A DNA stretch of 64,000 nucleotides from Phoronis australis (taxonomy: Eukaryota; Animalia; Phoronida): NCBI GenBank assembly GCA_002633005.1, contig NMRA01000006.1, positions 80,485 to 144,484 on the forward strand, read 5' to 3'. A program made the translations under genes and the position numbers. A model generated the notes under the pieces. It saw only the letters and a program-made list of their open reading frames with translations. It ran no database searches and had not been told where the DNA came from. Shown here in pieces: positions 1 through 64,000 of the stretch; position 1 is the first letter of the stretch, and the number at the start of each line of letters is the position of its first letter.

Positions 1-3000
1 GCGAAGTGACAGCAAACTTTTCTTTCCAAAGAGTGATCCTTCCCAACATATCGCCCACCTGCTATTCCACAAGCAGTATCCCACGACGGTGACCAGTGGC
101 AGTGACGTTGATGACCAGTGCTAGCGACGTTGGTGATGGTAAGCAAGCCGGTGATCCTCATACTTCCATCAATGATTATACAGTGAGCAGTGTCAGTGAT
201 GAGGTGACAAATATTCCCGCTACCAACGATCCCATGACTCTCATGACCAGACCTGTAATCCGCTGATCCTGTGGCCTTTTACTTGTTCTTCAACTAAGCA
301 ATCCGCCACAAACAAATGTCAACATAGCTGGCTTGTCACCAGCCATGGCTGGACTTCAACTCTTGACATTTGTCAGCTGGGTACAACTTTTTGAAAAAGG
401 TACACTTTTCATCAACAGGAGCACCCAAAAGGCATGGGTTCAGTGGCTTCAAACAGAACATGAAGTCTAGCTACAGGGTTCTCCATAAGCAAAAACTCAC
501 ACATAGTAAAAATTCCGCATCGTGTTTTTGTATCCCAATTTGGTTTCTATTAATTCAAAAAACAATTAGTTTAATGTCATTTTCATTTCTTGGGCATGCC
601 GCAGTTATCATCACTGCAAAATAGTCAAAAACAATCACTTCTGTGCTACAGTGTTCCAATCATTTGTTGTAATTTTAACTTCAGCTTTTCAAACATTTCA
701 CAGTTTCCCAACAGGGTGCTCTGCGCTGCGCAATGTTTGATGGGAGAACACTTCTGAATCTCTCACCTAGTCGTACATGAAACATGGCAGTAGGGAATAA
801 AATCTCGCGAGACCGAAATCATGGTTTTGCCCAAGCATCGGATGAGCATGATCGGTATCGAGGCGGAGTCCGATGTTGGTGAAATACAAGGTCAAAGAGC
901 TATGTTGTATCAAAAGATATTAAAATATTTTTTTAAGTAAAATTCATTCATATCCTTCCAAAGCCTTGAAAGTAATAATTTGAGCAAATTTCAAGTATTG
1001 TAACTAAAAATTGGGTTGCAGCTCATTGGATCTTCCGTCCTTTCAATTACAATTTGTAAAAAAGGGACAACATTAATGCCAACCCCCGTCTCAACATACT
1101 TAATTTTACAAGGTGCCTTCAAAGCACCAAAGAGTTAGAGCTCTGCACATGATATTTAAAAAATGGCCACCAAAGCGCCGTCTTCCATCCAATTTTGGCC
1201 AGAAACATAAGGCTTTTTAACATGTCAGGTGAAATTGATGTCGATCATATGGACAGTGTGATCTGAAGCCTGTGAATAACAAACCAACAAAAGCCCAGCA
1301 AGTACAGCAATCTGTGCAGAAAAGAAGCGTCAGAGAAATAAATCTCAAATAACTTGGGAACCTCGGAGCGAGGGCACAGATAGTGTCCCATATTTATTCA
1401 CATCAAATGCACAAAAATCAATCACTTGATGAAGTCATCAGAAAACCTAGAATAACTTAAGAAGCTTAGTAAATAGGAAAAATTACGGCGTATTTCATAT
1501 AGCTCCAGACATGATCACTCTTCATATGAAATTTTAAACATATCAAATTTCAGAAAAGTCTGTCAATGGACCGCAGAGCCAGAGCATCATGACACAAAGC
1601 TGGACAAAATCCGGCCAGACAGTTTTAGTGCGACCATTAGCCAGAGTTAACTAAACATAGTGTGTCCATGAATTATGCATGCCTCAAAGAGGTGAGGCAC
1701 ATTCCTAATATTTTTCCTTTTACAGCCGCTTCAACCTCACACAGTAATGTCAGAAGTTTAGTTCGTGGTTACGCCACCAACACAATTATGCCGGACAATT
1801 AAGCTTCCTCATTACTAACAAAAAATCAACTCCGGAAACCATACTGACTTCTCAGCATCATAAAAGAATATCAAAATTGTAGTCAAATCAGACAACTAAT
1901 GAAGTTTTCAGAATATATACGCTTTTTAATCACAAACTTGACAATAAAATCCCCGTCTAATTACAAATGTGTATTGCAGCGACACTTGCTTATGACATCT
2001 GCTTACTGTATACCCACCCAAGTAATATGAGGACTGTCAATACTGGCCAACACAGGTTGAGTAACTGTCCAGTCAACCTGTGATTCATAAACCAGGATGT
2101 AATTGTACACCACATCTAGGCAAGAATGGAATGCACACCAAATCCAGCCTCAGTTACCACAGCTGATTGGGAGAAACAGCTGCCATCCACCAAACTAGAC
2201 ACCACTACCTAAATAATAGAATTGACCCAGACAGACCCTTCCTCCAGTCAAACTTGGTGAGGTAATCATGTAACAGTACCAGGCTTGGTCCTTCTCATTA
2301 GTAGACATTAGTGGTGGACCTAAGCAGGCGCACAAAACCACAGAATACATTGAAGTGAACATCCATAAGCAGAATGTCAAAGCCATTTTGGGCAGGCAGT
2401 TTGGACAACAGGGTGTATCTGTCATGAAATCCCATGATATATTCATAATATATTTTGCTTAGTGTGTTGCTTTTGATAGTATTATTGATATTATTGCTTC
2501 ATTAGCAGATTGTTGATGTTTACATAAACTTGTTTTGCTTTCAGTGGCCCATCCCAGGGCATCCACACATTAATTTTGATGAACTCTGAAGTAAACTAGA
2601 TTATGTAATGGTCAGTCACTCATGCATGCCTTGGGACAGCTGACCATTACCATATATGGCAAACACAATAGAGTAGTTCTGATGATTGTTGTGAAACTTC
2701 CTAGAGTTGTTTACTGCTATTTCCTTTAGAACCTCGAATCTTGAAGTTAAGTGTAGGCAACCCACACATTTGTAACTAGTATAAATCTTTCACTTAAGAG
2801 TCTAATAAAGACAGTCCTCACTTTGCCACTGTCAGTAGTTGTTACTAGTGTAACTGAGTGTTATACACTTAGTTACAGAATATAACCATTTCACTGACAT
2901 ACAGTGACGTTTCACCCAACACAACGCTGCGGCTACGTTGCACTCTAATCCTCAAGTTATACTACAGTATTCAGCCAAACACCCAACTATAATAAGCACG

Positions 3001-3776
3001 AGGCGTACTGCCATCACCAACAAGTAATGCAAATGCATTCTTCTGTTTCAGCAAACAGAATATTCTTTCAGACTACTTGAACAAAATCCAGCAGTGAATA
3101 AATAACCCGAAAGCACCCCATCTAGTGTTTGGTAATGGAACTAGACTATGTTTTGACAGTGTAACATGTGCTGTTTTTTTTGTATCAACCTACAATTTCC
3201 AATTAAATTTTCAGTCATTCCAGAGCTCGGAAATCATTTCCAATACAAGAGCACATTTTCACGTTTTTTTTTTTACAGCTGTACGCGATTCATCAGATAG
3301 TTACACTTTAGACTTTGAAAAACATCGAAGGCTGGCGAATTTATGTCATATAGGAATTTTTTCTAATCGAGGAGTAAAAATTTATAGAATTTAAACAATG
3401 CAGACTATTTATTCAGCAAACTGTGTAATAAAAAAGTTTACCTATTATGCCTGCATTAGTTAGCAGAAAACGACATGCTTGGTATGGAAAAATCTTCAAA
3501 AAATCTGGAGTTAACGCTGCCGGAGCTCACGAAAAACCATCCATGTCATAATGAAGCGTTTCCTGTTTCAAGGTCTTTATCATAGTCTCTGTTCTACCAC
3601 AACCAGCACAATAGCTAGCTTGCCTGACAAAAAATGAGGACCAGACCACACCTCTTCAATTAGCCAGCATCCTCAGTGGTGTCCCACTATGCTTGTACAG
3701 GGCAGTTCAATGATCATTTGCAAAAGACAGCAACAGAAATCTCCACCAACATCTTTTGTATTTCAAGGAAACTTAC

Positions 3777-3868
3777 AGATGCGCTTATAAGTAGGAACGG
3801 TAGAACTTGTTAGAAACACACATCAGGTAAAAGGAATCACTTCATCCATGATCTTCCCCAGGATTCAG
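3777..3868 (-). other. Candidate non-coding or UTR exon (92 nt)
   Basis: Minus strand shows a strong acceptor (tcttttgatttttgtag) and consensus donor (gtaagt); all three frames contain stops. Confidence 0.35.
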
Positions 3869-4934
3869 CTACAAAAATCAAAAGACTTTGTTAATAAATT
3901 CTCAATGACCTAAATAAATTCTTTTTCATTTAAGTTTTGGCAGCCATATTTCATTCGGTGACCATTTTGGAAATCAGTGGCCAAACTCCAGGTTACTCAG
4001 TACAGTATTACACTCACAATATCCTCCACAGCTGGCATTCTACATTTCTTCCCACATGCAGCTGCACTAATGACTTGTAAAGCAATTTATTCATGTATTT
4101 ATAGAATCAAACAGCCAATGAGAGACCAGTCACTTATCTTCCCATAGAGTCCAAGAAAGAATGGCAGAGTCCAATAACCAGAGTAGGGGTGTAGTGTGGT
4201 GCAAATAAGGATAAGATTTTCAGAGTTCAGTTGACACATCACAAGCAGGCAAATTAAGATTAACCACCAGGACCAGGCCCTTTTTATCTTGGATCAGAAG
4301 TTTGGATGTAACTAAAACAACGATAGGCACCTAATTGCAAATGGGAGTGAATATATTACAACTCTTGCTAGCTTGATAATTTATCACATTCAGACTTAGC
4401 AATAACTTTCACAAAGAACTGTGAGCAAATTAAAATAAACATATTAGCTAAGGTGGCCTTTTAAAGTTTGATAAAAGAGGCTCCAGATTATCTGATTACA
4501 AACTTTTCAGAGAAGTGAAAAAGTACTCACTCACATACAACATTGATTTTACTCCAGCATTACATTACAATCATGGCTATCCTCAATGTTGGCATCTATT
4601 TAAAGCAGCAAGTCACCTCCTCTCATGTTTCACTTCAACAACCTTACAATCCCTATTGTCATAATGCTCTCATCCATAACATCCTGCACTATGGGATATA
4701 ACACAGATTAAGACCACAAGTTGAATAGATTGAATAATACTCAAATATCACAGTTACAGCTTTGTTTGGCTGGCACAAAAGACTTAATGCCTGCAGGGAC
4801 CAGGGCTGACAATCAAGTGCTTTGGAATAATGAGGTGTCATTCAATTATAGCCAGTCACTTGTTTGAAATAAGATTATCCTGAATGACATGGTGGTATTT
4901 AAACTGCTCCCTGCATGCTCCACTCTTGTATATA

Positions 4935-5652
4935 AGGCACCTAAACTACACAGACTGTTAAACAGTGGTATCAGACACAAAAACACGACTCATGTACCTG
5001 TACACACCCTTCAACGACTCACTTAACGGGATCGGACTCACAAAACACGATTCATTCACCCAAAATACACGATAAAGGACTTACATTCTCGTAGAAACAT
5101 GGCACACGGAACGCCAAACACGGCTTACGGATACAGAATAGAAATCGGTTTCGACAGCTGTGTAATGGGTGCGAGATTAAATATATTTTTTGATCACAAG
5201 TTTGTCGAACAATAAACATTATTTTCATTTAAACTGCTTAATTGTTCTACAATTTTTTGGCATTCAAAAACTTTTAGTAACATCAATTCTCAATTTTGAC
5301 AGTGAGAGTAGCGACTTCCAGTATACCTTCTGCTTTCTTCTCAAAATGACATGGACCGTTCAAACTCCGTACAAAGACCCTCCGCTTCAATTCATTTTCT
5401 GTGTAGCAGTAAACACAACTTCGCGATACTTACCCGGGAAGCCAATGTTTCCGTGACCGTAGTGAACCATTTTTGGCGGTCCGTGTGTCGTGTTTGTGAG
5501 ACTGTGACCATGTATTTTGTGGGAATGAATCGTGTTTTGTGTGTCCGATCCCATGTATGTGAGTTAGTGAGCGGTGTTTGCAAGGACGAGAGTTGTGTTT
5601 TTGCGTCCGACACCGTGTTTAGCAGTCCGTTAATGATGTAGTTTAGGTACCT
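4935..5652. mobile_element. Non-autonomous TIR DNA transposon (MITE), ~135-bp diverged TIRs
   Basis: Left end AGGCACCTAAACTACA...GGGATCGGACTCACAAAACACGATTCATT matches the reverse complement of the right end AGGTACCTAAACTACA...GGGATCGGACACACAAAACACGATTCATT; TSD not clear. Confidence 0.8.
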
Positions 5653-5775
5653 TGCTATAGAGTACTGCATAATTTAAATCTTGGACTATAACTAGATCTA
5701 GCTGGTTTCTCAATGGCCAAACCACTATGTAATTGCCAGGGTTCCCACCATCAACCCATTAGTAGCTAACGCAGT

Positions 5776-5817
5776 ATATATATACAAATATATAAATATA
5801 TATATATATATATATAT
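5776..5817. repeat. (TA)n microsatellite
   Basis: Interrupted TA dinucleotide run seen directly. Confidence 0.9.
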
Positions 5818-6362
5818 GTGTGAGGTCAAACAGATTAATACCAGATGGTCTAGCTGTGATACCTTGTCTATCTGACACAAGAAAAACTAAGAAAAACTAA
5901 CGCAACTCAATGACTGAGACTGATGAAATGGCACCAAACTGATCATGCTCATGCAAAATCTTAATAAACGGACAAGAAAACTTCATCCCGGTAGCCATAT
6001 TGATTGCGGTGGGTTGAGTTTCGTCACAGTGTTATATTTGTGACTAGTTTTTTAACACTGTTCTTTACTCATATGTTCTGAAGATGTGTAACGAAGGTGG
6101 TATTTGCGCGACAGCAGATTCGAAACGCAGGACAGTCCTGATAAAAGAGGAAGGCTGACAGCTATGAAAAGTATTGAAATTGTATTTAAATCAAATATTT
6201 TGTCACAAGGTTAACAAACCGCACTTGTAACATAATTATGTCATGCAAAATCATGCCATCTTAAGTATATTTACTTGTTATACAATTTGCAAGTACAGTA
6301 ATTGGTTTGTAACAGAATTGACAGTGCTGTTGTATTAAATGATAGGAAAGCTTTGATGATGA

Positions 6363-6546
6363 TCTGGTTGGTCTTCGGATCTGTCATACCAGTAGTTACA
6401 CAAGAATTATCAACATAGGATAATCTAGCTGGAACCCCTGGGTCTGTCAATATAGTGCAGCAAGGATTATCGACATTACAGATTTGAGGATAAACTAACT
6501 GGACCTTGGTATGTCACGGTGATAGTTACCCAGGAATTATCAACAT
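6363..6546. repeat. Diverged ~60-bp tandem repeat, 3 units
   Basis: Three units, each with a GTCA...(G/A)ATTATC(A/G)ACAT core. Confidence 0.6.
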
Positions 6547-6551
6547 CGCCA

Positions 6552-6642
6552 GAATGTTCACCAAGAGTGTTCACCGCGAGAGTGTTCCTCGCGAGAGTGT
6601 ACACCGCGAGAGTGTTCACCGCCAGAGTGTTCACCACGAGAC
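6552..6642. repeat. 15-bp minisatellite GAGTGTTCACCGCGA, ~6 copies
   Basis: Tandem units read directly; explains the GEHSR repeats in ORF 6558..6746. Confidence 0.9.
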
Positions 6643-8731
6643 ATGATAATAATCATTATATAAAAGGCTAACTCTATGACAGAGACACACCAAGAAGACC
6701 TACAAGACCAGACCGAAAGTAGCAGACCGAAAAGATTCAACCACAAAACAACAGAGGTGCTAGAAAGATGACATCAGACAAGAAGCCACGAGTAACAACC
6801 TGATGCTTGGACATTTTAGTGCGGGCATTGGTCTGCATGAGCCTGTCAGTCAATTCCAAGGAGTTTGGTGATTGCTCTAAAGGGTTAGTGTTAGTGTGTC
6901 TCTTGATGCGATGGTGTGTGCGGTAGCAAGCGGTAATTTAATTGGCACTGTAGATCTAGCTTCTTCACCAGAATTGATATCTCGTCTTAGTCAAATAGTC
7001 ATCAGTAATCTAATTGTTTGTTAATCACAACACGGCCAACCAAGAGGTATCTATTTGTCAAGGCATACGTTGTCGTATTTGCTACCGCGTGTGCAGCATC
7101 TGTCGGCCGCAACACGCAACGTTATACCACGCTCTTCCCCGTCACCTCAAAATGCACAAACTCAGAATTAGGAGAACAAGCAAAAATACAACTTGGAAAT
7201 CTGAATAAATTATGAGATCGGGTAGACATTTTTCAATTGATCCAAGGGCCGACATCAGGACACCTGCCAGCCTTGCATAGCTTGACGCAGCAATGTGTTG
7301 CGTAATGGTAATGGACACCAAAATTCTGCCATTTGAAGGAATAGAATAGGTATGTGTAATTTTTAATAATGGAGACCGCGGCATGATTTCTTTGGTCGGC
7401 AACCGCTGAACCCAGCATTATCCACGGAAAACTAGGTCGCAAGCTCGTCACATAGAGACCGGAATATAGGCATATCGATTCTTCACTTTATTTTTCTCTC
7501 CTATGATCAAGATAATGTCAAACATTTATTACTAACCAGCTTACGCCCGTCGCATGATCTCACAAGTTAAACAGTATCTTGCGACATCATTTTTCATTTG
7601 GCAAGCTGGGATTTTCGATACGTCGCATTTGGCAAGTGGGTGTTAAGCTCAATTAAGGGCCTAGCACTGGTCAGTTTTGTGCAAAAAAATTGTTGCATTG
7701 TGCAAGGATGGTTGCTCATGTAAGAACTATAATTTAAAGGATAACTGGTGGACTTAAAATGATACTCAATCTTACTTTGGTGATTTCAACCAATCCTTGT
7801 TCTGTCCCCAGCTAATGCACCAGGGGTGTTCCATTTGTGTGATAAAGCACGTAGAAAATAAATCTGAAACTAAATAAGGCGATCCAGATCCGCCCAAGGA
7901 CAGAAATGTAGAATATAAATAGGTAAATAAACAACAAGAATGGATCAACTGAAATTTTCGGATGTAATAACGTCCTTTGTCAACAGAAACAGAAATGGAA
8001 ATAAAGTGATAAAGCAGGATTCAAACTAAAGAACATATTCCCAGAATGTTTATTACAATAAAAATTCTCCACTTTGGCAATCTCTAAAATTTGGGACACA
8101 GAAATTCAATCTGAATTTGTTTTTTGGGGGGTTGCTGAAGATTAGGACACAAAATTTGATCAACTAAAACAAATGGACAGAGAAATAACACCCATTGCAA
8201 CTGCTGTCTATTTGTCAATATATCCCAACTTTTAATTTCATTAAAAACACGACTTTGATCTGTTTTTACTAGTTTAATCTCAGTTCTTTCCAACTCTCTA
8301 AATAGAGATCTTGTCTTTACATCCGGTTAAAGATGGCAGAAATATCGGCCATTGCGCATGCGCACCTCAATTTTCTGACTAAAACGCTTTGCCCTGTGCA
8401 GGGCACATTCTATGACCAATTGCTTCAAAAATTTTCATTTCTTAGTTTCCTGTATTATCAAAGGCTGATCAACTGGAAGTTGTTTTCAAAATGGCAGATC
8501 TGATACAATTTCAGCCTTTTCATTCGTGCTGGGGTGCCATTTTGAACGGGAAGAGCAAATGAACAAATTTTGGCATGTGGATTCTTTGAGGTATAATCCT
8601 TCGAATAACTTGTTTCAGTTTTTTCTCAGATTTACCGTTTTTGAGTTATTTGACTTTCAATTTAACAAAAATGCAACGTTTGAAATTCTTCGGAAATTTT
8701 ACGGAATTTTGTGAAACTACCCGGGTGAGAA

Positions 8732-9088
8732 TTTTACACGTTTGACACGCTTTTGAGCGTGTCAAACGTGTCAGACGTGTAAAAAAACGTGTAATACGTG
8801 TCAAAATTGCCACGTTAATGTGTAAAACGTGTAAAAACATGACACGCTAGCCTGTCAAACGTGTAAAATTTGCCACGTTAGCGTGTCAAACGTGTAAAAA
8901 TTGACACGCTAGCGTGTCAAACGTGTAAAATTTGCCACATTAGCGTGTCAAACGTGTAAAGTTTGACACGCTAGCATATCAAACGTGTACAATGTGACAC
9001 GCTACGGTGTCAAACGTGTAAAATTTTGACACGCTAGCGTGTCGAACGTGTAAAATTTTGACACGCTAGTGTGTCGAACGTGTAAAAT
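8732..9088. repeat. ~31-bp palindromic minisatellite (TTGACACGCTAGCGTGTCAAACGTGTAAAAT), ~8 regular units plus a degenerate start
   Basis: Consensus unit carries the perfect palindrome TTGACACGCTAGCGTGTCAA; no unique spacers. Confidence 0.9.
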
Positions 9089-10019
9089 ATGATAGAACTC
9101 TTCAATAAAGATACAATTTAAATAGGCTTGGCAGTTCTGAAAAGGCCACTGGGAGGTAATCACCCAATTTGAATGATTAAACATGTTCCCTCAATAACAT
9201 CAAAGAGTTTGCAACAAAAGTTTTCACTGCCTATTGAAATATCCAAANTTGCTCTGTAACTAAGTTTTTTTTTTTTTTTACTTTGCGGAATTCTTTGAAT
9301 TCCGTCAAGTATGTTGGTCTGACGGGAAGTTTTTTTTTTGTTTGTTCGCTCTCTACAGGTCGCAATTTTGGTCCGATTTTCACGAAATTTGCACACAACG
9401 TGTAGATCGGGAACTGCTAGAAAGCTATCGTTTTTGGTCATGATCGGATACAAAATGGCGGACGTGGCGGCCATTTTGTATCCGATTTCACAGTCAAATA
9501 CTCGTAGAGGCCGCATTTTTCGACCTACATGGCTGAAAATCGAATATACTAGAACGCATGTGCTACAATTGTGCAGAAAATCATTGACTTCCAGTTAAAG
9601 ATGGCGGAAATATTGGACGTGGCGCATGCGCACCCCGAAATATGTCTAAAAACGTTTTCTCCTGCAGAGGGCGCAATTGCAAACCAATCACTTTCAAACT
9701 GGTCACGTGTTTGTTGAGTTTAATAAGCTTTTATAAAAAATTATTGGACCGGAAGTCACTTTCAAGATAGCGGCTGTGGCGCATGTTCACACGGTTTCAA
9801 TCGCTCTGGTGTCGCATTTTTAACGGGACGAGTAAATGACGTGAATTTTTGCATGTGGATTCCTTGAAGTATGGCCTTTCAAAAAGTCTGCAAGAGCGTA
9901 TTTCTCAGACTTACCGTTTTCGAGTTATTTGACTTTGAATTTCAAAAAAAACGTCAAATTTTCGATTTTCTCAAAACATTTTTGGATTTTTGCCAAACTA
10001 ACACTATATAAAGAATTTT

Positions 10020-10527
10020 GAACGGGCTTTCAGAAGATATTTTCCATTTGGCGCTACGACGTCTACTTTTTGAATTATTCGAGATTTTTTGTTACCGTTG
10101 TTCCTTCGGTCACACGCAGCTGGCTGGCTTTCAGCTCACTTTGTTTTGGTTATGCCTAGTTGACCCTGACTGACCCAGCCAACACTGTCCTACTCTAAAG
10201 CATGCCTCGTCTGTAATGTTGCGCCATCTATTGTTCTTTATTGTAGTTGATTGTATGCTCTATCAAAGTACGTAGAGTTGTGGACGGGCTTTCAGATGAT
10301 ATTTTCCATTTTGCGCTACAACGTCTACTTTTGAATTATTTGAGATTTTCGAATGCCGTTGTTTCTTCGGTCACCTATGAAAGAACGCAGCTGGCTGGCT
10401 TTCAGTTCACTTTATTTTGGTTATGCCTAGTTGACCCAAACTGACCCAGCCAGCACTGTCCTACTGCAGACTGGACCGTCATGTTGCGCCATCTATTGTT
10501 CTTTATTGTAGTTGATTGTATGCCCTC
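10020..10527. repeat. ~265-bp direct tandem duplication (10020-10262 / 10283-10527)
   Basis: ACGGGCTTTCAGA..ACGCAGCTGGCTGGCTTTCAG..GTTGCGCCATCTATTGTTCTTTATTGTAGTTGATTGTATG occurs twice. Confidence 0.85.
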
Positions 10528-11625
10528 TATTTGATTTCTTCGCTAGTCACATGAATGTTATTGTGTTTGCCAAAACTACCACTTTAGATAGAGTTTTGAA
10601 CGGGCTTTCATTCTTTATTGTAGTTGATTGTATGCTCTCAATTTGATATCTTCGCTAGTCACATGAATGATATCGTGTTCGTCGTCTTTTCGATTAATTC
10701 CGCCAAGCGTCGCTCCTCCGAGCGCTCTCGTTTTTTTTTTGTTTGTTCGCACGATACAGGTCGCAATTTTTGTCCGATCATCACGAAATTTACACAAAAC
10801 ACGTACTTCCGGAAGTACTGGAAGCCTATTGTTTTTCGTCAAAATCGGATCCAAGATGGCGACTGTGACGGACATTTTGTTTCCATTTCAAGGTTCAAAT
10901 GCTTCTGGAGGCTACAACTTTTTACGTAAAAGGCTAAAAATCGGCACAGTAAATGGACCGGAAATTTGCTACAAGTATACCGGAAATTGTTTGCTTCCTG
11001 TGAAAGATGGCGGAAATATCGGCGATCGCGCATGCGCACCTCGATTTTGGCCTAAAACGTTTTCTCCTCTAGAGGGCGTATTATAAGACCAATTCCTTCG
11101 AGTTTTTACAGGTATTAGTTTCTCATAACATGCTATTATACAAAGCCGAAAAATTGGAAGTTGCTTTCAAGATGGCGGATCTGGCGCATGTTGACCCATT
11201 TTCAGTCGTCTGGAGTGCGATTTTAAACGGGAAGAGAAAAAGACGTGATTTTTTTGCATGTAGATTCTTTGATGTATAATCTATCTAATGGCCTGTAAAA
11301 ATTTTTTTCTCAGACTTACCGTTTTCGAGTTATTTGACTTCGAATTTCTTTAAAAAAACGTAAAATTTCATTTTTTTGGAAAAATTTACGGAATTAGGCG
11401 ATACCATCAGTTTAGATAGAATTTTGAACGGGCTTTCAGAAGATGTTTTCCATTTTTCGCTAGGGCATCTACTTTTAGAGTTATTTGAGATTTTCTGATA
11501 ACGCTGTTCCTTTGTTGAGCGCTCTTGCTGCATTGATGTTGGTTTATCTTCTATTGAACTAGACTGTAGACTATTTCTTATTGATTTATGACATCTAAGT
11601 TCATCATATGAATGTTGTGATGTTG

Positions 11626-11860
11626 TTCATCATCGCCACCACCATCGTCATCTTCGTCATCATCGTCATCATCTTCGTCATCATCTCCGTCGTTGTCTTT
11701 TCCGTTAATTTCGCCAAGTGTCGCACAAGACTGTTGCCTTTTTCTTACTGATTTCGGACTTCTACGTTCGTCATGTGTATGTTATTATTACTTCTTTTGT
11801 TTATCCTCGCCACCATCGTCGTCATATTCGTCATCTTCGTCATCATCTTTATCATCATCT
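11626..11860. repeat. Two (TCA/TCG/TCT)n trinucleotide tracts
   Basis: Low-complexity tracts at ~11626-11695 and ~11805-11860. Confidence 0.85.
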
Positions 11861-14800
11861 TTTTGGTTAATTTCGCCAAGGTTTGCTCCTCGGAGCGCTT
11901 TCATTAAATTGCCGCCACAAACGAGTTTCAGAAGAAAATTAGTATCAAAGAATGAGATCTTTGCACATTTTGTAATATAACTCATCTTCACTGTAGTGAA
12001 AACATTCCTGTCTGCTCTTTCTTACAAAAACTTTATTTTCAAGAAGAAAATAAATCATTCTCTTGTCAATGTTTTCTTTAACTACAAGTATGAGATAAAA
12101 TCAATTTTTCTATTTTTGTCTTCTGTGATTAAATGCAAAAACACATTTTTGAAACTTTAACAGGTGTGTGTTGGGTCCCATAAATCAGTTTTTATTTCTT
12201 TCACACAAACAACAATATCACATTGTGTTATCTACTATAGCAATAAATGTGCAAAGAAAAAGTTAAATGTTCCCAACCGCATGCTCATATTCTAAAAAGT
12301 AACGTTTCAAGTCAAAACTCCCAACTTAAAACTCTTCATAAAACTGCCATCAACTGGTACAAGAGTACTCTACTTGGAAGAGATTTCAGGCCTCTGTGGA
12401 AAATGGACACATTACTGTTTCCTACACCATAAAAGCAATTAAGTAGGAGGAGCAAAGTTGATAATTAAAGTGCAGACAGCATGCCCAAATCAATTACCAT
12501 TTTGACTGCCCCCCATGAAATTTGAGACCAAACTCATCCTGCATTCCAGACAAAAGTTTACACAACCTGCTAGTGTTGCATAATCCTTCCATAAATTACC
12601 CACATCAACTAACTCAGACCCTTTCAATAAACTCATTTTACAAGTAATAAGTTTTAGCTATAATACCACCCAAATGGTGTTGGCTGTATCCCAACAACAG
12701 GTAATCAATAAAGAGCCCAGACCATACATAAAAGCTGTCATGTTTTCATTAACCAGGACTAGTAGGTTGCCTTTACAAATTACTCCACTCAATGGATCAT
12801 ACCATTTGTGTTTCCAAGGCAATCAGCCTAATCTGAAGCAAATAATTACATGCACAGTGCATTCTAACAAAAAAATAAAAGCTCAGTTAACTCCAGCATG
12901 TGATTATGAATAAGCTTGATGTGCTGTTTGGCTGGGGTGTACCTCCCTGTCTTCAGAATTCATTTAATGTCTTAAGAGACCACATGGGGGTAAACCCCCT
13001 CTCCTAGCCAAGGTTTTGACCTTGCCAGGTCCTTTAAAAATATTTTCATGTCATGACAACCACAACCAGAAGCTTTTAACATTCTTTGTTTAGATGAAAA
13101 TTAGTTGAATTTCTGTAATTGTTTTACATTTTTTAGTTATAAATAAGACAGCTGTACACTCAAAGTGACAATTGTAGCACCACAAGCTCTTTAAAATACA
13201 GCTTGACAACATAGTCTCACATTTTAGGAACCAATGTTCTCCAATGAATAACAGATGTCAAGCCAGTTCTCAAACTATAAGACCTGGTGGTAAGTGATCA
13301 TTATCAACTTAAAACTGTGTTTCAGCTTTCACATGGGTATATTCTGGAAACTACAAGATACTACTGTGAAAGTCTACTTCTCAACAAAAAAAAATTGTCG
13401 CAATGAGAGGTCACTGGTCATGAGTCACAATCAGGTTTTCAGGAAATTATTTTGCATAACTTTTGTACAAGGCAAAGAAAGCATACAGTCAAGAATCTTC
13501 TAAATGTGACACAATATGGCAGACAGATGAAATTTCATTATGTCAAATTTCCCAACAAGAATAACTTTTTTGGAAAATTTACTTTTTTTAACCATGGTTT
13601 GAATGGCGTAGCTAATAACGAACAACATTTGGTAAAATTTTGAGCATTTGAAACAATTTCGTAAGCCTCTAAAAAAATAGAAATATGGCAATTACCGTCC
13701 TAAATTGATGAATTTTTAGCGTACTTGGTTCTGGACTGTTTTTTCGGTGGTGTGGTAAATTTTTAGTTGCCCCCATTTTTCCAAGAAGAAAATCCACCCG
13801 AGATGAGCTAAAATTATGCCAGGTTTATGTTTCCTCATCCATGGCCCTTCATTAAGTCCTTATGCCTGATAACAACTAAGCTGCAGTTCATAAAGAACTA
13901 GTTGATTACTATCCTGAAACTTTGTTTCCAATCTGAAAATTCTAGCAGTTGTAGAAGATGAAACTGTTAACTTTTTTGTTTTTTTATCCAATATTTTTGC
14001 ACTGGTAATTTCTCTTTTTGAGACCAAGTTCTAGTCTCCCAATCTGCAATCTACTAATATTCAAACTCCAGGTTTATTTTGATGAAATCTGTTCTATATC
14101 AGTGCTATGAACTTGATATATATATATACATAAACAAACCCATATACACGTAGTTCTCCTCACAACATGTATACAATCATGTTCCATGATTATGGGTCAA
14201 AACCTTAAGGGTGACTGGGCCAAAATGTTTATCATAAGAATAACAATGTGACTTGTATTAACCCTTCTGGACTGTTGGTGACTTGAATGTTGAAAAATTA
14301 CATCCTGTGTTTGCATTACTGGGTGACACTGCTGACATACATTATGGGTCCAATTGCTGAAACAGTAAACTCAAGTGAAGAATTGGCTCTGTCATCCATG
14401 ACACATTTCAAATTGTTGAGACCACAGAAAATGATAACACTCCACTGATGCTGATCAATGGCAATTTTTGCTGCCAGAGAGGCTACATACTACATTGTAC
14501 AATAGAGGGCAGCACGTGTGAGAAAACTAATTTTGAAACAAATTTTTCAACATTTCTCAGTACCTAGAAACAACATTCCTGATGTTATATCTTAAAAAAT
14601 GCTGTGGAAAGGAATGTGTATACCAGATTCAGTCCTTGAATTATTTTCAAATTGAAATGCGCAGTAAGGGTCAGGTAGCACGTGCCAACACAAATAATGT
14701 GCGTAGCTGCACCACATCAGCTAATCAGCTACCTGGTAATAGAATTTTTTCAATCATTGAAGGGGAAATTTAGGGCCTGATGCAGAGAAATTTGCGATAA

Positions 14801-17422
14801 CCTGGCAATAACATTCCTCAAAATAGGGAGAATTTGACATCTTTATGTGAGTTATGGGGTTATGGGAACTAATTCTTCAAAATACGAGAGCTTACCACCT
14901 AAGGAGAATTTAGAAGGTTGGCAAAACCATTGTCACATTTCTCTGGCTCGATTATTTCGAATATATGTTTTATCTAGTGCACTGCAAAAAGAAACTCAGC
15001 ATGGCTTCAGCAGAGGTATTGATGCCGGCGGGGTACTTAAACTTTGCAAACATGCGAAAAAAATAAAATGGCAAAAACGTTCAAGTATTATATTTAGAAG
15101 TAAGTCCATTACCCGGGACAATAATTCGTTACTCGTATTGTAATTCACAGTGCCAAACCGCTGTCACGGAGGCCCAGCGTCGTTGCGCTCGTTGTGATCA
15201 TCATTTGTATTTAAAAGTCGGGAATCGCGCGTTTCCTAACAGTGGGCGCTAAATCTTCAATCGAAAATCCACCTAAAGTAGGCAGTGGGCTGTTAACTGA
15301 GCATGGGCGTTAACCCGAACGTTTACGGTAAATTGTTTGTTGTAACTAAGATACAAATTCAAAATACTAATTCAAACCTCAGTATTAAGGCGAAATTGGA
15401 CTTTTGCTACTGATTCAATGATTTTATTCAAAATACACCGATTGACCTTTTGCACAAAATCAACACCGCAGGAAAGCCAATGCTGTGAATGTACTCTAGG
15501 ATTTAAACTTTTCAACACATTTGATTTAAGATACAAAACATCTTAAAATCCTCACTTCTCTTTGGAGATTGTAAACAATATGGATGGGAATGAGGCAGTT
15601 AATTATTTTGTATTCGACACTTGTTCATAATCAGCAGAACTGTTTTTATGCATTGAGTAGTACTAATACAAATTTGAAACTAGTTAGTAAACAGTAGCCA
15701 ACAGAATATTTACACTGAACAGAATAAAGGTGGGCGAGTTAGTTCAAACATAAAACCCACAAACTTCCTCAAAATGCTACTCATAGTTCCAAAACAATTC
15801 ACAGAATAAATTGAGTAAGATTCCAACAATGAAGCCAAGCCATTGCCAAATATGGTGTTGGACAGTTAAAAGTTAAGTACTTCCTGATGAATAATGACCA
15901 GATTATTATTGTTGTCTGAAATGTCTCATCCCAAAGTTGACCAGTTTCCAAGTATTAAAAGTTACACAACTCTGTTAGCATAACAGAGACAAAGTGGCTA
16001 ACATAAACATCTAACAGGTGGTCAAAGACAAATGCGCCGATTCATTTCCTAGGCACTAACAGGAGCCGAAATTATACATGGACAGCTAATACCAGTACAT
16101 TTAATTAATTTCACAACAGCCACTGTAAAATTATACTAATACTTCTCATACAGTGTTATAAAAATTCACATGCACATAGTTAACCCAAATAATATATGGG
16201 TAAGGTCACGCTAAGGGGTACAATCACAGTGATGTCAAAAACATGATAATTTATGCCCGTTTCTGTGGTTATTAAGCGGTGAACACAGTTTTATTATAAA
16301 GTTAATATGTTGAAGAGATAACAGAGATAGTTTCATGTGGTAATCTTTCAGACTTTTTACAGAATTCACAGTTTGATCTCAAAATCGAGCAAATTTTCGG
16401 ACTTGAAAGTGTGACATTCGTAACCGGCCATTTTCGAACGAAGTTAAAATCCTTAAATAAGGCTGCAATTCTTGTCTGTTTATTTTAAATNCATGCCCAT
16501 ATCTGTATTACAATCTAAATGGCGTGTATGTTAAATAAATGACATGTACATCCTATACATAATATCTCCCACAAAACATCTGTCGCCATGATTGATTTCT
16601 CCCCAACCAGACCAAGGGCTTGCAAATCCCGATATCTCATAGTAATTTTCTGTCCCTGATCAATGCCAATACTGCCGTCGTCCCGGATCTCAGCGCTAAG
16701 GTCACCATGACTATTAAATGATGAGAATTCCTTTTCCTGTTTTCTTATCTAGTTCTTCGTAATATGGAATATTTGTCTTTGAAATTCTGCTCCCTCTATA
16801 TATATTGACATGACTTCCAGAGCAGGTGATATCCCACAATGCAAAGCTAAATAAGCGCATTTTCACTGGTCAGTCTTTAACAAATTAACCGTAACTGACT
16901 AATTACAAAAGAGAAATCTTGCATGTAAATTACAATATTCACTGAAACTTAGGATATGTTTTATTTTATTGGTCGGATCTTGCGCTCTCAACCATTTCCA
17001 TCATTTACCTGTGTTTATGCCTTGACCATTGCCGGTGTGGTGCTTCAAAACCATATTACAATAATTTTAGATATGTTTTACTTTCAGCTGATTTGAAGAG
17101 AAATAAATGATCAAATTCCGTAATATTTGAAAATTCCTACGTAATGATTTTCAGGTCTCAGTACATAGAATACAAACTAATCCTTATTAGTTGGCGGCTA
17201 AAAAAGCTATAAACTATGCTTAACCTCTGCTTTGTTTATCTGGATAGGGTAATTTGTTTCTACTGACAGAACTTGGTACTAAACCCCTTAACTCAATGTC
17301 ACAGCTAGCTCATTACTGCTTTTGTACAGGTATCTTCCACTTTCTCTTACTCAATTGTCGCCCTTTTGGAGTTTAGATCTACCTGTACTGGTGGCAGAAT
17401 GGGGCATTGCTAGCAGAGAGGT

Positions 17423-18001
17423 CTCGCTGGTTCCCTATGTGCCTAGCCAGCACGCAGGTATCATGCAGTGGCACACAATTTAGCATTGGTTGATGTAATC
17501 TCAGCAATCATTGGTTAGCTTTACAACACCATGAAAAATGGCAGACTGTGTACGATTTTTTGCCTTGTCATGCAATTGGCGTCGCAACAACTATTTCGTT
17601 TCTGCAGTGATGTTTAATAGCCGCGTGCCTGAAGCACATAAATGTACAATAAACACATATCTGGCCGATTTAACGGTGTGTATGAATACAGGATAGTATC
17701 GTAAACAAAAGTCACAGCAGAAAGATGCACCCTGAAAAGGCACAACCACAATTTCTAGGATTCACATTTCCTGAACATAAATTTTAAGCACCGATTTGTC
17801 TGCCCAACAGACCGAATTAACACTTCAATCCATCAGTCATGCCAGTTTGTTTGCCTAAAGTGCAGTCTGTTGAGAATTTGAGAATTTGACTAGCCTATCA
17901 GAAACGCACCGCACCGGTGTAAAAAAATTTCCCCAAGGAAAATTAAGTGATACCTGTGTGCTGGCTACCGACCACCTAGCAGCACACAGGGAACCAGTGA
18001 G
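17423..18001. mobile_element. MITE with TIRs, flanked by the direct repeat GCAGAGAGGT
   Basis: CTCGCTGGTTCCCTATGTGC..AGCCAGCACGCAGGTATCA matches the reverse complement of the right end CTCACTGGTTCCCTGTGTGC..AGCCAGCACACAGGTATCA; GCAGAGAGGT at 17413-17422 and 18002-18011. Exact boundary ambiguous by ~2 bp. Confidence 0.8.
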
Positions 18002-18731
18002 GCAGAGAGGTCAGATATCAGCAACGTTGCAATTTGCAAACCATGGTGCATTTAGCCATTTTTTATGAAACTAAGTCACGCAACACTCCCAATTGACCAC
18101 TTGGACGGTAGAGTAGAAATTATTTCCTTTTTTAACAAAGCAAAAATTTTTGTCAAGATTAGAAGCAGAACTTTTCACTAATCGTCTGACAAAAACATAT
18201 GTCAAGACAATTGATCAGTTCAAAGGGCTAAATGTCATATCACCGAGATGAAGTGACAATGACAAATTATCAGCAACTGAGAAAAATAAGCATTAAAAAT
18301 TTGACACTAATTTATGGCTAATATATGATTATTTCTAATATCCACAAGCTGTTGCTTTGGTCTAAGGATTTTACACAAATAATTAATTGGTCACCAACTT
18401 TTAATTGATGAAACTGAACAAAAGTACACAAAAACCAATAAAATCAGACAACCATTGGTATAGAGTTAGAATTTGAAGGACTGTACTTTTAATTTCATGT
18501 AAAGTACATATTTAATTGCAGAAGTGTGACCGTGTTAACTGAGAACTAATTACTTTAACCACCACAACATTTTTGTTTTTCAACCTATCTCCGAAATCCT
18601 TTTAGTGCTTTAAAAAAATGATGGCACTCCAATGATAAGCTAATCAAATAAATAATACACAAAACCATTAATTAATTAATCAATCAATTAATCATGTAAC
18701 AGTTTCTTACTAATTGAATGATTGCTGCATG

Positions 18732-20057
18732 TATATACCCATCATACTGTAAACAAGCCCTGTAAAAAGACAAGGATAGATTTGGAGAAATCTTTTGAAT
18801 TTCTCCAACGCCAAAGCACCAGGTGACCCCAAATGGTTTTATCCACATTCCATTCTCACTAGTGGACTGGTCATCGAAGGAGTGACTCTATTCACTAGAT
18901 CAGTAGTTACGGAAATTACGATACTGTACCAAGTTATCAAATCACAGGCTTGAAAGCATCCAGGCTTCATTTTCTACTTTCTTTTGGGGACATGAAAACC
19001 TACGGAAAACATAAAACCTGAATAGAGGAATAAAAATCAGACAACGTAGGCTTTGAATTTTCAAAATTGGTCAAGTAATAGGGATCTTGTCAACAAAACC
19101 CAAACCTTGAGCTATTCATTGGAAAGTACCTTCAAAACAGATAAACTGCGTAAAAATATGAACCCCGACCTTTAAAACAAAACCCCAGGATGATGCCAGT
19201 AGCCTCAAAGTTTGAATTAAAGCATCTTCAAGTACTTTCCAGCTGTTTACTGCATTTGTTTTTTAAAAATTGTCAATAATAAAACGTGACTTCTATTATA
19301 TTGACTTTGTTATTTGATTTTTATGGGTAAAACTAGTACAACTTATCGGTGGGCGAATTTCAAACTACCGGTAACCTATATTCTTAACACATTGTTGTCT
19401 CATTGATCATTAGCTGATTTCCGATTATTCAATAGATTCCTCAAAATTATTTTCAAAAATGAAAAACAACATTTCAACTTTCGAATGCAAGTGGCCGCAT
19501 TTTAGGGTTCGTTGATTTAATTGTTGAGCATACATTATTTCCGGCACAATCAATTTCAGGATTTTGAAATGGACCGGGAGAATTATTCACTCAAAAGATC
19601 TGCAAAAAGTCATCAATTTCAATGTTCTTGCTCTCAACAAAGTGTACTTCAACTCCTAACCGATCATTAAAACGGAATTCCGAATCGGAAATTCTGAACT
19701 CAACACATTTACTCTATTTTCATGAGATAAACAATGTTTGACAGAAAGTACGAGGATGGTGTTTCCGTCCCCAGGTGTACTGCCTGATCCCCGGGGTTCC
19801 TGCTTTAAAGGTCTGAGTTCGTGTTTTTAGGGCTGCTTAGCAACGTTTTGAAGGTTTAGGAGTCCACTTTCGACTCCAGGATAACTGTTTTACACCTGGG
19901 TTCCAATTTTGATGGAACACCTTACACCTTGTACTAGTGAGAATGGAATGTGAATATAAAACCAGTTAGGTTCACCATGTGACATTGGAGAAATTCAAAA
20001 GATGGCTCCAAATTTATCCTAATGTCTTAAAGGGGATGTTTACAGCATGGATATATT
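18732..20057. mobile_element. ~1.3-kb non-autonomous TIR element with ~140-bp TIRs
   Basis: CTGTAAACA..TTTGGAG..ATCTTTTGAATTTCTCCAA..CACATTCCATTCTCACTAGT at the left end is inverted at ~19933-20057. Confidence 0.8.
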
Positions 20058-20645
20058 CAGAACACAACATAACCACCTGGGTATTTAATTGCCACTAGGT
20101 ACTTTAAAAAACAAATAATCATAGAAAAGGGACCTTATCGTGAGAAAAAGTGTTTCATTCACCTAACAAGGTCACTAATTTGAGGGTCATAACTGGACAT
20201 AAAAACTATGAGGGTATAACTTGATCTTCATAAATTAGCAAGAAGATGCGCAAAGGTTCACTTTGAATATTTAGACAACAATGTTATTCATCTGGAGAAA
20301 TGTGATGACTAAACTACGCAAGGACTTTCCGACAAGAAAGAAAAATTTTAAACAACCTGAATCATGATGCAGGCATTCCCAAGTAAGTGCACTAGGTCAT
20401 CAACTTCTGCACTTAGCTGTGTGTTTCCTTTATTTTTTTTCCAGAACTGAAAGTGGATCTTCAAGAGGGCACTGATTAAGTGATGACTGCCCTGCATTAT
20501 CAAAGAACCAAACAGTGACATTGGATGCACTATAATATCAAAACAGCATAAAATCTGAAGATTTTGCCATTTTGTTTTCCTGCTTGTGTCGTGGACTGTT
20601 CGAAAAGAGGTGTAAAGAGATGAAGGTAACAACAGTCTCCTATCC

Positions 20646-22092
20646 TAAGGTGTCCTTGTGTGCGTAAAGGTATTTATACCAACATGACGTTGTTGGTTTA
20701 ATCTGTGAGGCATAATTCACCAAAAACTTTCTGGCATATAGAGGGCCTATGGAATGTCCACCATCTCTACCGGGATTGCTGTGCGTGAACTTGTTATCCT
20801 GCTTAATCTCAAGATCGCATATAAGTGAACTTGGATTTGAATATTCATTAAGTCAATCAAGTGAAATGTTTTGTTCATTGTAAAAATTTTTTGCAGTTAG
20901 GCTTCACGATCACTCATTTTCTCCTTAACTGGAACTTGTGTCACAGAATCAGAGGAATATGTATATAGCCAAATCGTAGCCTCTCAGTTGGCAGGTTAGG
21001 GGTTACAATACTTCCCCTCGCTTTCTGTACTAATTTCGTCACGTGTATTTTAAAAGGGCGGTAGGTGGAATCCGCTGACCCATTAAGAGTTTTCACCTCG
21101 TCAAAAATACATTCTACACTTAAAACTATCACTTATAAAGGCATTTACTTTCTTCAGTGATCCTTTCTGCTTCTACACATATCTCGGATGAAGCATAAGA
21201 ATTAAGGTAACTTTGGCGAAGAAATCCAACTCCATTTTTTGGTAACTGTTAACTTTTTCACTGCGTGTGCGATAAGCACTTCAATTGAGTTACATGAGTT
21301 AGGCAAAGGCTAGTGCGAGACTGAGTAAAGCGCGAAACGTGGCACGTGACACTTGCAAAATACCTGGTGAAATTTGTTAGATTTGTGACCCTTGGATTTC
21401 ACGTAACTTCCTCAAAATGGCACCTGGTGAGAGAAACTCGAGCGCACAGCAATCGGATTTTTATGGATATGTTCAACTTATGTTGACTAAATTTTTTCCA
21501 CAATCATGATGTGTGTTACTTTTATTTGCTGTATTTTGAAATGAGTAATTTTATATGGGGAAGTAATATCGCCCCTGTAATTTGCCTGCAGTATGTGTTG
21601 TTGGTGTAATTCCCATGAATGGTTATCATTTTTGTTTGTTTGGTGAATAAAATCGCCAATAGTAGAAAGAGGTTGATTAAATTAACATTGTTTTATGAAT
21701 ATGCAGTGCAAATTTTTATCAACGTGAACGTAAATATTTGAGTGAACTTTCCAAATTCCATGTTGTATCCCAAGTTCACACATAGTGATCTTGAGATTAA
21801 GCAGGATTCCAAGTTCACGCACACCAGGATCACTTGCGACAGCAGCACTGTAGTGAGACGTTATTTGACTTGTCTCGCTGTTGGCATCAGAAGACGACTG
21901 TTGGAGACTGCTGACATTGGCTGTCCGGCCCAAATGCCGGTAATGGCCAATGAGGGCGCAACATGAATATTAATTAAGCGGACCTGCGGCCGATACACGT
22001 GCTGGGATGGCTGGGATGCAGAGCGGCATTCGATATCCAGACCGCACACCCAAGGCCAAGCAGCCCTATTGAGCTCGACCAAGGACAACTAA
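20646..22092. mobile_element. Old TIR element with internal inverted repeats
   Basis: GTGCGTGAACTTG..ATCCTGCTTAATCTCAAGATC..GTGAACTTGG at ~20780-20835 is inverted at ~21768-21825; weak terminal match AG(G/T)TGTCCTTG. Ends uncertain. Confidence 0.5.
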
Positions 22093-24099
22093 GGTAAGAC
22101 ACCTTTAGAACTTACTAATTACTGACTGAACCTAACAGACTCTCACATTGACTCATGAGCATCTATAATGTGCAAGTTAAGACACTTTAGAATTTACTAC
22201 TACAGCACTGTCTACAACTACAACCTAATCTCCGGATGGTGGAGTCAACACGCAGAGAGCCTAAAGAATCTTGGACAAACTAAGGCAAGGATTCGAGTCA
22301 GACACACGTACACAATAAGACAAGATTCTAGAAACCAAAGATACTCCTTACCCAATGAAACAAGCCGGCTTGATGCTTTGATACTTCAGACAGTCAGTCT
22401 TTCCATTCGAATTTGTAAACAAATCGGCATGACTTTACATAAATAGAACAAACAGGGTTTTTACTAATATTATTTTCAATGTTTTTTCTGTTTATTTACA
22501 TATTGTGGTCCAAAGTCATACAAAATATTATAAAAATATGAATTTAAGAATATAATATCATTAAAATTTACATATCTTGGTACAACACTAACTAACGTTG
22601 TTGAATAAAACTCGATAAAATGCTCACTATGCTACTCGAACACGTGCATTTGACACATCCGTCAACAACAGAACAGAGGTGAGTGAGTCACAGCTGATAA
22701 CAGGGTTTGATGGACAACGATTTGGACATTGTTAGAACGTTTGCTCATGGACAAATTTGTTTTGTGCCTTAGCATTAGGCGCAAGGTACATCGAGACTTC
22801 CGTGTAAAACTCTATTTCTATCCGCCATTCAAAGTCAGACTCAGGCATTCACTTAGCCAGCTAGCTAGACTCGTCAAAATATAGCTAGGTACCACTGTGT
22901 GTATTTCTTCCGTAGACCCCGAAATTGCACGCAGCCAGGGTAGTTCTGCTCGTCACCGTGCCTGCCGTGAAACTTATATCAAAATGTAAAGCTAAAGACT
23001 GGACGGGGTGCATGCAAAATCTGGGAATCAACCGATACTCACCTTGCTCGTTACAGCCGTTTAAGTGAAAAACAATGCAATAAACGTAGGGACGTGACAA
23101 AAAATTTCAAATTCTTATTTAATATTTAAAAATGCATTGATTTAATAGAACATCAAAAACAGAGTCAAACAAAAAAAAATTAACAAAATCCATTAAGCCG
23201 TTGACTTTTTATGAACGTTTGAAGAGCGATAATTAGCCCTTTTTTTTAGTCCTCTGAATGCATGGGAGTAAATGCGCATTCATGTGACCCAAAATTAGTT
23301 TTTTCACAATAACTTCCTCAATACTTTTAATAACAATAAATGAAAATTTCAGGATATGACAATCCTAGCATTTACTTGGTGAGAAACATTTTTAAGAAAA
23401 CAAAAAATTCCAAATTCCAAAATGGCGGACAATATGGCCACCATTATGACTGCAAAAACGTCTTATTGTTTTACGTTAATGAACTATATGGTGTAATATA
23501 CCATTAACAAACTATATGGTGTGATATACCAAATGATAGGTCTTTTCATTGCTTTTTTGAAGAGAATGGAGAAAAACATGTTTAGGCAATATTTTCGACA
23601 TTTCCGCAATAGTTGCCAAAATGGCTGCCAACANGTTCTGAAATTCGGTTTTTCGGTATCAAAATTCTAAAAACTTGTAATGAAGTAAAACCAGTTCCAA
23701 TAATTTGTTGTGACATGTACGCAGGCTCGTGAAAGAACAGTAGTTGGTTGAAGAATCGGCGTAAAAAGAAACTGGCCAATAGGTGACTCAATATTTCATG
23801 GTGCCGAAAGCCGTCGCTAAAGATCGCTCCACAACTTTAGCAGCAGAATAAATAATTTTTTTTTACTCAAGGAAGACTGTAGTTTTTAACGACAATAATT
23901 TTGTGTCAGATTTTATCTTACCACTTTTTACCCACATCGGTGCAAAGCTGTATATTTATATACAGCTTTGTACCAAGGCTAGCATTCACTTCACTGATAG
24001 ATTGCCTGGCCAGTCTCATACTCTCATGCATACATCACATGTCAGAATCTTACATGGATGTCAACCAACTAGTTAGGTGTACACGTTACTAGTGTTGAC

Positions 24100-24570
24100 A
24101 CCTTGTGGTAAAATTGTAAAACTATTCCTAGAAATAGTTGGCTGCCCCACCTGGTAGTCAAGTATTAAAGTTATCCAAAGGGATAGATAGTTTCCTCCCG
24201 TTCAGTAACGCTAGGACCTCGCTAAAAAGCAAGACTTCGTGAAATTACATGAGATATGGCCGTGTATTTTTAATGAGAACATGTGACTTTGACAAGACTT
24301 TAGCTAGGTTCTAGCGTAGGTCCTAGCACTACTGAACGCACGCCTGGTTATATAGTTGGTTGACATCTTACATCCAAAATAGCTGCACCACGTGGTGGAT
24401 AACTGTTAAAGCTATCCAAAGAGACAGTTAGCTGGTTAGTTGGTTGACATCCTACATCCCCTATCTGTCCCACCTGGTGGTGAAATTTTAAAGCTATCCA
24501 GAGGAAGAGTCGGGTATCTATTTCGTTGACATCCAACATCCAATAGCTGCCCCACCTGGTTGTCAAACGG
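24100..24570. repeat. Diverged ~60-90-bp tandem repeat (CCCACCTGGT..AAAGCTATCCA..GTTGACATC) interrupted by a MITE
   Basis: Motifs recur four to five times between 24100 and 24570. Confidence 0.65.
24199..24338. mobile_element. ~140-bp MITE; related copies at ~33625-33745 and ~47378-47482
   Basis: TIR CGTTCAGTAACGCTAGGACCT / AGGTCCTAGCACTACTGAACG; the other two copies share AAATCTAGCCAAAATCACG, and the 33.7-kb copy carries GTAATTTCACGAA (reverse complement of TTCGTGAAATTAC here). Confidence 0.75.
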
Positions 24571-25168
24571 CAAGACTATAAAAAAGGAGATAGCAAATGG
24601 GGTGGAGTTTGGATGATGTATTGGCCACAACACGGGGTAATTAGTTTAATTGGATGTGAGCCAACTATTAGTGTCTGTTGCATCAAAATAGTCACTTACA
24701 CGCAGTATGCCCGTTAGTTAGTTGAGGGGGCCTAAGTACTTCTGTCCGTTGAGGTGCTGAGACTAAGAACATCTGGATAGAGACAAAGTTCCATAGATGT
24801 CTCGAAGCGAGAAAAATCTAGCCTAAATGAAGCAGGCCAAAAACAAATGGATATTTATTTACAAAATGACGATGATTTTGATATGGTTCGATTCCTCACA
24901 ACATTATCTGTCCAAAAATGCACGAAAATCTCTTCTGCCCACTTTTCCTTAGAATTATATCATCAAATTTCTGCTCACTCGATTTCCTTGTAGTGATACC
25001 ATAGGCTATGGATACGAACATCGATTATAGTGATACTGATACCGCCATGTTGAATGTAAGGAGTCACCTGGCGGTCAAAAACTGAACTAATATACTGATG
25101 CCTATATTCTGCAGAGCATACTCGGTTTTCACTAAAATAAAACAGACCGAGACCTGTCAATCCCAGGC

Positions 25169-25630
25169 CAGGCCTTTATCCAGGATTTCGAAAATAGGGT
25201 GTCCAAAATGGGTTTCCCAATATTCCAGGGCGTCCATGATTCCGACGCGTAACCCCCCACCCCTCGCAATACCCCCAAACACACAGATTTTTTTACAAAA
25301 AATTGCATAGATCAAGGTTTTTACATCTAAGTTTATAAAACAGCCTTCTATGGTGAGCATTTTTACTAAAAAATGTGTAGACTTTGCAATGCTGTCAATC
25401 AAGTGTCAAAATAGCAACAATGCATATACTTTGTATATACATTGTATATTTCTTCCTGCTTTGAAAAAGAGCCCCCACTGTGAGCCTTCAGAGGCTTCCT
25501 AGTATTCATTACAATGTGTGTGTCCAAACTTGAAAGGTTCCTATTGACAGTGGGCCTCCAAATGATACATTGGCCTTCCTTGCCAGGGCATGAGATTAGT
25601 GCTAGAGGACATGCGCTGCATAAAGGCCTG
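25169..25630. mobile_element. hAT-type MITE with 8-bp TSD
   Basis: TIR CAGGCCTTTAT...ATAAAGGCCTG; flanks TCCCAGGC (25161-25168) and TCCTGGGC (25631-25638). Confidence 0.75.
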
Positions 25631-26456
25631 TCCTGGGCCCAAGCTACAGTAGCAATGGTTCAAATTCGGTGACCCAGTGGTACGGATCTGCTAGCAAGAA
25701 TCCGTGAAAAAGAGGCTGTTTTTGAGGTCAAAATTCGTGACAACATCACTCCAGACTATTGTGGAAAAGTGGTCAAATGATCACAATTCCAAAAAATAGA
25801 AAAGGGGAAATGCTGCCCCTTGCCCCTCTATGTTATGTCAAGAAAACTTCAGGGGGCATCTCGTGGGCAAACACCATTCAGAATCGATGCTGTTTCATTC
25901 ATTAGTAATAGGTGTCGCTGTAATCTCGAGTTGAGCAAACACGGTGGAAAAGTGCAAACAGAAATTTAACAATAAAATTGTGAGGTAACACAGTAGGGGA
26001 CACATTTATATATTTTTGGAATGAGTACGTTAAGCGGAGTGGAATGATACCAAAGTCATGTGTGTAAGTTAATGTCATATTGTAAACAGTTTGAAAAACT
26101 GGCTCACAGATCTTCCAAATTAGCCCATAGACTTGAGGCCATGTTGGTCAATTCACCAATACTCGTGTTTTTTCTAAACTTGTAGCTCCTATCTTTTACA
26201 ATCAATTGCTTAAAAAATACAGACATGTTAATAATGCTATCAGAAAGTGCATTTGAAGAGTTTTTGATGTGCATTTTGAAACAAAGGCTTGCATTTAAAA
26301 TTAGTCTATCGGCACACTTGCATGTTTGTGGAGGAATCTGTCCTTTGTCAGTCCGTTCCTGGATCTGCAGTTTGTAGATTGATATGATATCCATATTCGT
26401 ATGTTTATTTCCACGCTGTTATTTGCCATCAGTCGTTACAATTATTTTTTTGCAGC

Positions 26457-29400
26457 ATGTCTCCAAAGAACTGCTGTGTCTGTGGTAAGAAGATAACAAA
26501 AGATCGTCTGCTGTGGTTAGTTGAACTTTTCCTTGAAAGTCATTTAAAGGCCCTTTCTCATATCGTTAACTTTGCTACAATCAAAGCTTCGATGTTAATT
26601 GTGGTTAATTTCAAATTTAATCATAAGTGTTTGCATCAACTTTGTATAGATTTTCATTTTTGGAAATGTCAGAAACTAAAAAAGACAACACCTCTAACTC
26701 GATTTGCAAAAGACCAGAATCAGCTCTGCTTTTCTGGCCTTAAAGGCGAAGGCAACCTTTTTCCATGTCATTTTGAGCTAAAATAAGGTTGGTTGGTTAT
26801 CCTAGACATATTTTTCACTTAATTACAGCTTTTCGTAATTTTATTAATTATTCGTCCGCTTTTCCGGAAGTGACGTTTTAGGAGGCAAGCGCTTCCCGCC
26901 AATTTCTTTTCACATAGTCTGACTGTGAGAGCTGCCGAGTCAGTCATTGTTCTACCTCGGTTGTGTTAAGTTCCGTCGTCGTTCGCTTTCATTTACTAGT
27001 CAGTCAACATGCCACACTGTTGCTGCGTACCGGGATGTAGTAATTATCGGCTCACGCGCGCTTTGGGAGTGCCTTTGCATCGCTTTCCGATGGATGACAC
27101 ACTTCGCCGTACTTGGCTCGTTCGTGTGAAGAACGCAGCGTTACCCGTCCACGCAACGTACAAAGCAGTGGAGAATTACCGTGTGTGTGGCAAGCACTTT
27201 CTGCCGTCCGATTACGAAAGGGATTTGTACGCTGAACTGATGAAGGTCCCCGCGAAACAACGCTTGAAGAAGGATGCCATTCCGTCTGTGTTGATTCCCG
27301 GCAGTGCCCCGTCGCCACCCCCGAGAAGTGCGTTTTTGAAGCGAGAAGCCTCGCGAGCTGTGGCCAGTACAGTGACTGGAGCCAGTGGAGGCACTTCATC
27401 TACTGTCACCCGTGCCTNNNNNNNNNNNNNNNNNNNNNNNNNNNNNNNNNNNNNNNNNNNNNNNNNNNNNNNNNNNNNNNNNNNNNNNNNNNNNNNNNNN
27501 NNNNNNNNNNNNNNNNNNNNNNNNNNNNNNNNNNNNNNNNNNNNNNNNNNNNNNNGCGACAATTGGTGAAAAATAGCACAAAACAAAAGTAGAATAGAAC
27601 AGATTCGCACAGTAAGCTCAACGCAAAACCAAGTGGCGGGAAGCGCTTGCCTCCTAAAACGTCACTTCCGGAAAAGCGGACGAGTAATTAATAAAATTAC
27701 GAAAAGCTGTAATTAAGTGAAAAATATGTCTAGGATAACCAACCAACCTTATTTTAGCTCAAAATGACATGGAAAAAGGTTGCCTTCGCCTTTAAATCTT
27801 AGCTCATTTTACTGTTCTTTATTCATATTGACATGCGATAGAATTTTTGTCTCGTGTAATGCCGGTTTTGAAAACACGTTTTGGTTCGTGTTTTTGTCCG
27901 TAACCATGTTTCTGTTCCTTAAAACCACCTGCAAATCCACCTTCTACCAAAAACTGAAATACGAGAATGGTCTTTCCTTAAGTGTGCATGCGCAAATGAA
28001 CGGTTGTACTTAATTGTTTTGTTTTTTTTCTTTTTGTACTTGTTTATAAATGATAATAAACACGTGGAAAAAACAAAAAAATGAAATTATAGTATTACTG
28101 TTATAAATCTGGTCTTGCCTTGTTCCTTACTCAGGTTAAAGGTGACCTGGATTGGGAATGACTGGAAGTATTTGTTAACCGTTGAGACCAAGCTTATGCT
28201 GTCAGTGCAAGTCGGGTTTTGCAACGGCAAAGCTTTTTGAAAGTGTCCATTGTGAACTCAGAAGTCATTTAGTCTTCAAGCTAAATTTTGCCTTGTTTAG
28301 CTGGCTAAATCATATTAGCTCTTCAACTCAGATAAAATCCATCTCATAATATACCTTACCATGATGGGATTTTTATTTCGGTTACCAACTCTGGTCACAG
28401 GCAATGCGTACATGCGCCATTTTTGCATTCACAATTTTAGGCCTAGCCAAACCCACTAAACTCTGAAGCGTTGTCTTGTGTCGCTCAGTGTTTTGATGTT
28501 TTGTTGGCAACACAATCGAACCTAATCATGGTAAGGAATGTTATGACTGAGGTTATGAAAAAGGTAAAACGCTGCAGCTCCGTTTTCACTGCTAAGCCCG
28601 TTGAAACGCAGCTTTAATTGAGGTGAGCAATAAGTTGACATCACTTTTGTGGAAATGGCAGTGTCCTCCACAACAGAAAATTCTAACTCGAGGGGAATTA
28701 CAAAATTCATAACCATGTTCGAAATTGTGTGCCTTTACTAAGGGGAGTTGGTATGCTAAGGCTTGGAGTACATGCATTTAACTGGAGCCAAAATGTCTTA
28801 ATGTGGTTTAATATGAAAAATCGTTTTCCAAAAGCTCAAATTTGTTGCGTAGATTTTCAAACTTGACTCGAGTAAGTGAAACTTGTCAAGGTGGAATTTA
28901 ACCTCGTTCATGCAACAAGTCGAAACAGGTTTTGGAGAACACTGAGTCGTGTAAATTAAAAGTTAGCTTATTTGACGGATGACGGTCTTACGGTAACTTT
29001 AATACGAATTTTCTCGTCATGATGGCTGGGTGGAAGCCGCATTCATTGTCCAGAGTCTCCCCTCATGACCGAGAATTAAAGGGAACTGGAACAGAAAGTT
29101 AGGAAGGAGGCTAGACCATTCTGTAATTAGAATTTTGCCATCCTAGTAGTCATAACCAGTAATTTTTGCCAGTACCCAACATGACACGGAAAACAGAATT
29201 TTGTCTGATTACTTTGGTCTTGTACTGTAATCAGTGCAGTGGGGTACTTTAAATTGCACATCTTATTTTGGTGAGTGTTGTAAATTATTGGTATTACTGT
29301 TGCAGCGTCTTCTGTTCTGCTGTCCAGTTTTGCAGTACCGCCTGTGAACGAACTGCCTCTCGGGATCTCTCCCAACATGGTCACGCCACCTGGTGCTCAA

Positions 29401-32400
29401 AAATGAAGGACTACATGGCTGAAGAGGTGGCATTGGCCGCACTTCCTTTCACATTTGCCAATGGTAAGACATCTTTTTTTTCACTTCTCTTGTGAACTCT
29501 TTCAGTGCCTCGCATGCCCTTCGGCGAGTTACCCGGTCACTTTCGAACACGCTGATCGCAAGACTGATATTTTCCTGTTCTTGACCCTGTTAATCCTCCA
29601 TTTCGTAGGAGATTTTTCTGCAGTTTAACAGCATTGGCATTAGACAGAATGACCGTTTTACAAATGATAGTGTGTTCGTGTTTTGCGACTTTTTGACGAA
29701 ATTTTAATTCATCAGTTAACTGTCGCAGTTTTAAGGTTGGACTACTTCATTAAACTCCGAAGGGTGTTCTTGAGTCGCTGATGGCTTTGATATATTCTTG
29801 TTGGTAGAAATTGTACCCTATCACAATATGGAATAGTATCAAACTGATACAGTTATGAAAGGTATAGTTCTAATTCGACTTTCAACTAATTCAATAGAAT
29901 GAAGTTACGCTGGCTCAACATCTTGCCAGGAACATAAGAATTACGTCTGTCAGTCTGATTTTTTGCGATCTAGTTGATGATGATGATGATTTCGTTATGC
30001 TGTTGATTGATCTGATACAAAATATTCTCCATATATAGGCAATTGAAAATACAGGGAATGGCAATGCCAATGGAGATCATAATTACTAGAGGACTTGCTA
30101 ATGGATTATTTGTAGAAAAATGTGTTTGTTGGAGTTAATATCCTTTTGCCAACTTAGTCTAAATTTGGATAAAAAACATATCAGCTCCAAGCATGTTCAC
30201 TCAAGACAAATTCTGTAAATTTTGGTAAATATTCCATAACGATTGAGCAATGATGTTTAAATGATGTGCACTTCAACTCGCCTGGTTTTGGCTAAATTTC
30301 CTTTTGACTTCAAGGCCACAGACATTCCTCAGCTCTGTCAAGAGAATGTGCTATTTATACCATATGGGGCTCAGGTTCGAATGAGTTAAGAGAAAGTTTG
30401 GTTAAGTCCATAACTTTTTAATTTTTTTTAGTGACAACTTCGCCAGAGTTCACTATGAAGGCGTATGCTGACTTTCTCCGCAAGAGTGGGGTATATGGGT
30501 GTGGCTTTTGGAGACACGAGGCCAACTATTGGATGAAGTGTGGTGATGGACAGTTGACTTTTGGTACGACACTATTGAATATAGAGTGAAATTTTGGATA
30601 GTGAAACTTACCCTTGTAAACAAGCTGTCACAAAATTCAAGCTTCATACAATTTTGTGTACAGGGCAAACGAAATGGAATGATTCTGCTACACTCTTGCA
30701 ATGCTATGAGGGGTAGTGCAGTAAAAGGATTATGTAACATGTCTTCTCATTGGCTAAGAGAGTGAAGTAATATTCAGTTATTCTGATTGGTGGGAAAATA
30801 TCTTTATGCTGTAATAGAGGGTAAGCTTCTACTGAAATCTCGCTAACCAGTAACACTAGGTTTTGCCTTTTGTTGCTAGGCTGGACTCCCAATATGAATT
30901 GTATTGATCAAAACGGAAACAAAAGAATTTCAATATACTTCTTTATAAGTAATGCCAGCACCACCTTTTTGGGTTTTTTATGCGAAATGTCCTGTGTTCA
31001 GTTTATTCCTACGACGGTTTTTGTGTTTGGTAGATCCGTTTTCAAAGATTTACTCAGTCTGGTTAATATCTTTTGTCATGTGGTAAAGCAGCATGCCGAT
31101 CATTTGTAAAATAACCCTATTGAAATTAGGTATGGATACTAAGCCTGACTTTGTAATGCAAAGAGTTGAGGCCACATGTATTGATTGAATGCTTTTGGAG
31201 CTAGATGTACTATTAAGTGATGAAGAATATGATTCATCCATGTCCATGTACATGACTAATTATGAATAATTCAGCCAGTCATACCTAGTTAAGATGGTCA
31301 TCTGGGGGTCTCATCTCTTCCCGACATTCTTGTGAAAGTGTATGGTTGCGACCTCTGTTGGGTAGTAAGTGATATGGCTGAGAGTAGACTTGAGATTGCC
31401 ATTTGACCATTTTCTGTGGAAGGGGACGGTTGTGATACCCGCAATGTAAAGTTTTATCTTGGTACATCTGGCTGAAATATTCCTGATTAGTCATATATCT
31501 GGATGTACCATGCTAACTTGATTTATTCTTTATTGAAGTTGGCTTTGCCTGGCTTTAAATGCAGTACATTGTGACTCAGTAATGAGTGGCAATAAGTTTT
31601 CATACATTGCTGGGATTTTCGCTGTAGGAGAGCTTCCACCGGACGACAGTGGCTACGTTCTGCCTGTCGAGTCACTGGTGTTGGATGAAGATTTCGACGT
31701 CACCGCAACAGACATCACTGACTGGCACTCCTACTATTGCGCCCGCGGCTTTAGGCTAGACTCTCCCATTTCCATAGTTCTGCAATATGTCATGACACTG
31801 TATCACACTTGGGCGAGGTGTCTACCGGATGACTGTTAAGTATATGACTGTTGTTTGGGGGATACTGATTTTGAGAACCAATTGGATGCTCGTTACTCAG
31901 TAGAGAAAACAATATGTCCAGTTTTGCTATAAAAAGAATGACATTTTGATTGTTTACATCATTGATGATACTAAATAGGATTTTAACTGTATCTTAAGCA
32001 ACATTTTGGTAAAAGTAGATCGTTTATAATTCATGCAAAAAAAATCTGACAAAGTTACTCAAACTACCCCCTTCCATCATGACGGCTAAGTGCAAACAAA
32101 ACTCCCGGTTGTGACGGTTGAGTGTAAGCAAAATTCACCGTCAAGAGTGCCTAGAATGACCCGTCACGGCCTGGGAACGGTATGTTGTGCGATAACATTT
32201 GGTGTCTATAGCACATCAGCGTAGTGAGCTTTTGAAAGGTATGCAGTACAAGACGATAGTAATTGGACAAAATTCCATTTCCCTGTCATGGTGGCTAACG
32301 ATGGATGTGACTTCTGTCCAAGCGCCATGACAGTGATTTCCAGTTAATTTTGTCTGAATGCTTTTGGCATGTACTGTAGCTCAGTTTCATATGTAAGCCT

Positions 32401-35315
32401 TTGAAAATGGAAAAGAGTCAATTCAGCATTTGTCCTGAATTGAAATTTTCTTACGGTAAAGTGGCGTGATTTTCGGACGGCCCGCCATTTTCGACCAAGA
32501 ATAAATATTTCCGAAATGAGTTTTTCATAGTCCACGAAATTCGTACAAGGTCCAAAAACTGTTTTTCAAAGATCCTCGAATTTCGGACATTGTCATAAAC
32601 ATCGGAATTTTGTCCCGCGACTTTCGGACAAGGAAACTTTAGAAACGGTAATTTGGGGTCGACGCAACTCCCGTGTCACTAAAGCGTTCAACGGATGATT
32701 ACTACTGTATAAGGCTTGAGTCCGAGAATAGGTATAACGGGTTTGTAATTTTTACCTTGTCTTGACGATGTCACGACCGTTACTCGATTGTCTTGCGTTT
32801 AGCTTGTGTTTGGCGCTTTAGCTATGAAAAGAATCACCGAGTTCCGCATAACGAAAATTTCTGATGAAAATACAAATAGGAAATACACCGAAGGCTGCAA
32901 CTTTTCGTTGTTGCGTAACATGTGCTCTGGTTTAAATAGGCCGTGCTGTTCGACTCCCGACTGTGACATTGAACATGCACGCCTGACATCAACTTGCGCG
33001 TTTACGAAACGTTTTTATTTTAAAACGTCCTGACCTTTGCAAATGCCCAACTATTGCTGGACAATAAGTTTTGCTGCCACTTACCCGCATCCCCGCGAAT
33101 GATTGAAATCTTCGTGAAGCCGTTCTGGGCTTGCTTAATAATTTTGAATGGGACAGTTAGCACCACTGACTAACATTCTGATAACGCAATTTTTGGGTTG
33201 AAACGAAAATTTTTCATTAAAAATCTGTTTGCAGTTCAAACGTCTTTCGTTTTTTAGTGTCTTCTTGGTAGTGCTCATTCGTGTAATGTGTTAAGCAGTG
33301 TAAGGCCCAGCACTCAGAACGGCGTGCTGGCGCAGTGCCGCACACGCAATTGCTACAGGGACACTGCATCCCCGCCTTATGTTGTGTATACTAAGTGCCT
33401 GTACTATAACACATATCAAAAACTAATGTACACCCACGTAACCACGCTTCACTACCCTTACAAATTCTCTTTCTCTGATAAGCATCACAGATGCAAGAAT
33501 CTCGCTAAAGAAGCTGGTGTGATCGTGTGCTTCGCTTGCAATACTTGACCATATGTCTCGAAGTCTTCAGACTAGCGTGCTCGTGAGATTCTCACCCTTG
33601 CGGCCCTGGACGAAGACTAGAGTAGAGTTCAGTAGCTGTCTTGGGAATAGAAAAATCTAGCCAAAATCACGTTTTCAACTGAAAATACACAATATGCCAC
33701 GTAATTTCACGAATTCTTGCTTTTTAGTGAAGTCCTTGCGTTACGAGCTTTACCCCTATGTAGACCTAAAAAAGATTGAATATGCAGCGACCTAATTTTG
33801 CTTGCTCATCCACTGGTCTGTGTACTTGTGGTCTTGTTAATTCGCGCCTTCTACCGTCTGAGGTACAACACCCTGGACTCCATGGTGTCCCAAGATTAAG
33901 ATGAATCCCGTTGGGAATTTTTGAAGTATACAGTAATCCAGAGAAATAGATTTGTAATTTTCATATCCTGTTGATCACTGCCAATACTAGTGTACTTATT
34001 TTAATGATTAATCATTTGTTGGTTTGTAGTCGCCACCAGTGCAAAGGATGTCATCACAATTGGAATTCTCGGAGTGGAGAAGGAGTGCGAGATGATAGCT
34101 ACGTTTTTTGTACGTATTGGTATCCCCTGAAGTTGATGTGCTTTCTGATAGACGTCCTTTAAGAGGAGGGGTTCAGGCATCAACGTGACAACTGATCACA
34201 TGGAACTGGATACTAGTGACCTCTAGAGGATGAGGAGGCATTTTCACTTTTGCTTAAAACACGTCATGTCTCATTGTGTACACCGTAAAACGAGGTCTTT
34301 TCACAAAGTCAAATACATTACCATATGCTACCCGTCGCAAAGAAGTACCTCCTTGTACATCCAGGTGGGGCTAAGAGTTGGTGGTCCCACGTGATGAGCC
34401 CCATCACTTCCTGTAATTGTCTCCCGTTAACACTGGTTGTTGGATTATTGGCTAGAGTAGGAGGGAACTTTTGAATGCTTTATAAAGCTCTGGTGGGTGT
34501 GAATAGCTAATAGCAAAAGTGTGTCAATGCAGACATGAATCAGTTATTAAAGGTATAGTCTCAAAGTTTAGTTAGTTTGTCAAAAAACAGACCTTTGTGA
34601 ACTATTGCAACAGCTGCCTAGAAGCACATTTCATAAATATTTGCTCTTTAATTGTGACCTGTAACTTCATTTTCTGTCTTCCAGTTAAATTGGGTATTAC
34701 CATTTTTGCAGCCAAAAACGCATTTTTTGGATTAGCGTTGGACTGGATAAACTTTTTGAGGTTATTAGTTTTGACTTGAGATATGGAACTACAAAATCCA
34801 TTGTTTTTGTGATTTTATTATAAATCCCTAAGTCTCCCGTTGTCTGCCAAACATTCGTTGAAATAAAAACTGGCTACTTTAACAGTTGTATTCTATGCTT
34901 ATAAAACTACCATTTGTCAAGAAGGTTTTAGCACTGCCGTCATAGTGTTAGGCAGCAACCATGGGATTCTAGGTTCGGATTCCACACTCGGGGTGTTCTC
35001 AGAAATTCATTTTTCTCACCGATAATGTCCTTTTAAAGCAAGCACCTTAGCATGCATTGTCCTTGCCATTATGTCAATCGCTTACAGGAACTTTCTCGGT
35101 TGAAACCCTCCTGGAACATCGGCATTCACATGTTCGGACCAGAAATTTCTGTCAAAATGGATGGCCTTGTAACCCGCTTCAACAAGCTAGCCATAACCGG
35201 GCACAGGACATTGTTTCACAAACATGGCAGCTGCAAGGCATTTGACTTTGTGCTAGGGTTCAACGCCGGCGTGGGAGCCTACGTGTCGTGGAACGATACA
35301 CTGAAATGTCTTAAG
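26457..35315 (+). CDS. ZMYND15: ZMYND15/MSS51-like MYND zinc-finger protein, six coding exons (26457-26515, 29306-29463, 30432-30563, 31628-31834, 34030-34109, 35088-35315), 288 aa, 3' end not found
   Basis: All introns are GT-AG and phase-compatible (2,1,1,1,0). Spliced product: MSPKNCCVCGKKITKDRLLCVFCSAVQFCSTACERTASRDLSQHGHATWC (complete MYND finger), then LAALPFTF, DWHSYYCARGFRLDSPISIVLQYVMTLYH, ILGVEKECEM, ELSRLKP..HMFGPEI, FDFVLGFNAG..SW. These match the ZMYND15/MSS51 motif order as I recall it; the symbol is a family-level call. Confidence 0.85.
27009..27417 (+). CDS. THAP-domain N-terminus of the Kolobok transposase (runs into N gap)
   Basis: MPHCCCVPGCSN..LHRFP..W..VCGKHF..RLKKDAIPS is the canonical C2CH THAP signature with an AVPT-like box. 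Confidence 0.9.
27418..27555. other. Assembly gap (138 N)
   Basis: N run seen directly. Confidence 1.
34935..35050 (+). mobile_element. tRNA-derived SINE relic; related copy at ~45840-46000
   Basis: B-box-like GGTTCG(G/A)AT followed by a shared body TCTCAGA(A/C)ATT..TCTC..CGA(T/C)AATGT(C/T)C(T/C)TTTAAAG in both copies. Confidence 0.45.
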
Positions 35316-36469
35316 GTGAGCAGAATTTCAAACGATTCGAATTGCATGAAATCTGCGCGAGTGTTTTTGTTGTTTTATTTTACTTAAGAATATATTATGT
35401 TTCTTCTACTGTTCCTTGTGTTAATAAAAGTGAGCACTGACTGCGTGCACCTAATTGTGGAGCTGCGCATGATTGCTGAAGCTAGGCGCATCCACGTATG
35501 TATGAGACATTTGAGTAGAACTTGCCCAATTACGGTATTTTGCATATATGGTGTTGATTTGCATAGAGTCCAAATGTAAGTCAAATAATTTGCATTAAAG
35601 CGTAATAGTGGTATTAAAGTAACATTTTAGATGGCGGAGATGTTACAATCAGGTCAAAAGGATTTCTTTGAAATAAAGAATTTTAAAACTTATTTTTAGT
35701 ATATTTTCATTACTTCAGGGCTTGGAATTTTCCGCGGAAACGCGAATTTCCGCTTTTTTCAAATGTTCTGTCCGCGTATTTTATTATATTTCCGCGTAAA
35801 AAAAATCGGATTTGATATAAAATTTCCACGGCAAATTTCTTTCTTACCGCCGTGTTGCCGACGACTTTCACCTCGAAAAGCGGAAGTTGCTCTTTATGTT
35901 TCGGAGGAACATAAATTGTCAACATTGCCGGGGCATCTGGGATAGCATGGTGGATTTCCTGAATGGCGGCTCATGTGATTGTAAACCGCAATGACAAATA
36001 CTACGACTCTGCTGCCAAAAACGTTTGGAGGTGGGAGTGGCAGACGAGCTAAGACAGACGCAGGCGCACGCTTCCGGAGGTGGTACCTTTTTTTTTTTGA
36101 TTTTTGTCGACAAAGGGTCCACACCGACTTTTTCAAGGCTGGCTGTGCNGTACAAATTATTAGAGCATTGACCGTACCTGAAGGACCTGGGCAAATCCCT
36201 TTAGACCAGTGTGATGCATGTGAAAGTAGATGCCTGTGTTCTTTGATTACGTTATCAGATAGTGGTTCAAGCTTGGATTCACAATATTCAATACATTTTT
36301 ACAACCCAAGCGAAATGGACGAAATTAAATTCAGGATTTCGTCTAATCTGTTGATCGGGGACAATATCAGCGGCTAGTCTCAAAAGTCCAAGATTGGTCA
36401 CTAGATTTACAGTAGTTCATGCGTCACAGCCACATTGGTGAGGTATGTTAATTTAAGTTCTTAAAAAGC

Positions 36470-37725
36470 CTACAGAGAGGTCTAAGGTCTTGGGCTTTCC
36501 GCCCATCAAAACGGTGATTCATACGAAAGCCGGCTGGCAATTCAAGACATATATTGTTCAACATGGCCTGTTACCTCGCGCAATGTGGGGCCTAATGCTT
36601 CAGAACATCCAAATATCTGTGGTTGACGCCCTGGAGAAAGCAATGGTTTAGGACTTTGGGATTCACCCAGTTTCACTCCGTTAAAGCAGACCAGCAGAGC
36701 TTAGCGACTTTTGACCTCAATGTTGGAGGAATTTCAAGTGGCAAAGTGGAGACTGGTTCTTACCTTGAAGGGCATTAGGGACTTGAAGGTGAGGGAGGGA
36801 GTATTCATGGCGGAAATTAGGGAGAGGATAGTCCGACCAGACACAGTTCAGTGAGTCATGTTGGAAATATGCTGCAGTTGGCCAAAGGAGAGCATCGGCA
36901 ACACCTGTGTCGAACTCCATGCAATTTAGATAGACAGCGAGAAGCAACAGAACGTGATTTTCCGAGCTAAGGCGAGAACATCAAATATAGGAACCTGGTG
37001 CAAGAAACAGGCGAAACCTTCCCGAGAGGAAGTTAACGTGAACAAATGTCTGCAGAATGGCTCTGATTCTTCTTCAATATCTACTCTGCTCAGTTTATGA
37101 CATGTTGCCTATACCGTCGGGGCTAGTGGACGACCCAACCTGTGTGGCGGACTGAAGTAGCCACGTTGCCCCATCTGGGTGTAAGACGACTCTTCCGTGA
37201 GGCCGATACAGATAGCGTCATTACCTAGTTTTGAAAACTTGCAGATGAAAAAGGTGCTGAGCAGAATGCGAAATCCCTAGGCAAGCAGTCATTCACTTCC
37301 TTACGGGGGGATGAACCAGGAAAGAAGACATCAGTAGCCATGCATATTGGATGGGTCTGCTAGACAATGTTGGTTGACCTGGAAAAGAAGTCCGTGTTTC
37401 CGATAGAGTGAAGACAACTCTTCGACCTGACTTGATCCTGTGTTCCGAAGCCAAGTAGCGTATAAGTATCTCGAATTTACATTTTCTTGGGAAGAATGAT
37501 GCTAGGAGGCCCCCGTGAGGAAATCATCAAATTACAGTAAGCTACTTGAGAAATGCGGAGAAAACGGGTGGCAAACATGGTTGATTCCTGTAGAAATGGA
37601 ATGCACAGGGTTCCGTACTGGGTCCGCGGTTGCTGCAGAAGCTTGGCGTGCGAGTGAGCGCAGCATTGAGAAGGGTGGGTGAAATGGTGGAACAACATAT
37701 TGGGTGTGGTAGCGCCGTATTGAAG
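36470..37725 (+). mobile_element. 5'-truncated, degenerate HERO-type non-LTR retrotransposon (post-RT region and restriction-like endonuclease)
   Basis: Across frameshifts and stops: QHGLLPR.MW, EEFQVAKWRL, SVYDMLP.P, TTLRPDLILCS, LEFTFSWEE, RKSSNYSKLLEKCGENGWQTWLIPVEMECTGF. The last matches the RLE consensus RPD..ELTVPWE..RK..KY..GW....PVEVGCRGF. Confidence 0.8.
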
Positions 37726-38251
37726 GGACATTACGGTGTTTTCCCATTGCTCCCAACTTGTTCGATTCTATAGCCCTACAACAAGTTGGGAAGTTTACTC
37801 CTGTAGCCAATATCTTACACGACTGATTAACTCCATTCTGGTATTTATTGTTGGAGGGCCGGCTCTCTTTTGTTCGATAATTGCTCTAATCTCCGATCAG
37901 ATTATGTCTAGTCTGACTGGGCTGTGCTGCTAAAAATGAAAGTTAACTTATAACATATTCGAACATAAACCAATAGCATTTCTGAATTCCTTGTCAAATG
38001 CTGATCATGCTTAGTTTTTGAATCACCAAAATCGCCCAACTACAACAGAAGTTAAGACAATCCATTCTGCCAGGTTTCGCTAATTATAAACCTTTGAAGC
38101 CTGGCAGATAATTGGCCTGCTTGTTGTCATACGGTACAAAAGACTGTGCTGGGCAGTTAACAAAGGAGTCCGATGTTATCGCACGTTCAGAACCCCTCAC
38201 CCCGTCTGGAAAAGTTGCTGAACGACAGAACGCCGTCATGGGTAACATACG

Positions 38252-38257
38252 TTTATT
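38252..38257 (-). promoter_or_regulatory. Candidate polyadenylation signal of the NTase-TPR gene
   Basis: AATAAA on the minus strand ~340 nt after the stop codon. Confidence 0.4.
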
Positions 38258-38593
38258 ACGCAAAAAACAGTGACAATGTAATACATTCCCAAGTCCGTGT
38301 TAAACGCGTAACTCTGACCAATCAGCAAACACGTGATAGATGTGTCCCGCACATTCCTAAGCGCTCCGTAGTGCCATTATGGTCATGTCTAAACGCCCTA
38401 CAAATCTACAATACTGCATGGGTTGGAAATACCAAATAGTCCACCATACTTATTCCATAGAGCCTCAGTCTGCCGTCAGGGACACTCCTGAAACACAGAT
38501 ATTAAGTTTGTTTGATTTTCATCAACAATTCAAAGGTTCATTTGAACGTCAATTACAGCAAAATGACCACGAAGCTGTCCCTTTCCAGAAAAA

Positions 38594-41500
38594 TTACGTT
38601 ATTCTGCTGTACAAAACAGTGTCTCCTCTTTTCATGTGAAATTCTCGCACTTTGTCACGTATCTTCTCCACGTCTGGGTGCTCACTGGTGCCACGTAGCT
38701 TCATCATTATCTCTAATGCCCGTTCGTACTCCTTTATCGCCTTCTCTAAGTCACCTTGGGCAGCATAGGTGGACCCAATACACTTCAGGACGAAGACGAT
38801 GTCCTCGTGTTCTTCGCCTTTGTGTAGTCGCTGACTCATCGCAAGCGATTCGGCAAATTTGTTTAAAGCTAAGTCAAACAACTTCACCATTTTGTAGATA
38901 TTTCCAGTGTTGTTTAACATGGTCACAATGTCCGGGTCGTCGTTTCCTTTGAGTAGGCGCTTCTTCATGCTTATTGCCTGGTTGTAGCTCTTCGCTGCGG
39001 CATCAAGCTGCCCGTTATACAGACTCAATCCACCTACGTTTTTCAATGACTCTACTACGTCAGTGTGGTCGCAGTCCCCGTGTAGACGTTTGTTGATTTC
39101 CAATGCCTCGGTGTAAACATTCAAGGCTTTCCCTATCTCTCCCTTCATTGTATGTATGGCGCCTATGTTATTCATGGTATCTAAAACACTCTCGTGGTCT
39201 CTTGTTCGGTACAACCTGTCTTGCATCTCGAGAGATTGTTGAAAATACGTCAGCGCACTGTCGTGATCTGCTAGTCTAAATGAGAGACTGCCGAGATTGC
39301 CCAGAGTCCTCACAGTGCTGCGATGGTCTTTGTTAGCTCGTACTCGTTTTTCCATCTCAAGAGATTGAGAGTAATAGTCAATAGCTGTTTTACATCTACC
39401 TATCTTACTAAAGGCCTCTCCTATTGAGTAAAGCGACTCAACAACATCCATGTGGTCTTTGTCAGCACACAACCTTTTTATCATTTCCAAAGATTTGAAA
39501 TAAAAATCAAAAGCCTCTGTTGTGTCTCCTTTGAGTAACCACACGTCTCCCATGTGTTTCAGAGACGCCGCGACGTCTTTATGGTCTTCCTCTTTAAACA
39601 GCGTCTTCCGTATTTCAAAGGACTGTTTGGTGTATTTTTTAGCATGTTCGATATTTCCAGTCGCAACATTTAACAGCCCAAGCTTCTCCAAAGTCTTAGC
39701 TACTGCGTGATTGTTGCCGTCTGGAAATATTTGTCTGTTCATCAGCAATGCTTCTTGGAACCTTTGTTCTGCTAAACTCGTCTGACCCATTATCTGGTAA
39801 AGGGTGGCTACGTTTTGAAGTCTGCCAACCAAGATTGGATGAGCTACGTCTTTGTATAAGCGTTTTGCCATTTCCAAGGAATCTTCACAATACTTCAATG
39901 CCAAATCGAACTTGCCGATGTACTGATACACAATTCCTATATTATTCAATCTCGCTTCCTTCTTTCTATGGTCTCCTGGCCCAAAAAATGTTTGCGTCAG
40001 TTTGAGACATTCGTCATAGTATTCCAACGCCAGATCAGGATCTTCTTTGTAAATAGTTCCAGCAATATTGTTTAGACACGACTCCAGGTTGGGATGACCG
40101 TTTATGCCATAAAACTCCCTCATAATGCGCTGTCCTTCTGTGAAGTATTCCAAAGCTGCTTTATGTTCGCCTTTCTCGCACAATACGCAGCCAATGTTAA
40201 CTAATGTTCCTGCAATGTCTGGGTTGTCTTCACCCGACTTTAATTTCCTCTGTATTTCAAGAGACTGGTTGAAGTACTGCATCGCTAGTTCAGTTTCTTG
40301 CATTTCTTTGAACACCGATCCGATGTTTTCCATAGCTGCTGCGACCCCGAGATGGTCATCAGTCTTATGAATATTTTTGGTCATTTCCAATGACTCGAAA
40401 CAATAACGCAGCGCTAATTCGTAGTTGCCCAATTCAAGATACGCTAAACCAATGTTGTTCAAGCAGGACGCTATCAGCGGGTGTTCGCTGCTGCTAATAA
40501 CCCTTTTCATCATTTCAAGGGCATCTTCGTAGTACTTCACTGCTATTAGCCACTGACATTTATCCTCGTATGCGCCCCCTATACTGGTTAACGCCGCAGC
40601 AATGAGTGACGAATCGAACTCTGTGTCTCCTTGAATACGCCTCATCATGTCTATGGATGCTGTTTGATATTTTATCGCCTCGTCCGGTCGCCCTTTGTCT
40701 CTGTATATTGCTCCAATTATTTGAAAAGATGCACTGATAACGACGTTGTCATCGTCAGGATATAGTCGTCTCATCATGTCCAAGGCTGCGTTACCGCGGC
40801 TTAGGGCTTCGTCCAGTCTGCTCTGTTTGGCCAGATCAACGGCTATGCTGTTCAGGTACTTGGCAATCCATGGATGGTCCTGGTCACCTTGAATTCTTGT
40901 CATCATCTCCAGAGATTCGGTTACGTATTTCAAGCCTAGATCCGCCGAACCCATTTCGCTATGTATTTGACCAATAATAAACATAGACGCCACAATTGCA
41001 GGGTGATCGTTGCTGCTGTGTAACGACTCGTGAACTTTATGGGATGCTTTCAAATATTTCAAAGCTTCTTCGAATTCGCCCTTTTCTCTATGAGCACTTG
41101 CAATGTTGCTGAGGCATGCTGCAACATCTCCGTTGTTTTCATCTCCATAAACACGTTTCATTATGGTGTGAGCTTTTTTGAAATGCTCAATAGCTTCATC
41201 AAACTGTGATTTTTCCACAAGTGTAGTGCCAATATTTGTGAGACAAACCGCCAGAAGGCGTTCTTGACTACGATCACCGAGTCTTGTTATCATCAGCAGA
41301 ACATCGTTATAATATTTCAATGCGAGGTCAAAGTCGCCAATTTCTTCATAAATGCTGCCAAGATTGTTAAGGCATATTGCAACCTCCAAATGATCTCCTT
41401 GATATATTACTTTGTTTACCTCACAAGCCAATTGACAGTAATCTAAGGCTTGCCTAAGACGTCCCTCGCGCTGGTAGGTTTCCTTTATCTGGCTCAAGCA

Positions 41501-43251
41501 TTTTGAAACAAAGCAATCCTTAGCATCAAATAAGACGTCTTTTCCTTTGTAGCATATTTTTCGCGTGTTACACAATCGTTGCTCTTCCGGTCTTAATTGC
41601 TGCCAAGAGCGCTCAATGCAGGAAACAAATTTGTCTCGAGCTGTTTCAAATGATAGGCACTGGAGCTCAATGGACGCCACATAATATTCATCCTCATCAT
41701 AAAAAGAGTCTGGAATACATTCTTCTGATAAACACGTATCCACCTCAAGGTTGGCGAAATAATTGCACAGTGGCTGCATTGTAAAGTAATAGCGGAATAC
41801 AAGTGGCTTTACGTTCTTGAAGTTTGTCGCAGTCGCGCTATTTTTCTGCTTGCTGTCATCGGCTGGGCGTGCCGTTAGAATACTTATGAGCTCGTTTTGA
41901 TGAGATTTATCTGCGTAAGTTAGCAGTCTCATCAGCGCCACGAGAGAAACGATGAATTTTAAGTTGTGCGAACCTTCTTCAGTCAGTTTCCCCTTTGAGT
42001 ACATTTCATCTAAAATGTCCCAAGAGTTGTCACTTTGTAAGCAAAATACCGTTTTGAATAAGCTGACTATCAGCGTCGGCATGCGATACATGTCTTGCTT
42101 AATATCGTGCACCGTTCGAGTGTCCTTGTGAAAGGACAGTTTGGGGTAGAACTGGTGAATCAGCTCTTGTATCTCCTTTAACGCCTTTTCTCTCATGACT
42201 GTTTCGCTTTTATACTTGGCTCTAGCAGCGACAAACACGTCAACCAGTTCGTCTGCGTTCTTGCTTCCGTCCACTTTCACCGACGTTCCCATTATTCTAT
42301 CAATATTATTACCCTCTGTCGCAGCTGTCTTCTCCTCGCATAGCATTGCCATGTGCTGGGGGGTTCTGATTAGTTCTCGTCCCGGTTTATCAGGACGCGC
42401 TGGACGTCCAACAGGAGTGTTACAAGCATACGGGGCTGCGCTATCGAACTGAAACCCTCTAGGTGCAACGGTATCCATGAACCAATGACCACCGGGTGTG
42501 TCGTAATCATGTAATGACTTGATATTTAAAGACTTCAAGAGCGTTTCGCCAATGTTCAGTACAAACATATGAACCATTCGCGTCAGATTCCTGAAGTACT
42601 CAATCTCCTTTGTCTCATCTTCCACCAAAATGCACCACTCCAAGTCGGAGAATGGAGTTGTGTCCCCTCTTGCTAGAGATCCCAAAGCCAGCGCTGCATA
42701 CTCCTGTGGTGGCTCTCCTACTATTTCTTTACTCAACGTAATCATGCGCTCAATCAGTTCCATCAATTCCTTACACATGTCATCAAACAGACTTTGAATG
42801 CCTTCTATCAGGTCTTTTTCTAGAAGTATTCTTTCCGATGTTGGGAGACCCAAATCAAAGCTCTTTTCTATTCGATCTAACAACTCGGCGGCTCTATGCC
42901 TCGTGTTTGTCCTTATTTGATTTAACGTTTCCTTAAACTCAAATCTAAAATCTGATGGGTGCTTATCAGGTCTAACACAGAGTACTTTACAAAATGACTT
43001 CTCGTTTCTGTTAATCAAGTGATGAAGCTCCTTAGCAAACCCGTCAATCTTAGTTCGCAGGAGAGCTGCATTGTAAAGACCCCCGGCCCACACAAAGTGC
43101 TGAACACGCTTCGTCAAAATTCCTAGCTCTTCATGAACCTCCCCCAGTTCCTTTAAGATGCCTGCCTCTCTCTCCAAATCTTTACGCGAGTCTTGAATGA
43201 GAATGAGGGCTAGCTCATCCTCTCTGGCAAGCAATGATGCTACCTTGTCGT
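38594..43251 (-). CDS. Main 4.66-kb exon of a DUF294/GlnD-like nucleotidyltransferase + 22xTPR protein
   Basis: Acceptor tttttgtttatttttgtag then phase-1 AC GAC AAG. NTase motif YAALALGSLARGDTTPFSDLEWCIL (core 42682-42638); helical substrate-binding-like region DIKQDMYR..SWDILDEM..MRLLTY; 22 kinesin-light-chain-type ~44-aa TPRs (HP.vA..LnNiG..Y...G....Al.yy..aLem) over ~41510-38640. Confidence 0.92.
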
Positions 43252-43886
43252 CTACAAAAATAAACAAAAATATTCTACAGTACAGGCCAAAAGCATTTGG
43301 ACAAAACGAATTCGTCGTCAGCGTAGTCTTCCCTCATGACCGAAAACGAAGTGAATAAACAGGAAAGCTAGAAAGATGGCTAATTCATCATGTAAAGTTT
43401 ACTGTTAACAGAAATGGTCGTTATGACGGGGAAACGGTATTTTGACTGAATATTGAAAAGTTCTTCATACACAGTCAATCAGTCATTTAAAAGAATACTA
43501 AAACCTGATTTGATGATTTCAACCAATCTTAGTTCTGTCACCTGCTAATGCATCATTGTCGTCTTTCTTGAAAGATAAAAGCAGGAATCAACTAAAAGCT
43601 CGTACTCTCTATTTCACAGATTGGATATTACATTCCTTGGTGGGTGGTCTTTTCCCTCAGTTGCCGTGTAATTCGCTAAAAGCGTAGGCCACGTTTGCCC
43701 GTATACTAGACTTTGAAAGGAGGTTTCAAATTTTCCTACAAACCTTTGAGGGTAATCGAGGGTTAGAGAGCATTATTTTGTTTCAGAGAACTAGACGGGG
43801 AAAGTCGTTTGTAGTAGCTTTTAACCGGGTTTAGTATCCTTTTAACGTTTTCAGTTATGGTTCTAAAACCTTTGTCAAGCAAATGA

Positions 43887-44059
43887 CGTTGTGAGTGGGT
43901 TGGACGAGTGGCGCCATCCTCCTGCAGGAATAGAGACATCGGCCTGTATACCTTGCCTAATATGTGCGGCCTTGCAGCGCACTAGAAGCTGACAAGCGGG
44001 CTGATAGGTTTCCCCACGTCCTATAAGGATAACGTCACTCGTCCAACCCACTCACAACA
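43887..44059. mobile_element. 173-bp MITE in the intron of the NTase-TPR gene
   Basis: ~33-bp TIR GTTGTGAGTGGGTTGGACGAGTG(G/A)CG..ATCCT; TGA flanks both sides. Confidence 0.8.
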
Positions 44060-45032
44060 TGATGCAGCCGATTTCATGATGGTGTTTCAAAGTTAAACCT
44101 GGTTTAAATTGGACATATACCAGGTTTAAAAATAAGCGCTTTTTTAGCAATTTTGCTTATGGACATTTTAAAAACTTTTACTATCAATAAAAATCTCAAA
44201 AAGAATTCAATAATTGAATAATCCTGACACGTGGCAATTGTTCTTCGCAGCATTGACGACTGGTTAACACAAACATTTTGGAAATCGGGGGACGCAGCAA
44301 AAATAATCGAATCTGGTACACGCATTTTTTTCTTTAAGCTTGCCTTTTTTGTAGACGATCAAGACACCTGTTGCAGAAGGAAGCAAATCTTTCATGCTTA
44401 CGATCTCCGTGGCTCTTAACAATCTGTTTTTTGTCGTTCTCTTGTCAAAAATAGCCAACAAATATGGCAGTAAATGTGTCATGTTTTAGCGAATGGCAGC
44501 TGAAGATTCGATAGTTGATGTATATCTATACGGTGTTACATTTTATGTAATAAAACTATTAAAGGAGAATGCGACTCGATTTCGTTAGTTCTCAGTTTGT
44601 ACACTTCGTTCGCGTTCAAAGCTGAACATCGATTAGTTTTGGCAAGAATTATTTTACATTAGTAACTTTTCTTCAGTGTATTAGGTTTTATATTGGTCTA
44701 AATTGCGATTGATTTTTGCAGTTATGAAGCCTCAATGTCACGTGACTTCCAGTAAAGCTGCTAAAAATCTGGGCTCAGCTGGTTTGTCACTCAGTTCGTG
44801 ATTGTATGAGACCATGTTTGTAGCAAAAAATGACCCCGTGAAAAGCCAATTTGTTGATTATGGTCTCGAGTGGTAACGAACTGTCAGTTCTCTGCAAGCC
44901 AGAAACTATATTTAATCTCAGAAAGGAAAGAGTTGAATTTGTAAGCGGTCTAAATCAAATGGGCTATTGCATCTTCAATTGGCATGACACTTATGTCGGA
45001 AGGTACTGCACATCCCAAGGCATTTGTCTTAC

Positions 45033-45084
45033 CATTTACACTTGATGTTTCTTGCTTTACCCTGGACTCGGGAACTGCCTCCAT
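45033..45084 (-). CDS. Predicted first coding exon of the NTase-TPR gene (MEAVPESRVKQETSSVN + G)
   Basis: ATG in good Kozak context (aatATGG) with an in-frame upstream TGA; 52 nt ending G|gtaaga is phase 1, matching the phase-1 acceptor at 43251; upstream acceptor ttttctccttttag at ~45133. Confidence 0.7.
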
Positions 45085-46002
45085 ATTACCTCGTGAACAA
45101 TAACGGTCTGCTCAACTGTATATGTGGCGGTTCTAAAAGGAGAAAATCCGCTTTTTAGCTTTTGTAGTAACACTAATATTGTTTGTCACGGTGTTACGGA
45201 CGAAAGTGCATTTTGGGGATTTTGTTGGGTGGAAAGCTTCGATCTAAGATCTAAAACTACAAAATCCGTAGGGTTTGTGATTTGATTGCAAATCGCCTAT
45301 TCTGCCCCTTGTCTGTCAGACATTCAATAGAATCGAGGTCGACGACTTGATCAGTCAGAACATAAGTGTATATAAAGTGGAACTTGCAGGCCAATGCCTT
45401 ATCTCTGTGATTGCTTGGTGAAATTAGAAAAACAACATATAACGACGATGTGAATATGAAGTAGGTTGATTGTCAAATATTTTTAAGAACTAGTTTCGTG
45501 TTGAAAAGATCCGCCGTAAATCACACAACTGTGTCCACTAAGTATGGTGAGGTGGTGTTGGCGAATAACACTACATGACGCGGATTATGGATGAGCCTCC
45601 AAGGTACGTCATTAGTGCAAACAATGTCACCTATTTGCAGATTTTTTTGTTTTCACGTTTACACGTTGTCATCGGAATACAAGTACACTTTATTTATTGT
45701 AGATGATGTTCAAATGCCATTGTCCTCCAGTTCCTGCTGTACATCAACATAGTTAAAAGATTGTGCAAATACATCTCACTACGTGATTAAATACACCAGA
45801 AATACTTTGCATTTATCGAGGGAGACTAAAATCTGCAAGCAGAGCGTTTGGATAAGACCCCGGGGGGTGAGACCCCGGGGGTACAGGTTCGAATAAATAC
45901 GTGATGAGCTGGTCATCTCAGACATTGCATATCTCGTCGACAATGTTCCTTTAAAGATGTCTCCTAGAGTGTCCCGGATCTATGCGCGAAAGGTTTTATA
46001 AC

Positions 46003-46445
46003 TTTATTTATTTTATTTATTTATTTATTATTGTGATATTTAAAATGAGGGTGGCCTCCTCTGTGGTAGCACTGCTTTCCAAGAGGGCCCTCAACAAGAA
46101 AAACAGTAATATAATACAATGAAGTAGTAAAACAACAATGAAATATACGTGACAAAGATACAATTAAAACAGGTAAGGTTGAGAATTAAGACAATAACTA
46201 AATGACAAATAATAGTAAAGACAGAGGAAATAAATTAAGAGATGACTCTAGACAATGAGAGTATTTACGACAATGACAAAATGACATGATTAAGACAGGC
46301 AGGGTATAAAAGGTTAAGTAAATTACAGCCACTTTTTAACATTAACTTTAAAGGTAGTAATTGAATGGGCTAAAAGAATTCCATATTATAGCAGCTGCAT
46401 AGATAAAAGATCTCTTGGCCGTCTCGGTTTTATTTTTTTTAGAAG
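46003..46445 (-). mobile_element. 3' end of an L2/CR1-type LINE
   Basis: Minus strand encodes KTETAKRSFIYAAAIIWNS...FKVNVKKWL* (typical L2/CR1 ORF2 C-terminus), then a 3' UTR stem-loop GAGGGCC..GGCCACCCTC and an (AAAT)n tail. Confidence 0.8.
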
Positions 46446-47598
46446 AAACATTGCCAGCAACAGAAGAACGTGTAGAATAAACAGCCTGACTGCTATTGAA
46501 TTTACTGCTGAGATATGCTGGAGCCAAGCCATTGATACATCTGTATATACAACAGGCAGAGAGATATTTATTTCAGACAACGTAACTTTGATGTTTTAAT
46601 CAGTGTAATGCACAATTCGCCGAAAAACTTCAGGCGTATGAAGCGCCTATAGGAGCTTCACCGCCTCTACTTCCATCTGGACAGGTCACTGTCTACATGT
46701 TAAAAGTTTCGTGACGAGGTGACGACCAGTGAGAACTACCCGCCGGGGCTGTGTAAAATTTTAAAGTCTAACAGAGCTCAACATACAGTGCGTGGTACAA
46801 CATACAGTGCGTGGTACCATACACGTAGCTGGGTGGCTTCAAGATCTGCAGCCTGAGTACGCACTTAGACGTTTCGTGTTACGATGGAGACATAATATGA
46901 AAGCGTCGATAGGCTTCGACTGATGCGAGCGCCATCTTAAGTTTTTGGCGCTACATGGGGCTCGTGTTGGGGCTACTGTACAGACAGTTATATCAGGCAT
47001 TCTTAACGACTGGTCACCTTATGTTGATCAGATGATGTTATTCTTTAATACATGTAGTTTAGATATGAAATAGTCACTTTGGCACCATAGTAGGCCCTTT
47101 AAGTCATTTTTTATGAAGCTGGTCCCAGGTGAATGAGCATTTTGCTTCGCCGCTTGCGATGACATGAGAAGTGGCTTTTTAGCCAGCTGAGATCAAATCT
47201 CTCCGCCTGCACTCACAAGCGTCAACTCTCACAGAATGCAGGCAAAATAAAGAGAATGCTCAGCAGATGAAAATTAAGTAATTGCATCTCTTCAACGATA
47301 ATGCAGTCATAAGTGGTGCATGCTTTTAGAGGGCAGTAGGCCATTTGGCCACTCTGTATGCAGCTAACCAGGGTAGAGTTAAGTAACGGTAGGGCCTCGC
47401 TTAAATCTAGCCAAAATCACGTATTTTCATTTGAAATGCACGGCAATATCTCACGTAAACCGGGGATTAGCATTACTGAACTCTTAACCCGCGGCATCGA
47501 ACTATCTCAGTTGTGTTATCGAGTCAGTTGAGTCATCTTGCAGCAGCTGACGGAGCTCACAGCCTACCGCCGCCTGTGCCTCTACATGTACAGTGAAT

Positions 47599-47703
47599 CA
47601 CAGGCGTCCTCAGCTTCTGATCGTCCCCAATATACCACATATAACACTATAGTAGTATTATATGTAGTGTACTGGGGACGATCAGAAGCTGAGGACGCCT
47701 GTG
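47599..47703. mobile_element. 105-bp fold-back MITE with perfect 8-bp TSD (P- or hAT-like)
   Basis: Perfect 31-bp TIR CACAGGCGTCCTCAGCTTCTGATCGTCCCCA; imperfect pairing continues to the centre; CAGTGAAT at 47591-47598 and 47704-47711. Confidence 0.92.
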
Positions 47704-49361
47704 CAGTGAATAGTCTACCACTTGCTTTGTTCTGAGTGAACACCAAGCGACTATTTTATGTTCGTGTTGATATCTCGCTGTAGCTAGGCCTAGACTACAG
47801 TGGTACTTGGTTAATACTGTAAACACAATAGTCAAATGATATTACCTTGTAGGCGTAGTATCTCATCCGAGTTCTACAGGCACTGAAAGTGTCGCAGCTA
47901 GTAACCAGTTCTCATCTTGTACGAATGATTTAGAAATGTTACATCCCGACTTACACACACAAATAACTGTCTATATATAGTTGACCTACTTAATTGTGTA
48001 TGGCGCATGGCTGCAAAAAATACGTTTAGCATTCAAACACCATGAATCGATGGCCGAACAAACCTTTGTCTCTCGATCCGCTTTGACGAGAAGGTAATCT
48101 GTTAACTTGGGCATGTGTCATAGATTTGGAAATCTCAACCGGCACACCACACTGTATTTCGTTCGCTTGTCCTCGGTATAGGCCTACGAATCCTGAAGGC
48201 AAACGTGGCGAACACGATGTAATGTACTCTTTGGTAAGCCTAATCGAATATCGAAACCGAAAGATTTGCGTTGTATATTACTCAGCGAATATGAATTTTA
48301 CCCATTACTTCACGTAGTCAACTAAACGACGTGCGCGCACTCAGCCTTCAATTTGGGTGGCTCGAATTCCTGACGTTGTGAACTGACAACAAAAAAGCTG
48401 CGGTCGGACTAAAAAAAAAAAACGGGGGTACTACCGTGAATTGCGCGTTTGTGTTTGTTTAGTGGATTTTTGTCTCATTTTCTCGGATTCTTTGTTTCTT
48501 TGACGCGGACCCGGTTTTTGCCCACTTCACCCCCTCCCCCCCGCCCGGTTCGCGCATGAACGACTACCTGATGTTAAACTGCATGCAATGCCAGTTCAGT
48601 TGTACGTGCCATTGGCCAGCGCAGCACTGAAATAAGTGGAGGCGGCCCTATGGTGCCCCCCCCCATGCTTTATTAATGAAATGTCCGGTATGGCAAGAAA
48701 TGTCTCTGTGTTCAAGTAACGTTATCGTTAGTGAACGAATGAGTTCAATTTTTATAATTCGTAAATTCATTTTTAGTACTTGTGTCTAAAAACTGCATGT
48801 CGGACTGCTACCTATTAGACAAGTAGTAGCCTAGCCGGCTTATCATGTTTAACCGCCATGTGAAATGTCTGAAGTCATGTTGCTTGTGAGTTGTTTAGCT
48901 ATAGATAAAAAACATTTTATGTCAAAAGAATGTCTTGATTACAATGTTTTATAGAGAAGTATTGGTAAATGGTGAAGGTATAATAAACGCCATTCCCAAA
49001 TGACGTCTTTTATTCCATATTAGTTGGTCTGGGATTATTTATGGTTAACCCGTGTGTTTATATTATATCAGGTGTTTTTTAGTGGTATGAACGCTGCTGG
49101 ATACTGACAATGTTGTTTTAAAACCTGTCTTTTAGGGAGAGACAGAAACGCCCTTTGAGTACAAAATTGTAGGTTTACGCGAGGCACACCATGCAACTGA
49201 TCACCGACTGAGTAGAGTTTCGAGAACAGAGAATTTTCCCCTGGCCCTGAAGTTATTTAATATTCATTGCTAGAGCTCTTTCTGTACGTAATTTTTTTTC
49301 ATTTTTATTTCGCGAGGAGAACAGAGCTTTTATGTATTTCATGTTGACAATTAATATGCTC

Positions 49362-49386
49362 TGTGTGTGTGTGTGTGTGTGTGTGT
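49362..49386. repeat. (TG)n microsatellite
   Basis: Seen directly. Confidence 0.9.
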
Positions 49387-52037
49387 TTTTCGCAGACCTC
49401 AATCAATGAATGACTCAGCAACTTTATGTTTGATGAAATTTAAAACCTGGTGAAGGGTTTAATTAACTCGTTCTTGAAATTGCTTTTGTTATTCTGTCAG
49501 TAAAGGCTTCCCCCCACTGGAACCTCGTTTTTCACTGTTTTAGATTGGTTTTGAGTTTCCTGGAATTGAAACCAGATGAGATTTTATGAGTTTTCAGTTA
49601 TGAGAATCTTCAATAAATAAGTCTATTTTAATAGACAAAATGAATCCACGACAGTTGATGTACCAAGAGAATGCATGAACACCCTGAATTGGATATTTTA
49701 GTCCCCGGGTTAAAGATCGTGGTTCATTTCCATGTGCAACGCGCAAACACTTCGGTTTAATTTGAACTTAGACACTTTTATTCGCCAAACTCCGATCCAA
49801 CAACTTGATAAGCGGGACGCTACCTTCACCTGCAGCTCTTGAGTGAGCTATGAAACCATCTCGTAGGTTTTTTTTTTTTTTTTAATGACGGCGTCTAGAT
49901 CACTTATGTGTTTTTCTTCTGCTTTGTGAAACTTAATACGTCATAGTTTTTCATGACCTCGCGGATGAACATTACAGCACAACTAATCGAGTCTCAACGC
50001 CTTGTTCTTTAGTAAATCTATTCTAGCTTGCGTCAGTTGTACAACGTATGTAGTAGTAGGCCCTACTAGCGACTTACTCGATGTCCTCCGATAACGAAAT
50101 TAATTGAGCTCGCCAAAAATAACTGTAGGCCTAATCCTGCTATTCGTTGATTTCAAACCAAATGTTTGAATTGCTTTACCTCCACGACAAAAGGTCACGA
50201 CTTTCCTGATCCGTAAACATCAAATACGTATTTGCTCTTCAAACAGCTTGAACTGGCCTAATGTCATTAGTAAGACAAGTTACATTAGTGAGTGTCGCGT
50301 CACGAGACCAAACTCGTTCCGGCAGCAGTGATCACGAATTTGCATGTCGTTCATCTTTCAGATTTAACCACAAAAAGAGATGGAAATACATTTTACGGAA
50401 AAATTACAATACGGATAATTAACAACAAAGCCGGAAATTATGTTGGTGCAAAACATAAAATAAAAAACTAGTACATGATTTTCCGAATTATTGAAATTTG
50501 GAAACTCTTTTTTGAAGGACACTCTTTTCCCAACTCTTGCTGTCCTTATCCAACCTTTTCGCTTTGTGTCCATCTTAATTGGCAGTTATTTTGGGAGAGG
50601 AATATGTCACGTCTCCGATACCCTTCAGGAGTTCGAGGCTGTTGTCCAAAATGGGGGTCTTAGTATTTTATTATAGGATCCCGTGTTCGGTGTCGGAAGA
50701 GATTTTTTTTTTAGTTAGACAAACTACCCAGCGTTACCTAGTTTTTCTTAGCTCGTTCCCTACAAAGACGACGAATTATTTCATGGTTTGCAAAGAATTG
50801 ACGGTCCCTTGTTCTTTGAGACTGCGCAGTCGGCGCATAAGATTAAAGCGACCACTTTATGGCACAGACGTGTAAGGGGTATAACTGGTGTCAATGGGGA
50901 GCAGGTGTAGGTCAACCAGGTGGTGGTGTTCGTGGTCTGTCTTCGAATTTTTATAATCGATACATTGCAAGATAAATTAGCTCGGCTAATTCGCGGTGAA
51001 TCGATTGGTACGGGTTAGCCACAGTCAGACTTAAGCTCGAGCATTCAAATGTTGGCGCAGGAGTTTCCTCATTCTACGTTCACTCACTGCAAGCTTCAAC
51101 TGAATTCAGACTCTGTCCATGGATATGACCAAATTGTTTTTACCACGTAGGCCTATCCGCCGGGCACAGCCTCGCGATGTCGGCAACTGCTGCTGGTAGG
51201 AACGGGGTGGCCGTCGGCGAACAACGACAAAAAAACTTCATCCGATCAACATATAAGCTTAAACATATTGTTTTGGGGTCATTACCGCACATTTTTCGCT
51301 CACCAAAAGTGTTACCCGCACGATCGGTCGTGATTTGATCGAGTCGCGTTCGTTAGAGCTCACGACAGACCCGCCCTGTTTAGATATTGGCTGTCGGGGT
51401 AATTTTCAATAGGATTAAACAGCTTTAGTGCTACAACCTCCCCCCCCCCCTCCCCCTACGTACCACCCAGCTTCACCTAAACCAACTGTAACCAACAAGT
51501 AAAGCGGCCTAGCCATGGCCGAGAGGCCGGGTACCTCGGTGTGAGCTAAACATGGCAATCCATTGCTGCCATTGCAATATCTTCAACACGTAAGTATAAA
51601 AACAACTTATATGCTTTCTGAAAGGTTATTTATTGATAAAATGCCATTCTGTCAACGACACTTTCTGTGCAGCTGCACTGGACAGAGTTCATCAACGTTA
51701 TTTTTGGATGAGAGATCCACAATCCAAGAGGTTACAATTCACACACGTTAGTGACATCTGACGGGAGATATAAGAAGGTTGCAGATGTTGCTTTTAGTGC
51801 TGTGTTGTAAAGTAACATGTTCAACGAACCCGTGCGCTAGGACCATTCAATGTCTATTCCAATTTCAACTTACAGTGCTTTGATTGCTTACAAGACTTAT
51901 TGATTAAATTATATTTGAAAACACGTTTGCGCGAAAATAGTCAAGTCCTTTCTGACACTGTATTCTGGGGGTTACCTAATAACGGTGACGTCATAATCCC
52001 CTAAAGAAGTAGTTCGTTCTTTCATCGAGACTGGTCC

Positions 52038-54761
52038 TCATTCCGCCACTCCCACTACGCGTTTCTTCACCGCATATACTGCCGCAGCTACAGTAATGAT
52101 TAAAACAATGAAACCCAGTCCGGTTGGTAACGCGTACGCGAGGACGGGTAAGTTGTTTTCCGGCTTGTTAAACGGGAGATGTTTAATGGACATTCTAAAC
52201 CCCTCTCTATTGTGAGCTTCGCACACTATCACCCCCACCTGCTTATGAGACCGGTTCCACGGTATTTCCAATGTGCCTACTGTTACTAGCTCTGACATAT
52301 TTGAGCTGGCCATGAACTCTTTCATTTGTCCTGACGGCGCAAACATTTTGATAGTTGCAGCGGGTTCGCCGGTAGACCAACAACTGACGCGTATCGTTTG
52401 GTCATCTACGACAACGAAACTGATATTTGGGGAAGAAGGTTTCATGCAGACAAGCGGAACATTGAGGAATTCCTCGATTGTGGCACTGGTCGCAACAGGC
52501 GAACTGCATCCTGGTATGCTTACTAGTTTCCGATTCCCGGCAGCTCGCCTCGACATCCATTTCTGCAATTCTTCCAGATGGCAATTGCAATGCAGAGGGT
52601 TGTTATTAAACAAAAATGTCTTAAGAAATGGTCCCTTCACCTTTTCAATGAAAGAACTCGGTAACCTCTGAAGTTCATTATTGTCAACATTAATTTGTTC
52701 GAGATTCACGCTAGATAGAAGACTGTCATCCATAAGTCTAACATTGTTTGACGACAAGGAGACTACTTTTAGACGATGAAGCGATTGTAATGTTTCGGAC
52801 TTAATTTCTTCGATTTGGTTGTGGTCCAGGAATAAGTAATCCAAATGAATTACACTCGAAAAGGCATCGTCGTCTATAGTCTTGATCTTGTTATTGGTAG
52901 CCCTAAGCTTACGCAGTGGGTATGGATAGCCAAGAGCCCACCACCTCCCAATTGTTTTTAATTGGTTGTTGTTCAAATACAATTGTTCCAGAGTTTTTAG
53001 CTCGCTGAAAGTGGAGTCTTCGACAACTCGAATGTCATTAAATGATAGATCAATGAGCTTTACGGATTCTAGTTTTCGAAACCAGTTTCTGCAGATGACA
53101 AAAATTTTGTTGTGGCTTAAAAATAAACGTTTTAAACTTTCCAAATCATCAAAGGCGCCAATTTGAATTTCAGTTATCCAGTTGTTTCCTAGGTGTAGAG
53201 TTGAAAGCAATTTCAAGCCTTCAAACGTCTTGTTGGTCACGAGCGCGATTTTGTTCCTATTAAGTTTAATAACGCTAACTGTGTGATTGAGAAATGCACC
53301 GTCTTCCAGTTCAGCAATGTTGCTATCTGACAGGTCAATATCATTCGAATGAACGTTGCCAAGAATCTGTCCCGATAATATCAACGTTTCATTACCCGTG
53401 TATCTTATATGAACTTCTTGGGCACGGAGAGAATTTGAAAATGCGGCCCGGTCACGTGATGAGTATTCTACCTCTATGAGTCTGCCATACAATTCCGGAA
53501 GTTGCGATAGCGAGTGGACAACTATTTTCATGCTATATAAATTCTTACAAGAGGCAAATGCGTCCTTTGGAATTACCGATAAACGACTGAAACTAATAGT
53601 AATGAAAATCAGCTCAAACAAAAATTTGAATTGATCAGTTTTCAAGTTGTTGATCTTATTACCATTTAGTGTCAAACCACGTAGCTCCCTCTGATGGTAA
53701 AATACATTCTTATGTATATCTTCAATATTGTTATCATTCAAATACAAGTTTTTGATCTTTGGCAGGTCACTGAAGATTCCTTCAGACAAAGTCGTCAGTG
53801 CGTTATGCGACAAAAACAGGCTGTCCATGGAACGGGCACTCACCCAACCGTCTTGGATCTCCGATATGATGTTGTGAGATAAATGTAGAGTGCGCAACAA
53901 TGGAATGTCACTAAACATGCCCTTGGTTAAGCAGCGAAGTTTGTTGTGACTTAGGAAAAGTGTCTTTAGTTGCGGCGTGGGATGAAAGGCACCAGGAGCT
54001 ATGACGTCAACGTTGTTTCCTGTTAGCAGCAGGGTTTGCAGACGTGACAATCCTTTGAACGTTGAGTTTTGGATGGACTGTATTCTGTTGTGTCTCAGAT
54101 CTAGGTATGCCAACGATGCAAGATGGACAAACTGATTTCCATGAAAGAGATCCAAGTCGTTGTTATGCAGTTCGAGCCGTGTCACCAGCTTCAAACCATT
54201 TATGGCTTCATTGTCCATGATCTGAATCGCGTTGTCACCGAGAGCTACGTTTGTGATAACGTTGGAGTGATTAAAGATGCCGCGAGTTATCTTCGAGAGC
54301 CGATTTCCTGTAAGGAAAATGTGCGTTAAGGATGGCAAGTATGATAGACACTTAACTGGCAACGACGTTATGTAATTCCCCGTCAAGTATAAGAAAAGTA
54401 GACTTGTGAGACCGGCAAACGTCTTTTCGGCCACGTGAGTTATTCGATTTTTTGACAAATCGAGACATTCTAAACCTCTAAGGTGAACAAACAAATTGTC
54501 TGGAATAACGATGATTTGATTTTTACTGAGATCGACCACGCGAACGTTCGACAAGTTGGTCGGCGGAGTTTCTAGAAAGGCATCTTGCTCAATTCGGCGA
54601 ATGTCACAGTTATGCAGGAGAATGTCGTCTGATTTATCACAAGCCTTTTTCACTATGTCTGCGGTCAGCGTTGTGGTCTGATCCGGATTAAGAGATTTGC
54701 ACGCAAGTGTTTCCACGCACGTCGAATAGAGTAAAACGGCGAACCATATCGGTAAAATCAT
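52038..54761 (-). CDS. Single-exon LRR-LRRCT-Ig-transmembrane receptor (LRRIG/LIG type), 907 aa
   Basis: Signal peptide MILPIWFAVLLYSTCVETLA; ~25 extracellular LxxLxLxxNxIxxI repeats; LRRCT NPLHCNCHL..W..GCSSP; Ig-like VSCWSTGEP..LEI..GVIVCEAHN; TM VLAYALPTGLGFIVLIITVAAAVYAV; KKR stop-transfer and a 9-aa tail. Confidence 0.95.
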   Translation of the reverse strand: MILPIWFAVLLYSTCVETLACKSLNPDQTTTLTADIVKKACDKSDDILLHNCDIRRIEQDAFLETPPTNLSNVRVVDLSKNQIIVIPDNLFVHLRGLECLDLSKNRITHVAEKTFAGLTSLLFLYLTGNYITSLPVKCLSYLPSLTHIFLTGNRLSKITRGIFNHSNVITNVALGDNAIQIMDNEAINGLKLVTRLELHNNDLDLFHGNQFVHLASLAYLDLRHNRIQSIQNSTFKGLSRLQTLLLTGNNVDVIAPGAFHPTPQLKTLFLSHNKLRCLTKGMFSDIPLLRTLHLSHNIISEIQDGWVSARSMDSLFLSHNALTTLSEGIFSDLPKIKNLYLNDNNIEDIHKNVFYHQRELRGLTLNGNKINNLKTDQFKFLFELIFITISFSRLSVIPKDAFASCKNLYSMKIVVHSLSQLPELYGRLIEVEYSSRDRAAFSNSLRAQEVHIRYTGNETLILSGQILGNVHSNDIDLSDSNIAELEDGAFLNHTVSVIKLNRNKIALVTNKTFEGLKLLSTLHLGNNWITEIQIGAFDDLESLKRLFLSHNKIFVICRNWFRKLESVKLIDLSFNDIRVVEDSTFSELKTLEQLYLNNNQLKTIGRWWALGYPYPLRKLRATNNKIKTIDDDAFSSVIHLDYLFLDHNQIEEIKSETLQSLHRLKVVSLSSNNVRLMDDSLLSSVNLEQINVDNNELQRLPSSFIEKVKGPFLKTFLFNNNPLHCNCHLEELQKWMSRRAAGNRKLVSIPGCSSPVATSATIEEFLNVPLVCMKPSSPNISFVVVDDQTIRVSCWSTGEPAATIKMFAPSGQMKEFMASSNMSELVTVGTLEIPWNRSHKQVGVIVCEAHNREGFRMSIKHLPFNKPENNLPVLAYALPTGLGFIVLIITVAAAVYAVKKRVVGVAE

Positions 54762-55510
54762 CTTAATTCGCTAACTGCGCTAATTGTTCTTTATGTAGTC
54801 CAATAGCCACAGTGTCAACGTGAATGCGTCTGCCCAGTTAAGAAACAAAGCATACGGTAAAACGTCACATTTTATAATTTACGCTACAGGGTGTGCTGAC
54901 TATAGGTGGGTTAGTTCTGTAAGTCATTCATTAGTAGTCACTTCTTCAAATCTAGTCTGCAGTTTGAGGCAATTGATTTGGACTCTTTTCTTGTGAATAG
55001 GTATCATTATAGCAGTTTTCCAAACATTAGGATATGTTCATGTTTGCAGTATTTTATTTAACAAACGAGTGATTGGCAGAGACAAGTGCTTAGCAATTAG
55101 ATTAATTACTTTGTTTGTTATATAGTTGGTGTCGTCACTTTTAATTACGTAAATATTTCTGCTATCTGAACAACTTCTACAGCTGACACTTGAAAATCTT
55201 ACAATTTGTTTGGAGTGTTTCTGAACGCCAGTGAGTACTTTGGCGGAGTTGGTAACTGGCTCTTATTTGTGAAGTAATCCAAAAGAGCTGACATTTTCGG
55301 TACTGTGCTTGGCTATTGCCGTCTTGAGAGTTAATGACAAGATTAGGGGTTTGGTTTGTGTATTTCTCGCAATTTGTTTGTAATATTAAAATATAAAAAA
55401 TAATTGCAGGTGGTCTGATACACGTTGTACCAGACGTGCGCAGGCCTCGCATGTGGGCCCACTGCACTGATCACCTGGAAATATTTTTATGCTTTATTAA
55501 TATATGGTTA

Positions 55511-55627
55511 AAACCGAGCTGAGGAGCTAGAAACCTGGCTCAAGGGTTTAGCAATGTGACCTGCTGGGACTTGAACCCACGACCTCGAGTAAAGAAAGCG
55601 GGCACTTATCAACCGGGCCACACTGCC
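55511..55627 (-). mobile_element. tRNA-derived SINE head
   Basis: A-box-like TGGCCCGGTTGA and B-box GGTTCAAGTCC, followed by SINE-like body CCCTTGAGCCAGG; no clean acceptor stem. Confidence 0.65.
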
Positions 55628-56555
55628 TCCTCAATTTGTTTGTAAGGGACCCATGTTCTTTTGCGTTTTTGAAGACAATTGGCATGAAGACTTGTTTATG
55701 TGTGTAATTGAATTGAGGAAATATTTATATATTTAAGTGAAGAGGACATATTTAAGTGTCTAATTGAAGTTAATGAAAAAACGTTTAGGTGTTTATGTGA
55801 TTACGTATTATTGACCTCTCATGTCTCACTCCTGCATGAACTCTTGACTTTTAACCTTGACCTTTACATCATGCTGGTTCGTGTAACTTTGAAAATGAGG
55901 AACGTACCTCGAAACATATTAAAAAATGAAGTTGTGTACTATTTGGCTATTTATTAAATGTTTGATTGAATGTGCTTCTGCTGAACAGGTCTTTTGAGAA
56001 TCGAATTCTTTTGTAGCTATATCAGAATGCTTAGCCTACTGTTTTCGCATGTCCGATACAAGTTAAAATTCGAAGACATTCTTACATCAATTTCGGTGAA
56101 GAAAAGAAACGTAACGTGGTCTAATTTCGAATTCTAATTTCAATTTAACCGCCGAAACATTGACTTTGACTTTCGCCAAATTTCCGCCCCTGTCAATGAT
56201 ATACTGATTGTTTTATATTTGATGATTGTTTGAAGTCGAGTCGGTGGATTGGTATTTTAGTTGATCGCTTTTCAAAATAGAAAATCCTCCTGAGAAGAGC
56301 AAAACGATACAGGGTATGTTTTTCTTACTGGTCACGTAGCCCATCATGCGTTTCAAACCTTCCTCACTTCCGTTTTGCCCCCAAATTGATATGTTCGGAC
56401 GTTTTTGGTCGGTGAGCACAAATCTCAAATGACGAGTATTACAGATATCAGAAACAATGGATTTCCCGAATTTCTCTAGCATAAATTTAAATGCTCAATA
56501 CTCCTCACCAAACCTCGGAAAGATTGGGCCAAGTTGTTTTTAGAAGGCTGCTAAT

Positions 56556-57075
56556 GGGGCCATTCGGAGAATTCTCCTCGCGGTGTCGCTGGTGTACTAG
56601 TGGTGATTGCATTGCGCATGCGTCGCTGTCTGCATGTAAACAGCTGGTAAAAAGACGGATTGTTATCAAAATACGTCGTCGCGCAAAGCCTTATTATTGC
56701 TATTTTCCGTGGTGCAAGTCTTCGACAGGTGGTCACAAATTACCAAAAGACCTAAGGTTACTACATTCGTGGAGCATTGCGGTCAAAAGGATCAACCAAC
56801 TGAGAAAAAGTCGACATCGGCGAGTATCTCAGTTAACAGGCATCAGTAGAATAAACATGAAATAATCGTTAAAATAATCACAAACCTTACCTTTGTATAA
56901 GGTCGTGCTTACTTTCTCTGATAGAAGCACCCTTTTCACACAATCTCAGATTCAGTTGGCACGCCTACAAGCCATTTCACCATGTATTTAAGGGGCTCGC
57001 GAAATCGAGGCTGTTAATCTATCACCACTAGTACACGCGCGCCCTCTAGTTAATGTAAATTTTCCGAATAGCCTC
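56556..57075 (+). mobile_element. Internally deleted THAP element, ISL2EU (PIF/Harbinger group)-like
   Basis: Inverted ends G(G/A)GGC(C/T)ATTCGGA(G/A)AATT and GTGTACTAGTGGTGAT; AT on both flanks; internal THAP-like stub PYYCYFPWCKSSTGGHKLPKD..W.IAVKR. Confidence 0.6.
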
Positions 57076-58804
57076 ATTCGTCAAGCGTGTCCAACGTTTC
57101 ATGCAAAGTTACGCAACTGCAGGTAAAGATTGCACACCAAAGACTACATGGCTCATTATATGACACAGTGAGTATGAGTTTTTAGATGAATACTACTTTT
57201 ATCTCTCAAGTGGGACATCAATGGTACATTAGCAGTGGTAAGAACTGGGACTGGGTGAATTCACTTAAACGTAGGGTTTAGTAAACTTTTAAGCGTTAAA
57301 AGCAGCTAATGCGGAGCTTTTTAGGACAAAGGCGTTGCAATAAATAATGGAAATCCCTCCTGTTTCAAGGCTGCCTTTCACTGACATGGGCGGCTACAGA
57401 CCCCGCCCCCCACTTATTTCAGTGCTACGCCGCCTATGGGCTATGGGCGGTGCACCACAGGGAGCCGGGGGGCTGCGGCCCCCACTTAGTTAGTACTGTC
57501 CCGCCCATGACTGATCAGTAATGAGACACCCTCCAAACATCCTTGCAAGGACCCTGGAGGAACACAGTACAGTGTAGCCTACTGCGTTGCATTTGTGATG
57601 AGGATCCCTGAACTGACTCAACTAATTAGTGAATTCGTGACAATATTGACATTCAATAACTATGGTGAACATGAGATATCATGTGAAGTGGTGACTTTGT
57701 TGCAAATGACGTGTGCACAGAGTGATAATTGACGTGAACATTTACTAATGAAGTAAAAGTACAGGGTGATCTCATGAAACAGTTCCCAAAGTTTTGCTAA
57801 TATTTGTTCTATAATGGAGGCAGGAGCTTCAAATTTTGCTGACTGTTAATTTTATGTTTTGAGTTCACGTTGGTCTTGAACACTTTGACGCTAGCGTTTT
57901 CGGCAACTCGGCATTCATTGTTACCCAGGCGATATCGAGGGTAACAATACGTCATAACATCGCCCAAGGCCAACAGATCCAGATCCTGATCGCACCATTT
58001 TCAGCGCGATAGAAAGCTGTACTTGCTGAACCTCAACCTCACCCACCGCACCAGAACCGAGTGCACCGCCGGTCGAAACTGCGTAGTGGTTGTCAATATT
58101 AAATGCGCGTCAGATCCGCCTCGTTAACAGACATTCGGAGTGGTGCCCTTTCGGAGTGGCGAATCCTCGAAGCAGTGAACCTTCGGACATGTAATTAATA
58201 ATTCATTGTCATTCCCACGTTATAATCTTTACTTTTGCCAAGCCTGAAAGACGCGCATGCACTGCCGCAGTAAAATTTGACATTGTTCAAATTTGAATAT
58301 TGCATAATCCGACCAAAAAATGTGCAGCCATGTGTTATCAACTGTATCACAAATGTGCGTTGTCACATTTATTTGGATTCGCAGTTGGCACTTATGATTC
58401 CGAAAACCATAAAACTCAGAATTCCATAACAAATATTGTACAGTTTGTACATAACTGTGTTGTTACCATAGACATCACATAGACCGGGCGCGCGCCACTC
58501 AGATACATGAAGCTCGCGTTGTCAATATGACGCCATATTGGAGAGTGTTGCACAGGACAAAAATGGCGGAAAACACTGGGAGCCCTACGGCATCAATCAG
58601 AAAATCCGGGGGCTCGCAGTGTTATGCCTGCAGCCAAAGAGTTAAGTTTTTTGGCCCTGCCATTGAGTCATGGGTTTTTTTTTGGTTCGGCCATGGAGCT
58701 TAGTTGTGCTGCCACTAGGTTTTCATGTTCTGCCACCACAGTTTAAGCGGAGCGACTATGCGTTGTTTCCACTGACATCAGTCTTGGAGATTGAGATCAT
58801 TTAA

Positions 58805-59768
58805 ACAGTACACACCATGGATTTTTGCACATTTTAAATTACCGGTGGCCACAGACTAAATGTATGACATAAAATTTAGCTAAACCCATGTTTATTTTGT
58901 GTAATTTGCTCGAAATTTTGATTTTTCTTTCAAATTTGCCAATTTTCACATTTCCCGCCATGTGACGTCATGGGTTGAACACAAGAGATCAGTGACTAGC
59001 ATTGAACAATGGCGGAGAGCAGGGAATTTGAAAGTGACGACGATTATGAGCAAGAATTGAACGAATACTATGAAGAAACGTACGGGAATGATGGCCAGAA
59101 TGAGGAAATGGGGTTGCACAAAAGCGAGAACAAGTTTAATGTGCTTCCGGCTGCGTACTTTTCTACTTTGAGCCTTATGAACTGGATCCTCCCGCGAGAG
59201 AAGAGGGCCTCGGGCTCGGCGAGTTAACCCAGTCATCCAACAGACGATCCTGAATTAAGGGCTGATGTTTCTGAATGATAAGTATTGTCCTTTATTGAAC
59301 CAGGCCTTCATCGTAATGTCTCCTGTGACTGGAGTCGAAACACGAGTCCTCAAAGTGGGCAGAACACAGAGTGGCCCCGGACCGAATCGCTTGGTCCACG
59401 ATGACGTCCCACACTCTCGTTCGGCGCACGAAGCCATGCCACTTCTGCGCAACTTTGGTGTCCTTCGGAACACCGAGACGTTTTCCGCCTGGCTGCTGTT
59501 GCTGCAGCCTCCGGAAACACATCTTTTGATCCCTCTACGAACCTTCTCGACGCTAAATATACTTTGCTTTCTCTTCACTCTATATACTTTGTCTCTGATC
59601 CGAACAGTATGGCGAACGACTTGGTTCAACCCATGACGTTGTACATAACTATTATTTTTTTTCAATTTTTGCGTGTTTCTTTGCGAACTGTGCACTAAAG
59701 GCACTGAAATCAAGTAAGATATAATAATAAAATTTATTTTGAGGTACTAGAGTCATGTTGTGTACACT
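58805..59768 (-). mobile_element. Internally deleted Kolobok-like element of a second family (convergent THAP and KolX-like stubs)
   Basis: TTAA at 58801-58804 and 59769-59772; imperfect 15-bp TIR ACAGTACACACCATG / AGTGTACACAACATG; minus-strand frameshifted THAP RCVSGGCSN..PKD..KWHGFVRRTR..LCSAHFEDSCF (~59525-59290); plus-strand acidic ORF from 59009 with YFEPYELDP after a frameshift. Confidence 0.65.
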
Positions 59769-60871
59769 TTAAGATCAATTAAAAAGATAGTTATTGACCA
59801 GAATATGCTGTTATCCAATGATGATGCTGTTTGTTAATTGTAATTAAGTAAATATTGGGTATTAATGACAATCATATGTATTTTACTCGCACTGAAAAAT
59901 AACATCCCCGAACTTTCTCGCCAGCCATCCAAATCAGTACATCTAAATTAATAGTGTATTCTTTGTTGAAATATATACTGCTTTAAAAACTCATTTCTTA
60001 GTATGTATTCCAAAATCAGATGTTTTCTGTTGTATCAAAACAAACAAATCCCTGCAAAGTCTGTACTTATGTCGAAGTTAATATTGGAAAATTTGTAGTT
60101 TTGCAATGCTCGCTTACGAGCTCTTTGTTCTCCGACTCAAAACTTGTGCAAAAAGTAAAGTGCATAGTAACCAAAATATCAAACCTGTATGACTGAATTG
60201 CGCAACCGAGCTATATACAGAATTTTCCACGCGAAAACGAGTGGAAATATATCCAGCCGAGCTGGTGTAGCATTAACTAATGACCTCGTGAAAAATGACC
60301 CCAGTTAGTTTTAGTATTAAGATGTCTGTGGTTGTTACAAATCAGGGCGTTGATATTGTGTAAGTAAGGATTCGCGCCAGCTGTTGGTCAAGTCACGTGA
60401 CCTATAGTAAGTCAAAAAAATCTCGACCCCAGCCGTTAGCCAGTAGACTAAGGCACCGGCAATTTGTCAGTTGCCACCGTGAACCATTGTGAAGAATCTG
60501 AGAGGCTTTAAGTTTAAGTGTCATTTTCTGCTTAAATAGAGGCCACATTGGTACGAATGCTACACACAGAAAAGTGTCAGAGTGTATGTAACCTTTGTTG
60601 TGGATCTGAAATAATACTGGCTTTTACTTATTTTTTAAAATAAAGCGCTCGGAAAGCGATGGCTTTCGGTAAAATGCCTTGCACCTCGTAAAATCGACAA
60701 TTTCTACTTGTTATTAGCAATTCCAGGGTTCTTAAGAAGAGAAGTGTGACGTTTATAGTTTAATCGTCCCTGGTGACCCCTTTGTTAGTTATGATTTGTG
60801 AAATAATTTGAGATATTTACCAATACAAGCTGGTCCTTGTGTGAGACGGCGATCGGGGACGATGTCGTTAA

Positions 60872-62175
60872 AGGCGAAGGCAACCTTTTTTCATGTCACT
60901 TTTAGCAAAAATAAGGTCTGTTGATTATTCCAGACATATTTTCCACTTAATTAAAGCTTTTCGTAGTTAAATTAATTTCTCGTCCTCTACTCCGGAAGTG
61001 ACGTTTTAGGAGGCAAGAATTTTTCTCCAATTTCTTTTCATACAGTCAGACTGTGAGAGCTGTCAAGTCAGTCATTGTTCTACCTTGGATGTGATAAGTT
61101 CGGTCGTCGTTTGCTTTTGTTTACGAGTCAGTCAACATGCCGCACTGTTGCTGTGTACTCATTATCGTCTCACGCGCGCTTTGGGTACCTTGCATCGCTT
61201 TCGAAGGATGACATACTTCGCCGTACTTGGCTAGCTCGTTCGTGTAAAAAACGCAGCGCTACCCGTTCACGCAACGTACAAAGCAGTGGCAAGCATTTTC
61301 AGCAGTCAGATTACGACTGAGATATGTACGTACGCTGAATTGATGAAGGTCCCTGCGAAACAACGCCTGAAGAAGTGTTCCATACCGTAGCTGTTGATTC
61401 CCGGCAGTGCCCCGTTGCCACCCCCGAGAAGTGCGTTTTTGAAGCGAGAAGCCTAGCGAGCTCTGGCCACTGTAAACAGTGGCTGGAGGCACTTCATCCA
61501 CTGTCACCCGTGCCTCCAAACGTACCCCATAGCGTGCAATTCCAGGAACTAGCAGTAATTCCCCGTGTGCTGTTGTCTCTAGCCCAGAGCCTGTAAGCAG
61601 CCCTGCAGCGATGTTGAGTAGTGGGAGTGAATACAGGCCCAGTTTGACACCCAGTGAAAAGGACAGTTCGTCATCCAATGAACAGATCGGTGGGCCTAAG
61701 TTTAATAAGTTTATTGTGGGCTTGTATTGGAGCTATTTAGAAGGTGTCACGTGTGTGACGAGGGAGTCGCACGGCGAGATGTAAGCAGTTTGGGTGCTCA
61801 AGTCACCATCCACTGGGAGTGTGTCGCGGGACACTGGGGCAAGTGGGGCAGTTATTCCTCTGTACGTGAGACGATAATGAGTACTTCTCGGTGGGCAGCA
61901 ACAGCGTGACATGTTGACTGACTCGTAAACAAAAGCAAACGACGACCGAACTTATCACAACCGAGGTAGAACAATGACTGACTCGACTGCTCTCACAGTC
62001 AGACTGTATGAAAAGAAATTGGCGCGAAATTCTTGCCTCTCAAAACGTCACTTCCGGAGTAGACGACGAGTAATTAATTAAATTACGAAAAGCAGTAAAT
62101 AAGTGAAAAATATGTCAGGGATAATCAACGAACCCTATTTTTGTTAAAAATGACATGAAAAAGTTGCCTTCGCCT
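60872..62175 (+). mobile_element. Second, degenerate copy of the 26744 Kolobok family, carrying two left ends
   Basis: Same AGGCGAAGGCAAC termini; TTAA left, TTAT right; inverted repeat extends ~310 bp (60872-~61175 / ~61865-62175) into the THAP start codons. Confidence 0.9.
61137..61864 (+). pseudogene. Frameshifted Kolobok transposase N-terminus (THAP + linker + Cys/His domain)
   Basis: Colinear with 27009-27417 but with indels; continues to KFIV..LELFRRCHVC..GAQVTIHWECVAGHWGKWGS, the CxxC..CxxxH..W.S domain seen after THAP in Kolobok transposases. Confidence 0.8.
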
Positions 62176-62489
62176 TTATTCTCTGTGGCGATCGTGAACG
62201 CAAAAAAGCGGTCGTGAACGCACATTTTTTTCTCTGAATAGGCCTGAATAGTCGTTCAAGTTACGGTATTATGTCAATAATTTTAGAATAAAACGGAAAC
62301 TGAATTAGCTGATGGGTTGGTTATTAATTACATTTCATCGTTTTTTTCATTATTCCTAAGTGAGATTTAGCCTAACAAACATAACTGAATGCGTTTGATT
62401 TTTTTCAGTTGAACTGTAGCAACACGACGAGTCCTTCAGGGTGTTAACGTCCACGTCTCCAAGAAAGAGTAGTACAACTGATGCATGTC

Positions 62490-62850
62490 ACAACAGAGTG
62501 TGTGTGTTGTGGAGCCTGGTTAAGGAACTAAGAAATCGACTTAGTATGACCACATGCCAATAAAACACAGTGACACTACAACAAAGCAAGACTTTTACCA
62601 GCCCTGTGATTGACACATTGCATGTGTCAAGAGTTTTTTTACCAATATAGTAAAACAGAGCATGAAGCATCGTGCTTAAGAACCAAGTAGATTCAGTGTC
62701 CTATCTGTGATCAACGTTTCACGGAACGAGTAAGCCTGATGCAACACTGCGTCACAGCACGAGGACACACCTTTTTGTGGTGAATGTGGCATGCCATGCA
62801 AACAGTGTGCCTCTTTCTACAGGCATAGCAAGCAGAAACGTCATGAATGA
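62490..62850 (+). pseudogene. Degenerate C2H2 zinc-finger array relic
   Basis: IQCPICDQRFTERVSLMQHC, then a frameshift to QHEDTPFCGECGMPCKQCASFYRHSKQKRHE*; an upstream CVCC..DHM.IKH finger has stops. Confidence 0.6.
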
Positions 62851-64000
62851 AATCATTAAGTCCAGCGGTAAAGGTTGTTAAGTCATTATAGTTTATTCAG
62901 ATTTACAGAGTTTATGGTTTGTAGTTGTCTGATGTGATAATATTTTGACGTTTTGTTTTGAACCTTTTTTCCTCAAGTTTCTTTCTATATTTGCGTTGTT
63001 TCAAAAGGATCTTTAACAGAACCAGTACATTTTTGTAGTGTTTAGGTAGATTTAAATGGCCATACTAAATGTCATTGGGCAATACTTACATACAATTTTT
63101 CTGACCAATTAGTATTTTAAAAGAAAATATATGTCTTTGATTATTGTAGAAATTGCTTTCATATAGTTGTTGATTTCGTGTGAGAGACTATTATACTATC
63201 AACCAGTGCTAAGTACATTGTCTATGATTCAGTGATGATTTAGTCTAATACATTCCAAAAGTAATTCGTTGGAAATGTTCAATGGATTTGTTATGTTGAT
63301 ATCCCTAAACCAATAAACTTATATATTTTTGTAAGACCAATTTTGAAGTACGTGTGATAAAAGATTAATATTATAATAGAAATGTTGTAATATTGTTGAT
63401 TTCCTGTGTAAATCACTACAGTGTGTAGTTGAAGTGACGTTAATGACATCGTATTGACTACGTTTTGAGAAAATCACAATATAGTATGTGCATTATAATT
63501 GTCTCAATCTTTCAATGTCACATTAAACTGGAGATCATGAACTAATGATGCAGGTGAACTTAAGACCAAGACTACAAAACAGAAGAGTCAAACACAACGC
63601 ATATTCAAACCACACGGGTGCCACAAGTCAATCTGTTCATCTCTGTATCGATGTTATCAGTAAAACATCAAGTAAAATCCCACCCACATCAGTTTACACA
63701 ACTTCTGGCCAGTTTTTAGATTCCGGGCGTTTATGAGTGGGAATTTTTGAACCATCTCGTCAAGTGTTGCCCCACTCCCCTCTCTCCCCATGGGCAAGCT
63801 CATCATCATTATTTGACTTCACTGGCTATTTGTTTTTTTTTCCTTTTGCTGTCACAATTTTACAAGCAGATTCCACACTCGCTTTCATCTCGGTGCTGCA
63901 ACAATTTGTTTACCCCTGGTTGACAAGCCACATCAAACAACTCCTGGGTGAGTCTTTAGTTTAGAAACCCTTGTTCTCAGTGGTTTCCTCTCAAAGTAGA

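Follow-up and report, generated by a model that had tools for sequence, protein, structure and literature searches.

A gene within a 64,000-nucleotide stretch of Phoronis australis contig NMRA01000006.1 (the window) joins a nucleotidyltransferase domain to a long TPR array, raising the questions of what reaction such an enzyme would catalyze, on what acceptor, and whether it belongs to immunity. An earlier note, made from the letters alone, took it for a cytosolic immune receptor with a DUF294/GlnD-like enzyme that either NMPylates a target or makes a nucleotide second messenger. Here it is argued that the gene probably encodes a cytosolic protein NMPylase of the DrrA/GlnE fold, the TPR groove of which would select the target or bind an activator.

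Gene structure and origin

The minus-strand frame 38594-43333 is open over 1579 codons, and the two-exon model (Table 1) predicts a protein of 17+1+1551 = 1569 amino acids, the length that had been proposed for an intact frame. The donor of exon 1 is GTAAGA after 45033 and the acceptor of exon 2 is AG before 43251; the joint 43251/45033 (CT..AC on the plus strand, GT..AG on the minus strand) is present in RNA, in one X1 contig and one X2 read. Reads cover 29, 28 and 18 of the 30 bins of exon 2 in RNA runs X2, X3 and X4, respectively. The motifs singled out from the sequence (GSLARGDTTPFSDLE, RGFQFD, DIKQDMYR and MRLLTY) all occur in the translation. No Walker A motif is present, the highest 19-residue hydropathy is 1.17 (amino acids 18-1569), and exon 1, read directly, has no hydrophobic stretch, in agreement with the predicted lack of a signal peptide, transmembrane segment or NTPase motif; the protein is likely to be cytosolic.

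Table 1. Features of the gene, in window coordinates.
Feature	Position	Strand	Details
Coding exon 1	45033..45084	-	52 nt, ATG at 45084, 17 codons + 1 nt; splice joint in RNA
Intron	43252..45032	-	Sole GT-AG intron, 1781 nt; contains dispersed repeats
Coding exon 2	38594..43251	-	Amino acids 18-1569 + stop, uninterrupted
N-terminal helical module	42917..43251	-	Amino acids 18-129; TPR-like hairpins; conserved, precedes the enzyme in many homologs
DrrA/GlnE-type nucleotidyltransferase	41852..42916	-	Amino acids 130-484; Pol-beta head + helical lobe; predicted model
Catalytic motif G208-S209...D220-x-E222	42638..42682	-	Conserved in 185 domains
Family-specific insert	42473..42556	-	Amino acids ~250-277; conserved E253, T254, W274, D277
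D287 in GFQFD, probable third metal ligand	42443..42445	-	Conserved in 184/185 domains
Helical substrate-binding lobe	41873..42205	-	HEPN-like fold; conserved K402, R407, R459
22 TPR units, TPR_12/TPR_10 type	38660..41509	-	Amino acids ~599-1548; mean mutual identity 25%

The near absence of introns and the existence of homologs in intracellular bacteria might suggest bacterial contamination, recent transfer or a pseudogene, but this is contradicted by the splicing seen in RNA, where a spliceosomal intron is used, and by the alleles, the SNPs of which show a synonymous excess. The gene also groups with amphioxus proteins in the phylogenetic tree (SH-aLRT 97), with no bacterial row in the group, and its gene-poor surroundings hold coding pieces of THAP, LRR-Ig-TM and MSS51-like types, so that such an explanation is hardly credible and the gene is likely of animal origin. 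Elsewhere in the window, 41 of 43 short ORFs have no Pfam match, and there are no tRNA genes.

Fold and nearest enzymes

The predicted structure of the nucleotidyltransferase domain (pLDDT 90.1, pTM 0.88) has the Pol-beta fold that had been proposed. Foldseek with this model found DrrA (E 3.3e-9), GlnE (6.1e-8 and 2.3e-6) and kanamycin nucleotidyltransferase (9.5e-4). VIA-align gave Z 23.4 to DrrA (6yx5_B; rmsd 3.2 over 273 aligned residues) and Z 19.4 (1v4a) and 18.8 (3k7d_A) to GlnE, with the next unrelated entry below 9; the order, DrrA and then GlnE, was unchanged when the first model was compared with 48,161 chains. At the level of sequence, the top match of the family profile in the PDB is DrrA (E 1.3e-4), with the GSLA-x4-T-x-YSD motif aligned, as are the K..R and R positions in the helical lobe, although identity to DrrA is 15-17%; the single sequence retrieved only an ANT (E 2.1).

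Pfam DUF294 (PF03445) passes its gathering score of 21 with 33.8 bits (E 3.5e-8), matching over positions 30-98 of the 138 in the profile, and in the ESM Atlas the closest clusters are those of DUF294 proteins; the GlnD profiles reach 13-15 bits versus cut-offs of 519-631, and DrrA/SidM and GlnE are nearer. SidM_N (PF20879) scores 18.7, below its cut-off of 27, which one bacterial relative exceeds (28.9), and no GlnE model gave a match at E<=0.1. The DUF294_C profile (PF10335) is unmatched in this protein and matched in four relatives (P0154, L004, P0166 and P0168); the predicted model contains a helical lobe of the same clan, in line with the helical C-lobe of the earlier note. From the predicted structure, then, the closest known enzymes appear to be DrrA/SidM, followed by GlnE, rather than GlnD or cGAS/OAS.

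Resemblance to DrrA/SidM (PDB 6yx5, 3nku) extends to the two-lobe ATase fold, the acidic triad, the GSLA-x4-T-x-YSD motif and the basic residues of the helical lobe, and DrrA works in the eukaryotic cytosol, where this protein is predicted to reside. The spacing of the second and third acids differs (65 residues versus 38 in DrrA), and in place of the Rab GEF and PI4P-binding domains the eukaryote-encoded protein has an N-terminal helical module and, for the rest, 22 TPRs. GlnE (GS-ATase; 1v4a, 3k7d) shares the two-lobe nucleotidyltransferase, and a profile alignment with its AT domain spans 229 columns at a probability of 70%; the present protein differs from GlnE and GlnD in having a single nucleotidyltransferase domain, with neither the AR/regulatory/AT layout nor HD and ACT domains, and from DUF294 proteins in having no CBS or cNMP domain. 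The helical N-terminus noted earlier is real and is a conserved module of the family, its first ~100 residues matching TPR-like hairpins; an F-box has no Pfam match in amino acids 18-551.

Active site

The hG[SG]-x9-13-[DE]h[DE] motif of the Pol-beta superfamily is present, and its residues are nearly invariant over 185 domains (G in 184, S in 183, D in 182 with E in the other 3, E in 183 with D in the other 2). The corresponding acids are D110/D112/D150 in DrrA and D701/D703/D753 in GlnE (PMC7815794); D287 falls against the strand of GlnE D753, the register of this automatic alignment being off by a few residues. Since 220 of the 222 homologous domains keep the whole acidic triad (one exception is a row with a broken GS motif, the other is gapped), the family is likely catalytic, and the conservation of catalytic residues on which the earlier reading depended is borne out.

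Adjoining the active site, ~29 residues of the insert have no GlnE counterpart, making it a candidate substrate-contact element that could alter the acceptor. At the class-specific position of GlnE (G697/N169) this protein has T; a division into adenylylating and de-adenylylating domains was sought in the two-domain proteins of the family and none was found, both copies keeping T. This protein lacks the HEPN RNase motif Rx4-5H, as do 181 of the 197 rows in which the R is conserved.

Proposed reaction

The enzyme would use Mg-ATP or another NTP to modify a hydroxyl of a target protein, probably of tyrosine, with a nucleoside monophosphate. Catalysis is suggested by the triad D220/E222/D287 together with basic K402, R407 and R459, and a protein acceptor by DrrA/SidM and GlnE, the solved enzymes closest to it, each of which AMPylates a protein. 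The 22-unit TPR groove is likely to select the target or bind an activator; DrrA is allosterically activated by a protein ligand (PMC7815794). Modeling the enzyme domain in complex with the last ~14 TPRs, with no alignments supplied, gave an uninformative score of 0.00. The TPRs could, by analogy, merely select substrate as in FICD, the substrate specificity of which as an AMPylase is set by its TPRs (PMC8065156). FICD/HYPE and SelO perform the same modification as that predicted here, and FICD likewise pairs TPRs with an AMPylase; they differ in having unrelated folds and in being single-copy and located in the ER or mitochondria, whereas this protein is predicted to be cytosolic and comes from an expanded family.

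Of the two products envisaged earlier, protein NMPylation is favored on structural grounds because DrrA/SidM and GlnE are protein tyrosine AMPylases, DrrA acting on a switch II tyrosine of a Rab, and a second messenger is less likely. The Pol-beta catalytic motif is common to cGAS and OAS, variable TPR arrays in the family resemble sensors, and the insert could conceivably form a second nucleotide pocket, all of which would suit a TPR-gated synthase of cyclic or linear oligonucleotides, adding to cGLR and OAS as a third branch; oyster cGAS-like domains are found in fusion with TPRs (PMC8195603). Such a synthase is nonetheless unlikely, given that the best CD-NTase matches in Foldseek are CdnE (E 0.58) and CdnG (E 0.64) versus 3e-9 for DrrA, that Mab-21, SMODS and OAS profiles of Pfam have no match at E<=10, and that no conserved receptor or effector neighbor was found among the bacterial loci scanned. 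HalB, an oligonucleotide synthase with the same superfold, reaches Z 5.8 in VIA-align.

A KNTase/ANT-like enzyme acting on a metabolite, to detoxify or activate it, and scaffolded by the TPRs, is a still poorer prospect. KNTase and ANT structures do form the next tier of structural matches and NCBIfam gives weak matches to ANT(4') and Lnu(F), but that tier lies at Z 6-7 with rmsd >6 in VIA-align, where the protein AMPylases reach Z 19-23; the Neochlamydia fusions to F-box and OTU suggest protein targets, and long TPR arrays would serve no need.

Distribution of the family

The family comprises 1102 clusters at E<=1e-10. It is expanded in amphioxus and shared with the amoeba symbionts Neochlamydia and Jidaibacter, so that both occurrences named in the earlier note were found; 20 pattern matches in viral contigs yielded 0 relatives. 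In a 2015 survey, DrrA-like proteins were confined to L. pneumophila (PMC4454073). The phoronid gene sits on a long branch, its best relative being 37% identical, and the copy of Neochlamydia S13, present at 11 places on pS13, is a clear homolog with 27% identity over 81% of the query. In the part of PMC4209131 available, the 50 NEX2 proteins of Neochlamydia couple DUF294 and TPRs to F-box and OTU domains, which act on host proteins, and are described by domain labels only, neither DrrA nor animals being brought into connection with them. DUF294 with C-terminal TPRs is shared with the phoronid protein; most NEX2 members have an N-terminal F-box, whereas this protein has neither F-box nor OTU. 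The same module appears to form large effector-like families in intracellular bacteria, and an old acquisition from bacteria living inside eukaryotic cells may be envisaged. No description of the animal family was found in the literature searched (open papers without supplements); the domain-architecture supplements of Aravind-group papers (PMC3710099, PMC3482391, PMC8195603) may list it.

TPR array and biological role

The 22 TPRs of the earlier count were recovered, with a period of 42-45 residues, mostly 43. In all 34 relatives with internally similar, recently duplicated repeats (45% identity threshold, laxer than for arrays of the fungal NLR type), variability is higher at groove positions than on the outer face, a pattern shared with fungal NLRs; this protein, at its mean of 25%, does not have such high internal identity, and its repeats are old. 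Among the internal repeats of the Neochlamydia copy, groove codons have pN 0.36-0.45 versus 0.14 elsewhere, below pS (0.39-0.61), over 183 non-independent pairs, so that formal positive selection on these codons was not found. Alleles of the phoronid gene are under purifying selection (pN/pS ~0.3, from thin SNP coverage at which single-site selection is undetectable), and 5 of 25 allelic replacements fall on the groove (7 of 43 positions) versus 4.1 expected, so the check proposed earlier for selection on the concave face gave no excess. Receptor-like TPR variation is seen at the level of the family. Fungal NLRs and the coral TPR-CHAT and GT1-TPR expansions likewise combine an enzyme with a variable TPR array, and relatives of this protein show groove variation; the difference is that the effector here is a nucleotidyltransferase, internal repeat conservation is lacking and there is no STAND NTPase (no Walker A, and no NACHT or NB-ARC among the 25 of 33 Pfam matches listed or in a second Pfam search).

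The evidence for an immune role is thus split between the groove variation of the family and the old repeats and purifying selection of this gene. It is possible, and held tentatively, that this copy is an NMPylase domesticated to serve an unvarying host target in trafficking, cilia or the cytoskeleton and has no immune function; this reading addresses what the protein is for and does not conflict with the proposed enzyme. It would account for the allele data without groove excess, the dissimilar repeats, the long branch, the low expression in all three raw-read RNA runs (X2, X3 and X4) and the lack of any close expressed paralog seen in them (no run had more than 4 reads matching the gene at 85-95% identity); it is opposed by the fact that one-to-one orthologs were not found, by the lineage-specific bursts and the copy-number and repeat-number variation of the family, by read counts that vary 4-5 fold among runs, and by SNP coverage too thin for selection at single sites to register. 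Somewhat doubtful is the proposal of a marine-invertebrate family of immune receptor-enzymes acquired in a single event from intracellular bacteria: a fast-diversifying TPR groove would recognize a microbial or damaged-self protein, and either this protein or a host switch protein would be AMPylated by the DrrA-type domain. For the family as a whole a part in host-microbe conflict is likely, and this copy looks like an old, stabilized member.

Significance

The animal AMPylases in a 2021 review are only Fic enzymes and SelO (PMC8097203), and a 2025 review places GS-ATase and SidM among the bacterial enzymes (PMC12409994); protein NMPylation by the phoronid enzyme, if true, would add a third class of animal AMPylase, and its activity is directly testable on one soluble 355-residue domain. 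More than 1000 clusters with a predicted DrrA fold and an intact active site, animal members among them, would reveal relatives of the DrrA enzyme domain. Should the variable TPR arrays prove to be sensors, the family would bring a new effector chemistry to invertebrate immunity; under the receptor-enzyme proposal above, bacterial effector chemistry would have been repurposed for animal defense.

Gene structure, expression, and surroundings

The nucleotidyltransferase (NTase)-TPR gene in the window is real and expressed. Joining its two coding exons gives 1569 aa, as the earlier note had read from the sequence alone, and residue numbers here follow this spliced product (search output for the same protein, P0001, runs 10 higher). 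The splice joint (43251/45033) is supported by one RNA contig (data set X1) and one read (raw-read run X2), and reads over the coding exon number 105 in X2, 115 in X3, and 23 in X4, from 12.8 million, 11.3 million, and 11.0 million records compared, respectively. First mates from all three runs lie mainly on the plus strand, which fits minus-strand RNA if the libraries are of the usual stranded type. Many partly matching reads are attracted by the inverted-repeat part of the intron and by positions 37500-38350, which marks both as dispersed repeats. The window is gene-poor, and the neighbours of the gene include THAP and LRR-Ig-TM coding pieces; together with the intron, these features point to an animal as the likely source. 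The LRR-Ig-TM piece lies ~7 kb upstream, also on the minus strand, and its product combines a signal-peptide-like beginning with many LRRs, an Ig-like domain, and a TM-like stretch at the C-terminus.

Features of the NTase-TPR gene and its surroundings in the window
Feature	Position	Strand	Detail
THAP domain ORF	27000-27569	plus	E 1.8e-15
MSS51 C-terminal domain-like coding piece	35037-35387	plus	E 1.6e-9
Open reading frame	38594-43333	minus	1579 codons without stop
Second coding exon, start	43251	minus	AG acceptor just before
Inverted repeat, MITE-like	43883-44063		38-nt arms, 105 nt between; inside intron
First coding exon, 52 nt	ATG at 45084	minus	GTAAGA donor directly after
LRR-Ig membrane protein	52038-54770	minus	910-codon uninterrupted frame

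The enzyme domain

The gene belongs to an undescribed family of DrrA-type NTase-TPR proteins. It would work in the manner of DrrA (SidM), the Legionella protein AMPylase, and of GlnE (GS-ATase), but is a member of neither family: it lacks the GEF and P4M domains of DrrA and the layout of GlnE, and falls short of their profile cut-offs. It passes the DUF294 profile and matches the core of NEX2, a Neochlamydia DUF294 and TPR protein family. In Pfam, DUF294 scores above cut-off, with SidM_N and NTP_transf_2 below. A literature search covering the main texts of papers outside subscription found no description of the family, nor is it mentioned in the accessible portions of PMC8195603, PMC3482391, and PMC12314368. 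Reviews name Fic and SelO as the sole animal AMPylases (PMC8097203; PMC12409994), and L. pneumophila is the sole reported source of DrrA-like proteins (PMC4454073).

Among 185 domains, G208 (184), S209 (183), and the acidic triad D220 (182, plus 3 E), E222 (183, plus 2 D), and D287 (184) are kept, as are the basic residues K402 (170/173), R407 (165/171), and R459 (164/167). When the further loci are included, acidic residues fill all three triad positions in 220 of 222 domains. A structure model of aa 130-484 built from 78 sequences (pLDDT 90.1, pTM 0.88) retrieves DrrA first in Foldseek (E 3.3e-9), then GlnE (6.1e-8, 2.3e-6); VIA-align Z-scores are 23.4 for DrrA and 19.4 and 18.8 for the two GlnE domains, and a first, poorer model compared with 48,161 chains gave the same ranking. 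Independently of the model, the top PDB sequence match of the family profile is also DrrA (E 1.3e-4), with motif and helical lobe aligned. An alignment of the profile with E. coli GlnE covers 229 columns (probability 70%), placing GFQFD, with a small register shift, at the strand bearing D753, immediately after a ~29-residue family insert; the triad of DrrA is D110/D112/D150 (PMC7815794). The helical lobe of the predicted model has a HEPN-like fold and lacks the RNase motif; GlnD/GlnE/DUF294_C and DrrA are classed as inactive HEPN-like domains in PMC3710099.

A cytosolic protein NMPylase is the most likely reading of the window protein, and we favour it with reasonable confidence. Kanamycin NTase follows GlnE in the Foldseek order (E 9.5e-4), and transfer to a small molecule is quite unlikely; CD-NTases match at E 0.58-0.64, and synthesis of a second messenger, a little less improbable, is likewise the weaker reading beside protein NMPylation. 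As an NMPylase, the protein would hold Mg-NTP by the GS loop, triad, and basic residues, for attack by a target hydroxyl. Specificity may come from the family insert and the TPR groove, much as TPRs provide it in FICD (PMC8065156); alternatively, a bound ligand may activate the NTase, as a protein bound at the back face does in DrrA (PMC7815794).

Family size and phylogeny

A word-based search found 16 proteins at 25-34% identity, 14 of them from Branchiostoma. Searched exhaustively, the family runs to 1577 clusters at E<=1e-3, of which 1102 pass 1e-10 and 234 pass 1e-30; sequences were taken from the best 150. Metagenomes yielded 36 loci from 93 pattern matches, which ORF density and neighbouring genes served to sort into putative bacteria-like, transcript-like, and gene-poor eukaryote-like sets. 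Bacterial members occur in Neochlamydia S13 (11 places on one 231-kb pS13 record), Ca. Jidaibacter acanthamoebae, and chlamydial and gammaproteobacterial MAGs. NEX2 is described as 50 putative host-directed Neochlamydia proteins with F-box, sometimes OTU, DUF294, and TPRs (PMC4209131).

In a tree of 185 domains, one clade of 80 includes all 14 named amphioxus proteins, the rest of it being taken as amphioxus by assumption. A tree of 148 of the 222 domains, reduced by most of that clade, pieces <230 aa, and four near-duplicates, places the window protein in an 87-row group (SH-aLRT 93) with 0 bacterial rows. Among the 44 labelled rows alone it groups with amphioxus and one transcript-like set (support 97); the tree program flags its branch as long. 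A single origin of all 28 eukaryote-like rows may hold, being compatible with the data (p-AU 0.61). These NTase-domain trees carry no inferred root; since GlnE, DUF294, and DrrA range among bacteria, we infer a bacterial donor.

Two further paralog sets occur, one in gene-poor eukaryote-like contigs (L022-L035, intronless frames) and one in transcript-like contigs (L007-L017), several frames being broken, as in birth-and-death families. NTase domains come in pairs, within a single protein or across neighbouring genes, in P0037 (Jidaibacter), P0080, P0022, P0097, P0094, P0127, P0068, P0059, and locus L002; the two copies of P0037 and of P0080 belong to different subclades. Other fusions (P0170, P0052, P0127, P0121, P0133, P0173, P0013) involve PGRP-type amidase, ankyrin, EGF, UBA, AMP-binding/thioesterase, and guanylate kinase; joined gene models may account for some of the eukaryotic cases. 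One Neochlamydia S13 copy (on L005) is surrounded by IS elements, and in a gammaproteobacterial MAG a zeta-toxin-like domain gene (L001:3725-5812), with transposases on the flanks, lies directly upstream of the homolog.

The TPR array and possible roles

The array comprises the 22 TPRs that the earlier note had counted, in units of ~43 aa, and the protein is indeed free of Walker A motifs and TM-like stretches. C-terminal repeat counts range from 0 to 25 across 156 single-domain proteins, many of them fragments, as scored by a profile of the window protein's own repeats that undercounts other TPR types. Mean internal repeat identity exceeds 45% in 34 of the 59 proteins with at least 6 scored repeats, and their most variable positions are 2, 9, 12, 13, and 31. 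Positions 2, 5, 9, 12, and 13, which we take from canonical TPR numbering to line the groove, are more variable than six outer-face positions in 27/27 amphioxus-clade and 7/7 other proteins. This set was chosen once the variability result was known, and that result showed no variability at positions 6 and 16. The same Neochlamydia S13 copy (22 scored TPRs, 64% mutual identity) also varies at the groove. The window protein differs from these 34 relatives, its own repeats being 25% alike.

Alleles of the window gene show, at thin coverage, at least 49 differences, those from X1 being its best-supported rows: 25 replacements and 24 silent changes (22 of the latter in the TPR region), with pN/pS about 0.3. 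Replacements on the groove (7/43 positions) number 5 of 25, versus 4.1 expected.

Groove variation in the 34 relatives resembles that of fungal NLR TPRs, where the repeat-identity threshold is 85%, far stricter than the 45% applied here (PMC4986451). Such variation marks changing protein recognition, and not necessarily immunity, because the bacterial copy has the same pattern. A conflict or immune role for the NTase-TPR family is about evenly balanced, and such a role for the window copy is possible but rather doubtful.
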